Shown: positions 1 through 46,959 of the stretch, piece after piece | Position numbering within the stretch: position 1 is the stretch's first letter | Layout of the letters: every line of letters starts with the position of its first letter | Origin: a virus | Direction: 5' to 3' (one strand) | Length of the DNA: 46,959 bases | UHGV virus genome: UHGV-1362024 | Notes under the pieces: generated by a model | What the model saw: only the letters and a program-made list of their open reading frames with translations | Databases searched by the model: none | What the model was told of the DNA's origin: nothing | Translations under genes and position numbers: made by a program

Positions 1-2393
1 TGTATTCCGTCAGAAGCAAACCATGAATGCGTAGAACCGTATGCATAATCTGCCGCATTCTCTCCGAAAATGTATTGCAGGTTTATAAATGTGCAATTAA
101 GATCTGCGGCTACCGTTCTGGCTCTGGCGGCCATTGAAGCCATCGATACCGGGTTGTCAGTTCTTTGGTTCTCACACGGCATGACAAACAGGATATCAGC
201 GCCGGGCAATGTCGCCCTGATGCGGGCGATAAAGGAGCGCAGGTTAGACTCAAATGCAGTAGCGCCACCAGTTATCCTCTGGTCATTTGTGCCGGTAATA
301 ATAATCACCGTATCAAGAGCTAATTCTGTTAAAGCCTTGCCAAAATCAGTAGCGTCCATAGATAACCATGATGCAAGACTTGAGCCAGACGCACCTAGCT
401 TATGAACGCTAACGCCTGCCCCTGTTCCTATTGGTTTTAATCCGCAAAGCGAAACTGTACCAGAAACGTTTTCTATATTTAGAACGTTAGACGCATTTAC
501 GGTCGCTGGCGGGTTAATATCGACAAAAAGCAATCCACTACCTTGCACGTTGAGCGTCGTCCACGCACCTCCATCCCAGTTATATCGAATAACACCGTCG
601 CTTGTACCGACAAACCCAAGGCGGCAAGTTGACCACCCGCCGTCCGAGGTGCCAGGGACCGTAGCCTTCAGTGCATCCCCTGGTGTAGAGGACGTAACAA
701 CAGCAGTATCTGGACTGGAGTTGGTTGGGTTTTTCGTGCCGCTATAACTAAACAACCATGATCCTGTCCATGTGAATTGCGTTGGCAGGTCGCTGCTGAC
801 TGAGAAAATGTTGCCGTTAATTATTGATGCGGATGTGCTGTGACGGCCGAATGATACCCAGCCAACACCAGGACCACTACCATATTTAGCACGAATCGCT
901 TTTGCTAAAGGTTTCGCGAATCTTTCGGTTAATGTTCCCCATGAATCGCCAAAAATACCAACATTAAGAATGGCCGATACACCGGCTTCTAGTTGCCCCA
1001 ATTTCATCCGAGTAACGCGAAGCTGATAGGCTCTCTCTACATAATCGACGACTGGGGCTGCTGTAGTTGGTATTAAAGACGGGTCCAGCTGTAATGCATA
1101 TGGCTGGTAACTTGTGGATTCATTACCTTTTTCGAATTGCATCGTATCGAGTACGGTATTTGCGACTGACATTCGTACATAAGCTGCCCCAACCGGAATA
1201 GTTAAAGTCCTGGCTGTTGATGGAGAGGCTAGCGCTTCAACGCCAGAAATATAATTTTTGTTTGCATCGTAGAACGCGGTTTGATGCGAAAAACTTTGGG
1301 TGTAATTCTCTCCGGCTATTACGGGAATATAGTCAGAAGCAGAATACGATGAGTTAGCGATTAAATTACCTGTCGGATAGTTAACGTAATACCCCGATGT
1401 GACGGCAGCTTTATCAAAAAGGTTAACTCCTGGAATGAAAAATGATGCTTTATCCACTGTGACGGCGGCCTTTTGAATTGAAGAAGTAGTCACAACGTTG
1501 TTTTGCAGAGGCACTGCATAGGGGGCCACGGGTCTACCAGGCACAGTTGGATGTGCTTCGGATGTAGCAGACATCAAAAACACTGCGTCCAGCTCTACCG
1601 TACCCGCATTAGCGGTGTTTTCGATACGCACATCCAGCATAACCGCCCCAGATGGGACTGTTAGAGTGCGCAAATACCGATTGAACCCTGTTCCGGTGGC
1701 GTATAATAAATCCTGTGTCCCTATAGCAGTACCAGACGCATTACGAAAAACAAAAGCAACGCGCCCACCAGCGTTGGCGTACCATGCGATAACATTTAAA
1801 GATATGGTATCCCCGACAGCCACGGCACAATCGGCGAGCCATAATCTGCGAGCGGCAATGGCGCCCGCGGCGGGGCCAGCCACAATAGCCGGGAAGCCTA
1901 ATTTAGCATTGGTCGACAAAGCCGCGGTTAACGTTCCGCTAACAATGTGTGTTTTGCTTCCCACGGTAGGATTGGATAGCAATACCTCAAATAGCGGATC
2001 AAACAAAACATTCAAACCGGAATCAACGGCTTTTGATGCTTTGTCTACTGATTGTTGTGACGGCATTGCACGACCAGTTGCTGTTAGAGTACCAGCTACA
2101 TTTTGATATTCCAGCGCCAGAGATGCACCCGAAGCATCGCGCACGTATGTGTAAGAGTTGACCGGTATATTAGCAATATCAGCCTGTGCATCAGAAAGTG
2201 TCATATATTGCTTACCAAGAGGAATAAGATTTTTTCTTACCCCATCAATGGTATATCTTTCCACGCCGAATCTATCAGTGTATTTCTCGCTATCTGAATT
2301 TACAATCTCATCAACTTTTTCGCAGTTGAATCTAAAATCATTCAGGTCATTAGATGGAATTGGCTTGTTAGTTGGGGTAGTAGCCATTGGCTG
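1..2393 (-). CDS. Tail fibre / tailspike protein with C-terminal SGNH (GDSL-type) esterase module; 3' end runs off the window start (797+ aa seen)
   Basis: Hand translation of the minus strand from ATG at 2393 (RBS GGAG 9 nt upstream) is open to position 1. No minus ORFs are listed here, as expected for an ORF with no stop in the window. It shows GDS block I (VGIFGDSWGT), GxND block III (IIITGTNDQR) and DGI(H) block V at the window edge. It sits directly downstream of the J-like gene. Confidence 0.8.
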
Positions 2394-2425
2394 CAATCTC
2401 CATAATCATTAATTGCCCTATTGTA

Positions 2426-4906
2426 TCATGCAACAGGGTTGGTGTAGGCGTACATGGCGTCATTGTACTCAGTTACTGTGAGAGACACTGTGCCATCTGT
2501 ACCTGGGGTTTTCTGGCTGACTGTCCATAACGTCGAGTCAAGCTCAACCTCTGTGGAGATAGCATATCTTGATTCCGACTGAACATTAACACCGTCAAAA
2601 ATGTTTAACTCGAAGTCAGATGGCAATGCGCACTCGAACGTGTTCAAACCGGTAATAGTGCAGGTAAGGCGTTCTGATACATTCCCATTGGCACCGGTGA
2701 TAACCACAAATAGGCCGCTTCCTGCCGTGAGCTGTTCACTGGTGGTAAATACGTTTCCAGACCTTGATCGGATAACGCCCGTCTGCTGCACTGAATCATA
2801 AATGTCGACAACAGAAATCATATCGCCAACGTTCACCCACTCACCATCAGCAAGTGCTTTTATCTCCATTCCACGGCGTGAGTACATGAGACGGTTGCAC
2901 TCAAGCATGGCCCGGTCTGTTGCCTGATGCAGGTTTCGAACATATAGCATGTCGAATTTTTTCGGTTTGGTTGGCTCTCCCGGCTCTATACCAGAAGTGC
3001 CAACTTTATAATAAACATAAGCCTGTTTGTTGGTGTTTGGGTCGCGGTACTGAACACTTACGCCATCATATGACCCCGGCAAAGTCATGTCATAAGACAT
3101 TTTATAGCCATCGGCCTTTGTGTTTCTGGTATTGAATACGGTTTCAGGAGTTGATTTTTCCTCATCCCTTGAGAAAGACAAGACACCATCATCCCAAAAA
3201 ACCGTTACGCGAGCTGCATCACAGATGGTCTGAATTCGCTCACCAATGGACTTATCCTCATCGTCAAAGGTGTAATCAAAATACCCAAGGCGCTCATCAG
3301 GCAGCGCATCAGCTATTTCATAGAGCCTTCCCACGTCAATGGTGCTTTCAGGCTGACCAGCGGTAATAAGCCAGTTATGCAGCACTGAATCTGCGAAACT
3401 TCTTGATGGACTTAACGTATAGTCGACTGTCCCGGCTGTTCTGTTGTATCCAATAGTCCAGCGGGTGATCAGCGCATTATATTTGCGCTCAGTAACTGAT
3501 GTTGGCTGAAGCGTAGCCTTCACTGTCACTTTAACAAGAGTGTCATCAGGATAAACCACATTCTCGCGGATGTTGATAGCGTGCGCCGCCTGCAACGTTA
3601 CGCGGTTGCCAGAGTTTGAGTTGTTTGTCCTTTCAATGCTGATGGCATACTTAGCCAGCCCATAAGCAGGAGTTAACTTATACGTGCGATAATAGTTTTT
3701 GGTTGTCTGATTGAATGGGTTGTCAATACTGTCTGCAAGCTGCTCCTCGGTTCCTGGAATGGCGTCTCCATTATCATCAACCGCCCATACCTTGATCAGA
3801 TAATCCGCCGTGCCACTGGTTGGCCCAAGCTCAGACTGAACATGAACCCATACCTGCGTCGATTCCACGGCTCCAACATATGGGCCAACAACGAGCGCCT
3901 CATTATCCACAATCTGGAAATAAGTATTGTTGATGGTTGCGCCGCTCAGGTTGCCAATATTTGCGCCAGTCAGGTTATTGAAGGTGAAATTATAAAAATA
4001 CTGAATATCAGGAATGACGCCTGTCTCAGTTTCCTCAGCTGAAATGATGTTGCCGCTGAGTTCGATATTTTTTGTTACAGGGCCAGATGTTGTATTGTAA
4101 GTAATATTTATTGTTAATGTTACTGAGTGTGGCAAAGATAGCCCCATAAAGTAATCAAAATCAGTATTTTTTGGTATGACCATTAACAGCTGACCGCCAG
4201 CATAATCACCGCTGGTAACAGATGTTGTTGTTGCAGACTCAACAGGAGTTGTATCCGATTCGTTTAGCCCTGGAACCTCCTGACCATCAAGCCCGTCGAA
4301 CTGATAAGGCTCAATGATTTGTCCAATCACATCACCTGGATTGTAGATGACATGAGTGGCGCCTGGCAGAGAGCCAAGGTTAGTTTCCGCATAGCGAACC
4401 GATGAAATGGTATATTTCCCAAGGCCAAAATTCATGAACTCGGTGACGTACTTCAGATCGTCAATGTATTCAAAAAGCGATTCCTGAATCAGGTCTGGAA
4501 ATGCCCTTACCTGACCGAAGTTGTCAGGTCTTGCCTCTCCGTTTCGCGCAATATTGGTTTGCGATTTCAGGCTGTTATTGGGTGATTCAACAGTCGTGCC
4601 GGTGCTGGTTGATGGCGTTGATGCTTTTGGCAGCAGAAAAGAAAGAACCTTAGTTACAGGCTTGAGTATCGTGCTGATAAGGTCGCCAATGGCGCCGCGA
4701 GGCTGACAGTAAATGTTAACAATATCGTTTTGCTTTAACGATATCGACAATTCATCATCAGGGCCAAAAATGCGGCCATTCAGTGCAATCCTGATATCAG
4801 ATGGAAGGCCGGAATTCTCCAGCCATCTCCACAGATTAGTGCCAGCAGGGACATTACCCGTCTCTTTTGGAACACCTGGCATCTTCTGAATGTGAATAAC
4901 CGGCAT
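2426..4906 (-). CDS. Tail tip / host-specificity protein (lambda gpJ-like central fibre), possibly with a gpI-like N-terminal segment
   Basis: 826-aa ORF downstream of the K/L/M-like genes in canonical lambda-like order. Its 5' end overlaps the K-like ORF by about 50 nt. Confidence 0.7.
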
Positions 4907-5333
4907 AAGTCAGGAACCTTAATTTTGTTGATAATTTTTCGAGTGTTTTAAGGCGGTCTGTCTTGACTGCCGTTTTCTCTCGCGCATGCAGTATTTTATC
5001 ACGCCCCCACCATAGCGCGACATGTACCGGATGACTCCCTCTATAGGCAACCACCACATCGCCAGCTTTTGGCTGTTCGGTATCTTTCCAGAATGAAACT
5101 TCTCCATTGAAACAAGTGACAAAATCGCCGCCACTTGAATATGAATTATCATGATGGACATTAACATTCATGCAAAGGCGATAGAACAGCACCACCAAAC
5201 CCCAGCAGTCCACTGCATCAACGTGACAACATCTGTCGACGTATGGCTTTCCAAGCATCATCCTTTCAAAATCGTCAAACGGTACGCAGTCCGGGAAATT
5301 CTGTGATGTCATAAAGTTTTGCCACGTTGCCAT
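4854..5333 (-). CDS. Tail assembly protein with NlpC/P60 peptidase fold (lambda gpK-like); true start probably internal (near 5261 or 5312)
   Basis: Catalytic-type Cys context [11 protein letters not shown] and downstream His (HVALWWG, ILHA). It sits between the L-like and J-like genes. The listed start overlaps the upstream gene by 58 nt. Confidence 0.7.
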
Positions 5334-5745
5334 TAATTGGGTTTTTTATGGAGATGGAGACAGTTACATCAGACTGATCAAGCGTCACATCGTTCACATA
5401 AAGCGTATATGGTTTTAATGGTGTGTCTTTGTCGGTCTCGTCAAAACGCTGGTATAACGCAGTGATAGGCTCAATGCGTCCAGAACCTGACCATAACTTT
5501 AAATATTGCTTAAAGTCATTAGCCAGTCGCGCAAACTTCAGCGTGGCATTGATTACCGGTGTGTTCGATTGCTGGCTTCTGGTTACATCCATGCGCACTG
5601 GCTGGTAAGTATGACCGCCAAGTACAATATCAGAAAACTCATTGCCAACTAGCCGGACATAACCAAATGAAGAATGATAAAAGGTTATGGTGTCATACAG
5701 TTTCCAGTTTGGTCTTTTCGACTGGTATTCACGCAATGTTGGCAT
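5275..5745 (-). CDS. Minor tail protein (gpL-like)
   Basis: 156-aa ORF between the M-like and K-like genes; assignment is by position and size. Confidence 0.5.
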
Positions 5746-6215
5746 TATGGATACTCCGGCCAGTCTCTGTTAACAATTTCATCGAGCCACAATCTTTGGC
5801 TTGGTGGATATTCAACGATAATATCATCAGAGCCATCATCACTATTATTTAACGTTTTTGCTATCACGTTTCCTGTCCATGTTACGACGCCACCATTGAT
5901 GCTGGTTTGAACGGGATAGTCAGTAAAATGCAATGTCTGGTTTTGTCTTCCACTACCCCCAAGATCAACATCCATTGTAAACCATTCGTTGCATTTATTG
6001 AGATACTTGGGACTCCTTAACCACTGCATGAAAGCCCGGTCTTGCTCCAGAGTAAAAACCCACGTCAAACTCCATGTTACTGCAACATCGGTAGTTAACT
6101 TTTGAAATATTGGCGCCCCAACCGCAGGCTGATCGCTGCGGAATGTGGTTTGAGTCGTCATGTTCTTGCTGGCACGCTGCGCAAGCGGTAGCCATGATGG
6201 ATAAGGGATAGCCAT
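5745..6215 (-). CDS. Minor tail protein (gpM-like); listed ORF starts at 6263 but ATG at 6215 (MAIPYP, RBS GGAG) or 6227 is more likely
   Basis: First gene after the tape measure and GIY-YIG cassette. The late promoter element at 6241-6249 lies inside the listed 5' extension. Confidence 0.5.
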
Positions 6216-6240
6216 AGCGGTCTCCATTTTGTATTGTTGT

Positions 6241-6249
6241 ATTTTAGCA
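6241..6249 (-). promoter_or_regulatory. Extended -10 promoter element (TGCTAAAAT on minus strand) for the minor-tail operon
   Basis: Member of a family of TGnTAWAAT elements found upstream of each minus-strand structural block. Confidence 0.4.
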
Positions 6250-6351
6250 CGTTGATGGTACAATCACAGTGCAGCTAGTCCGGCCAGACGAAAAGATGAA
6301 CGTAGACATCCTGCTGCACCCTCAATCTACGAACCTGCTACGAGGTTGTTT

Positions 6352-7026
6352 ATGCCAGCAAAGATCACCATTGAAGAATTCATTTCTAGAGCCAAAGATG
6401 TTCACGGCAACAAGTATGACTACAATCTTGTAAAATTTAACAAAATTCATGACAAAGTATCTATAACATGCCGATACCACGGTGAGTTTATGCAAAGGGC
6501 TTATAGTCACCTTGCTGGATTTGGCTGTTCCATGTGTTCAGGAAAGAAGAAAATGAACTCCACTGGATTTGTCAGCAAGGCAATTTCTATCCATGGGGAT
6601 AAATATGGTTATAATAATGTTAAATATAAAAATAACCACACGCCTGTGACAATAACATGCATGAAGCATGGTGATTTCAAGCAGACTCCATCCGCGCACA
6701 TATCTGGAAAAGGATGCCCATCTTGCGCAGTTAGGGGATTTGATAGAAACAGAGTTTCTTTTGTGTACTTCTTGATGGGGGAGGGCTCGATAAAAGTTGG
6801 CGTTACAAAGGATATAAAAAATAGGGTCAGGCATTTGAAGATAGTTACTCCATTTGATTTTGATCTCATACATAAAATAAAAACAGATGGAGTTAAGGCT
6901 CGTAAAATTGAAAATTATTATCATAAGAAATACGAATCCAGTGGTTTTAAAGGCTTTAACGGCGCAACGGAGTGGCTTAAATATTCACCAGAACTTATGA
7001 ATGAGATAATGAAAGAAGCCCCGTAA
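6352..7026 (+). CDS. Putative homing endonuclease, GIY-YIG / T5orf172-type, with two N-terminal zinc-ribbon repeats
   Basis: GIY-YIG-like motifs: VSFVYFLMGEGSIKVGVT...R...IENYYH. Two repeats of HG-KY(D/G)Y...C..HG.F......H..G.GC..C. Plus-strand gene inserted between the TMP and minor tail genes. The listed start is TTG at 6346; ATG at 6352 has a GAGG RBS. Confidence 0.65.
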   Translation: MPAKITIEEFISRAKDVHGNKYDYNLVKFNKIHDKVSITCRYHGEFMQRAYSHLAGFGCSMCSGKKKMNSTGFVSKAISIHGDKYGYNNVKYKNNHTPVTITCMKHGDFKQTPSAHISGKGCPSCAVRGFDRNRVSFVYFLMGEGSIKVGVTKDIKNRVRHLKIVTPFDFDLIHKIKTDGVKARKIENYYHKKYESSGFKGFNGATEWLKYSPELMNEIMKEAP

Positions 7027-7041
7027 GGGGCTTTTTTTTAC
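7014..7041. terminator. Rho-independent terminator (GAAGCCCCGTAAGGGGCTTTTTTTT), usable in both directions
   Basis: GC hairpin plus T-run between the GIY-YIG gene end and the TMP gene end. Confidence 0.7.
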
Positions 7042-10000
7042 TCTGTAGCTCTTCTGTTGGTGCTGTAATTCCTTGAAATTGCCTGCCCAACAGCGCCTCC
7101 ATTGTCTATATCTGCGACGATTGTTTCAATTGTAATCGAGCCATCCCCATTGTCTCTCGCACTGGTAGTTGCTGTTGCTCCACTTGAATTATTATAAACA
7201 TTGTTATTTATAATCAAGCCACCACCAGAAGAACCGCCGGTTAGGTCTTTGTTGCTGATAACCTTTCCGTTGTCGCCAGGTATCATGTACTGATTGCCAT
7301 TGCTGGCTTGGAAGATTTCAGGCAGGTTATTCTCGCCGACCTGATACATTGATCCAGCCTGCGCCGGGCCGCCATTTTTCAATGCTCCAGCAACAGACAT
7401 GGCTTTAGCCACACCAACGGTGGAAACAATGCCAGCCTGTGCAGGGATTGCGTTAGCGCCAGCCGTGGCAAGCGAGGTCATTGCCGCTGCCGGCGCCATA
7501 GCCGCTGCTATTCCTGCCGCCTGAGCGGCGGTTGCGGCAGATGCTGCTGCCATTCCTGCCTGTCCCATTATTACTGATTTAAGCCACTCCACACCCATCT
7601 GAACGAAAGAGTTAATAACCGCATTTAACACATTACTCCCTATTGACTGTAGCGCCTCGCTAACAGACATTGAGCCAGTCAGAACACCGGTCAAGGCATT
7701 GCTTGCTGTTTGCCCAAAAGCATCAAATGCAGCAGCTGCTGCTTGCGTAGCCGCATTCTGCTGGCTCCACTCCTGCCACATGGCATCAAGGCGCTGCTGT
7801 CGATATTGCTCCTCAATAGCTGCTCTAGCCTGCTCAACCTCCGCTATCTTTTGCGGGTAAGCTACTGCGTAAGCATTGAGCGCTGCTAAATCCTTCTGAT
7901 AATTTGTTTCAACGGCAAACATTGGGGATGTCTGCGATTTTAATGCAGCGAACCCCTTGACAGCCTCGACTCTTTTTTTCTCTGCCTCTGCCTGAGCTTT
8001 GATCGCGTTGGCATTATCCCATGCCTTAGCCGCATATTGCCCGGCAAGATTAATCTGCTCCTGAGTGGCCCCCTTGCCAAGGGATTGCTGAGCAGCCAGT
8101 ATTGACTGTTCGCGGCTAAGCTCTCTTGTACTTTCAGCGGTAAGCAGTGACGTCTGGCGAAGCTGCTCAAGTTTATTGGCGATATTCTCCTGCTCTGTGG
8201 CTGCCTTGTTGGCCGCTGACTGAGAATCATTTTGCGCTTTTTCTCTTGCTTTCTCAGCCTCATTTAAATCATATATCTGCCCTGCAAGCTCACCAGCTCT
8301 GGCTATCTGATTGGGGTTATCAGTTACCTTAGCTGCCTCCATTCTCGCCTTTGTTACTGCCCTTTGTCTTTCATCCTGTATTTTTAAAAGTTGGTTTTGC
8401 TCCTCAAGATTGAGGATTATCTTGTCAGCTTCTTCTGTTGGGGGCGACACTTGCAAGGATTTTGGGTTGAAGTTTTGGCCTGCCTGATTTGCTCGGTTTA
8501 TCTCATCGGCAGTCAGGCCAAATGCTCTTGCTACAGCGCCCTGCACTCTCTCAAGGGTCGAACCTTTCTCAATCAGACCATCATGCACACCCATGGACGT
8601 GAGCATGTTGTTTGTAAGGGTCCTGCTTGCTTCGGCTGCTGTTTCCTGAGTTCTTGCTAGTTTTTCCTGAGCGTCAGCTAAATCTCTTGATTTTTTATTT
8701 AATTCATTGAGTACCCTTTCCTGTTCAGAAGCAAATTGCGACCCTTGACCAAGTGATTCAGCCACCTCTTGCGCGGCAGGAGTGAAGCTAAGATACCTCT
8801 CACGAAGTGCATCAACTTCACTTTGCAGATTTCTCACAGCATCCTTTTGAGCCGAAATTGAAATATTGGCGTCAGCTATCACCCCCCTGAGTTGGGTATT
8901 ATTCATCGCCTTCATTGAGTCGTTTACTTTGTCCAGACTATCGGCAAAGCGGATTGCTTCTTCTCTGGCTTGCTGTGCTTTCTGCCAAAAGTAAAATATT
9001 GCCCCCGCTGCTAACATCGCCGCGCCTGCTGGCCCGCCGATCAATGAAAGCGCACCTCTGGCAAGGCCAATTCCTACCGATGCAGCGCTTGCCGCGGATG
9101 CTGCTCTCGCTGATGCCGTAGCCTGTGCGTTTTCAGCCTGAGCAAGGGATAGTGACGCGGCACTAGCTCTTGATTTTGCTGCAACCAGAGCATCAAGCGC
9201 CAGCATCTCTGCGGCGCTGCCTTTGGCGGCCTCATATTCAGCCTTGGCCACCGACAAAGATGTTAGCGCCGCCTCTTTATCAGCGAAAGCTTTTCTCTGG
9301 GTGGCATTGGCGGCAAAGAGTGCAGATTGTGCCTGCTGATTCTCAGCTATTAATTGCTGTCTTGATGCCGCTATATCTGATATTTTCGCGGCAGTGGACA
9401 TTGCCAGCGCGCCAACATAACGGCCCCCCATTACGCCAGCTACAATGGTTAGTGCTGTGCCGAGGGCCTGAATGTTTTCACTTGCCAGTATCACTAAATC
9501 GCTAAAGATTTTTACGCCTGTTTTTACCGTTGCGTTTTCCCCAAAGAATCTTGCAACGTTATTTCCGGCTATCTCCAGAGACTGGCTGATGGTAGAAGTT
9601 GTTTTGGCGAACTCTCTCCCAATACTGTCTCCCTGCGAAAGAAGGCCATTAACTATAACATCAGTTGTCAATTTGCCTTGGGCGGCCATATTTCTAAGCT
9701 CACCGATGCCAACACCCAGAGAGTCGGCAAGAGCTATCATGAGCCGGTTTCCCTGCTCGTTTACTGAGTTAAACTCATCTCCTCGAAGGGCGCCAGATGC
9801 CATGCCTTGTGCAAGCTGTATAATTGCGTTGCTCGCCTCCTCAGCTGACGCTCCTGATACAACAAAACCCTGATTGATTATTGTTGTCAGCCTTGTCAGG
9901 TCTTCCACGCTTACGCCATAGCTTCTGGTAGACCTCTCCAGCCTGGCATATAAGGTGGCCGTTGCATCCAGTCCTGAGCGTGTTTTCTGCGCGATATCAA

Positions 10001-10337
10001 AAACACGATTAGTTACATCGGCAAGGGTTTCAAACGGCGGAACCGAGTCTCTCACGGCGTTAGAGAGTTTGTTACTCATATCCTGCCACGCCTGAGCATA
10101 GGCCCCGACCTGTTGCACGGAAAGTGCTGCAAGCAATCCCTTTGCGACACCAGTGAGGCTCGACATGGTTCCTTCCATTGAGCTTATAGAGCGCTCCGTC
10201 CTGTTTACACTAGCCTCAAGTCGCCCCATGTTTCCGCTGAGGTCATTTAGCATCGACTCTATTTCACGACTGCCAGCCGCTAACTGAGATGTATCAATGC
10301 CAACCTCATAGACAATGCCGCCAACTTCTTCTGCCAT
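7038..10337 (-). CDS. Tail tape measure protein
   Basis: 1099-aa ORF, Ala/Gln-rich coiled-coil composition, positioned between the chaperone and minor tail genes. Confidence 0.9.
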   Translation of the reverse strand: MAEEVGGIVYEVGIDTSQLAAGSREIESMLNDLSGNMGRLEASVNRTERSISSMEGTMSSLTGVAKGLLAALSVQQVGAYAQAWQDMSNKLSNAVRDSVPPFETLADVTNRVFDIAQKTRSGLDATATLYARLERSTRSYGVSVEDLTRLTTIINQGFVVSGASAEEASNAIIQLAQGMASGALRGDEFNSVNEQGNRLMIALADSLGVGIGELRNMAAQGKLTTDVIVNGLLSQGDSIGREFAKTTSTISQSLEIAGNNVARFFGENATVKTGVKIFSDLVILASENIQALGTALTIVAGVMGGRYVGALAMSTAAKISDIAASRQQLIAENQQAQSALFAANATQRKAFADKEAALTSLSVAKAEYEAAKGSAAEMLALDALVAAKSRASAASLSLAQAENAQATASARAASAASAASVGIGLARGALSLIGGPAGAAMLAAGAIFYFWQKAQQAREEAIRFADSLDKVNDSMKAMNNTQLRGVIADANISISAQKDAVRNLQSEVDALRERYLSFTPAAQEVAESLGQGSQFASEQERVLNELNKKSRDLADAQEKLARTQETAAEASRTLTNNMLTSMGVHDGLIEKGSTLERVQGAVARAFGLTADEINRANQAGQNFNPKSLQVSPPTEEADKIILNLEEQNQLLKIQDERQRAVTKARMEAAKVTDNPNQIARAGELAGQIYDLNEAEKAREKAQNDSQSAANKAATEQENIANKLEQLRQTSLLTAESTRELSREQSILAAQQSLGKGATQEQINLAGQYAAKAWDNANAIKAQAEAEKKRVEAVKGFAALKSQTSPMFAVETNYQKDLAALNAYAVAYPQKIAEVEQARAAIEEQYRQQRLDAMWQEWSQQNAATQAAAAAFDAFGQTASNALTGVLTGSMSVSEALQSIGSNVLNAVINSFVQMGVEWLKSVIMGQAGMAAASAATAAQAAGIAAAMAPAAAMTSLATAGANAIPAQAGIVSTVGVAKAMSVAGALKNGGPAQAGSMYQVGENNLPEIFQASNGNQYMIPGDNGKVISNKDLTGGSSGGGLIINNNVYNNSSGATATTSARDNGDGSITIETIVADIDNGGAVGQAISRNYSTNRRATE

Positions 10338-11044
10338 TATTTTGCTCCTTTGTTTTTAGCGGCCTTTCTGGCGGCTTTCTCTTTCAGTTTCTGTTTATTC
10401 AGTTTGGCCCGTTCATAAGACGCATCATACTGCTCGCGCGTCATGCCTTCCGGTTCCGGGTATTTTGATTTTATCATCTGCTGATACTCGGTCATGGTCA
10501 GGTCTTCGGCTTCCTCACGGGTGATTCCGAAATGAGTGCGAGCAGAGATGATGTAATCCGACATTCTCAACTCACTGGTTGTGCGCTTTTGGTTTTCCGA
10601 GCGCTGAGGAACCTTGAGCGGAGACTTGCCGATGATGCCATGCTCCATCAGGTTTCGAGCAATAATAATAATGTCATTAACTGGCATTCGTCCGGTGACG
10701 TACTTAACACCGCGCGGAGTCGGCTTCCATGATCCAATGAGCACCGAGATATCATCATCGCAACAGGACTGCATGATGAGGCAGGCGGCGCTGAGCACTT
10801 TCTTGCCATAGGCAGGACGTGACAGGATTTTTGCCACCTGAATCTGCGCGCCATATGGCATTGATTGAATGGCGCCGAGTATGGCCGCGTATTCATAGCC
10901 ATTAAGCGTAGCGTACATCTCGACAATCTCTTTCGGTGAGCCAAGCTCATTCATCGCCGCAAATGATGGTTTGAAGAAAAAAGACTTGTCAGCCAGGGAG
11001 ATGCGCATCTCTCCGATTTCTGTTAGCGGTGTGCGTTGTCTCAT
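10337..11044 (-). CDS. Tail assembly chaperone (gpG/GT-like)
   Basis: 235-aa ORF immediately upstream of the TMP, with a basic C-terminus. A possible frameshift product was not examined. Confidence 0.5.
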   Translation of the reverse strand: MRQRTPLTEIGEMRISLADKSFFFKPSFAAMNELGSPKEIVEMYATLNGYEYAAILGAIQSMPYGAQIQVAKILSRPAYGKKVLSAACLIMQSCCDDDISVLIGSWKPTPRGVKYVTGRMPVNDIIIIARNLMEHGIIGKSPLKVPQRSENQKRTTSELRMSDYIISARTHFGITREEAEDLTMTEYQQMIKSKYPEPEGMTREQYDASYERAKLNKQKLKEKAARKAAKNKGAK

Positions 11045-11072
11045 GTCTAAATCCTGTTTTCATAATGACGTA

Positions 11073-11081
11073 ATTATACCA
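11073..11081 (-). promoter_or_regulatory. Extended -10 promoter element (TGGTATAAT on minus strand) for the chaperone/TMP operon
   Basis: The minus strand reads cctgtcaaTGGTATAATtacg about 30 nt upstream of the chaperone ATG. Confidence 0.45.
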
Positions 11082-11098
11082 TTGACAGGAGACGCAAG

Positions 11099-11130
11099 AC
11101 TGACGTAGATTGAAAGCATAAGGTGATTAA
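11099..11130 (+). promoter_or_regulatory. Plus-strand promoter of the TGACGTAGATTGA family (copy 1)
   Basis: cTGACGTAGATTGAaagcataagGTGATTaag, immediately upstream of the 11142 ORF. Confidence 0.45.
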
Positions 11131-11141
11131 GGGTTTGACAT

Positions 11142-11276
11142 ATGAACGAGACTGATGCTGATTTGAGATTTTACATTGACCTGTACGTTGATTGCGGGTT
11201 TACCTATGATGAGGCCGAGTTGATGGCGAAAAAATTACTTGCAATGGTAGGGGTGACATTCGATGAAAATAACTGA
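11142..11276 (+). CDS. Small hypothetical protein (44 aa)
   Basis: Unlisted short ORF (MNETDADLRFYIDLYVDCGF...); its stop overlaps the HNH start. Confidence 0.3.
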   Translation: MNETDADLRFYIDLYVDCGFTYDEAELMAKKLLAMVGVTFDENN

Positions 11277-11748
11277 TTGGTCAGATATTTTTTATTATTG
11301 TGATGGGGCTATTTACTGGAAGATAAGAACCTCAAACAGAGTGAAAATCGGAAGCGAGGTGAAGGCGGTAGGAGGCAATGGATATAAGATTGTTGGAATC
11401 TATGGCGTCAAGTATCTTGTTCATCGCATCATCTGGGAAATGCATAATGGGAAAATTCCTGACGGAATGCAGATTGATCATATAGACCACAATAAAACAA
11501 ATGATAAGATAGATAACCTCAGGCTTGTCACTCCAAAAGAGAATAATCACAACATGAAGTTCAGGGTGACAAACAAATCAGGTGTTACTGGTGTTTCATG
11601 GGATAAACAACATAAAAAATGGGCCTCAAACATAAAAGTTGATGGCGTAAAGATTCATCTTGGATTGTTTTCTGACTTAAATATGGCCGCTGAAGCAAGG
11701 AGAAAGGCGGAGGTTAAGTATGATTTTCATGAGAACCATGGTAAATGA
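11263..11748 (+). CDS. HNH homing endonuclease with AP2-type DNA-binding domain (paralog 1 of 3)
   Basis: HRIIWEMHNGKIPDGMQIDHIDHNKTNDKIDNLRLV and a C-terminal AP2-like segment (TGVSWDKQHKKWASNIKVDGVKIHLGLF). Paralogous to 25798-26319 and 36515-37000. Confidence 0.85.
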   Translation: MKITDWSDIFYYCDGAIYWKIRTSNRVKIGSEVKAVGGNGYKIVGIYGVKYLVHRIIWEMHNGKIPDGMQIDHIDHNKTNDKIDNLRLVTPKENNHNMKFRVTNKSGVTGVSWDKQHKKWASNIKVDGVKIHLGLFSDLNMAAEARRKAEVKYDFHENHGK

Positions 11749-11996
11749 TGATGGATAACGAAAATCGCTATGCCTGCGAGCAATACCTTGATGCACTGGT
11801 GACGCTGGAACTATCTGCAAAGTTCGCCATGCTCGAGCGCCGCCCGGTAAATGGCAGCATTAAGGCGTGCTGGCAGGCTATCAGGCCGCGAGTGACCAAT
11901 TACCTCAACCGGAAGATTTTCGACGGCGTGAGTCGCCAGGCAATGCCACGCGGTGCGCTATGCATGTTGCGCCGTCAGCTTGATGAGTGTGTATGA
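11745..11996 (+). CDS. Hypothetical protein
   Basis: 83-aa ORF coupled to the HNH gene by an ATGA overlap. Confidence 0.4.
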   Translation: MMMDNENRYACEQYLDALVTLELSAKFAMLERRPVNGSIKACWQAIRPRVTNYLNRKIFDGVSRQAMPRGALCMLRRQLDECV

Positions 11997-12014
11997 TGTT
12001 GCGGGAGAAAACCA

Positions 12015-12167
12015 ATGGTGGTTGACCAAACAGATGCTGATGTCATATCCGCCTATGCCGGACAGTGCATTGACATTAATTACGCGATTGCCATTCGCTT
12101 AAAGCGATCTGAGTTTATGGCTAATCTGATTTTGTGGGCGATTAAAAATAAGACGAGGAAGGCGTGA
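12015..12167 (+). CDS. Small hypothetical protein (50 aa)
   Basis: Unlisted ORF MVVDQTDADVISAYAGQCIDINYA... Confidence 0.25.
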   Translation: MVVDQTDADVISAYAGQCIDINYAIAIRLKRSEFMANLILWAIKNKTRKA

Positions 12168-12169
12168 TA

Positions 12170-12364
12170 ATGAGAGCCATTCATAAAATAAAAAAAGAAA
12201 GCCATGTGAACGAAATGATTGAATATTACGGCTGGATTTATGTCCATAAATTTAAATCTTCGCATGGTAACATGCGGAGGATAGCAAGAAGAATGGAGCG
12301 AGATGGCAAATTAAAGATGATATCTCAAGATAAGTTGTTTTTTAGATATGTCAGAACAGAATAA
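12170..12364 (+). CDS. Hypothetical protein (64 aa; listed with GTG start at 12164)
   Basis: RBS GAGGAAGG before ATG 12170; followed by a terminator. Confidence 0.4.
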   Translation: MRAIHKIKKESHVNEMIEYYGWIYVHKFKSSHGNMRRIARRMERDGKLKMISQDKLFFRYVRTE

Positions 12365-12390
12365 ACCCCCTTTCGGGGGTTTTTTTATTA
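12363..12390. terminator. Bidirectional rho-independent terminator (AAACCCCCTTTCGGGGGTTTTTTT)
   Basis: Perfect hairpin flanked by an A-run and a T-run between converging genes. Confidence 0.75.
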
Positions 12391-13140
12391 CGTAACGGTA
12401 ACAATACACTTGGTGGAGTCAACGTAATCAGGACTGGTTGCCGAATCCATCACGCGGCAGAAGTACGTGCCAGCATCACCTGCGGCAGCAGTGGTCTTGG
12501 TGAACGTGTTGGTAGTAGCACTGCTGATCGGCGAAGTGCCTTTATACCATTGGTAGGTATAAGGCTCGACACCGCCAGCCGCAACTACCGGACCGAGCGT
12601 CAGAGTGCTGCCAGTAGCAACGGTTTTGGCTTCACTGATATCAGTAGTCAGCGTCAAATCTTCGATGCTTGACACGTCAACTGTAGAGCCATCATATGGC
12701 TTGAATTCAACTGAGCCGGTGATAATGTCGTTGGTGCCGCCATCGTAGCTCAGAGCGGTAATGTTGCAGTAGGCAACAACAACGGTATTACCGGTGGTCT
12801 GACGCACCCACAGCGAAGGCTGACGACGAGCTTTTACTTCGGTGACAAAGTATTTGATGAGGTTATGTACGCCATACTCATCAGCCTTATCAGCCTTGCG
12901 AACCTCAAAATCACCAGAAATGGTGAGGTCTGCGGTAGTGACCAGCGTCGCAACAAAGCCATCGCCATCATCAGCCTCTGAGGTAGTGGTGCTTGGGCTG
13001 AAGTCGACGCCTTTTGAGGTCATTGGAGCAAAAAACTTCCAATCTTCCTCTGCTGGTACAGCATCCCAGCAGCCATCAGCCAGCTCGATGAGCGACTGGC
13101 GACCTGTGATGATGCCGTTATCATTTGCACAAATAGCCAT
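12388..13140 (-). CDS. Major tail protein with C-terminal Ig-like (Big_2-like) domain
   Basis: 250-aa ORF with strong RBS AGAGAGGA. C-terminus YQWYKGTSPISSATTNTFTK...GTYFCRV is Ig-like, as in lambda gpV-type tail tube proteins. Confidence 0.7.
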   Translation of the reverse strand: MAICANDNGIITGRQSLIELADGCWDAVPAEEDWKFFAPMTSKGVDFSPSTTTSEADDGDGFVATLVTTADLTISGDFEVRKADKADEYGVHNLIKYFVTEVKARRQPSLWVRQTTGNTVVVAYCNITALSYDGGTNDIITGSVEFKPYDGSTVDVSSIEDLTLTTDISEAKTVATGSTLTLGPVVAAGGVEPYTYQWYKGTSPISSATTNTFTKTTAAAGDAGTYFCRVMDSATSPDYVDSTKCIVTVT

Positions 13141-13174
13141 GTTTAGAATCCTCTCTGTTTAGCTAAACAATCGC

Positions 13175-13183
13175 ATTATATCA
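13175..13183 (-). promoter_or_regulatory. Extended -10 promoter (TGATATAAT on minus strand) for the major tail gene
   Basis: The minus strand reads gtcaacaTGATATAATgcg 35 nt upstream of the ATG. Confidence 0.5.
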
Positions 13184-13185
13184 TG

Positions 13186-13214
13186 TTGACAGGTTTTGAT
13201 TGGTGGTGTAGATT
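13186..13214 (+). promoter_or_regulatory. Sigma70-type promoter TTGACA-17-TAGATT driving the structured-RNA/tRNA unit
   Basis: TTGACAggttttgattggtggtgTAGATT, back-to-back with the minus-strand extended -10 element. Confidence 0.5.
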
Positions 13215-13285
13215 TAACTTGCTGGTCGCAGAATGCAGGAAGATTGACAGGTGGCATTCGGATTTACTGTTAATTTGAGACGCCA

Positions 13286-13900
13286 GCAACTATCAGGTAA
13301 GAGCGCTGTTAAGTAGCTTCAGGGGACATCCCCGCACAGGTGACGACTTATGCGCAAAAGTAGATGTGGTAAGGCTTAAAGCGCTCTTTCCGATAGTTTT
13401 CGTGGCGACTTTGCGGGTTTTTAGAAACTGACCACAAAGATAAATGCAAACGAAGAAATGTATCTGGCAGTAGCCTAACGGCTAAACACCAGCAAGGCCT
13501 TCCGACTCCTTGTCAATGAATTCGGCGCACTGGCCCGGTGTGATTAATAATGGGCACACAACAGGTAAGAGCATTGGGTTAGCGCAGCAGAGCAACCGTT
13601 AAAGTAGAGTCATAATCGAAAAGACGATTCTGTTTGGTCGATGCAATGAGTGCTCTTTCCGTTGTGGTGAATGCGCAGGCTGATGCGATGGTTTAGGGTG
13701 GGCGGTTTCCCATGCCTTTCCGGACTCGAGCGGAAAAACCGATTCACTAAGGGTAGGCAACGCCAGAGAACAGCACCGGCCACCACAACAAGACCAGACG
13801 ATATATGAGTGTCTTAAAAAACAGATGGGAGCCGGTGGAATCCCGGCACACAACAGGTAAATCAATTTACCACCTTTGAGTTGTACGATTCATGTGGTTA
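13286..13900 (+). repeat. Array of three diverged 270-285 bp direct-repeat units, each starting near ACAGGTAA(G)AGC and containing a roughly 95-nt imperfect palindrome (AAGAGC...GCTCTT); candidate structured ncRNAs
   Basis: Unit anchors at 13293, 13562 and 13846. Long-range inverted repeats are AAGAGCGCTGTTAAG...CTTAAAGCGCTCTT and AAGAGCATTG...CAATGAGTGCTCTT. The AAGTAGA motif recurs. No credible ORF is present. Confidence 0.3.
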
Positions 13901-13919
13901 AGTGAGTTGGTTTATCGTT

Positions 13920-14047
13920 GTGGTGAAGCTCAACGGCGAGCTAGGGAATAGTTTTGCGGTGAAGATTCCGGATAAGTAACCGCAGGATGCGCGTAACCCA
14001 ATCAGCAGCGCACTGATGGAAGGTGGTTCGACTCCACTCACCACAAC
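13920..14047 (+). ncRNA. tRNA-like element (about 126 nt): perfect 7-bp acceptor stem TGTGGTG/CACCACA, D-arm GCTC/GAGC, T-arm GGTGG-TTCGACT-CCACT, with an oversized central region
   Basis: Hand-folded; no canonical anticodon arm identified. Possibly a degenerate tRNA or stable RNA. Confidence 0.25.
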
Positions 14048-14052
14048 ACAAC

Positions 14053-14129
14053 GCACCATTAGCTCATCAGGATAGAGCAATTGCCTTCTAAGCAATCGGT
14101 AACTGGTTCGAATCCAGTATGGTGCACCA
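14053..14129 (+). tRNA. tRNA-Arg (anticodon TCT), CCA encoded
   Basis: Manual cloverleaf. Acceptor GCACCAT/ATGGTGC (7 WC pairs), D-stem GCTC/GAGC, anticodon stem ATTGC/GCAAT with loop CTTCTAA, T-arm ACTGG-TTCGAAT-CCAGT, discriminator A. Confidence 0.8.
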
Positions 14130-14132
14130 AAT

Positions 14133-14209
14133 TCCCGTTTAGCTTAACTGGTTAAAGCACCCGACTCATAATCGGATGATTACAGGTTCGAATCCTGTCG
14201 CGGGAACCA
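14133..14209 (+). tRNA. tRNA-Met (anticodon CAT), CCA encoded; two stem mismatches
   Basis: Acceptor TCCCGTT/CGCGGGA (one GU, one mismatch), D-stem GCTT/AAGC, anticodon loop CTCATAA, T-arm ACAGG-TTCGAAT-CCTGT. Confidence 0.55.
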
Positions 14210-14593
14210 TCACTCACCAAAAACAACCCTCAGCAACAATTCATAAACAGGCCTTTTCTCTGTCGTAAGCGTAGGGCGGCCAAGCGGCGCCTGCAACTGA
14301 ATCATTCCAATACGACTATCAACTGGATGCTCTTTGATGTATGCGATGACATCAAGCGCTTTTGCCTTTGTTTCTTCGATGTTGTACTGGCCCTGCTGGC
14401 CGACAACATAGAGCGAAAAATAATAATCATTGCTGAGGTCTTTGCTTACGTTCGTGCCGCCATTGGATTGCAGCACCATAAACCGATCTGTGCCAACTTC
14501 GGTATCGTTCCAGAACTCAAGCTGAGAAGTCCACCCATCATAAAGACCGGCATCGCTAAGGTACTGGTCAACAAGCTCAAGCATATCTCTCAT
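14210..14593 (-). CDS. Putative neck / tail terminator-type protein
   Basis: 127-aa ORF in the head-tail joining block; assignment by position only. Confidence 0.35.
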   Translation of the reverse strand: MRDMLELVDQYLSDAGLYDGWTSQLEFWNDTEVGTDRFMVLQSNGGTNVSKDLSNDYYFSLYVVGQQGQYNIEETKAKALDVIAYIKEHPVDSRIGMIQLQAPLGRPTLTTEKRPVYELLLRVVFGE

Positions 14594-15006
14594 TTTAGCG
14601 TCATCTCTTTTTTAATTACCTGATCGACAAGTTCGCGTGTGTTTTCGCCAGCCTTGAGAAGGAATTTAGGCTCGCCGCTTTTATCCCACACGTTACCCTT
14701 TCCTTTGAGCCGTCCTGTGCGCGGCGTATTCGTGCCAAGCAATTTACCTGGTGCATTATGGACATACAGGGCGTAATTAGCGGAATACCCAATCTTGCCA
14801 GTTATGCGAGTGCCATTAACCTCAACGGTGTCATACTGGCTGTTTATCAGCGTTGACGTGGCTACTGGCGTCATGGAGGCCGATTCAGTCCTGATGATGT
14901 AGTTGGCGGCTTTTATTGCTGATACCGCCTTCTCGCCAGTAATCTCGCCGACTATCTGCTGGGTGCGCTTAATCGCCTGCTGGATACCTCGCATTTTGGC
15001 GGCCAT
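14590..15006 (-). CDS. Putative head-tail joining protein (HK97 gp10-like size and position)
   Basis: 138-aa ORF, translationally coupled to its neighbours. Confidence 0.35.
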   Translation of the reverse strand: MAAKMRGIQQAIKRTQQIVGEITGEKAVSAIKAANYIIRTESASMTPVATSTLINSQYDTVEVNGTRITGKIGYSANYALYVHNAPGKLLGTNTPRTGRLKGKGNVWDKSGEPKFLLKAGENTRELVDQVIKKEMTLK

Positions 15007-15009
15007 ACA

Positions 15010-15354
15010 TTACCCCGTTACCAGCGCAAAATCAGGTAGGTCATTGCGGTCTAGCGTATTGCCGTAATTCACGATGCTTCTAATCTGGTCAGCTCCGGCG
15101 GCCAGCGGGTCAGCACTGGTAATGGTGCCAAGCATGATGAAGTCGCCAACAGACGCATCCTGGTATTCCGTCCAGAATGTGTTTTTCTGTGCAATCTCAT
15201 TGCCAGCTGTGCCGGTGGTTAGGTTCTTATCGAAGCCATAATCACACATGATGGACTCTGGCGCGGCGAATGTTGGCTTGCCATATTTATCCTTGCCAGT
15301 AAGCCGCCAGATTGTGCATGGCTGCGTATAGCTCCATCTTGCTATTGCTGACAT
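15010..15354 (-). CDS. Putative head-tail connector protein
   Basis: 114-aa ORF in the neck block. Confidence 0.3.
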   Translation of the reverse strand: MSAIARWSYTQPCTIWRLTGKDKYGKPTFAAPESIMCDYGFDKNLTTGTAGNEIAQKNTFWTEYQDASVGDFIMLGTITSADPLAAGADQIRSIVNYGNTLDRNDLPDFALVTG

Positions 15355-15472
15355 GGTGCGGCCTCAAGAGTATAAACCCAGCGCGGAACAGGAAGGCGCA
15401 GCAACACCAGAATAACCAGCAACGGCATGCACCATTTACGGATTGCGATATTTACAGTTAATATTGACGTTT

Positions 15473-15865
15473 TCATCTACAGTTACTCCCGGCGACAACC
15501 CGAAACCACGGCTTTGCTGCCCCATCAGGCTCTTCTACAAGGTCGCCTGTGCAGTCTGCCGTATCGAGTAGCTTCATCTGATTGTAAAGGGCCATCCACG
15601 GCTTACTGCCATAGCCAAATGACTGCGACGCACCAGATGGCGCCCGGTGGCTGGTTATGTATCTTCCGGCTGTATTTGAGGCGATAAGGATTGAGGCCCA
15701 TAGCAGAATTGCATCCTGCCTACATGTGTCTTCAGGGTAATTAAGCTCAAGACACTCTGTGATGCTCGCCACCAGACACAGGATTCCCGTTGCGTCTGCT
15801 GTGGTGATAGTCACGCCTCTTGACGCCATGGCGGCGACAAGTTCACTTGCTGTCGGTGCTGCCAT
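15473..15865 (-). CDS. Putative head-tail adaptor; the listed ORF extends to 15934 but overlaps the upstream gene, so the internal Met (MAAPTASELV) is likely
   Basis: 153-aa listed ORF; an internal start removes a 90-nt overlap. Confidence 0.3.
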   Translation of the reverse strand: MAAPTASELVAAMASRGVTITTADATGILCLVASITECLELNYPEDTCRQDAILLWASILIASNTAGRYITSHRAPSGASQSFGYGSKPWMALYNQMKLLDTADCTGDLVEEPDGAAKPWFRVVAGSNCR

Positions 15866-16130
15866 TCTTTTTGCTCTCCCGAATCTTCCACCACATCTCA
15901 AAAAGGTTTTTTGCCACCAGTGACAGCGCGCCAAGTATAGAGGCTACCGCTGCCCACTCGGTAATCGAATGGGGGATCATTGAGGCAATGTATGATTGTG
16001 CGACCGGCGTCTGCTCTGCCACCTTCAGGCCAAGACCCGTGCCGATGGAGGTATAACCGGCTTTGTCGATTACCTGGCCGACAGTGCCACTAATTATCTG
16101 GTTTGCGGCGTGCTGAAGCGCGTCTCTCAT
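15843..16130 (-). CDS. Small membrane-anchored protein (C-terminal TM helix), first gene of the neck operon
   Basis: 95 aa with WAAVASILGALSLVAKNLF followed by a charged tail; RBS GGAG. Confidence 0.4.
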   Translation of the reverse strand: MRDALQHAANQIISGTVGQVIDKAGYTSIGTGLGLKVAEQTPVAQSYIASMIPHSITEWAAVASILGALSLVAKNLFEMWWKIRESKKNGSTDSK

Positions 16131-16275
16131 TAATTATTCTCCGAATGATGAACTTCCAGCATCTATACACCTGAACCAGCGAAAGCGCCATGACGATAAC
16201 GCCGATTGCTATATCCAATTTCGCCGCCTTACGTTTTTCAGGACGGAACAGCGCGGGTTGAGTGTTGTTGGTTTA

Positions 16276-16320
16276 ATTTTATCATAAAGTGTTGACGTAG
16301 ATTGAGGGTGTCGCTATAGT
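16276..16320. promoter_or_regulatory. Bidirectional promoter module: minus-strand extended -10 (TGATAAAAT) back-to-back with plus-strand TTGACGTAGATTGA-N10-TATAGT (copy 2)
   Basis: ATTTTATCAtaaagtgTTGACGtagattgagggtgtcgcTATAGTgatgacgtagaaac. TTGACG-17-TATAGT is a near-consensus sigma70 promoter, and a second GACGTAGA copy sits at about +1. Confidence 0.6.
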
Positions 16321-16360
16321 GATGACGTAGAAACAACAATAAATGTTAGAGGTGATGAAG

Positions 16361-16660
16361 ATGAATGAATTAAAAGGTACGCCGGGGTCGTGGGAAGTCG
16401 AAGATAACGGTTATTTTTATGACATTAACGCGGTGCGCGGAACTGTTGGGAATGTTTGCTCATCCGCAAGTTGGTTTGATAATGATGAGCATCGCGGTCC
16501 GGTGGCAATGGCAAATGCGCAACTCATCGCTGCCGCGCCGGAGTTGCTGGAAGCATTGCAAAATATGGTTGAAGCATATCAGTATGAGGCGTCAATTGAT
16601 AACCCAGCATTGCTGTCAGCGCGTGCCGCAATCGCGAAAGCACTCGGAGAATCCAAATGA
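16361..16660 (+). CDS. Hypothetical protein (listed from 16343; ATG 16361 has a better-spaced RBS GAGGTG)
   Basis: First gene of the plus-strand operon. Confidence 0.45.
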   Translation: MNELKGTPGSWEVEDNGYFYDINAVRGTVGNVCSSASWFDNDEHRGPVAMANAQLIAAAPELLEALQNMVEAYQYEASIDNPALLSARAAIAKALGESK

Positions 16661-16773
16661 TCCACCACGAAATACGAAAAGAAGACCTGAAGGCGTGGGA
16701 TAAGTTCAAAATCAAGCTGGCGTTAATCGTTATCGGATTCGCCATTGCCAGTGCAATCTGTTTATCAAAGTGA
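16657..16773 (+). CDS. Small membrane peptide (38 aa)
   Basis: Unlisted ORF MIHHEIRKEDLKAWDKFKIKLALIVIGFAIASAICLSK; ATGA-coupled to the upstream gene. Confidence 0.3.
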   Translation: MIHHEIRKEDLKAWDKFKIKLALIVIGFAIASAICLSK

Positions 16774-16780
16774 GGGGAAG

Positions 16781-17596
16781 ATGACATCTCTCGGAAAAAT
16801 TTACTCAGACAAAGAAACTCGCGGCGGAATCGTGGTCAACAAAGGTTATCAGGTCCCTGTCGACCAGCTTTACCTTGAGCCGGGGTACAACATCCGCGAA
16901 GCCGATGAGCAGCACGTTGAATACTTCGCGCAGTGTTGGGAATCAGGACAGCCAATCCCGGCGTTAACTGTTATTCCTGATTCCGACGGAAAGCGCATCA
17001 AGATTCTTGACGGCCAGCATCGTTACCTTGGAGCACTGCGTGCCATTGAGCGCGGCGTGCCAATTGCGCGAATTGAGTGCAAAGACTTCACCGGCGATGA
17101 GGCGGATAAAATCGCCTTCATGGTGTCTTCAAGTCAGGGCAAGCAACTCGACCCGCTTGAGCGTGCAAAGGCTTATGTGCGCCTCAAAGGGTTCGGGTGG
17201 ACGAATGAAGAAATCGCCAAGAAGGTCGGGCGCTCTGTGTCTGATGTGCAAATGCACCTGTCACTTGGTGATGTACCTGATGCCATCAAGCAGCGTATCA
17301 ATGCAGGCCAAATCAGCTATGCCAACGCCGTTGCGGTCGCACGTGAGCATGGCGATGATGCCGTTAACGTTATTGATGCCGCCGTTGAGGAAGCGAAAGC
17401 GCAGGGCAAAGATAAGGTGACGGCTAAAACGCTCAAGGCCAAAAAAGTTAAGCCGATTGACCGCCTGATTCAGTTGCTGAAAGAAGCAGACCATATGGTT
17501 GTCGCTGAGGGTCATGTTGCGCAGGAGACAGAAGAATTTTTGCGCCTTCCTTCCGCTGAGTTGAGTGAAGTTCTGGCTATTCTGGAGAAGCTGTGA
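16781..17596 (+). CDS. ParB-like nuclease domain protein (ParB/Srx N-terminal domain)
   Basis: KILDGQHRYLGA motif (DGxHR box). Listed from 16745, but ATG 16781 has RBS GAGGGG. Confidence 0.75.
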   Translation: MTSLGKIYSDKETRGGIVVNKGYQVPVDQLYLEPGYNIREADEQHVEYFAQCWESGQPIPALTVIPDSDGKRIKILDGQHRYLGALRAIERGVPIARIECKDFTGDEADKIAFMVSSSQGKQLDPLERAKAYVRLKGFGWTNEEIAKKVGRSVSDVQMHLSLGDVPDAIKQRINAGQISYANAVAVAREHGDDAVNVIDAAVEEAKAQGKDKVTAKTLKAKKVKPIDRLIQLLKEADHMVVAEGHVAQETEEFLRLPSAELSEVLAILEKL

Positions 17597-18525
17597 TGAC
17601 AGCCAGCTACTACAACGAATGGGACGCAAGTGCAGCGGCGTGGCTGCGAGAGTTAATTAACAATAAACTAATTCCTTACGGATATGTCGATGAACGATCA
17701 ATCACCGAAGTCACCCCTTCAGACCTGGAAGGATTTACACAGTGTCACTTCTTTGCCGGAATCGGAGGGTGGCCCCTTGCACTCCAGTTGGCTGGAATAC
17801 CAGCAAGCACTCAGCTCTGGACAGGATCACCACCTTGCCAGCCGTTTAGCGTTGCCGGTAAGTCTCTCGGATTTGACGACGAGCGGCACCTTGCCCCAGC
17901 ATTTCTCAGGCTCATCAGAGAGTGCAAGCCTCAATTGCTGTTTGGAGAGCAGGTTGCGGCAGCAATTGGAAAGCACTGGCTCGATTTTGTATTCCTTAAC
18001 CTGGAAGACAAAGGCTACGCCTGCGGGTCGGCAGTATTGCCAGCGTGCAGCGTCGGTGCACCACACAAACGCGACAGACTTTTCTTCGGCGCGATGCAAC
18101 TGGGCGACACCAATAGTGAACGACACAACTGGCAGCACGCATTGCTACAGCGGGAAGGACAGAAAGATATGCCTGAAGCTACCTGGACAGGCGAAGCTGG
18201 CCGCATTGCCCAGCCCAACTGCGAACAGCAACGACAGGGCTGCTGCACCAGAAAACGCACTAACTATGTATCGGAAGGACGGGAGCAAGATACAACAGCG
18301 TCTGCAGGATTTTGCAGCGATAACGCAACCAATCCGCATCACGGATTCTGGTCAGATGCTGACTGGCTCGGATGCAGGGATGGACAGTTCCGGCCAGTTG
18401 AACCCGGCACATTCCCGCTGGCTAATGGGATTCCCGCCAGGGTGGGACGACTGCGCGGTTATGGCAATGCCATCGTCCCGCAAGTCGCAGCGGAATTCAT
18501 TAAAGCATTCATGAGGTCAGTTTAA
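17593..18525 (+). CDS. DNA (cytosine-5)-methyltransferase
   Basis: Motif I FAGIGG, motif IV PCQPFS (catalytic Cys), motif VI-like FGEQV, motif VIII-like PHKRDRLFF, motif X GNAIVPQV. ATGA-coupled to ParB. Confidence 0.85.
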   Translation: MMTASYYNEWDASAAAWLRELINNKLIPYGYVDERSITEVTPSDLEGFTQCHFFAGIGGWPLALQLAGIPASTQLWTGSPPCQPFSVAGKSLGFDDERHLAPAFLRLIRECKPQLLFGEQVAAAIGKHWLDFVFLNLEDKGYACGSAVLPACSVGAPHKRDRLFFGAMQLGDTNSERHNWQHALLQREGQKDMPEATWTGEAGRIAQPNCEQQRQGCCTRKRTNYVSEGREQDTTASAGFCSDNATNPHHGFWSDADWLGCRDGQFRPVEPGTFPLANGIPARVGRLRGYGNAIVPQVAAEFIKAFMRSV

Positions 18526-18698
18526 TGAACCCCGAGCAATTCATAGAGAAAAACCTGCGCGAAAAACTGCCAGGCATCGACAACGCGGCTATAGAGGCCG
18601 CAATTACCCACTACAGGAGCAACCAGAGTGAAAAGAATGGCAAGATTTTCGATGAATGCCTGAAGGTTGCAAAACAACACATGATAAAGGTGAAGTGA
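18525..18698 (+). CDS. Small hypothetical protein (57 aa)
   Basis: Unlisted ORF MNPEQFIEKNLREKLPGIDNAAIEA...; coupled by TAATG to the upstream gene and GTGATGA to the downstream gene. Confidence 0.3.
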   Translation: MNPEQFIEKNLREKLPGIDNAAIEAAITHYRSNQSEKNGKIFDECLKVAKQHMIKVK

Positions 18699-19234
18699 TG
18701 AAATTAAAAGTTAGCAAGTTACTCCTTGAAGGTGCTTTGATATTTCAAGCCAAACAGGATGTGCGTTACTACCTGAATGGCATTTGCTTTATGCCTGATG
18801 GTCGAGTTGCCGCTACTGACGGTCATCGCGCCATGATTGCCAGTAAGCACGAAAACAAGATAAAAAGTAACGTCATCGTATCGGTAAGCAAGTCGCCAAC
18901 TAAGCGTTATGCGCATGCGCTACTGGACACCAAAACAGGTATTGTTACTTACCATGACGAGCATGAAATCATGGTAGGCGCAGGTATCTGCTCTGAGATT
19001 AATGGCCGATTCCCTGATATTGATCGCGTCATTCCTAAGCAGACCGCACCAACGGAACAGATTGGCTTTAATGCCAAATACCTGGAAGATGTTGAGAAGC
19101 TGGCGAAGTTGTTTAACCCGAAATTTGAAGCGGTGCTATTTGAGTTGAATGGCAACACCAGCGCCGCCGTCGCAAACATCAGTGCGCCTACTGGCGAGAC
19201 TGCAAAAGTTATCGTTATGCCAATGAGGATTTAG
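18698..19234 (+). CDS. Truncated DNA polymerase III beta sliding-clamp (DnaN) homolog, 178 aa
   Basis: QDVRYYLNGICF..ATDGHR matches E. coli beta QDVRYYLNGMLF..ATDGHR (domain II start). INGRFPDIDRVIPK matches VDGRFPDYRRVLPK. IGFNAKYLEDV matches IGFNVSYVLDV. The C-terminus KVIVMPMRI matches YVVMPMRL. Listed from 18656; ATG 18698 has RBS AAGGTGA. Confidence 0.75.
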   Translation: MKLKVSKLLLEGALIFQAKQDVRYYLNGICFMPDGRVAATDGHRAMIASKHENKIKSNVIVSVSKSPTKRYAHALLDTKTGIVTYHDEHEIMVGAGICSEINGRFPDIDRVIPKQTAPTEQIGFNAKYLEDVEKLAKLFNPKFEAVLFELNGNTSAAVANISAPTGETAKVIVMPMRI

Positions 19235-19488
19235 TGATGAAAAAGAATGGTGCTTTTACTCAGAAAGATGGCTCAAAAGTTGCCCGTCTTGGCGATGGTT
19301 ACGTTGGCATTAAATTTGGCTATTGCAATGGAGAAAAGTTAATGGCTTTTGCGAATACCATAAATCGCGGCATTCCTGGCGATAAAACTAATGATACTGA
19401 TGAGTCTGAAATTTACATCGCATTTAAAGATAATGCCGCAATCCAGCGGCTGATTGATAATCTCATTCAACTTCGCGACCATAAGTAA
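19234..19488 (+). CDS. Hypothetical protein (84 aa)
   Basis: Last gene of the operon, ATGA-coupled; followed by a terminator. Confidence 0.4.
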   Translation: MMKKNGAFTQKDGSKVARLGDGYVGIKFGYCNGEKLMAFANTINRGIPGDKTNDTDESEIYIAFKDNAAIQRLIDNLIQLRDHK

Positions 19489-20014
19489 ACAAAGCCCCTG
19501 TCGGGGCTTTTCTTTTATCACGGAAGATAAGCGTCATCCTCAAACCACGAAACGTAAGAGCATTGATATTTTGCGCCGCAGTATCCAGAGATGTGATGCG
19601 TAACAGATAGGTGGTATTAGGCGCCATGATGACCTGCTCACCAAGTTTTGACTGCGAATTACCCTGCCCCTGATTCGATGCGTTCCCTTCACTATACGTC
19701 GCGGCCACCGTCAGTTGCCCAATACTTGTAACCGTAGAGCCAGTAAGAAGCTGCGCTGTTGCAGTATGCTGCGCGATGTCATTTGGGTTATTAATCTCCG
19801 CAGCGGTTCCGCCAGTGACTACAGCTCCACGGTAAATGGATGCCACGACACCCTTACCGGTGTAGCCAATGATGCGCTGGTTAAACACGACCTGTTTTGA
19901 GCCGGTAATAAAAATGCTGTCAAGATTGGCTCCGCCAGCGACGTCAGTCACGCGACGCGATGCGGTAAATAGCTTTCTGCTTATTGGCAAGCTCCGAGTA
20001 GGACTGCGCGACAA
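19463..20014 (-). CDS. Putative structural (head-completion / connector) protein
   Basis: 183-aa Gly/Thr/Ala-rich ORF downstream of the capsid genes. Its 5' end overlaps the upstream ORF; a GTG start near 19945 is possible. Confidence 0.35.
   Translation of the reverse strand: MSRSPTRSLPISRKLFTASRRVTDVAGGANLDSIFITGSKQVVFNQRIIGYTGKGVVASIYRGAVVTGGTAAEINNPNDIAQHTATAQLLTGSTVTSIGQLTVAATYSEGNASNQGQGNSQSKLGEQVIMAPNTTYLLRITSLDTAAQNINALTFRGLRMTLIFRDKRKAPTGALFTYGREVE
19491..19517. terminator. Bidirectional rho-independent terminator (AAAGCCCCTGTCGGGGCTTTTCTTTT)
   Basis: Palindromic hairpin with flanking A-run and T-run between convergent units. Confidence 0.75.
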
Positions 20015-20336
20015 CCTGACTTGATGGCACTGAGGTATCAGCTCGCCACACCAGGACTCTCAGAGATGCAACGCCAGCAGGGGGTTGTGACTTGATCACC
20101 TTCAGTCGCAGTGCCACGCCATAATAATTATTATTGTTAATGTCAATCCAGAAGTCACCAGACGCAAACGGCGATACCATTACGGAAACAGAGCCGCTTG
20201 TTAATGGTTCATGGCTGCCGGAAGAGTTTAATGGCACAATCTGCACCTGCAATGCAGTCCAGTCTGCTGACATCAGCTCGTCAAGCATCACCTCTCCGTC
20301 ATCCCGCGTGGTGAATATGTCGTATCTTACAGCCAT
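19944..20336 (-). CDS. Putative structural protein (listed with TTG start at 20348; ATG at 20336 is preferred)
   Basis: ORF begins immediately after the terminator hairpin at 20351-20372. Confidence 0.35.
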   Translation of the reverse strand: MAVRYDIFTTRDDGEVMLDELMSADWTALQVQIVPLNSSGSHEPLTSGSVSVMVSPFASGDFWIDINNNNYYGVALRLKVIKSQPPAGVASLRVLVWRADTSVPSSQVVAQSYSELANKQKAIYRIASRD

Positions 20337-20350
20337 GGAAACCCCCAATA

Positions 20351-20372
20351 AAAAACCCGCATTATGCGGGTT
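20351..20372 (-). terminator. Rho-independent terminator (AACCCGCATAATGCGGGTTTTTTATT on minus strand)
   Basis: Hairpin plus T-run right after the stop of the 55-aa ORF. Confidence 0.6.
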
Positions 20373-20376
20373 CAGT

Positions 20377-20544
20377 TTACTCTGCTTTCTTTCTCTTTGT
20401 CGTCTTTTCTTGCGGGGTTGCCACTTCGAAAGACTTCTCTTCTACCAAAGAAGCCTTACCAACAAGCCATGCCGGAAGATTATCACCCTCATAGACATCA
20501 CCCTTTTTGAGATGGTGGCTGTCATGAGTAAGAATCCACTTCAT
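20377..20544 (-). CDS. Small hypothetical protein (55 aa)
   Basis: Unlisted ORF MKWILTHDSHHLKKGDVYEGDNLPAWLVGK... with RBS GGAGGA. Confidence 0.35.
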   Translation of the reverse strand: MKWILTHDSHHLKKGDVYEGDNLPAWLVGKASLVEEKSFEVATPQEKTTKRKKAE

Positions 20545-20553
20545 AATTCCTCC

Positions 20554-20811
20554 TTACGGCGTAACAATTCCAGCAGCGCGCAACTGAGCAAGTAACGCAT
20601 TAAGCTTTGTCCCTACAGCGTTTACTGCGGTGGTTGCAGAAGTTGCAACAGCGGCTGCGTCTTCACCAGAAACAGTTTGCGTGGCAATATCAGTAACTGC
20701 TGGCGTCTTTTTTACACCGCCAGCGGCAGAGGTAGTTGCAGCAGGGATGGCTGATGCTGGCACATTACTGAAATGACCAGTATCATCCAGGACTTTTTTC
20801 GGATTAATCAT
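20554..20811 (-). CDS. Small Ala/Thr-rich protein (85 aa), possible head-associated protein
   Basis: Low-complexity A/T/V-rich sequence directly after the capsid-gene terminator. Confidence 0.35.
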   Translation of the reverse strand: MINPKKVLDDTGHFSNVPASAIPAATTSAAGGVKKTPAVTDIATQTVSGEDAAAVATSATTAVNAVGTKLNALLAQLRAAGIVTP

Positions 20812-20823
20812 CTTCTTTACTCC

Positions 20824-20848
20824 AGATAAAAAAGGGGCTTTCGCCCCT
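20824..20848 (-). terminator. Rho-independent terminator after the major capsid gene (AGGGGCGAAAGCCCCTTTTTT on minus strand)
   Basis: Perfect hairpin plus T6 immediately 3' of the capsid stop. Confidence 0.7.
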
Positions 20849-20853
20849 CTTTG

Positions 20854-21870
20854 TTAGGATTGTGTACCCTGAACGTAACCAGCCTGTCCGAGCGCATCGT
20901 ATTTAAACTCTGGCGCGACAGCCGCAATTACGTTAAATGCGTAATCATCTTCAGGACGCAGACGGGTAAATGCGCGGGTGGTAATCGGCATGCCGGACAG
21001 CATCTGGAAGACTTCTGAGCGTTTAACGATACCCAGGATTTCATCTGCTGGAACGCGAGATGCAGGGATGATTGCTGCAACGCCAGGAATCTCCAGCAGG
21101 CGAGACAGGATGGTTTTCGGGTAGGTTGCCACATAATCAGTGGTTGACGCGTAGAACCAGTCGCTGTAGTTGACATAGAATGTCACTGGTGCGTAGTAGT
21201 TCTTAGCCTGAAGCGCCGCGATTGCCTTGGTAATGGCATCAACCCACTCAGCGCCAGTCGCAGCAGACAGGTCATAACCATGCGTGAATGTTGCACGATT
21301 TGGAGCTGTACGCAGGCCGTAAATGGTGGAGCCGCTAACGTTGATACTGGTATCGCCATTAATTACCATATCTTCCAGTTTCTCAGCTACTTTACGCACT
21401 GCGTTGTTGCTCGCTGCGGTGTCAAGCTGATAACCCTCGGTCTGAGCAGCCAGCATCTGACGCCATCCGAAGCTGAAGGATGAGTCGATGATCGGCAGAG
21501 GGGTGCCGTGGTAATCAATTACAGGCGCGTCGGTTTTTGCCTTGCCGCGACCATCCAGGCTGATGTTTACTTCGCCGGAATCGGAAACGGTCTGGAAGTA
21601 ATGCAGCAATTTACCGACAGGCATTGGCATTGACAGGCTTGACAGGTCACTGAAAACAGCCAGTACATCACGCTGAATCTCTACAGCCTGGCGGTCCCAA
21701 ATGCCCCATACATCTTTCGGCAGGGTTGATGCGTTACCAGTCAGGCCATCGGTGTAAATTCCACCGCGATTCTGCCATCCGCTGTTGGCAGCCATTACCT
21801 GGTGCTGGCGGTCATAGTTTCGGCGCTCATTAATAATTAACGCCGCTTGTTCTTTGGAAAACTTAAGCAT
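20854..21870 (-). CDS. Major capsid protein (DUF2184-like family, HK97-fold expected)
   Basis: 338-aa ORF downstream of the scaffold-like and 144-aa genes and followed by a strong terminator. The family name is from memory of this three-gene arrangement. Confidence 0.6.
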
Positions 21871-21880
21871 CGTTATCCCC

Positions 21881-22315
21881 TTATGCTTTCACGTATGCGT
21901 TAGCGATAACGACATCACCAAAACCCTGAGCGCTGAGGGTGCGGTTTGCCTTCTCGTCGAAAAATGCGATCACTACATCACCAGCAGCAGCGGCCTTGAA
22001 TACGCCAGCAGCGCCGACTGTCAATTCCTGACCGATGGTGTATGCAGCAGCAGCCAACTGAACATAGTATTCCTGGTCAGGCTCCGCACGATACAGAACT
22101 GCAGTTTCATTTGCAGCGTATGCTGTGTCGATGGTCTGACCATAGAAACGGCGATTGCCGAGGATAAAGATTCGGCCTTTAGCGTCTGTGGCGACGGTGG
22201 CATTTGCAGCAAGTTTCTTCACGGCAACACCAGGAGTCAGCGCGGTGGCGATCTGAACGTTAATGGTCTCCGGCTCACGCTCAACCGGACCACGATAAAT
22301 CACATGAGCAACCAT
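21881..22315 (-). CDS. Head protein (DUF2190-like position; decoration or scaffold accessory)
   Basis: 144-aa Ala-rich ORF between the scaffold-like and capsid genes. Confidence 0.35.
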
Positions 22316-23610
22316 TATTTAACCTCCAGATGAGCATTCAGGTCGTAATCCTTCCACTGGTCTTCTGCTTCACGGTTCGGCTGGAACCCGCCGGAAATCG
22401 GGGCCGCTTTACTGGTGAGTGCATAGGTTTCACGCAGTGCTTCGCCAGTCAGCGCATTAACAGCAGATTCCGGCAACTTCAGCTCAGCCATAATGGCGGC
22501 GCGCATTGCGGTTTCTTCCTGTGCAGCATTGGCTTGCAGCTGGTCGCGCAGAGTTTTGTTTTGCGCCTCCACATCGGCCAGTTTCTGGTTGACTGCGGTC
22601 AACGATTCCTGAACCGGTTTGAGGGCATCGGCTAATGCAGCCTGTAATTCCTCGTTAGTCATTGAGATTTCCCCTTGAGTTGTTTTTACCGGTTCAAGCT
22701 CTGTCTTATAAACAGCCTTAACCCGTTCACCGACTAATTCTACCATATCCTCGCGGACGATGTAGGACTGCATATAAATGGTGCCATCAATCTCAACGCC
22801 AAAGTAATTATCATAAACGGCGACGATATAGGGCCATACATCAGCGCCAGTCTCGGCCCTGATGATATTGCGGAGCTGCTCGGTAATATCCATGAACGAT
22901 AACTGATTGCCAGTCAGGCGATTGATGGCACGTTGCCACCATTTAATTTTGTTTGCACTTTCGTCGGTCATTACCGATTCCTCAAGGTTAACCACAACGC
23001 GCTCAATGTCTTCGCCATTGGTGGCAAAGATACCAACACCATCTGCTGGCGTTCCCGCTCCCGGGACCCCAGGCGGAAGAATGGCGAGATGATCCCATTC
23101 CATGTTGCGTGCAATCCATGAGTATTTCTTGCCCTTGCTTGTGCCTTCCGCAGCTTCGCGGTTGAGCAATAAGCCAGTGGATACGTGAATTGGTTCAGCG
23201 CCTTCGGTGGAGTTCATTAGAGCTTCAATGCGACCGAGTAGCTCACGACCTTTCTCTGAGCGTTCAGCGATGACTTTGTTTACCTTCAGGTCAACAAGCA
23301 CCTTGCCACCGTCATGAGAGGCGTTCTCTATCCACGCACCAACATGATACTGGTTTACCGCCCGAATGTTGTGCGCCGAAACGAAAGAGCCATCAACCAT
23401 TGGGTGGTTGTATGGGGCCGGGTTTCCATTTAGTCCATGATAACTATTGCGTATCTCTTCCGCTGGGTACATCCCGCCGTTCATCACTATATCGTCGCAT
23501 AACGGAATAACATTTTTTATAACGTAGTGCATGTCACCGTCGATCACCTGCTCACTAATATTGCTTGCAGAGTTGATTGTGGTGAGCACGTTGACTTGCA
23601 GCTTATTCAT
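22315..23610 (-). CDS. Prohead scaffold / protease-like protein (DUF2213-like) with C-terminal coiled-coil
   Basis: 431 aa; the C-terminal region ([40 protein letters not shown]) is scaffold-like. Sits upstream of the capsid gene. Confidence 0.45.
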
Positions 23611-23640
23611 TGCGTGGCTCCACGGTTACTTTATGCCCGG

Positions 23641-23649
23641 ATTATAACA
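23641..23649 (-). promoter_or_regulatory. Extended -10 promoter (TGTTATAAT on minus strand) for the scaffold/capsid operon
   Basis: The minus strand reads ggtgTGTTATAATccgg 30 nt upstream of the ATG, with RBS GTGGAG. Confidence 0.5.
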
Positions 23650-23749
23650 CACCATGAATATGCACCACGAAACGGACGCGAGAAGGTAAAGCGGAGATGC
23701 GGTAAAAGCGAAAAGAGTAGCAAAGAATGATATCAGTATGATTGGCATG

Positions 23750-23782
23750 GCTGCTACCTCCTGAATGCAAGGTAGCAGCCAA
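23750..23782. other. Perfect 11-bp stem hairpin (GGCTGCTACCT-N10-AGGTAGCAGCC) without a T-run
   Basis: Palindrome between the gene end at 23793 and the late promoter; candidate processing site or factor-dependent terminator. Confidence 0.3.
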
Positions 23783-23792
23783 TGATGAAGAT

Positions 23793-24137
23793 TTATTGAG
23801 GACTATTCTTATTTAGCATTCCGCAGTTAATTTTTGCGCGATTTACTGCATCCATGAACTTGCCGATTGACATCGTTTTCTTCAGTTCCGCAATGATTGC
23901 GCCATGTAACATCCTCTCCTCGCCATAGTACAGTTTATCGAGTCGCTGCTTCACCAGATTGCGGGTGCGCTGCATGTGGTCGCGTGCTTTGATGGCCTTC
24001 TCTTTCCATACTCTGCCTGCATCATGGTTGCCAGAAAGCTGACGCTCGATAGCCTCAATCTCAAAGGCAAGCGTCATATCAATGTCATCCAGTTCGCTGA
24101 TTGTTGCTTCCATGATTTCGTTAAGTTGTAGTTTCAT
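23793..24137 (-). CDS. Hypothetical protein (114 aa)
   Basis: Listed ORF, ATGA-coupled to the upstream gene. Confidence 0.4.
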   Translation of the reverse strand: MKLQLNEIMEATISELDDIDMTLAFEIEAIERQLSGNHDAGRVWKEKAIKARDHMQRTRNLVKQRLDKLYYGEERMLHGAIIAELKKTMSIGKFMDAVNRAKINCGMLNKNSPQ

Positions 24138-24409
24138 TTGTTAATATTCTCCTCTAAAGCTCTAATAACAGCGCGGGTCAGGAGACCCTCACCATTCATG
24201 GCTACGTGCGCTTTTATCTCGCTAAGCGCTGCCTTTAAAACGCCAACACTTACCGTAACAACTCGCTTATTATCTTCATTTATTTTCTTCAATCTCTCTA
24301 TTGCTGTTAGCTCTTCCACTATCCACCCCATCTCTCTACGATTATTGGCCGTGCGTTCACATTTGGTGACAAACAGCACGTTTCCTGATTTATGCTTTAC
24401 CGCCCACAT
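24134..24409 (-). CDS. Hypothetical protein (91 aa)
   Basis: Listed ORF in a coupled array of small genes. Confidence 0.4.
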   Translation of the reverse strand: MWAVKHKSGNVLFVTKCERTANNRREMGWIVEELTAIERLKKINEDNKRVVTVSVGVLKAALSEIKAHVAMNGEGLLTRAVIRALEENINK

Positions 24410-24921
24410 GACTGGCGCGCCCCGGCAAGCAGCTTTTCAAACATCATCCTGTCACGGCTCATGCCAAACGGAATAACCTCCTGCCAGTAATATTTCCATG
24501 CTCCGCCGGGAAGCATTTCACGGTCAACCTGACCAATGCTTGCCAGGTAGCGCATGCGTGCCTTGAGGATGGTGTAATTGACGCCTACAGCCTCTGCTAT
24601 CTGCTTGCTCTTGCGTCCCGGATTCGCCTCAAGATACGTCTGAATTGCCAAATCAAGCGCGGTATTATCGGGATTGAGGAAATACTTAAAGCAGCGCCTG
24701 CCATGGCTGACGCTTTCCTCCTTAATAATAAATCCCATGCTCTCCAGCTCAATCAGATAACCTGTAACGCTGGCTCGGTTTGTCATGCCAGTCTGCTTGC
24801 GTATCATGGCATTGGTTGCGCCGCCGCAGCGCTCTATCACCGTTAGTATTTGCGTTTTAAAGTCCATTTGCGCGCTCCAGTGCATCCTGTTTGTAGTCGC
24901 TAACTGTATATAGGAAGCCAT
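24397..24921 (-). CDS. Hypothetical protein (174 aa), possible winged-helix DNA-binding protein
   Basis: Listed ORF; no confident motif. Confidence 0.35.
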   Translation of the reverse strand: MASYIQLATTNRMHWSAQMDFKTQILTVIERCGGATNAMIRKQTGMTNRASVTGYLIELESMGFIIKEESVSHGRRCFKYFLNPDNTALDLAIQTYLEANPGRKSKQIAEAVGVNYTILKARMRYLASIGQVDREMLPGGAWKYYWQEVIPFGMSRDRMMFEKLLAGARQSCGR

Positions 24922-25093
24922 TTCTGGTATTCCATGACCTTACAGCAGAGCAAAGGCGGACGTACTTATCACCTTTCTTTCCGCAATCATTGCACTCAAT
25001 AATCCACTTGGAATCATTTACGCAAGCAAAAATATTAAGGCTCCCGCAATCATGGCACTCAAGTAATCCACTACTGCTCATCATTGGTTTCAT
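24857..25093 (-). CDS. Lar-family restriction-alleviation-like zinc-finger protein
   Basis: Two CxxC pairs (CHDCGS...CNDCGKKG) followed by AVRSWNTRNG, resembling the conserved A.WN.R element of Lar-type proteins. 78 aa; the 5' end overlaps the neighbour. Confidence 0.45.
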   Translation of the reverse strand: MKPMMSSSGLLECHDCGSLNIFACVNDSKWIIECNDCGKKGDKYVRLCSAVRSWNTRNGFLYTVSDYKQDALERANGL

Positions 25094-25326
25094 TTGGCCA
25101 CCTTTTCCATCATGTATTTAACCTGAATGTTGCATAGCTTTCTCAGCACCCTATCCCTGCGATAATCGCGCTTTATGCCAGGTCGCCCGAAACTGGCGCG
25201 TAGCATCTGTTTCAATGTTCGGCGGTCAGGCTGGTTTTTCTGCCACTCATGCCTTGCATTATCCTCCCTGACATCAGCCATTATTAACTGAAGCAACGTG
25301 CTGGCCCTGCTCATTTCGCCACCCAT
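25090..25326 (-). CDS. Small basic hypothetical protein (78 aa)
   Basis: Listed ORF. Confidence 0.35.
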   Translation of the reverse strand: MGGEMSRASTLLQLIMADVREDNARHEWQKNQPDRRTLKQMLRASFGRPGIKRDYRRDRVLRKLCNIQVKYMMEKVAK

Positions 25327-25502
25327 TCACCAATATTGCTGAAATGCGGGCGCCCTTCGCGCCATTCGATAATTTCGCGGTTAACCTGCCGCTGCATGCG
25401 GTTGCGAACTTCGCGCAATTCGCTTTCAACCCAGGCGCGAGTACGGTCGAGTTCCTCCAGCTTGTTCAACAACTCTTTTTCGTACACCTGATCAGTATTC
25501 AT
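25311..25502 (-). CDS. Small hypothetical protein (63 aa), predicted helical
   Basis: RBS GGAGAG before the ATG. Confidence 0.4.
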   Translation of the reverse strand: MNTDQVYEKELLNKLEELDRTRAWVESELREVRNRMQRQVNREIIEWREGRPHFSNIGEWVAK

Positions 25503-25585
25503 TTTTTCTCTCCATCAGCACTTTGTAGTGAACGCCATAATATTTGAGCACCTGACTATGGTTGTGCAGATACCCGTCATCATCT

Positions 25586-25801
25586 TCAATCGGTAGTCTT
25601 ACCACGATGTAAAACGCCCGGTAGAGTTCTGTCCATCCATGACAACATTTGCGCTTCCTCGGCTTCATGGGCGGCCTCCATAGCAGCCAGATCAATGCGC
25701 TGCTCGATAGATTTAATGATTGACTCTGGCACATTAAGCATTTGCAGAGTCTCCCTGCAATCGCGCTTATGAACTTCTGTCACCTCCTGCCACTTTTTCA
25801 T
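25586..25801 (-). CDS. Small hypothetical protein (71 aa)
   Basis: ATGA-coupled to the upstream HNH gene. It conflicts with the overlapping listed ORF 25492-25734, which I consider less likely. Confidence 0.35.
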   Translation of the reverse strand: MKKWQEVTEVHKRDCRETLQMLNVPESIIKSIEQRIDLAAMEAAHEAEEAQMLSWMDRTLPGVLHRGKTTD

Positions 25802-26319
25802 TCCACACCACCTTTTATCATTCTTTTTGGCCTATTGATTCCATGGTTTTCATGGAAACCATATTTCATTTCAGCTTCAAGTCTGGCCTTTATTGCTTCG
25901 CTCTTTTCTGAAAAGCGACCTAAGTGCAGCCTTGTTCCGTTTAAGACTATTTGCGCGTACCACTTGCCGCGCTTTTTATCAAAACAAACACCAACAACAC
26001 CACTGGTGTTGTCGCTCCTGATTGAACTGTTTCTCGTGTTTTCTCTCCTGTTAACAAGCCTGAGATTCTCTATTCGGTTGTCATCTCTGATGTGGTTGAT
26101 GTGATCAATTTCCATGTCTTCCGGTATTGGTCCGTTAAATAGCTCCCAAACAATCCTGTGCTCATATGTCTGGGTGTATTTTACTTTTACCTTTCGATAA
26201 CCTGTCGTTGGCTCCAGGCACCCAATCCTTGCGCCATCCTTTACGTTGTTTGACGGCTTAACCTTCCAGTAAAGCTTGCCGTTTTCGTAAACAAACAAGT
26301 CAATAAAGTTCATATCCAC
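25798..26319 (-). CDS. HNH homing endonuclease with AP2 domain (paralog 2 of 3)
   Basis: HRIVWELFNGPIPEDMEIDHINHIRDDNRIENLRLV with an AP2-like C-terminus (SGVVGVCFDKKRGKWYAQIVLNGTRLHLGRF). Confidence 0.85.
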   Translation of the reverse strand: MDMNFIDLFVYENGKLYWKVKPSNNVKDGARIGCLEPTTGYRKVKVKYTQTYEHRIVWELFNGPIPEDMEIDHINHIRDDNRIENLRLVNRRENTRNSSIRSDNTSGVVGVCFDKKRGKWYAQIVLNGTRLHLGRFSEKSEAIKARLEAEMKYGFHENHGINRPKRMIKGGVE

Positions 26320-26359
26320 ATCACTCGCATTAAGATGTTATAATCTACAACACCTAGTA

Positions 26360-26385
26360 TTGACTAATTGACGTAGATTAGTCAA
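26360..26385. promoter_or_regulatory. Palindromic operator / divergent promoter region: TTGACTAAT-TGACGTAG-ATTAGTCAA (copy 3 of the TGACGTAGATT module)
   Basis: 9-bp inverted repeat flanking the conserved TGACGTAG core, between divergent operons. A TTATAAT box sits about 20 nt upstream, at 26338. Confidence 0.5.
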
Positions 26386-26408
26386 GATGATTTCACAGGG
26401 GAGCGACA

Positions 26409-26609
26409 ATGGCGAGACAACGCAAAGAACCACTGGAAGTACTGACTGATATTATCGCTAAGCGCCAGCCGTTAAGCCTGCGAGATGTCAGATATTACGC
26501 GCACTGCTATGTAGCAATGCGCGAATGGAGTGCTGAAGAAATGTATGCGTTTGTGCGCGAACACTTCAGCGTGGATGAGAAAAACAAAGTTACGTTGAGG
26601 GTGGAGTGA
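26409..26609 (+). CDS. Hypothetical protein (66 aa)
   Basis: First gene of the plus-strand operon. Confidence 0.4.
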   Translation: MARQRKEPLEVLTDIIAKRQPLSLRDVRYYAHCYVAMREWSAEEMYAFVREHFSVDEKNKVTLRVE

Positions 26610-27079
26610 TGAAATACAAATACCTGAAAGGAAGTGCTGATTATTTTAATGGTCATGAAGATGCCGTTCTTGCTGTGAAGTCAGCAACCAGTGGCAAAAT
26701 CCACTACCTCAGCGCGGATTATGCAGGGCGAGATAAGGATATCGAAAAGGCTGGCGATATTGTTATCGCCCATCGTGAGCCAGTAACTGATGATGACTTG
26801 AATTGGCGCGCCATCTCAACAGAAGCCCTCATCACCGAGCGCGGCAACCGTTATGGCAAATTCAAAGACGGCGCAGAAATCATGCAGTCACTGAAAGACA
26901 CCATGCGAGACGTTGACGGCTGGAACAACCTGACGGCGAGCCAGAAGGAAGCGCTCGACATGATTCAGCATAAAATCGGTAGAATCCTGAATGGCGACCC
27001 GACATACGACGATAGCTGGAAGGACATTGCTGGCTATGCAACATTAATTGTTAATGAACTGAATGGGGAGGTAAAGTGA
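26606..27079 (+). CDS. Hypothetical protein (157 aa)
   Basis: ATGA-coupled. C-terminal helical segment ERGNRYGKFKDGAEIMQSLKD...LTASQKEALDMIQHKIGRIL. No confident family. Confidence 0.4.
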   Translation: MMKYKYLKGSADYFNGHEDAVLAVKSATSGKIHYLSADYAGRDKDIEKAGDIVIAHREPVTDDDLNWRAISTEALITERGNRYGKFKDGAEIMQSLKDTMRDVDGWNNLTASQKEALDMIQHKIGRILNGDPTYDDSWKDIAGYATLIVNELNGEVK

Positions 27080-27303
27080 TGGCACAATGCAAAAGCACTG
27101 AAGCACAAGAGTCTGGGCACTTTGAGTGCAATGGGTTTGCCGCACGATTAAAAGGCAAGCACCTGACCATTGAAGTGACTGGCGACAAAGTCAATGCTGC
27201 ATATGATTGCAGCCTGTTTACTCACGATGAGGTTGGGGTGATTATCAAGTGCATCCAGCACATCAACAAAAGTGTCAGCAAAGCGTCAATGGTGAAGTTA
27301 TGA
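27076..27303 (+). CDS. Hypothetical protein (75 aa)
   Basis: Coupled ORF. Confidence 0.4.
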   Translation: MMAQCKSTEAQESGHFECNGFAARLKGKHLTIEVTGDKVNAAYDCSLFTHDEVGVIIKCIQHINKSVSKASMVKL

Positions 27304-27428
27304 ATCGAGAGCCGGTAGCCTACATCATTACCAGCAATCGTGGCCGCCGCTATCTGGCGTTTGCTGGTAGTGTTGAGCACCAAAATGCAGCCATGTTTGG
27401 CTATGAGATGAAACCACTATACGAATGA
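27300..27428 (+). CDS. Small hypothetical protein (42 aa)
   Basis: Unlisted ORF MNREPVAYIITSNRGRRYLAFAGS..., ATGA-coupled. Confidence 0.3.
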   Translation: MNREPVAYIITSNRGRRYLAFAGSVEHQNAAMFGYEMKPLYE

Positions 27429-27437
27429 GGTGTAAAA

Positions 27438-27692
27438 ATGTCTTTAAGCTTTGGTGAGGCCTTAGAGGAGATGGGGATTGGATGCAAGGTCGCAAGAAAC
27501 GGGTGGAATGGAAAGGGTATGTTCCTGTTCATGATAGCAGGAGGGGCATGGGACTTTGAGTGCGACATTGATGGGGTTGATGGGCTTAATACGCTACCTT
27601 TTATCTGCATGAAAACGGCTGATGGGAAACTGGTTCCATGGCTGGCAAGCCAAACCGATATGATTGCAAGTGACTGGATGGTTATTGGTTGA
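27438..27692 (+). CDS. DUF2829-family protein (Tad2-like; candidate anti-Thoeris / signalling-nucleotide sponge)
   Basis: 84 aa. FGEALEEMGIGCKVARNGWNGKGMF and KTADGKLVPWLASQTDMIASDWMVIG match my recollection of the DUF2829 consensus (GWNGKGM...PWLASQTDM..DW). RBS GAGG; last gene before a terminator. Confidence 0.55.
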   Translation: MSLSFGEALEEMGIGCKVARNGWNGKGMFLFMIAGGAWDFECDIDGVDGLNTLPFICMKTADGKLVPWLASQTDMIASDWMVIG

Positions 27693-27696
27693 CGGC

Positions 27697-27720
27697 AAAG
27701 CCCCTTTACGGGGCTTTTTT
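27697..27720 (+). terminator. Rho-independent terminator (AAAGCCCCTTTACGGGGCTTTTTT)
   Basis: Hairpin plus T-run after the Tad2-like gene. Confidence 0.75.
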
Positions 27721-27857
27721 GTTGCTACAGGAATTGAGGCGCAGGGCCATATTCATCTTTTGCCGACTTGCTATACCGGCTTTTGCGTGCCGGTTGATAA
27801 CCATCTCTGCCTGAAGCCACATTGGCCGCCATTCTGTCATACTCCTCGCGCTTCTCT

Positions 27858-28352
27858 TTATTTAGCATTAACTGACCTCAGAGAGTTGTATTGCGCCTGG
27901 CATGTCAATCCTGCTTCTCTTGCTGAGTCAGCATATTCTGCCAGTTGTCGATTTCTTTCGACAGATTCGCTGAGCAGTTGGGAGAGCAAAACTCCGGTAC
28001 TGGCGGCTGGATTGCCAATGGACTCAGTTCTGGAATAATCGAGGAGCTGCTTTCTGATTGTGGCGAGCTGTTGCTGCAACCTGCCAGACTTAACAGCAGC
28101 AGCGGAAGCATCAGCACGCGCGGCATCAATGCGGTTTTGCGCTTCCTGCTCGATGGTCTTTTTGTCTTGCTCATGTTGTTCGCTTGCCTCTTTGTCTTTG
28201 GCCTTCTGCGCCTCTACGGCGGCCAGATATCCAGAGTGATATTTCTCCTTCCCGTAATTGACCCACTTTCCGTAGACAATCAGAGCCAGAAGAGCGACGC
28301 CAATGATAGCGGCAACAACTTTCCATTTAGCCTTGAGGATTTGCAGAATCAT
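27858..28352 (-). CDS. i-spanin (Rz-like)
   Basis: N-terminal TM helix (VVAAIIGVALLALIVYG) followed by a long charged coiled-coil periplasmic region; downstream of the holin. Confidence 0.7.
   Translation of the reverse strand: MILQILKAKWKVVAAIIGVALLALIVYGKWVNYGKEKYHSGYLAAVEAQKAKDKEASEQHEQDKKTIEQEAQNRIDAARADASAAAVKSGRLQQQLATIRKQLLDYSRTESIGNPAASTGVLLSQLLSESVERNRQLAEYADSAREAGLTCQAQYNSLRSVNAK
27905..28126 (-). CDS. o-spanin (Rz1-like lipoprotein) embedded in the +1 frame of the Rz gene
   Basis: Lipobox LLLLSLAGC, a Pro-rich mature region (PELSPLAIQPPVPEF), entirely inside the Rz ORF. The listed ORF starts at 28174, but the Met at 28126 (MPRVLMLPLL) is likely. Confidence 0.6.
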   Translation of the reverse strand: MPRVLMLPLLLLSLAGCSNSSPQSESSSSIIPELSPLAIQPPVPEFCSPNCSANLSKEIDNWQNMLTQQEKQD

Positions 28353-28572
28353 TTTTCAGCGCCTTATTCTCTTTCTTCATGCCGCGCATCTTCGCAAGCA
28401 TGGAGATGACCAGCACGGAGTAGCTGATTGCCTTAACCGTAAATGGTGGCAATGCGCTCTTGAGGTCGTCAGGCATCATCATCCAGACCTGCATCGCCAC
28501 ATCAGGGAATACCTGGAGGGCAGAGCATATTACCATCCAGATACCGATAAGCCAGTTAGTTAGGCGCCTCAT
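28327..28572 (-). CDS. Putative holin (two TM segments)
   Basis: 81 aa with TM1 LTNWLIGIWMVICSALQVF and TM2 FTVKAISYSVLVISMLA plus a charged C-terminus. ATGA-coupled to the lysozyme gene. Confidence 0.5.
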   Translation of the reverse strand: MRRLTNWLIGIWMVICSALQVFPDVAMQVWMMMPDDLKSALPPFTVKAISYSVLVISMLAKMRGMKKENKALKNDSANPQG

Positions 28573-29006
28573 GACATGTAGACCTGACGTTCAGCTGCGC
28601 GGCGCTTTGTGAGTCCGTTCATGACCTTGCCATTGGCGCGATTCCATACCCGGAACTGGTCGGCGGCGCAGGTGTAGCAGCAGGAATTATGCTTTTTCAG
28701 CAGAGTTGATTTACCAAAGTTACCAAGGCCAATGTTGTAGGCCAGCGACACCATTGCATCAAACTGCCCCTGAGTTGTTGGGGATGTGATGAGTGACGAA
28801 ACGCCGCTTTCAAATTTCGCTACGTCTTTATCAAACCATGCGTCAGCCATTGCCTGCGTGACCTTCATTCCCGGCTTAACGTCGCTTCCGGCATGACCGT
28901 ATCCGGCGGTGTACGGAGCGCCTCCGGTTGCCGGGTCAGGGTAAACTGCAAGCACTAGCCCTTCATGAGATTTAATTAAATTCTTTCCGCGCGTTGATAG
29001 TTTCAT
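28569..29006 (-). CDS. Endolysin, phage lysozyme (GH24, P22 gp19 / T4 E-like)
   Basis: EGLVLAVYPDP...YTAGYGH...FDAMVSLAYNIGLGNFGKSTLLKK aligns with P22 lysozyme EGERLKAYSD...TIGVGH...YDALCSLIFNIGKSAFAGSTVLRQ. RBS GGAGGT. Confidence 0.85.
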   Translation of the reverse strand: MKLSTRGKNLIKSHEGLVLAVYPDPATGGAPYTAGYGHAGSDVKPGMKVTQAMADAWFDKDVAKFESGVSSLITSPTTQGQFDAMVSLAYNIGLGNFGKSTLLKKHNSCCYTCAADQFRVWNRANGKVMNGLTKRRAAERQVYMS

Positions 29007-29030
29007 TTGTTACCTCCGGTGATGCAGATT

Positions 29031-29076
29031 ATTTTATCACAATAGTCTTGACGTAGATTGAATCGTAAGCGATGAT
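29031..29076. promoter_or_regulatory. Bidirectional promoter module (copy 4): minus-strand TGATAAAAT extended -10 for the lysis genes, back-to-back with plus-strand TTGACGTAGATTGA-N10-GATGAT
   Basis: ATTTTATCAcaatagtcTTGACGtagattgaatcgtaagcGATGATgtagttacac; 27 of 31 positions are identical to copy 2 across ATTTTATCA...TTGACGTAGATTGA. Confidence 0.55.
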
Positions 29077-29104
29077 GTAGTTACACAAACAAAGGGGATT
29101 CAAG

Positions 29105-29395
29105 ATGAAAAAATTAATCGCAGCAGCAGTATTCGCAATGGCTTCATTTGGTGCGTCGGCTGGCGAGTTTTGCAATGCAGTTGGTGAGTTCGGTGAAGCG
29201 GCGGCAGAAGCCCGTGATGCTGGCGTATCAAAGCAGATCGCGCTGATGGTTTCTTCTGGAGGCCAGTATAGCGCTGAATTTAACCAACTCAGCAAGGCCA
29301 TCGTTGATGGGGCATACAAAATGACAGACAAGACACCGAAAGAAGTGGCCGCAATCTCTCGCGAGGTCTGCCTGTCAACGATGGGTGACAAATGA
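29105..29395 (+). CDS. Small secreted protein (96 aa, cleavable signal peptide)
   Basis: MKKLIAAAVFAMASFGASA signal, then a soluble helical domain. First gene of a plus-strand cassette. Confidence 0.5.
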   Translation: MKKLIAAAVFAMASFGASAGEFCNAVGEFGEAAAEARDAGVSKQIALMVSSGGQYSAEFNQLSKAIVDGAYKMTDKTPKEVAAISREVCLSTMGDK

Positions 29396-29526
29396 TGTGC
29401 CCTCGCCTGATGTTTAAGGCCCGCAATCGCTACGTTAAATTAGTGATGCGCGGCATGGATGAGCATGCGGCGTGGTCTGTCGTGATGGGCGAACTGAAAA
29501 GCATTTATAACGGAGAGAGGAAATGA
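29392..29526 (+). CDS. Small hypothetical protein (44 aa)
   Basis: Unlisted ORF MMCPRLMFKARNRYVKLVMRGMDEHAAWSVVMGELK..., ATGA-coupled on both sides. Confidence 0.3.
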   Translation: MMCPRLMFKARNRYVKLVMRGMDEHAAWSVVMGELKSIYNGERK

Positions 29527-30410
29527 AGCTGATTGATATTTTGGTTGAAGAAACCATTGAAAACGGCTGGTCATGGCCGGAGCATGCCAATTGCATCACG
29601 CAGGACCGCGACAGAGAAATCATGCCGGCAAAATGCCAGCCAAGCGTTGCTAAATTTGAGGCTAGTTTTAATCGGTGGTTTCTTGATGGTTCTAGAATTG
29701 ATTGTTTCACCGCTGATGTTTTGGCAAGTGACTACGCCATCGCCATCATCACCCGCGAACAGTACGAAGCCGCACTGGCTGCCAAAAATGACGGCTGGAT
29801 TGAGTGGGGTGGTGGTGAGTACCCTCCTGTTAGCACAAATGCAGTTGTTGATGTGAAGTTGCGATGTGGTTCCATAACAGCTAGACAACCAGCAGGAGCC
29901 ATGAATTGGCAGGTAAATGCGCCGGGTGACCCTGGTGACATCATCGCCTACCGCCTGCACCAGCCGCAGGAGGCAGACCGGGTTCGCGCTGCCGCATGGA
30001 ATGCTTATGCTGGCATCACCGAAGCGGATGAAGAAGCCAACCTGAATGAGTGCATAGGTCAGGATGCTGCGCCGGTTTGGAATGGCGAATGCTTGCCGCC
30101 GGTTGGATGTGAGTGTGAGTTTATGAAACACACGCTTGATGCTATACCCAACTGGCGTCGAGGCATCATTAAATATGTCAGCGAATATACAGTGGTGATT
30201 GTTGAGGCGCTATCTCCGGGAGAATTTGTCGCCCATCCTCGCACCTGCGATTTTCGCCCCGTTCCCTCAGAAGCGGAGCGGAAGCGCGATGAGGCAAAGA
30301 TCGCGATTGCTGAGTTGTGCAGGTCATCTGCCAGCAATGGGCATTCAGCAGATTTGATTTTTGACGCCATCGCAGCCGGTAAAATTCCCGGCGTTAAGCT
30401 GGAGGATTGA
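29523..30410 (+). CDS. Hypothetical protein (295 aa), Cys/Trp-rich, no recognised family
   Basis: RBS GAGAGGA; part of the plus-strand cassette. Confidence 0.45.
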   Translation: MKLIDILVEETIENGWSWPEHANCITQDRDREIMPAKCQPSVAKFEASFNRWFLDGSRIDCFTADVLASDYAIAIITREQYEAALAAKNDGWIEWGGGEYPPVSTNAVVDVKLRCGSITARQPAGAMNWQVNAPGDPGDIIAYRLHQPQEADRVRAAAWNAYAGITEADEEANLNECIGQDAAPVWNGECLPPVGCECEFMKHTLDAIPNWRRGIIKYVSEYTVVIVEALSPGEFVAHPRTCDFRPVPSEAERKRDEAKIAIAELCRSSASNGHSADLIFDAIAAGKIPGVKLED

Positions 30411-30532
30411 TGATTATCATCTGCGTGGCCTGCAAGCACGAACACCACAACCGAGACAGGATTGAAAAGCCAGGAATTCGATATACGATGTGCCCAAAGT
30501 GCGGTTGCGGAGGGTTCATTAAAAAGCGTTAA
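30410..30532 (+). CDS. Zinc-ribbon mini-protein (40 aa, CxxC...CxxC)
   Basis: Unlisted ORF MIIICVACKHEHHNRDRIEKPGIRYTMCPKCGCGGFIKKR, overlapping the upstream stop (TGATG). Confidence 0.35.
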   Translation: MIIICVACKHEHHNRDRIEKPGIRYTMCPKCGCGGFIKKR

Positions 30533-30544
30533 TATAAGCCGCCA

Positions 30545-31489
30545 TCAGGCGGCTTTCTTGTGCGTATCCTGCCATGCTTCGCGCTGCTTATCGAGTCTTT
30601 CCTGCGTCTTCTCAAGTATCACCGGCTTGCCATCCATCACCAGCGCTGGAACCTGCGAGCAGTGACAGTTACGGCGGTTTGCGCCTTCGCTGTAGAACTC
30701 ATCAATCTCTTCAGGCGTGTAATATTTCCCGTGACGCGCAGCATGAGTAACGCGGGTTGTCTTCATCAGCGCCGACTGCCAGAGCATGATGGTATCCATA
30801 CCCAGCGTGACCTGCGCCTCTTTCACTTCGCGTCTGTTAGCCTCGCGCAGGGTGTTGGTGATTTCAGTCTGAGCAATTGATCGCGCATAGCTCCTTGATA
30901 CGTCCATGCGGTTAACGATGTTTTGCTCAACCACACCCGGAGCGTCGCCATTTGCAATGCCAGCAGTGATGACTTCTGCCACCTGCTGTCGCGTGTAATC
31001 AGAGAGGCCACCCCAGTCGTTATACGTGCGCGTGTACGCAAGTTGAAGCCTGTCGAGATACGGCTGAGAGTACAGGATTTCAGCAAGCGGCCTGCTGTCT
31101 TTGTATGCCGACGACAGGTCACTCAGGTCTGAGTTTGCCTTCTGCGTACCAGCATACATGGCGTCGCTGACATAGGATGATGCCCACATCCTGCCATGCG
31201 TGAAATCATCGGCCTCCAGCAGCTGACTATCAAGAATGCGCTGAAGTTCATCAAAGAATGTCGACGCACGGTAGGCAGAGAAATCATAATAATAATTTCC
31301 AGCCTCTGCGTTACCAGTCGCCACAGGAATGGCGCGGAACAGTTCGGCAACCTGGGATTTTAGCGTCACATACCTGGCGTCAACATCGCGCACCATCTTA
31401 TTGACGCGACCCACTGCACCGAGTGGGTCTGTCAGGCTCATGCTTAATTTTGGCTGCGGAAGCCGGGCATTAATTTTTAGGAGGCGCAT
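30545..31489 (-). CDS. Head morphogenesis protein (phage Mu F / SPP1 gp7-like)
   Basis: Conserved C-terminal region ...[18 protein letters not shown]...[25 protein letters not shown].... The listed start at 31606 overlaps the portal by 136 nt, so the internal Met (31489 or 31441) is likely. Confidence 0.7.
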
Positions 31490-32918
31490 CGGTCTGGCCC
31501 TGCTGTTGGTCTTGCTGTTGGTCTTGCTGTTGCTGCTGACCTTCCTGTAATCCGTCAGGAAGCTGCTCCTCCAGAGGCTCCATGCCAACAATGCCGCGCA
31601 TTTCATCTGCGGTCATCATGGCCATCTGTCCTGCATCGAATACAGATTTGTTTGCAGTGGCAAGCTTGACCAGCAGGTCTGCTTTGTTCAGCTCGGAAGG
31701 TGCAAGCAGGTCATCCCATTTGCAGTAATAACCGCTCTCTGGCGCTTTATCCAGAATGCCAAAGGAAATCATCCGGTCGATGAACACCGAAATGATGTAG
31801 TCCAGCCAGTCCTCGCGGCGCTGTTTGGCGCTCATGGCGTCGTCGGTTTTATCCTCATCGGATGCAAGGCGGCCAGTCTGCTGACCAAACAGGATGGTGA
31901 ATGGCTTCTTGATGGATGCCGCAAACTGGTTGGCCGCAATTGTCCATGTTGGCCCTGGGTCTGCTGGCGTCACCGAGAGCACTTTGACATCAGCGCCCAT
32001 CGTGAACATCGCCGCGTCAATTGCCTCATTCAGACGCGCTACATCCTCATTGAGCACATCAGCCAGTTCTTCCAGCGGCACGCCCATTTGCTGAGCCAGA
32101 GACTGAGCGGAAACGCTGTCTTTATTATAATTAACGTTGAGCTGCCGACTGGCATTCTTCAGGAAGCCCTCAGCGCTTGAGCCGGTGACTTTCGCCATGT
32201 CGATGAGGTGGTTATACCCAGCACGAAGAAGTGGGACGCCAGAGTAAATGGAGCCATCCATCGCACCCTCGGCAAATACGATAATGCGATCGGGATGAAT
32301 GCTCAGGGAGCGCGTTGGTTTTCCGTCGCTGTTGCAGGCGCCGACTACCGACTCCTGATATTCGTACATCTTCGGCTGACCATAGTCTTCGCTGGATTCG
32401 TCATTTTCCCATTCACTGACGCGGAGCTGCTCTTCCCACGCCGGAATGTAGCGGACAATGGCAGCATCCTTGATGCGTTTTGTTTTCGTGGTGTCTACCG
32501 GCTCATTCCACTGCCTTCCATCACGGATTTGCAGGATAAGGCCGGAGTAGCGGTTGATGAGGTTGCGGCGGTCTGCATCCTTGATGAACGGCGCAGCGCG
32601 CTTAAACAGCTTGTTGGCTGCTTTCTCCCACGGGGTGCTTGCTTTGTCATCGGCGCCTTCTTCGAGGATTTGCGGCGGAGTCTGCCAGCACTTATCGAGT
32701 ACGCGATTGACGCCAGCGGTTGCCGGTGCATAGCGCTCATAGGCATAGCGGAACATCTCGGCGGTGATTTCTTCAGGGTAGCCACATTCGACATACAGTC
32801 TGGTGTGCTTTTGGTCTATGTTTACACCGCTAAACTCCCGACGCTGCCGCTCGATGAGCCTGTTATTGTTCGCCACTCGCTGCTGAATATAGGTGTTTAC
32901 CGCCTCTAACTTTGACAT
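31470..32918 (-). CDS. Portal protein
   Basis: 482-aa ORF between TerL and the MuF-like gene, with a Gln-rich acidic C-terminal repeat ([15 protein letters not shown]). Confidence 0.75.
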
Positions 32919-32967
32919 TTCGTCACCATAAAAAATCCCATCGCATGGATGGGATTATAGCATAGTA

Positions 32968-33168
32968 TCAGTCACCAAGGGCTCTCTCTTGAAGGGCCTG
33001 GTCATTGTTATGGAATATAGCAAGCTCTATTCTATCCCCAAGAACCAAACCGCGACATTTGGCGTACAATTTATAGCGCTTTCCACTGAATCCAGGCTTA
33101 AACCATATCTCCTCAATCCACTTCCTGCAACCAACCGCAACATCATGAATCTGTTTTCTTGTCATCAC
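32968..33168 (-). CDS. Small hypothetical protein (66 aa)
   Basis: Listed ORF between the TerL and portal genes. Confidence 0.35.
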   Translation of the reverse strand: MMTRKQIHDVAVGCRKWIEEIWFKPGFSGKRYKLYAKCRGLVLGDRIELAIFHNNDQALQERALGD

Positions 33169-33350
33169 TTCACCTCAACGCATTGCAAATTGTCAACATT
33201 TGGACTTACATCATTCCACGTCCGCTTTTCCTCAGCGATTTTCATTGCCGTAATGGCCGCCCTGCACTGCTCCATGCTTTGCATCGGCACCACCTGCATA
33301 TTGGACGTGTTGCTTGTGATTACTAATATCAGGAAGAAATACGACATCAC
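33165..33350 (-). CDS. Small hypothetical protein with hydrophobic N-terminus (61 aa)
   Basis: Listed ORF, ATGA-coupled. Confidence 0.3.
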   Translation of the reverse strand: MMSYFFLILVITSNTSNMQVVPMQSMEQCRAAITAMKIAEEKRTWNDVSPNVDNLQCVEVK

Positions 33351-33568
33351 TTCGCCTCATCATCAACCAGCGATCTGAACCATGCTGGCTGCGACTTCGC
33401 AGCGAGTTTATAGTCAACACTCTGAATGTAACGTGCAGCATCATTCAGCTTGTCGGAAAGATAATAAAGTGACTTCCTTGCTCCAAGAAGCATGGCAGCG
33501 AATACCAGCATCACAATCAGGTGCGGATTGATGATGCAGAACAGGATTGTTTTGACGGCTTTCATCAC
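33347..33568 (-). CDS. Small membrane protein (73 aa, one TM helix)
   Basis: Listed ORF with TM segment ILFCIINPHLIVMLVFAAMLLG. Confidence 0.35.
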   Translation of the reverse strand: MMKAVKTILFCIINPHLIVMLVFAAMLLGARKSLYYLSDKLNDAARYIQSVDYKLAAKSQPAWFRSLVDDEAK

Positions 33569-33759
33569 TCAATCTCCTCGCCATCAATCCAGCGTTGCAG
33601 GACTTCGATAAGCTGCGCGGCCTGGTGTTTGTCGATGCCAATAAATGACTCAACACCGTAGCCATTCACTTGATACAACTCCACGACAGGAGTTCCATCC
33701 TCAAGCTCTTGCTCAGTTACGTGCATGTCATATGCGTTTTCTGTTTCTTCAATAATCAT
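33565..33759 (-). CDS. Small acidic hypothetical protein (64 aa)
   Basis: Listed ORF, coupled. Confidence 0.35.
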   Translation of the reverse strand: MIIEETENAYDMHVTEQELEDGTPVVELYQVNGYGVESFIGIDKHQAAQLIEVLQRWIDGEEIE

Positions 33760-33995
33760 AAATCACCACCCTCATCGTTATTTAGCTCAACATTCCGAAA
33801 GAAATCATTAATCGTCTTCAGGCCACTATAACCACGACGCCGCTGCAACTCACACAGCACTTCATCATACATGCGCAGAAGAATAGCCTCATCCACATCG
33901 TACCTTTCGCACAGTGCCTCATCCGACACACCAGCTCTTGCGAGTGAGTATATTTTTTCCTTCTGCTCCCACGAAAAAGATGAGTATGCCTTCAT
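33756..33995 (-). CDS. Small hypothetical protein (79 aa)
   Basis: Listed ORF, coupled. Confidence 0.35.
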   Translation of the reverse strand: MKAYSSFSWEQKEKIYSLARAGVSDEALCERYDVDEAILLRMYDEVLCELQRRRGYSGLKTINDFFRNVELNNDEGGDL

Positions 33996-34028
33996 GATGC
34001 CCCGGTGATGTAGTTATGTCAATGCGCC

Positions 34029-34057
34029 TTGACGTAGATTCTAGCATGGCGTAGATT
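34029..34057 (+). promoter_or_regulatory. Plus-strand promoter (copy 5): TTGACGTAGATT-N11-TAGATT, with a second GCGTAGATT copy forming the -10
   Basis: TTGACGtagattctagcatggcgTAGATTaaaatg, 27 nt upstream of the ATG at 34084. Confidence 0.5.
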
Positions 34058-34083
34058 AAAATGAAACCTCTCGGAGAAATCTT

Positions 34084-34374
34084 ATGAAATGTGTCATTTT
34101 CGAGCTTGATGGCGTGCTGCGCGATGCGGAAGGAAATGCTATTGCTGGCAACGTTGTGCTGGCTAAGTCACTCTACTCTGCCGGGCATGATGTGCTTATC
34201 ATGAGAGCAAAGCATGCGTATGCGTGGCTGCATGCTAACGATGTTTTCTATGATGACATCATGGCTTCGCACCAGCAGATTGACGCTGACAGAGTGGCCA
34301 TGGCGGTCGTGTCTGATGATGTTATTTATGCGGCCATGCGCAATGCAGGGATTCATTGCTGGCTTTACAAATAG
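34084..34374 (+). CDS. HAD-superfamily-like mini protein (96 aa)
   Basis: N-terminal CVIFELDGVL resembles HAD motif I (DxDG), but with Glu in place of the first Asp. Single-gene plus-strand cassette with its own promoter and terminator. Confidence 0.4.
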   Translation: MKCVIFELDGVLRDAEGNAIAGNVVLAKSLYSAGHDVLIMRAKHAYAWLHANDVFYDDIMASHQQIDADRVAMAVVSDDVIYAAMRNAGIHCWLYK

Positions 34375-34375
34375 A

Positions 34376-34398
34376 CCCCTGCTGGGGTCTTATCTTAT
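34376..34398 (+). terminator. Terminator hairpin (GACCCCTGCTGGGGTC followed by a T-rich tract)
   Basis: Between the HAD-like gene end and the TerL gene end. Confidence 0.5.
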
Positions 34399-35834
34399 CT
34401 CCTGCTCCTTCTAATCCATCCAGAGCCACGCTGCACAATGTAGTCATTCAGCGCATAACGTACCGCATCCCAATAGTGGTTGTATTTGTCCACGATTTCA
34501 GTGAGCACAAGGCCTGTATTCTTGTCGACCTTATGGCTGTACATCGCAGCCTCGTTTTTCATTTCCGTGCAGCGGTCATGAATGATGATGTTGTCGCAAC
34601 CCCTGAGCCAGGTGACGCCATCTTCAACACTGCCGGGCCATTTGTTGCAGGGATGAATGTCAAAGCCAGCGCGCTTGATGTGACTGATGGTTTCCGGCCT
34701 TGATGAGTCGGCATACCAGCGAGCCTTGCGCGCCATCGGAAATGCCTGGTCCATTGCTGCCGGATGGTCGGTAATCTCAAGATGAACCTTGCCATACTCG
34801 CGATTAATATAAACGTTGCGCCGATCGCCGGGTAGGTTTTCCACCCAAACCTCAACCATCGCAGCAGGGTCGCCAGAGAAACCGAAGTCCATGCCGTGAT
34901 AGGGCCCATGCCATTCAGGATTGACCTCAAAAGATGCTGTGCGCCATTTCCCGCCGAAGACCTGCTCATCACTGCGTTTATTAAATTTCCCTTCCCAAAT
35001 CCAGAGGTAGCGGTCAAAATCGACGCGCTTCATCTTGTCCTTTGAGCGGATTAACTCATCGGTCATCCATGGGTTATCTGTCCAGTTGCACTCAATGATG
35101 AGTATTTCATCATCTTCGTAAATGCCATCAACCATCTTGTCATGCCACGGCTGAACCCATTGAGTCCATGTGGCGTCTGTTTCTTTGTTTGGGTTAAACG
35201 TCACCCAAATCTCAGCTCCTGGGTTACGCACTGTTGGCTCAAGAATGTCCCATGATGCCTGGCTAACGTTTTCGGCTTCTTCAATCCATGCCTTGGTGAT
35301 ACCTGCAAAACCCTTAACGCCATTAACGTTACGATAAAGGCCACGGAATCGGAACTTCGATTTTGTTTTCTTGTGGGTAATCTTACCATCAATGCATCGG
35401 TATTCTTTTGATTCCCCCTTGCGCTCTATTTCATCTACCAATTCCTGATAGCTGGAGTCCTCAATAGACTGCTGAATTTCGCGGAAGCAACCAATACGCT
35501 CAGGCTTAAAGCGCGCAGACTCGGTGAGGATAGTTGAAACGGTGCGCGTCTTTGCTGAGCCACGACCACCATAGACAACCTTCCACGGCTTTGGATAAAG
35601 CAGCCTTTCGAGTTTTGCGGGGATTAAATGGTCGGCCTGCGTGGTTGCATGGGTGACATCTTCAACGCCGTTAGCGGTCATTCTGAGGCGCTTGATGACG
35701 CTCTTCTGCATGTCACAGATGCCGAAGATAGCCGACTCGGCAACATCGGTCAGCACATCATCCACCTGCGCCTCCAGCTTTTCGATTGCCAGTGCGGACA
35801 GGCGTTTACGAGCCATGGCGGGATGTTCCCACAA
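34395..35834 (-). CDS. Terminase large subunit
   Basis: Walker A VVYGGRGSAKT; 479 aa; upstream of the portal. An alternative start at 35816 (MARKRL) is possible. Confidence 0.85.
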   Translation of the reverse strand: MWEHPAMARKRLSALAIEKLEAQVDDVLTDVAESAIFGICDMQKSVIKRLRMTANGVEDVTHATTQADHLIPAKLERLLYPKPWKVVYGGRGSAKTRTVSTILTESARFKPERIGCFREIQQSIEDSSYQELVDEIERKGESKEYRCIDGKITHKKTKSKFRFRGLYRNVNGVKGFAGITKAWIEEAENVSQASWDILEPTVRNPGAEIWVTFNPNKETDATWTQWVQPWHDKMVDGIYEDDEILIIECNWTDNPWMTDELIRSKDKMKRVDFDRYLWIWEGKFNKRSDEQVFGGKWRTASFEVNPEWHGPYHGMDFGFSGDPAAMVEVWVENLPGDRRNVYINREYGKVHLEITDHPAAMDQAFPMARKARWYADSSRPETISHIKRAGFDIHPCNKWPGSVEDGVTWLRGCDNIIIHDRCTEMKNEAAMYSHKVDKNTGLVLTEIVDKYNHYWDAVRYALNDYIVQRGSGWIRRSRR

Positions 35835-35953
35835 TAGTAATTATTGTTGCTGACATCATGAACATGATGCCCCATATCGCAAATGCAATCTCGTTTGACT
35901 TATCACCCATAGCAAACATGAGCATGGCGCAGACCATTAGTAACATTGATATT

Positions 35954-36397
35954 TTAAACATTCTGCTGCTCCAGTAACTTCTCCAGTCGCTCAAGGCGCG
36001 CCGCAAGCTCTGTTACCTCTTCGATATCAAGCCCAGCCTTCAGAATGTCTGCCATCATCTTGCCAATGTCAGCTGGAACAACGCCAGTAGAGACACCCTT
36101 GATAATCGCATCCATCTTCTGTACAGGCGTGCCGTCAGAAGGAAAATCAAACTCAACAGGGGGAGCTACAGGCTTTGGAATTGGGTTAAGTCTCAGGAAT
36201 ATCTCACGCAGCATGCCGGTAGCCTGAGCGTCTTCGCATGTCATCGCCTTATTGATGTAATACGTGACGAATTCAATCTCATTCATCGGTGTATTTGCTG
36301 CACGTAATGCTTCAAGAAGCACTGTTCTGTAGCTTTTTCCTCTTGGTGGTGGCTGATTGCTGGATGAAAATTTGTGCTTAGGGTTCGGATTTGCCAT
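35954..36397 (-). CDS. Putative terminase small subunit (listed from 36433; the start at 36397, MANPNP, lies downstream of the promoter)
   Basis: Position upstream of TerL; basic N-terminus and coiled-coil C-terminus. Confidence 0.45.
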   Translation of the reverse strand: MANPNPKHKFSSSNQPPPRGKSYRTVLLEALRAANTPMNEIEFVTYYINKAMTCEDAQATGMLREIFLRLNPIPKPVAPPVEFDFPSDGTPVQKMDAIIKGVSTGVVPADIGKMMADILKAGLDIEEVTELAARLERLEKLLEQQNV

Positions 36398-36432
36398 TTT
36401 ATATGTGTCCTTTGAGTAACTCACATAGGACA

Positions 36433-36441
36433 TATCTTACC
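36433..36441 (-). promoter_or_regulatory. Extended -10-like promoter (TGGTAAGAT on minus strand) for the terminase operon
   Basis: Located just downstream of a minus-strand terminator and about 35 nt upstream of the MANPNP start. Confidence 0.35.
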
Positions 36442-36461
36442 ACATGGCGTAGATAAAAAAG

Positions 36462-36490
36462 AAGCCAGCGCAATGCTGGCTTAAAGGGTG
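36462..36490 (-). terminator. Rho-independent terminator (AGCCAGCATTGCGCTGGCTTCTTTTTT on minus strand) after the HNH gene
   Basis: Hairpin plus T6. Confidence 0.6.
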
Positions 36491-36514
36491 GTGAGGTGAT
36501 GATCGATGAAACTA

Positions 36515-37000
36515 TTATACACCATGATTATCGTGAAACCCATACTCTTCTTCTGCTTTCTTTCTTGCCAGCTCCGCATCAAGTATGTCGTTGAAATATC
36601 CAAGATGTATGAACTTCTTGTTAACCCTTATTTTTGCTTGCCACTTTCGCTTATCCTTCCTCCAGTGTACCCCAGTTACTCCACTACTATTGCTAGAGTA
36701 CTTAGATTTGTTTTTTAGATTCCCTCCCCTATTTGTCAGCCTGAGATTTTCAATCCTGTTATCACCAGGGTTATGGTTTATATGGTCAATCTCCAATCCG
36801 CCAGTTATAGGGCCATTATGCATTTCCCATATGATTCTGTGCGCAAAGTATTTTCGTCCAGAGCACCAAATAGATGTATATCCTTTTGACCCTGAGTGGC
36901 CTGCAACCTTACCTTTTCTTGCCTTGCGGCCATCATCCTCGCGCCATATCAGGTTTCCGTTGTTGTATTCAAACAGCTCATTCCAGTCTATTCTTTTCAT
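36515..37000 (-). CDS. HNH homing endonuclease with AP2 domain (paralog 3 of 3); listed from 37066, but MKRIDW at 37000 matches the N-termini of the paralogs
   Basis: AHRIIWEMHNGPITGGLEIDHINHNPGDNRIENLRLT; AP2-like TGVHWRKDKRKWQAKIRVNKKFIHLGYF. Confidence 0.85.
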   Translation of the reverse strand: MKRIDWNELFEYNNGNLIWREDDGRKARKGKVAGHSGSKGYTSIWCSGRKYFAHRIIWEMHNGPITGGLEIDHINHNPGDNRIENLRLTNRGGNLKNKSKYSSNSSGVTGVHWRKDKRKWQAKIRVNKKFIHLGYFNDILDAELARKKAEEEYGFHDNHGV

Positions 37001-37157
37001 CACACTTACCGCTCCTGCACCACAAATCATTGCGTGGGGATTTAACATGAACCACCTCAATCGCATCAGGAAAGGCTTTGGCGATTGCTGCTATGAAGCG
37101 GTCGACGCCTTCTAGCCGAGCCTTCTGCCACACCTCCTGCTTTGATTTTTGCGGCAT
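36978..37157 (-). CDS. Small hypothetical protein (59 aa)
   Basis: Unlisted ORF MPQKSKQEVWQKARLEGVDRFIAAIAKAF...; TAATG-coupled. Confidence 0.25.
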   Translation of the reverse strand: MPQKSKQEVWQKARLEGVDRFIAAIAKAFPDAIEVVHVKSPRNDLWCRSGKCDEKNRLE

Positions 37158-37315
37158 TACTGATACCTCGTAGTTGAGTACATATTCCGAAGCATGCTGT
37201 TATGCTCAACCACCATCATCATGCTGCCAACCTGAATGACTGCATGATGCTTACCAGTCTCCTCATAAAGAAAGTCAGCCTCTTCGCATGCAGCCTGAAT
37301 GTCGCTCCACAGCAT
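37157..37315 (-). CDS. Small hypothetical protein (52 aa)
   Basis: Unlisted ORF MLWSDIQAACEEADFLYEETGKHHAVIQV... with RBS GAGGTGA. Confidence 0.25.
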   Translation of the reverse strand: MLWSDIQAACEEADFLYEETGKHHAVIQVGSMMMVVEHNSMLRNMYSTTRYQ

Positions 37316-37318
37316 AAA

Positions 37319-37411
37319 TCACCTCACAATAAACCAGATGGCTAACGCAACAGCAATCCAGAATGCCAACAGTGATAAGGCAATCAGTCTGCGGATGATG
37401 TAGGGTTTCAC
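37319..37411 (-). CDS. Small membrane peptide (30 aa, GTG start)
   Basis: Unlisted ORF VKPYIIRRLIALSLLAFWIAVALAIWFIVR with RBS GGAGGT; GTGA-coupled to the upstream gene. Confidence 0.25.
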   Translation of the reverse strand: MKPYIIRRLIALSLLAFWIAVALAIWFIVR

Positions 37412-38349
37412 GACTTACCTCCGTTGAGCATGGCGGCGCGGCAGGCGTCATAAGATTCTCGCATCGCGTCTTTTACCCAGCCAAGTGGCTTATTACCGCT
37501 AAGTTCCAGCCATTCATCGAACGTTGGCACTACCGGTGCTGACTGGAACGGCTTCCTACCCTTCACCCAGGTAACCAGCGCCTGAATATGCTTTTCACAT
37601 GTTGCCGCCAGCATCTCATCTGATTCAGGCGCTGCTATACCGGCGTTACTGAGGGCCAAACGCAGACCATTCGGCACTACCGGAGCTGGCTGTGCGTGGC
37701 GATAGAGCTTCGTCCCGTATGGCATTTGCTGAATGCCGACAAGCGGTCTAATCTCTCGCTCCCCAAAATCTTCGGGGTCACCATAAATTGAAACCACTTC
37801 TGCCACCGGCTCCCCGTCCCTTGCGGACAGCGCCAGTTCAGCAAGCTGCAGGTCAGCCAATATTTCTTCGCGCGCGCTTTCGAATGCTGTCTGTCGTGAT
37901 GCCATTTTCAGAGCTTTGGCGATGCTGTGGTTTGCCTTGCTCATTTGGCCCCCCCCCTCGCGCAGCTGCTTGGCGAACTTAAGCGCCTCTTCGGTCGCGC
38001 CATTCCAGCGGCCGCCCCTACTGGAAACCCACTCCTCCACCCCATCAGCCTTAATACCGGCTACGATGCGATCGGTGGCGGGGGTCGTTTCTTGCGGAGA
38101 TACAGCAATACGAATGGTTTCTAGTGCCGGGTCAGTTTCAACTGTTGGCACCTTGATATAACCTAACTGCACCCCGTTCATGATGAACATGCGGCGATCA
38201 TCGCTCGTCGCCTTCAGCGCTATATTCTCCACAGCCAGCTGAACGCACAGCTTTGCAACCTTGAGGTATTTTTCCTCTTTGATTGAGAGTTCACCACCGC
38301 CCTCAAGGTTTTTAATAATTTCATGAACTTCGTTAATTTCGATATCCAT
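37408..38349 (-). CDS. Hypothetical protein (313 aa)
   Basis: Listed ORF; no recognised motif. Confidence 0.45.
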   Translation of the reverse strand: MDIEINEVHEIIKNLEGGGELSIKEEKYLKVAKLCVQLAVENIALKATSDDRRMFIMNGVQLGYIKVPTVETDPALETIRIAVSPQETTPATDRIVAGIKADGVEEWVSSRGGRWNGATEEALKFAKQLREGGGQMSKANHSIAKALKMASRQTAFESAREEILADLQLAELALSARDGEPVAEVVSIYGDPEDFGEREIRPLVGIQQMPYGTKLYRHAQPAPVVPNGLRLALSNAGIAAPESDEMLAATCEKHIQALVTWVKGRKPFQSAPVVPTFDEWLELSGNKPLGWVKDAMRESYDACRAAMLNGGKS

Positions 38350-38355
38350 AAATCC

Positions 38356-38634
38356 TCACTTAACCGCCTGTAAACGCTCAAGCTCACGCATCAGTGCAGA
38401 TACACGGCGTTGCCGCAAAGTCTCTGCATGCTCTTTTGCCTGTTGCTCATCAAGCCAGTATTCACCACGTTTAAAGTAAACATCGCCAACCACAGCAACC
38501 TGCCCATCAGCAAATAGCTGTGCGCTTTCGTACTTCTGAATGCCACGGGTCAGCGCGTACTTCGTGACCCATATAGTCTCAGCGCTTGCCGCGTTAGCGA
38601 TAACCAGTAAAGCCACTGCCAGTAATTTATTCAT
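38356..38634 (-). CDS. Small secreted protein (92 aa, signal peptide MNKLLAVALLVIANAASA)
   Basis: Listed ORF; predicted periplasmic. Confidence 0.45.
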   Translation of the reverse strand: MNKLLAVALLVIANAASAETIWVTKYALTRGIQKYESAQLFADGQVAVVGDVYFKRGEYWLDEQQAKEHAETLRQRRVSALMRELERLQAVK

Positions 38635-38649
38635 TGTTGCTAAACCGGT

Positions 38650-38835
38650 TTAGTTTCCACCAGATGACACGATAACCTGCTCAAGCACTCTATGCTTACC
38701 TTCACCACTAAAAACTCGACAGACGCGCTTACCGTTGCTGTATGCATGCATTGCCTGCGCCATCATAAAGTTTTGCGCCTTAACTGCGCCCATTTCAGGC
38801 TCCAGTTGAGTGCGCGTGTAGATTGCTTTGGTCAT
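38650..38835 (-). CDS. Small hypothetical protein (61 aa)
   Basis: Listed ORF. Confidence 0.35.
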   Translation of the reverse strand: MTKAIYTRTQLEPEMGAVKAQNFMMAQAMHAYSNGKRVCRVFSGEGKHRVLEQVIVSSGGN

Positions 38836-38847
38836 TTTATCCCTCCA

Positions 38848-38964
38848 TCAAAAACCAAAGTCGCCAGTAAACTGAGCAAGCTCTTCGCCATGCTCATCCA
38901 CCACATAGCCATCGAATACAACACCACCATTTTCGTCTTGCTGTTTTTTATCTTCCATCTTCAT
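38848..38964 (-). CDS. Small acidic hypothetical protein (38 aa)
   Basis: Unlisted ORF MKMEDKKQQDENGGVVFDGYVVDEHGEELAQFTGDFGF with RBS AGAGGTGA; first gene after promoter copy 7. Confidence 0.25.
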   Translation of the reverse strand: MKMEDKKQQDENGGVVFDGYVVDEHGEELAQFTGDFGF

Positions 38965-38988
38965 CACCTCTTTGTTGTTGGTGTGGTA

Positions 38989-39017
38989 ACTATACGATGG
39001 CGCTCAATCTACGTCAA
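38989..39017 (-). promoter_or_regulatory. Minus-strand promoter (copy 7): TTGACGTAGATTGA-N10-TATAGT
   Basis: The reverse complement reads TTGACGtagattgagcgccatcgTATAGT; TTGACG-17-TATAGT is a near-consensus sigma70 promoter. Confidence 0.6.
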
Positions 39018-39039
39018 TATGATGATGAAAATAAATAAA

Positions 39040-39470
39040 CAATAGCAAACTAATAGTTTTGTAACGCAAGTTACTATATCTCTAAGAGGTTTTAAAGTCT
39101 ATTGCTTATATATAAATAATTAGTAGGTATTGAAGGAGAAAAAAGGTCTTATAGGGGCCTCTATCGTCCCGAACGTTTTTTAGGTCACGACTTTAGAGAA
39201 TCCAGATATGACGCGGCTTGCAGGGCGATTTTGCTTCTAAAGTCTATTTTTTGTGTGGGGGGGGGTATTTTTTGTTATGAATTTTATTTTTTGATAGGGG
39301 GGGGGGTCCAAAAAAGTAGACTTTAGAGCTGTTTTTTGGTGTTTTTCTTTTAAGAATCAATAACTTCCTAAAGACTTTTTGAATGTCGTTCTAAAGTCTG
39401 TAAAACATTAGAACTAAATAAAATCATAAACTTAGATAAAGTTACTACTTTTAACGTGTTTGGTCAACTT
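39040..39470. repeat. AT-rich non-coding region with six copies of CTAAAGTCTA / TAGACTTTAG in both orientations and two homopolymeric G tracts (G9, G11); candidate origin, packaging or regulatory region
   Basis: Motif copies near 39097, 39190, 39239, 39317, 39371 and 39393. An inverted pair CTAAAGTCTA...TAGACTTTAG flanks the G9 and G11 tracts. No ORFs. Confidence 0.4.
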
Positions 39471-39481
39471 CAATCAAACAA

Positions 39482-39503
39482 AAAGCCACCGTCTAGGTGG
39501 CTT
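39482..39503 (-). terminator. Rho-independent terminator (AAGCCACCTAGACGGTGGCTTTTTG on minus strand) ending the leftward replication operon
   Basis: Hairpin plus T-run just past the stop at 39508. Confidence 0.65.
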
Positions 39504-39507
39504 TGCT

Positions 39508-39885
39508 TTAGTTATATGCACAATCCCTTTCTCTCCTCGCGTCAAGGTGTCTCTTCAGTTCTTCCCTGTTGACGCCAAACGCATCGCAGAAGTTTGCCAC
39601 GGCATTTCCAGCGAAATGCTCATCGGGAGTCCACTTGCCGCACTTTTTCGCCACATCACGATAAGGCTGTGAAATGAAAGCGGTGTTGCCCTTGTAGTTT
39701 ATGCGGCAGAAAAATACATCATCCTCTATGCTGTGACCCATATTGCATCGGAACACTGGCACGCTGTGATAGTAGACTTCCATCAGGTTGCGTCCAGTCA
39801 TCATGTTTAGCGCTGCTTCTGGCTCGCACTCAGCTTCATACTGGCTGTATGCAAAAATATCGCTTTGCTGAATTACGCGGATCAT
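39508..39885 (-). CDS. Hypothetical protein (125 aa), Cys/His-rich
   Basis: Coupled downstream of the primase-helicase gene. Confidence 0.45.
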   Translation of the reverse strand: MIRVIQQSDIFAYSQYEAECEPEAALNMMTGRNLMEVYYHSVPVFRCNMGHSIEDDVFFCRINYKGNTAFISQPYRDVAKKCGKWTPDEHFAGNAVANFCDAFGVNREELKRHLDARRERDCAYN

Positions 39886-42215
39886 ATGCTTACCTCATCA
39901 TTAACTAATTTGTAGATGATGGCCCGGTTGCTTGTACGCTTGGCCTCTTTATCCTCAATAACCTCGCCGTCTTCAATGAGCTTGTCCAGCATGCGCTCAG
40001 AGTCAGCTCGTTTATAGTTTCCATCCTTGGCCACGCCAATGATGATCGCTTTGCGGGCCATTCCACGCTTGACGTACTCACGGACAAGCGATTCAAGCCC
40101 TTCTACGCGCCTGTCGTTGCTCTTGGAGTTAGCCCCTGACAAACTATCAGCCCGCATCATTAAATCGCTTGTTGATTTGATGGTGAGCGCAACGGCGTAC
40201 CGTAGATGCTCCATTGTAATAACGCCAGTATCGCAGGCAAGAATCCCGGATATCTTCGCCACCTTTACAGCGCATCGGTTAATCAACGGTTGATAACCCG
40301 TGCCATTTTCTACGTGCTGACGGGCAATCATCTTGAGCCATGAAAAAAACTCTTTTGCCATCGCTGAAACCTCTGGCGTTGCCTTTATTGCTCGCCTTTC
40401 TTTGCTGCTTATGATTGATTCAGTCCAGTTTTTGTAACCAGCAGTAGTGCCATTTATTATTGTTTTTATAGTCATTTGCATGGGCATTGGCAGGTCGCAG
40501 TATTCCACGTCTTCGTTTTCGTCTGCGATTTCCTGAAGCTCCTGCATAATCATGGCGCGACCCATGAGACCTGATTTGATGTTCTCTTCGGTAATGAGTT
40601 TTTTGAACTGGTCATCCGTAGATACACCAAACATGGAAAAGAAAGGATTTCGTATCGCACCATCTATACGACGAATCACATCTTCAAACTGACGCTTAAT
40701 ATCGACAGGATCTGCTTGCAACTCGTTTTCTTCGATCATCATCATGAGAGTGCCAAGCCTTTTTTCAAACTGCTTGACGTATTCATCAGTGATGCGCTGG
40801 TCACAGTACAGTATTTCTGCTGTGTATGACTCCATTAGTGCGCCAGCCGTGGCCATGTTGTACTCGCTGACCTTTTGTCCAACCACACTGCCTAGTTTGA
40901 TGCCAATCTCATCCATAATGAGGTTAAACATCTGATTAGCTGCCAGCCCCTCATATATGGCTCTTTCAGAACGGATTTTACCGGCCACTGTCTTGCTGAG
41001 TCCTGAGCAGTCGATAATTTTTTGCAGGGCCGCAAGCACGTCACCCTTTCCTGAGCCAGACCCGGCGATGCCAATAGAAAAAAGATTTGGTACAGCCTTA
41101 CGATTGGTAAGGTAAATATCTGAAGAGGCGCCGCAGATGATTGATGCCGCATGGATGGCTGCCAGAGCTGCAAGATATTCTCTTTTCTCAGCGCAGTTTC
41201 TGTTAATCCACTCCGTCAACTTTCCCACGAACCCTGGCGGAAATCGCACATCAACAGATTTGTAATCGACGGGGCATTCTCCAACACCCATCGCCATTTT
41301 TTTCTCAAACTTCTCAAGCAATGCAATTTCTTCTGGAGATGCCTGAAATGATACCGCACGAACCCATCCACCCTCTTCAGCCAGATGAACAAGAGTAGCG
41401 GCAGTGACACGGTCTCCGTTTCCCTTACCGTATGAATGCCAGTGGTAATCCATGTCAGATGGGTCATACTTTGAGAAGCGTGATGACCATGAGTCCCACA
41501 GCTCAAATCCGTTACCATCTGTTGCCTCATGAATTGCCATGCCAACTCGAATCCAGTCATCATAATCTTCACCACAGTTAATGTGGTTCAGCATGTCCTG
41601 AAGTTCCTGCATGGAAAACGATTCGGCACCGAGTGAAAATTCCTCGCGCTCTGCTCGCTGCAATAGCTCAACAAGTGACGACGGAGGCTCTGTTATGGAT
41701 GACGGAGAGCCATGCTCAGCTTCATAAAAGTTGCCTGATTTGTGGAATGAGCCACATCCTATAACGAAACCTGATGACTTGAAGTCAATTCCTTTGAATC
41801 TCTTGTCGTGAGAATTGAGCTTCACTCCATTTGGCAATTTATAATAAATATGCTTTCCGCCACCACCAGTGTTCACCACAAATCCTGATTCATCGGCAAG
41901 CTCCATATCAAGCGCCTCGCAAAGCGCCTCATACCCTTCATTGCCACCATTTCGCGGGTCAACATCCACGACAAGATAGCCATCGACCAGCACACCGAAG
42001 CTGTTTAGCTGGCCAAACTCGCGCATGTTTTCGAGTTGGTCATCTTCCCATATGATTCCACATTGCCAGTTTGACATTATGGGATGCTTGCCTGCTGCGT
42101 GGCATTCAGGACGCTCGCAGGTGCATTTTCTGTCATGATCCATCGGGTAGATTCCTATAACAGGGAATCCGGCGGCGTGATAATCCTTGTATCCTGTCAT
42201 TATTTCGCTCTCCAT
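39882..42215 (-). CDS. DNA primase-polymerase / helicase (prim-pol N-terminal domain plus D5/DUF3987-type helicase region)
   Basis: 777 aa. N-terminal bifunctional prim-pol-like region (GFPVIGIYPMD...GKHPIMSNWQ...VVDVDPRNGG...GGGGKHIYYKL); C-terminal P-loop GIAGSGSGKGDV. Confidence 0.8.
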   Translation of the reverse strand: MESEIMTGYKDYHAAGFPVIGIYPMDHDRKCTCERPECHAAGKHPIMSNWQCGIIWEDDQLENMREFGQLNSFGVLVDGYLVVDVDPRNGGNEGYEALCEALDMELADESGFVVNTGGGGKHIYYKLPNGVKLNSHDKRFKGIDFKSSGFVIGCGSFHKSGNFYEAEHGSPSSITEPPSSLVELLQRAEREEFSLGAESFSMQELQDMLNHINCGEDYDDWIRVGMAIHEATDGNGFELWDSWSSRFSKYDPSDMDYHWHSYGKGNGDRVTAATLVHLAEEGGWVRAVSFQASPEEIALLEKFEKKMAMGVGECPVDYKSVDVRFPPGFVGKLTEWINRNCAEKREYLAALAAIHAASIICGASSDIYLTNRKAVPNLFSIGIAGSGSGKGDVLAALQKIIDCSGLSKTVAGKIRSERAIYEGLAANQMFNLIMDEIGIKLGSVVGQKVSEYNMATAGALMESYTAEILYCDQRITDEYVKQFEKRLGTLMMMIEENELQADPVDIKRQFEDVIRRIDGAIRNPFFSMFGVSTDDQFKKLITEENIKSGLMGRAMIMQELQEIADENEDVEYCDLPMPMQMTIKTIINGTTAGYKNWTESIISSKERRAIKATPEVSAMAKEFFSWLKMIARQHVENGTGYQPLINRCAVKVAKISGILACDTGVITMEHLRYAVALTIKSTSDLMMRADSLSGANSKSNDRRVEGLESLVREYVKRGMARKAIIIGVAKDGNYKRADSERMLDKLIEDGEVIEDKEAKRTSNRAIIYKLVNDEVSI

Positions 42216-42442
42216 TGAGTAACTGCTGGGCGCAAATCTTCCTTTTTAAAAAGTCCGTTGGTTAGCTTATCTACCTCTATGGCAGCCGTTGCGCTGATGC
42301 GCCCACGGGAAACCCATTCGTTTACTGATTGACGAGAAACGCCAAGGAATCGCGCCAGCGATGCCTGTCCTCCCATATGCTCAATAAGAGCATCAAGAGC
42401 CTTCTTTTCCATTTCTTTGATTTGTTCAGCGATGGTTTTCAT
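42200..42442 (-). CDS. Cro/XRE-like helix-turn-helix regulator (listed ORF extends to 42538 with a GTG start; ATG near 42441 with strong RBS GGAGGA is preferred)
   Basis: HTH segment GGQASLARFLGVSRQSVNEWVSRGRIS. First gene of the leftward operon, facing the rightward replication promoter. Confidence 0.6.
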   Translation of the reverse strand: MKTIAEQIKEMEKKALDALIEHMGGQASLARFLGVSRQSVNEWVSRGRISATAAIEVDKLTNGLFKKEDLRPAVTQWRAK

Positions 42443-42467
42443 CTTTCCTCCTTCTAATTTATAGAAG

Positions 42468-42530
42468 AATGATAAACGCAAAATATTTTTATGTAAAGCT
42501 ATTGACCTGACGAATGTCCTGTCGTATCTT
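42468..42530. promoter_or_regulatory. Divergent back-to-back promoters: rightward TTGACC-17-TATCTT (42502-42530) and leftward TTTACA-N17/18-TATCAT
   Basis: Both hexamer pairs read directly; arranged like a lambdoid early switch region. Confidence 0.5.
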
Positions 42531-42573
42531 TTACTCACACCAGCAACAACGCTGAGTGATTCGAGAGGACACT

Positions 42574-43416
42574 ATGAGCTTATCAATGATTCAAAAACCA
42601 AAACCAGTTTCACCTATCATTACTCTTGTTGGCACCCCTGGCGTTGGCAAGACTACTCTGGCAGCGCTTTTCCCTAAGCCTGTTTTCATTCAGGCGGAAG
42701 AGATTACCGGTGTATTCGACGACTGGGACGAAGAAAACAAGCCTGACTCATTCCCGGTGCTGAAACGAGCTGATGCAAAGCGCAAGACGAGCACCAAAGA
42801 AGACTTGTTGTCGCAGTTGCGCGCTCTTATCACAGAAGAGCATGACTATAAAACGCTGGTTATCGACTCCATCACCAGCCTACACGCCATGTTTGAGCAT
42901 GAGGTTTGCGAAAACTATGGAGTAGATAACGTTGGCGCAGCAGCGGGTGGTTACAACAAGGGCTATCTGGTTGTGGCGGAGATGCATGCTGAAATTATTA
43001 ACGCCTGCAAGTATCTTCGTTCCAACAAAGGTATGAGCATCATTTATCTTGCGCATGCTGGCATACGTAAGATGAAGAACCGACCAGATTCTGACGAATA
43101 CACCGTTTATACCCTCAATATGCACGAAGCCAGTATTGATGGTTACGTTGCGCTTAGCGATGCTGTTATCTATATCCGCAATGAGGAGTTTGTGAAGGGT
43201 GCTGAGACAGATAAAAAAGGCCAGGTAACTAAGTTCGGTAAAGTTGTGCAGACAGGGCAGCGTGTACTTGTCACCTCTGGTGATGGACGGGTTGGTTACG
43301 TTAATGCGAAAAATCGCTTCAACCTTGAGCCTGAGATTCAGTTTGATAAAGGAGAAAATCCACTTCTGACAGAGATTAAGTATTATGCGTCTTTACGAGA
43401 TAACGAAACAGCTTAA
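42574..43416 (+). CDS. Sak4-like RecA-family ATPase (AAA_24-type single-strand annealing / recombination accessory protein)
   Basis: Walker A LVGTPGVGKTT near the N-terminus, in a recombination module with Gp157-like and SSB genes. RBS CGAGAGGACA. Listed from 42556. Confidence 0.7.
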   Translation: MSLSMIQKPKPVSPIITLVGTPGVGKTTLAALFPKPVFIQAEEITGVFDDWDEENKPDSFPVLKRADAKRKTSTKEDLLSQLRALITEEHDYKTLVIDSITSLHAMFEHEVCENYGVDNVGAAAGGYNKGYLVVAEMHAEIINACKYLRSNKGMSIIYLAHAGIRKMKNRPDSDEYTVYTLNMHEASIDGYVALSDAVIYIRNEEFVKGAETDKKGQVTKFGKVVQTGQRVLVTSGDGRVGYVNAKNRFNLEPEIQFDKGENPLLTEIKYYASLRDNETA

Positions 43417-43864
43417 CGAACTGCTTGCGATGGAAGATATTCCGCGCGAGCAGATTGAAGATACCATTAACCTGATTGAGGAGGAGTTTGAAGGAAAGGC
43501 CGAGATGGTGGCCGCTTATATCAGCGAGCTTGAGGCGGATGAGGCTGGCATGAAGGCTGAGATTGTTCGCCTGTCAGAACGCAAACGTGTGCTGACTGCG
43601 AAGATAGATAACCTTAAAGATTATCTTCGTCAGAACATGCTGGCATCTGGAAAAACGAATATCAAAGGCAAGCTTTTCAGCATCACGCTTGGCAAACCAT
43701 CTCCTGTTTTGGATGTGCTTGTCCCGGTTGAGCAGTTGCCTGAGAAGTATCGCGTTGTAAATTTTTCGGCAGATAATGCAGCCATTAAAGCAGCACTGAA
43801 AGCCGGAACTGAAATTAAAGGTTGTGCCATCACCGATGGAAAACCAAAGCTGATCATCAAATAA
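43385..43864 (+). CDS. Siphovirus Gp157-family protein
   Basis: 159-aa coiled-coil protein adjacent to Sak4, the canonical pairing. The 5' end overlaps Sak4 by 32 nt. Confidence 0.55.
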   Translation: MRLYEITKQLNELLAMEDIPREQIEDTINLIEEEFEGKAEMVAAYISELEADEAGMKAEIVRLSERKRVLTAKIDNLKDYLRQNMLASGKTNIKGKLFSITLGKPSPVLDVLVPVEQLPEKYRVVNFSADNAAIKAALKAGTEIKGCAITDGKPKLIIK

Positions 43865-43880
43865 TCGAGAGGACATAAAA

Positions 43881-44417
43881 ATGGGTTTCTGGAATCTTTC
43901 TGACGGTAAAGAAGTTGAGTCAAAGTCTGAATTTGAGGCTGGTGGTGGTTTTGAAGTTATTCCTGACGGCACCCGCGTGCTGGCTGCTGTTGAAGAGTGC
44001 AAGGACGATGAATGGGAAGGTGAGCGCTTCTTTAACCTTAAATGGCGCATCCTGGACGATGATTACAAAAATCGTATCATCTTCCAGAAGCTAAAGGTTT
44101 TCAGCCAGAAGGACAAGCAGCGCGATAACGCTATCAGCATGCTGGCAGCAATTGATGCAAACGCTGGAGGTAAATTGATGGCGTCAGGGAAAGAGCCTAC
44201 TGATTTTGCAATCGCAAGTGCGCTGGCTAACCGCCCGATGATCCTCCTGCTTCGCGTCTGGCAGTCTGACGATAAGCAGAAATCAGGTAACTACGTCGCT
44301 GGCGTCTTTGGTCGCCAGCAAACTAAATCCGCTACAGCAGCAAAGCCACAAAAGCAAACGGCAAAGCCACAGGGTGAAGAGCCGCCGATGGATTTCGATG
44401 AAGATATTCCGTTTTGA
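43881..44417 (+). CDS. Putative ssDNA-binding protein (non-canonical fold) carrying a bacterial SSB-type C-terminal tail DFDEDIPF
   Basis: The C-terminus PMDFDEDIPF matches the SSB-Ct interaction motif. Position is in the Sak4/Gp157 module. RBS CGAGAGGACA. No OB-fold signature recognised by eye. Confidence 0.5.
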   Translation: MGFWNLSDGKEVESKSEFEAGGGFEVIPDGTRVLAAVEECKDDEWEGERFFNLKWRILDDDYKNRIIFQKLKVFSQKDKQRDNAISMLAAIDANAGGKLMASGKEPTDFAIASALANRPMILLLRVWQSDDKQKSGNYVAGVFGRQQTKSATAAKPQKQTAKPQGEEPPMDFDEDIPF

Positions 44418-44432
44418 TTTTAATAAGTAACC

Positions 44433-44455
44433 AAGGGCCATTCGTGGCCCTTTTT
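44433..44455 (+). terminator. Rho-independent terminator (AAGGGCCATTCGTGGCCCTTTTT)
   Basis: Hairpin plus T-run after the SSB-like gene. Confidence 0.7.
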
Positions 44456-44471
44456 CATTCGAGAGGACATT

Positions 44472-46334
44472 ATGAAATATACGCTAAGGCCATACCAGCA
44501 GGAAGCGGTTGACGCGGCTATGGCACATATCAGAAGCACAATTTCATCATGCGTAATAATTCTCCCTACTGGCGCAGGCAAGTCAATGGTTGTCGCTGAG
44601 CTTGCAGCACGCATCTATGAGATGAGTAAAAAGCGTGTGCTTTGCATTGCTCCAACCGGGGAACTTGTGACACAGAATCGATCTAAATACCTTTTAACTG
44701 GCGAGCCAGCAAGCATGTTCAGCGCCAAGGCTGGCCCTAAAAATCTGCGCCACCCTGTTGTTTTTGGCTCTCCTGTCACAATCAAAAACTCTATTGAAAT
44801 GTTCGGCGATAAATATGGAGCTGTAATTATTGACGAGTGCGACGGAATCACGCCAACCATTAAATTTATTATTAATGAGATGAGGCGTCGCAACCCAAAG
44901 CTGCGCATCATTGGCATGACCGCAACGCCTTATCGCCTTGGTACGGGGTACATATTTAAAGATCATTACCAGTCCGGCCCCACTGATGAAGAGACAGCCA
45001 TTGATCCTTACTATGACAAGGTTGTTTATGAGCTTGAGGCAAAATTCCTGATTGATAATGGCTATCTGACTCCTCCAGTTACTGAGCACGTAGAAGAAGA
45101 ATATGATACCTCTGGACTTGAGAAGGATAAGCTTGGGCGTTATACAACGGCATCGGTAGAGCGCGCCATGGTTGGAAAAGGACGCAAGACGTCTCGCATT
45201 GTTGAGGATATCGTCAGGCGATCAGTGAATCGCCGGGGAACTATGATTTTCGCCAGCACGAAAAAGCATGCCATGGAGATTATGGAATCTCTGCCTCCTG
45301 GTAGTTATAGCTATGTTTTCGGTGATATGCCTACTGCTGAGCGCAATAAGGCGATATCAGATTTTAAGGCGCAGAAGGTTAAATACATTGTCAACCAGAA
45401 TATCCTTACGGTTGGCGTCGATGTGCCACATTGCGATCATATTGCTGTAATGCGCGCCACAGAGTCGCCGCGCCTGTATCAGCAGATAATAGGTCGTGGA
45501 ACCAGGCTATACGAAGGTAAGGAAAACTTTCTCGTTAGCGACTATGCAGGAAACATAGAGCGTCATTTTGCTGAGACAGGAGACCTGTTTACTCCTGAGA
45601 TTAAAGCAACACGAAAAAAACCATCTGTTCCAATGGAAGTAAAATGCCCATCGTGCGGATTTGTTAATGAATTTGGAGTGCGTCCAAATCCAGAAGGCCT
45701 TGAGATGGACAGTGAGGGATATTGGCTTGATCTATCTGGTGACAGAATAATGGTAGAAATTTATGATAAATCTGGCGAAAAGATAGGGCAAAAGCCAATG
45801 CCCGGACACTTTGGGCGCCGCTGTAAGAACTATATTATGGTTGGTGCGCTGCGTGAAATGCGTCGCTGCACGTATAAATGGTCATTCAAAGAGTGCCCTG
45901 ATTGTGGTTTTGAAAATGATATTGCTGCTCGTAACTGCGTGAGCTGCAAAGCAGAAATTATTGATCCAAACAAGAAGCTACAGGAAGAGGCTGCAAGACT
46001 TGATGCTGCGCCAGATGCAACCAAGCAATCAAAAGTTACAATGATGAGCATAACTCGCCACTATGTAAGCAGTGGTGATGATATGTTGGTAGTTAAGTTT
46101 GCTATTGAGCAGTCGCCATGGTTCGTTAACAAATTCTTTAAACCCATGGCAGAAAAGACGTGGCAAAGAAGAGAATGGGAAGACTTCAGTATTAAATCTT
46201 TTGGAGAGGTACTGGAAATAGATGAAGCACTATCTAGAAGAGAAGATGCCACACATCCTACTGCCATTATGTTCAGAAAGGATAAAGGCAGCAAATATTA
46301 CAATGTGAAAGGAATGTATTGGGGTGAGTTATGA
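44472..46334 (+). CDS. Superfamily II DEAD/DEAH-type helicase with C-terminal zinc-ribbon region
   Basis: Motif I LPTGAGKS, motif II IIDECD, arginine-finger-type QQIIGRGTR, C-terminal CPSCG...CPDCG...CVSCK. RBS CGAGAGGACA. Confidence 0.85.
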   Translation: MKYTLRPYQQEAVDAAMAHIRSTISSCVIILPTGAGKSMVVAELAARIYEMSKKRVLCIAPTGELVTQNRSKYLLTGEPASMFSAKAGPKNLRHPVVFGSPVTIKNSIEMFGDKYGAVIIDECDGITPTIKFIINEMRRRNPKLRIIGMTATPYRLGTGYIFKDHYQSGPTDEETAIDPYYDKVVYELEAKFLIDNGYLTPPVTEHVEEEYDTSGLEKDKLGRYTTASVERAMVGKGRKTSRIVEDIVRRSVNRRGTMIFASTKKHAMEIMESLPPGSYSYVFGDMPTAERNKAISDFKAQKVKYIVNQNILTVGVDVPHCDHIAVMRATESPRLYQQIIGRGTRLYEGKENFLVSDYAGNIERHFAETGDLFTPEIKATRKKPSVPMEVKCPSCGFVNEFGVRPNPEGLEMDSEGYWLDLSGDRIMVEIYDKSGEKIGQKPMPGHFGRRCKNYIMVGALREMRRCTYKWSFKECPDCGFENDIAARNCVSCKAEIIDPNKKLQEEAARLDAAPDATKQSKVTMMSITRHYVSSGDDMLVVKFAIEQSPWFVNKFFKPMAEKTWQRREWEDFSIKSFGEVLEIDEALSRREDATHPTAIMFRKDKGSKYYNVKGMYWGEL

Positions 46335-46789
46335 TTTTTCCTGAGTGGTTAAAGATTTATGGTGAAAAGGACTACCGCAATAAAAAATGTCCTGTAGAAG
46401 ATGCTGAACTTGTAACATTCATAAATCAGTTGAAGAGAATGTATCCTGACAGTTTTGGGCGCCTTGTTCTTCACGTCCCAAACGAGGGGAAGAGAAGAGC
46501 GCACGAAGTTAATAATCTAAAAAAGAAGGGAGCTTTAAACAAAGGAGCTTCAGATATAATAATCCCTGGGAACCCATCACTTGTCATTGAGATGAAGAGG
46601 AGAGACCATACACTTTGCGAATGGGAGGATGGTCAGCTTGAGTATCTTGAGGCAAGTAAAAAAGTAGGGTGCTTTGTGTGCGTATGCCTTGGATGGGAAG
46701 CTGCCATGATGGCATTCAATGACTGGAGAGCAACGCATTACCCTTTGAAAAAGCCTCATGATAAGAGCATACAAATTGATAGTTTTTGA
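46331..46789 (+). CDS. VRR-NUC domain nuclease (PD-(D/E)xK fold)
   Basis: GASDIIIPGNPSLVIEMKRRD motif typical of VRR-NUC (D...E.K). ATGA-coupled to the helicase. Confidence 0.65.
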   Translation: MIFPEWLKIYGEKDYRNKKCPVEDAELVTFINQLKRMYPDSFGRLVLHVPNEGKRRAHEVNNLKKKGALNKGASDIIIPGNPSLVIEMKRRDHTLCEWEDGQLEYLEASKKVGCFVCVCLGWEAAMMAFNDWRATHYPLKKPHDKSIQIDSF

Positions 46790-46864
46790 ATGAAACCATC
46801 AAACACGTCAAAATCACCAGCAAACGAGCCGACGATGGATTTTGATGATGATATTCCGTTTTGA
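46790..46864 (+). CDS. 24-codon mini-ORF ending in an SSB-type tail (MKPSNTSKSPANEPTMDFDDDIPF); duplicated copy of the SSB 3' end
   Basis: The 39 nt GAGCCGACGATGGATTTTGATGATGATATTCCGTTTTGA are 36/39 identical to the SSB gene 3' end. The ATG abuts the VRR-NUC stop (TGAATG). It is followed by a terminator paralogous to the SSB terminator. Confidence 0.35.
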   Translation: MKPSNTSKSPANEPTMDFDDDIPF

Positions 46865-46869
46865 TGAAG

Positions 46870-46891
46870 AAAGGGCCGAATGGCCCTTTTT
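46870..46891 (+). terminator. Rho-independent terminator (AAGGGCCGAATGGCCCTTTTTG), paralog of the 44433 terminator
   Basis: Hairpin plus T-run. Confidence 0.7.
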
Positions 46892-46959
46892 GTTATCTCA
46901 TTGTCATTACACGATATATTGCATCTTTTATTAAATACCCTCCAGTAGCAGGGGCTGGA

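Follow-up and report, generated by a model that had tools for sequence, protein, structure and literature searches.

A reading frame of 24 codons lies between a nuclease gene and a convergent tail-fibre gene in the virus genome UHGV-1362024, the 46,959 nucleotides of which are referred to here, as a whole, as the window. The peptide that it would encode ends in the same way as the SSB (the protein that binds single-stranded DNA) of Escherichia coli, which raises the question of whether the frame is a small gene, a copy of a gene end found elsewhere in the window, or the remnant of a longer gene. The comparisons presented here indicate that it is very probably a pseudogene relic, a non-functional fragment of the 3' end of an ssb gene of the canonical OB-fold type.

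Gene content of the locus

The reading frame is preceded, on the same strand, by a replication and recombination module, which is made up of the following elements.

42556-43416, + strand: Sak4-like RecA-family annealing ATPase, the first gene of the module (Pfam AAA_24, 1.7e-27; PHROG 124 'Sak4-like ssDNA annealing protein', 4.7e-45)
43385-43864, + strand: Siphovirus Gp157 / Mu Gam-like protein (Pfam PF05565, 3.9e-37; PHROG 253)
43881-44417, + strand: DUF669-type phage SSB (Pfam DUF669, PF05037, 21.9 bits, cut-off 21; PHROG 9002 'single strand DNA binding protein', 5.4e-67)
44433-44452: terminator-like hairpin downstream of the DUF669 gene, AAGGGCCATTCGTGGCCCTT followed by a T-run (terminator scan; fold -13 kcal/mol)
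44472-46334, + strand: Superfamily-2 helicase (Pfam ResIII, 2.5e-19; Helicase_C, 7.1e-17)
46331-46789, + strand: VRR-NUC-fold PD-(D/E)XK nuclease, with its TGA stop at 46787-46789 (AlphaFold/Foldseek)

The product of 43881-44417 is identified as a DUF669 phage SSB of the type that partners Sak4, on the basis of the Pfam match, the presence of the Sak4 gene two genes upstream, and an acidic tail that ends in PF. This native tail (...EEPPMDFDEDIPF, with the tip MDFDEDIPF), for which the 39 nt at 44379-44417 code, is preceded by the linker residues …KPQGEEPP. An ending of the form (I/V/M)PF is found in 78 of 90 clusters of DUF669 homologues, which indicates that the tail is native to its own family. 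The same combination of Sak4 with a DUF669 SSB that bears an acidic ...PF tail is found in HK620, in which the DUF669 protein is a proven SSB, and its last six residues are needed for the stimulation of Sak4 (Hutinet et al. 2018, PMC5928155). The tail of the window is nevertheless of the E. coli type (DFDEDIPF), unlike that of HK620 (NDYPPF), and the relic discussed below is not part of the DUF669 gene.

The label VRR-NUC, which had been given to the nuclease in the earlier note, is supported at the level of the fold, although not at that of the sequence. The protein has no sequence match in Pfam (even at E <= 10), NCBIfam, or the PDB, and no Pfam domains were found among 120 clusters of its homologues. 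The AlphaFold model (pLDDT 88.9), by contrast, is matched best by Foldseek to VRR_NUC 4qbl, with a probability of 1.0 and a TM of 0.74-0.76, with further matches to 4qbo, 4qbn, and FAN1, while the PD-(D/E)XK catalytic residues, D75, E87, and K89, do not vary among 43 homologues.

The region that follows the nuclease contains the elements that are central to the present question.

46790-46864, + strand: probable ssb relic, an ATG followed by the last 23 codons of ssb (linker end and the tip MDFDDDIPF) and the stop codon
46826-46864, + strand: 39-nt stretch matching the DUF669 gene end (36/39 to 44379-44417; 39/39 to the full-length ssb tails of loci L001 and L039)
46871-46891: bidirectional intrinsic terminator hairpin, AAAGGGCC-GAAT-GGCCCTTT (fold -19.1 kcal/mol, z = -5.5)
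46893-46959, - strand: 3' end of the tail-fibre gene (stop codon 46893-46895; annotated in BUCT541 as a tail-fibre protein)

The hairpin, which has an A-run upstream and a T-run downstream, separates the stop of the relic (46864) from that of the convergent tail-fibre gene (46893). It was omitted by a simple terminator scan, probably because its T-run is partly paired. The end of the window joins its start, in the same arrangement as in BUCT541, and the tail-fibre gene runs across the two ends to its own start at position 2387 (817 aa).

Origin of the reading frame

Several observations of the earlier note were reproduced directly from the sequence, including the ATG that directly abuts the TGA stop of the nuclease (TGAATG), the identity of 36/39 nt between 44379-44417 and 46826-46864, and a peptide that resembles an SSB C-terminal tail (SSB-Ct). 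The translation of 46790-46864 is MKPSNTSKSPANEPTMDFDDDIPF, and its last nine residues are identical to residues 170-178 of E. coli SSB (PDB 1eqq). The stop of the nuclease gene is separated from that of ssb by 24 codons only, and the OB-fold domain is absent from the frame.

The source of these codons is indicated by phages that carry the whole gene. In megablast, positions 46794-46959 align at 94-96% with the 3' end of full-length ssb and the end of the tail-fibre gene in the related Klebsiella siphoviruses BUCT541 (ssb UAW06832.1), KpV2811, and vB_KpnS_ZX4 (ZX4). The blastn alignment with BUCT541 begins at 46794 and extends over 3164 nt at 96.6%, with no homology to the left of 46794. The BUCT541 gene has a clear SSB domain (Pfam SSB, 2.7e-37, residues 6-107) and ends in ...GWGKPQQPSNTQKPPVNEPTMDFDDDIPF, followed by a terminator and flank identical to those of the window; the same element, with variable loops, is also found 3' of full-length ssb in other phages. 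Overall, the relic and its flanks are 94-99% identical to full-length ssb loci, from 46794 via the terminator into the tail-fibre gene, and this homology begins 3-7 nt past the nuclease stop in all of the loci with a relic of the same kind as that of the window (type 1, described below). The window is thus collinear with the phages bearing full-length ssb from 46794 onward, and the reading frame corresponds to the last 23 codons of the canonical gene. The relic occupies the same position, beside the convergent tail-fibre gene, and shares the stop and the terminator of the full-length gene; it differs in that the window lacks the whole of the OB-fold domain (about 145 codons), and in that its ATG is foreign to ssb.

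The resemblance to the DUF669 gene end had been interpreted in the earlier note as a duplication, whereby the last 39 nt of that gene and its terminator were copied when the helicase and the VRR-NUC nuclease were inserted ahead of the terminator. The 36/39 identity within the window and the GGGCC-loop-GGCCC hairpin that follows both copies are consistent with this, as is the ssb terminator loop of locus L045 (ATTC), which is similar to that of the DUF669 gene. The repeat nevertheless consists of a single blastn alignment of just 40 nt (92.5%) that is over at the stop codon, while the relic is homologous to canonical ssb loci over another 32 nt on its upstream side and over kilobases on its downstream side, and the DUF669 gene has kept its own terminator in every relative. 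The recurrence of the terminator amounts to a shared GGGCC/GGCCC stem and T-run, given that the loops differ, the spacing from the stop codon is 15 nt in one case and 6 nt in the other, and the alignment does not reach the hairpin. The best match of the supposed copy is to the 3' ends of full-length ssb genes (39/39, with collinearity over kilobases), and not to the DUF669 gene.

The degree of identity itself varies widely among the relatives. Among 22 further genomes that have the two tails, the DUF669 tail matches the relic of its own genome at 19-37/39 positions. The range is 19-33/39 for the type-1 genomes apart from the window and 29-33/39 for the closest relatives, which again argues against duplication; the value is 31/39 in the closest relative, L020, the nuclease gene of which is identical to that of the window. 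Of the 62 full-length ssb tails sampled, moreover, 14 share 36/39 positions or more with the DUF669 tail of the window. An identity of 36/39 is far above random, yet it is unremarkable among the SSB-tail-coding sequences of this phage group, and the duplication is very improbable. Both types of SSB share the host-type C-terminal motif, and their tail-coding segments appear to be swapped by recombination, which would account for the resemblance between the relic and the DUF669 gene end. The earlier suggestion of a scar is therefore retained with respect to the assembly of the module, although its source and mechanism differ, given that the DUF669 terminator has been kept and the homology is to canonical ssb.

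Variation of the relic among related phages

Relics of two main types are found in the related genomes. Type 1, which has 24 or 22 codons and begins with an ATG, occurs at 13 loci, in one of which (L011) the start is ATT, whereas type 2 has 38-39 codons of a Q-rich ssb allele, without an ATG, and occurs at 10 loci, in one of which (L016) there is an internal TAG. In the phage VLCpiS13b (L105), the relic is a 15-codon stub in the +1 frame, without a start, and its junction lies within approximately 4 nt of that of type 1 on the ssb side. The relic is absent from ECO95 1-6-1, gmqsjt-1, and Yersinia P400 (the set L103, L104, and L107). The comparison of relatives that had been proposed as a check on a decoy peptide thus revealed decay, in the form of the lost start, the internal stop, the out-of-frame stub, and the three genomes without a relic; these same signs of decay and dispensability support the interpretation of the frame as a gene fragment.

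Some features of the relic point in the opposite direction. The frame is open, with an intact tip of the DDDIPF type, in 22 of the 23 relic-bearing loci, the ATG abutting the stop (TGAATG or TAAATG) is kept in 12 of the 13 type-1 loci, the indels are multiples of three, and many of the substitutions leave the amino acids of the ssb frame unchanged. Taken alone, the open frame, the intact tip, the indels, and the synonymous changes resemble the effects of purifying selection, which would count against a pseudogene, as would the persistence of the relic in two diverged nuclease lineages (65% amino-acid identity), given that neutral DNA is usually shed from phage genomes, which are compact. This appearance is attributed here to the import of sequence from functional alleles, a process seen at several of the loci rather than at all of them, and such recombination makes dN/dS uninterpretable when calculated on the relic. 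The independent type-1 sequences in the sample are few; a metagenome scan for type-1 junctions recovered five true matches, which were mostly copies of IMG/VR contigs already sampled, together with nine chance matches.

Recombination within the relic

The variants of the relic vary together with the tail-fibre module downstream, and equivalents of them are found among the functional ssb alleles. The relic of L019, for example, matches L024-27/L030 at approximately 98.8% over 496 nt, and the relic of L010 agrees with L035/L038 to the same extent, with the linker PSSTQKTPANEPP shared as well, while the tip with a 6-nt deletion (MDDDIPF) is also found in the full-length ssb genes of L023, L032, L034, L041, and L042. 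In the window, positions 46331-46831 have no mismatches to L020, whereas the sequence from 46822 onward has none to L001/L039 over approximately 670 nt, and L020 differs from the window at 46832, 46840, 46852, 46936, and 46953. A crossover is thus evident, from these alignments, within the relic of the window at 46822-46831. In the relics of the YX3973 type, the ssb allele switches 40 nt in, and the homology of phage 6991 to the window ends exactly past the relic stop.

The relic has probably been overwritten repeatedly by the sequence of functional ssb alleles, which would maintain an apparently intact frame. The crossovers are observed within the relics themselves, whereas their role as the cause of its preservation, and the lack of a function in the peptide itself, are what we infer.

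It is also possible, although rather doubtful, that the relic has been kept by (second-order) selection as a linker for the exchange of tail-fibre, or host-range, cassettes between phages with different replication modules. The origin of the relic would be the same as in the interpretation preferred here, with no other homology being shared on that side, as seen in the comparison of the window with BUCT541 to the left of 46794. Nine different flanks follow the 13 type-1 relics, several of them identical to the flanks of phages with full-length ssb, which is what such a linker would produce, as are the crossovers mapped inside the relics. The phages also encode annealing recombinases (Sak4 or ERF), and recombineering with Sak4 tolerates 12% divergence (PMC5928155). 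It is difficult to demonstrate selection for evolvability, however, and the relic has been lost in three relatives, while the terminator and the 3' end of the tail-fibre gene could equally supply the homology. The small size of the relic and its repeated re-import would suffice for its persistence.

Coding potential of the reading frame

The sequence TGAATG is a context that permits termination followed by reinitiation. Some translation of the type-1 frame through this coupling of stop and start is plausible, judging from the arrangement of the codons. There is no Shine-Dalgarno motif ahead of the ATG in ACAAATTGATAGTTTTTGA, no promoter is listed within 46790-46895, and the 24-codon frame is not annotated in the GenBank records of four relatives. 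An Rfam search of the relic and its surroundings found no family, and its one match, to the rimP leader (23.6 bits against a threshold of 47, E = 0.76), is taken as chance.

The last nine residues of the peptide are those of the E. coli SSB-Ct (...PSNEPPMDFDDDIPF; PDB 1eqq), with NEP(P/T) ahead of them, although here the tail is attached to neither a DNA-binding domain nor a tetramer. The SSB-Ct motif is described as binding ExoI, RecQ, PriA, RecO, chi, and other partners (PMC7913777), and if the frame were translated, it would supply a free SSB-Ct peptide, comparable to the synthetic peptides and small-molecule mimics of PMC3159472 and PMC3594151, which are laboratory reagents, unlike a candidate peptide encoded by a phage.

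This is the basis of the reading in which a type-1 relic has been co-opted, with reinitiation at the ATG producing a free peptide of 22-24 aa that competes with the host SSB or the phage DUF669 SSB. The stop-start arrangement of 12 of the 13 type-1 loci and the E. coli-type tip are compatible with this, as are accounts in the same two sources that blocked SSB-Ct interactions harm bacteria, and that SSB-Ct peptides compete in vitro. The lack of a Shine-Dalgarno sequence tells against it, together with the ATT of L011, the type-2 and VLCpiS13b relics without a start, and the relatives with no relic at all. The variation in the relic also mirrors that of the functional ssb alleles and their flanks, and is thus explained by recombination, while a free tail would be expected, from the data of PMC5928155, to compete with the phage's own interaction between the DUF669 tail and Sak4, and the literature searches found no free SSB-Ct peptide encoded by a phage. 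A co-opted decoy is very improbable. It is likewise very improbable that, in the sub-lineage of type 1, to which the window, phage 6991, RSU-F4K5, VLCpiS13c, and others belong, the ATG created by the junction yields a free peptide of 22-24 residues that titrates ExoI, RecQ, PriA, RecO, and other partners, or tunes the Sak4-DUF669 pair. If this were true, the peptide would be a decoy, of natural origin, for the hub of SSB interactions.

The relic is in the frame of the nuclease, with one stop between them, at the junctions of both type 1 and type 2, which would be expected if the nuclease stop were read through, or had been acquired recently in a gene that encoded a fusion of the nuclease with an SSB tail. 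This recoding is extremely improbable, given that TGA, TAA, and TAG are all used as the nuclease stop, the relic lies in the +1 frame in VLCpiS13b and is missing from three relatives, and all 120 clusters of nuclease homologues are 132-152 aa in length, none of them a fusion. The window encodes no suppressor tRNA, its tRNAs being tRNA-Arg(tct) and tRNA-Met only. Readthrough and an ancestral fusion were rejected on these grounds, and a frameshift on GTTTTTGA was also discarded, given that, as read from the sequence, slippage by either -1 or +1 misses the frame of the relic. Recent capture from a host ssb was ruled out by a search with the version of the 39-mer most frequent among the phages, which has CCG in place of the ACG of the window; it has no exact match in 185,579 representative bacterial species genomes.

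The pseudogene fragment remains the preferred interpretation, and the frame merits neither annotation as a gene nor a report as a decoy. The chief value of the analysis lies in this correction, which identifies an ordinary gene remnant at the boundary of a phage module.

Probable exchange of replication modules

One of two alternative replication and recombination modules occupies the region between the primase/cro genes and the convergent tail-fibre gene in this group of phages. Module A, which is carried by the phages with the full-length ssb beside the tail-fibre gene, consists of a helicase, a RecE-like exonuclease, ERF, in some cases an HNH gene, and SSB, while module B comprises Sak4, Gp157, the DUF669 SSB, a helicase, and the VRR-NUC-fold nuclease. 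In the lineage of the window, which is that of a Klebsiella phage, module A was probably replaced by module B; the position of the junction can be read directly from the alignments, while the direction of the replacement is the presumed one. The right-hand junction fell in the part of ssb that encodes the disordered linker, 23 codons ahead of the stop, so that the replacement spared the codons of the tail, the terminator of ssb, and the tail-fibre gene, and the relic would now be transcribed as the 3' untranslated region of the module-B operon. The relic is the sole homology common to the phages of the two modules to the left of the tail-fibre gene.

The junctions of mosaic tailed phages are a product of modular evolution, in which conserved boundary sequences act as recombination sites. 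The present locus is similar, with alternative, non-homologous modules at a single position, sharp breakpoints of homology at or inside gene ends, and leftovers on both sides, that is, an ssb relic in the module-B phages and a relic of the nuclease and a Zn-finger gene in the module-A phages. It differs from the usual junctions in that the shared patch encodes a protein-interaction motif common to two non-homologous families of SSB (OB-fold and DUF669), and may therefore also mediate exchange between the genes of these families.

Given this, the locus provides a clean example of a single phage group that alternates between ERF/SSB and Sak4/DUF669-SSB modules, with reciprocal scars on both sides, and in which the few dozen nucleotides that code for the SSB C-terminal motif may act as a portable patch of homology. 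Crossovers in this patch would join OB-fold ssb to DUF669 contexts, and would move the adjacent tail-fibre (host-range) cassette between module backgrounds that are otherwise unrelated, which bears on the diversification of the host range of Klebsiella phages and on phage engineering.

The opposite side of the exchange appears to be preserved in the module-A phages L021 and L022, in which ssb is followed by a decayed Zn-finger gene and a 3' fragment of the nuclease gene. Over 272 nt, these fragments share 86.8% identity with the region of L014 that includes the DUF669 tail, the terminator, and the Zn-finger gene, and are interpreted, from this alignment, as the reciprocal scar of the exchange of modules.

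Genomic Context of the Mini-ORF

The window is a complete, circularly permuted phage genome, in which the tail-fibre gene spans the window ends, and is missing from the ORF listing because it runs off the window end. Genes for tRNA-Arg(tct) and tRNA-Met(cat) lie side by side at 14053-14209.

Features of the operon and its downstream boundary
42556-43416, rightward: Sak4-like ATPase, first gene of the operon
43385-43864, rightward: Gp157/Gam-like protein
43881-44417, rightward: DUF669-type SSB
44433-44452: terminator of the DUF669 gene itself
44472-46334, rightward: SF2 helicase
46331-46789, rightward: nuclease, 152 aa
46871-46891: strong hairpin and U-run 3' of the mini-ORF (-19.1 kcal/mol, z = -5.5)
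46893-46959 joined to 1-2387, minus strand: convergent tail-fibre gene, 817 aa (stop at 46893-46895)

The TGA stop codon of the nuclease gene directly abuts the ATG of a 24-codon ORF (46790-46864), with the product MKPSNTSKSPANEPTMDFDDDIPF, and 46826-46864 is identical at 36 of 39 positions to the 39 nt with which the DUF669 gene ends (44379-44417). The earlier note described both features accurately, except that it extended the repeat to the terminator. Compared by blastn, the two regions align over just one stretch of 40 nt (92.5%), which ends at the stop codon, and the two terminators have only a GGGCC/GGCCC stem in common, with unlike loops and stop spacing.

Origin in a Canonical ssb Gene

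The matches of window 46300-46959 to GenBank phages (megablast) split into two groups. Six records, including Klebsiella phages 6991, RSU-F4K5, VLCpiS13c, and XY3, cover both the nuclease gene and the ORF. In BUCT541, KpV2811, ZX4, and others, the match (94-96%) begins only at query base 495 (window 46794) and continues to the end of the query; on their side it comprises the 3' portion of a full-length gene annotated as ssb, together with the terminal part of the tail-fibre gene. The BUCT541 module runs helicase, hypothetical protein, RecE-like exonuclease, ERF, HNH, and SSB, and the ssb product has a Pfam SSB domain (2.7e-37) and the C-terminus ...GWGKPQQPSNTQKPPVNEPTMDFDDDIPF, followed by the terminator and flank exactly as in the window. 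The homology with the window covers 3164 nt from 46794 (96.6%), with none upstream (blastn). Given this collinearity, the ORF consists of the junction ATG and the 3'-terminal 23 codons of a canonical ssb gene, rather than being the DUF669 duplicate that the earlier note had proposed. Homology to full-length ssb in loci of this type (type 1, below) always starts 3-7 nt past the nuclease stop.

An SSB-Ct-like tail is native to the DUF669 family, where 78 of 90 clusters of homologues, among them members at 40-50% identity, have a terminal (I/V/M)PF. In HK620, the stimulation of Sak4 needs this tail (PMC5928155). The window's DUF669 tail is identical at 36 or more of 39 positions to 14 of the 62 full-length ssb tails sampled, and its relic (the ssb remnant) at 39/39 to the ssb tails of BUCT541 and locus L039. 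In 22 other genomes holding both, the DUF669 tail matches its own relic at 19-37 of 39 positions (31/39 in L020, a genome sharing an identical nuclease gene with the window). The 36/39 match is not special among SSB-tail sequences. The window's DUF669 allele, which is common to L017, has an unusually ssb-like tail, and the tail block is the part of the gene most diverged from other type-1 phages, which is consistent with tail exchange.

The window's DUF669 gene (43881-44470 compared) matches its L017 counterpart at approximately 100%, with only ~65% identity between the nucleases of the two phages. To the genes of the type-1 phages, its identity is 78-98%, lowest in the tail block. This discordance therefore indicates further mosaic breakpoints between the DUF669 and nuclease genes. 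In the protein clusters P0124 (194 aa, 30 members) and P0199, the DDDIPF tip of DUF669 is internal, followed by ~14 extra residues (...MDFDDDIPFAPVGLQYANHAIYVL), which looks like stop-codon loss, and would bury the C-terminal Phe carboxylate normally recognised by partners.

Variation of the Relic and Alternative Readings

The comparison drew on 16 IMG/VR nuclease loci, further GenBank relatives, 80 full-length ssb loci, and a metagenome junction scan, and the sequence following the nuclease stop falls into classes.

Relic classes 3' of the nuclease stop
Type 1 (13 loci, the window among them): ATG abutting the stop, followed by 23 codons of ssb (21 where the tip is MDDDIPF)
Type 2 (10 loci: YX3973, Sf11, Sa179lw-like, and others): TAG/TAA, then 38-39 codons of Q-rich ssb linker and tip
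VLCpiS13b (1 locus): stub of 15 codons, +1 frame
No relic (ECO95 1-6-1, gmqsjt-1, Yersinia P400): terminator directly 3' of the stop

The type-1 stop is TGA (TAA in RSU-F4K5), and type-2 relics have no start codon. Decay and dispensability are seen in an ATT at the start position (L011), an internal TAG (L016), the out-of-frame stub, and outright absence. In Shigella phage Sf11, the annotated 60-aa "hypothetical protein" gp12 (L106:3946-4128) overlaps the type-2 relic in another frame, and is probably a spurious gene call.

This decay, which the earlier note had itself named as refuting, tells against the free SSB-tail decoy peptide that it suggested, and it is very improbable that the type-1 relic has been co-opted to produce one by stop-start translational coupling. 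The abutting ATG lacks an upstream Shine-Dalgarno motif, no natural precedent was found in the literature searched, and the peptide would be expected, from PMC5928155, to compete also with the interaction between Sak4 and the DUF669 tail of the phage itself. The mini-ORF is annotated in none of the four GenBank relatives examined. Readthrough or fusion with the nuclease, suggested by the reading frame that the nuclease shares with the relics of types 1 and 2, also fails, given that all three stop codons are in use, one relic is out of frame, a suppressor tRNA is absent, and none of 120 homologue clusters exceeds 152 aa. A recent host origin is not supported, as an exact search of 185,579 species genomes with the 39-mer in its commonest phage form found no match. 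For an RNA element, no matching Rfam family was found.

Recombination at the Relic

Relic variants track the downstream flank, not the nuclease lineage, and have twins among functional ssb genes, such as L019 with L024-27/L030 (98.8% over 496 nt) and L010 with L035/L038 (98.8%, including the linker PSSTQKTPANEPP), while L004 resembles L034, and L008 resembles L032. The MDDDIPF tip (a 6-nt deletion) occurs in four relics and five full-length ssb genes. These five (L023, L032, L034, L041, and L042) are apparently functional without MDFDDDIPF, and the Phe-Asp of the canonical 9-residue SSB-Ct appears dispensable in their phages.

Over 46331-46831, the window and L020 are identical, and from 46822 the window is identical to BUCT541 and L039, with zero mismatches for about 670 nt after 46821; L020 departs from it at five positions within 46832-46953. 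This switch places a crossover at 46822-46831, inside the relic. In YX3973-type relics, the first 40 nt follow an E. coli-phage-type ssb allele and the remainder a Klebsiella-phage-type one, the homology of phage 6991 with the window ends exactly past the relic stop codon, and the 13 type-1 relics adjoin nine different downstream flanks. Crossovers inside relics are demonstrated. The relic would provide a short homology patch in common with phages carrying the other module, at which recombination would move tail-fibre cassettes, repeatedly overwriting the relic with functional ssb sequence filtered by selection. The simplest reading is that this overwriting from real ssb genes accounts for the relic staying intact.

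A reciprocal scar is found in L021 (3745-4182) and L022, phages of the ERF/full-ssb module, where two decayed pieces, a Zn-finger ORF and the 3' part of a gene for the VRR-NUC-fold nuclease, sit between the ssb and tail-fibre genes. From the ssb tail onward, this region shares 86.8% identity over 272 nt with the DUF669 tail, terminator, and Zn-finger gene of L014, which implies a crossover between the OB-fold ssb tail and the DUF669 tail. The DUF669 tail, terminator, and Zn-finger gene start of L014 and L103 match the L021 region past the full-length ssb tail at 85-87% over ~270 nt, in which exchange between the two tails is directly visible.

The relic belongs to a class familiar from the modular-evolution literature, the gene remnants at mosaic module boundaries of tailed phages. 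What sets it apart is the content of the shared patch, which codes for the C-terminal interaction motif of SSB proteins, present in both of two unrelated SSB families; the nuclease/Zn-finger fragment 3' of ssb in L021 and L022 adds a reciprocal scar.

The Upstream Nuclease

The "VRR-NUC" label of the earlier note holds for the fold, and finds no support from sequence models. Searches of Pfam (even at E <= 10), NCBIfam, and PDB sequences with the nuclease (46331-46789) returned zero matches, and the protein falls in PHROG 824, listed as "unknown function". The AlphaFold model (pLDDT 88.9, built on 43 homologues) has VRR_NUC 4qbl as its best match (probability 1.0, TM 0.74-0.76), with 4qbo, 4qbn, and FAN1 next, so that the predicted fold is clearly VRR-NUC; D75, E87, and K89 are invariant in the 43 homologues. 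The family comprises 389 database matches without functional assignment in Pfam, NCBIfam, or PHROG. Homologues of ~134 aa lack the C-terminal extension of ~16 residues found in this phage group, which is modelled with low confidence (pLDDT 60-64), and always ends in Phe (DSF, DGF, NEF, SHF, or NNF).
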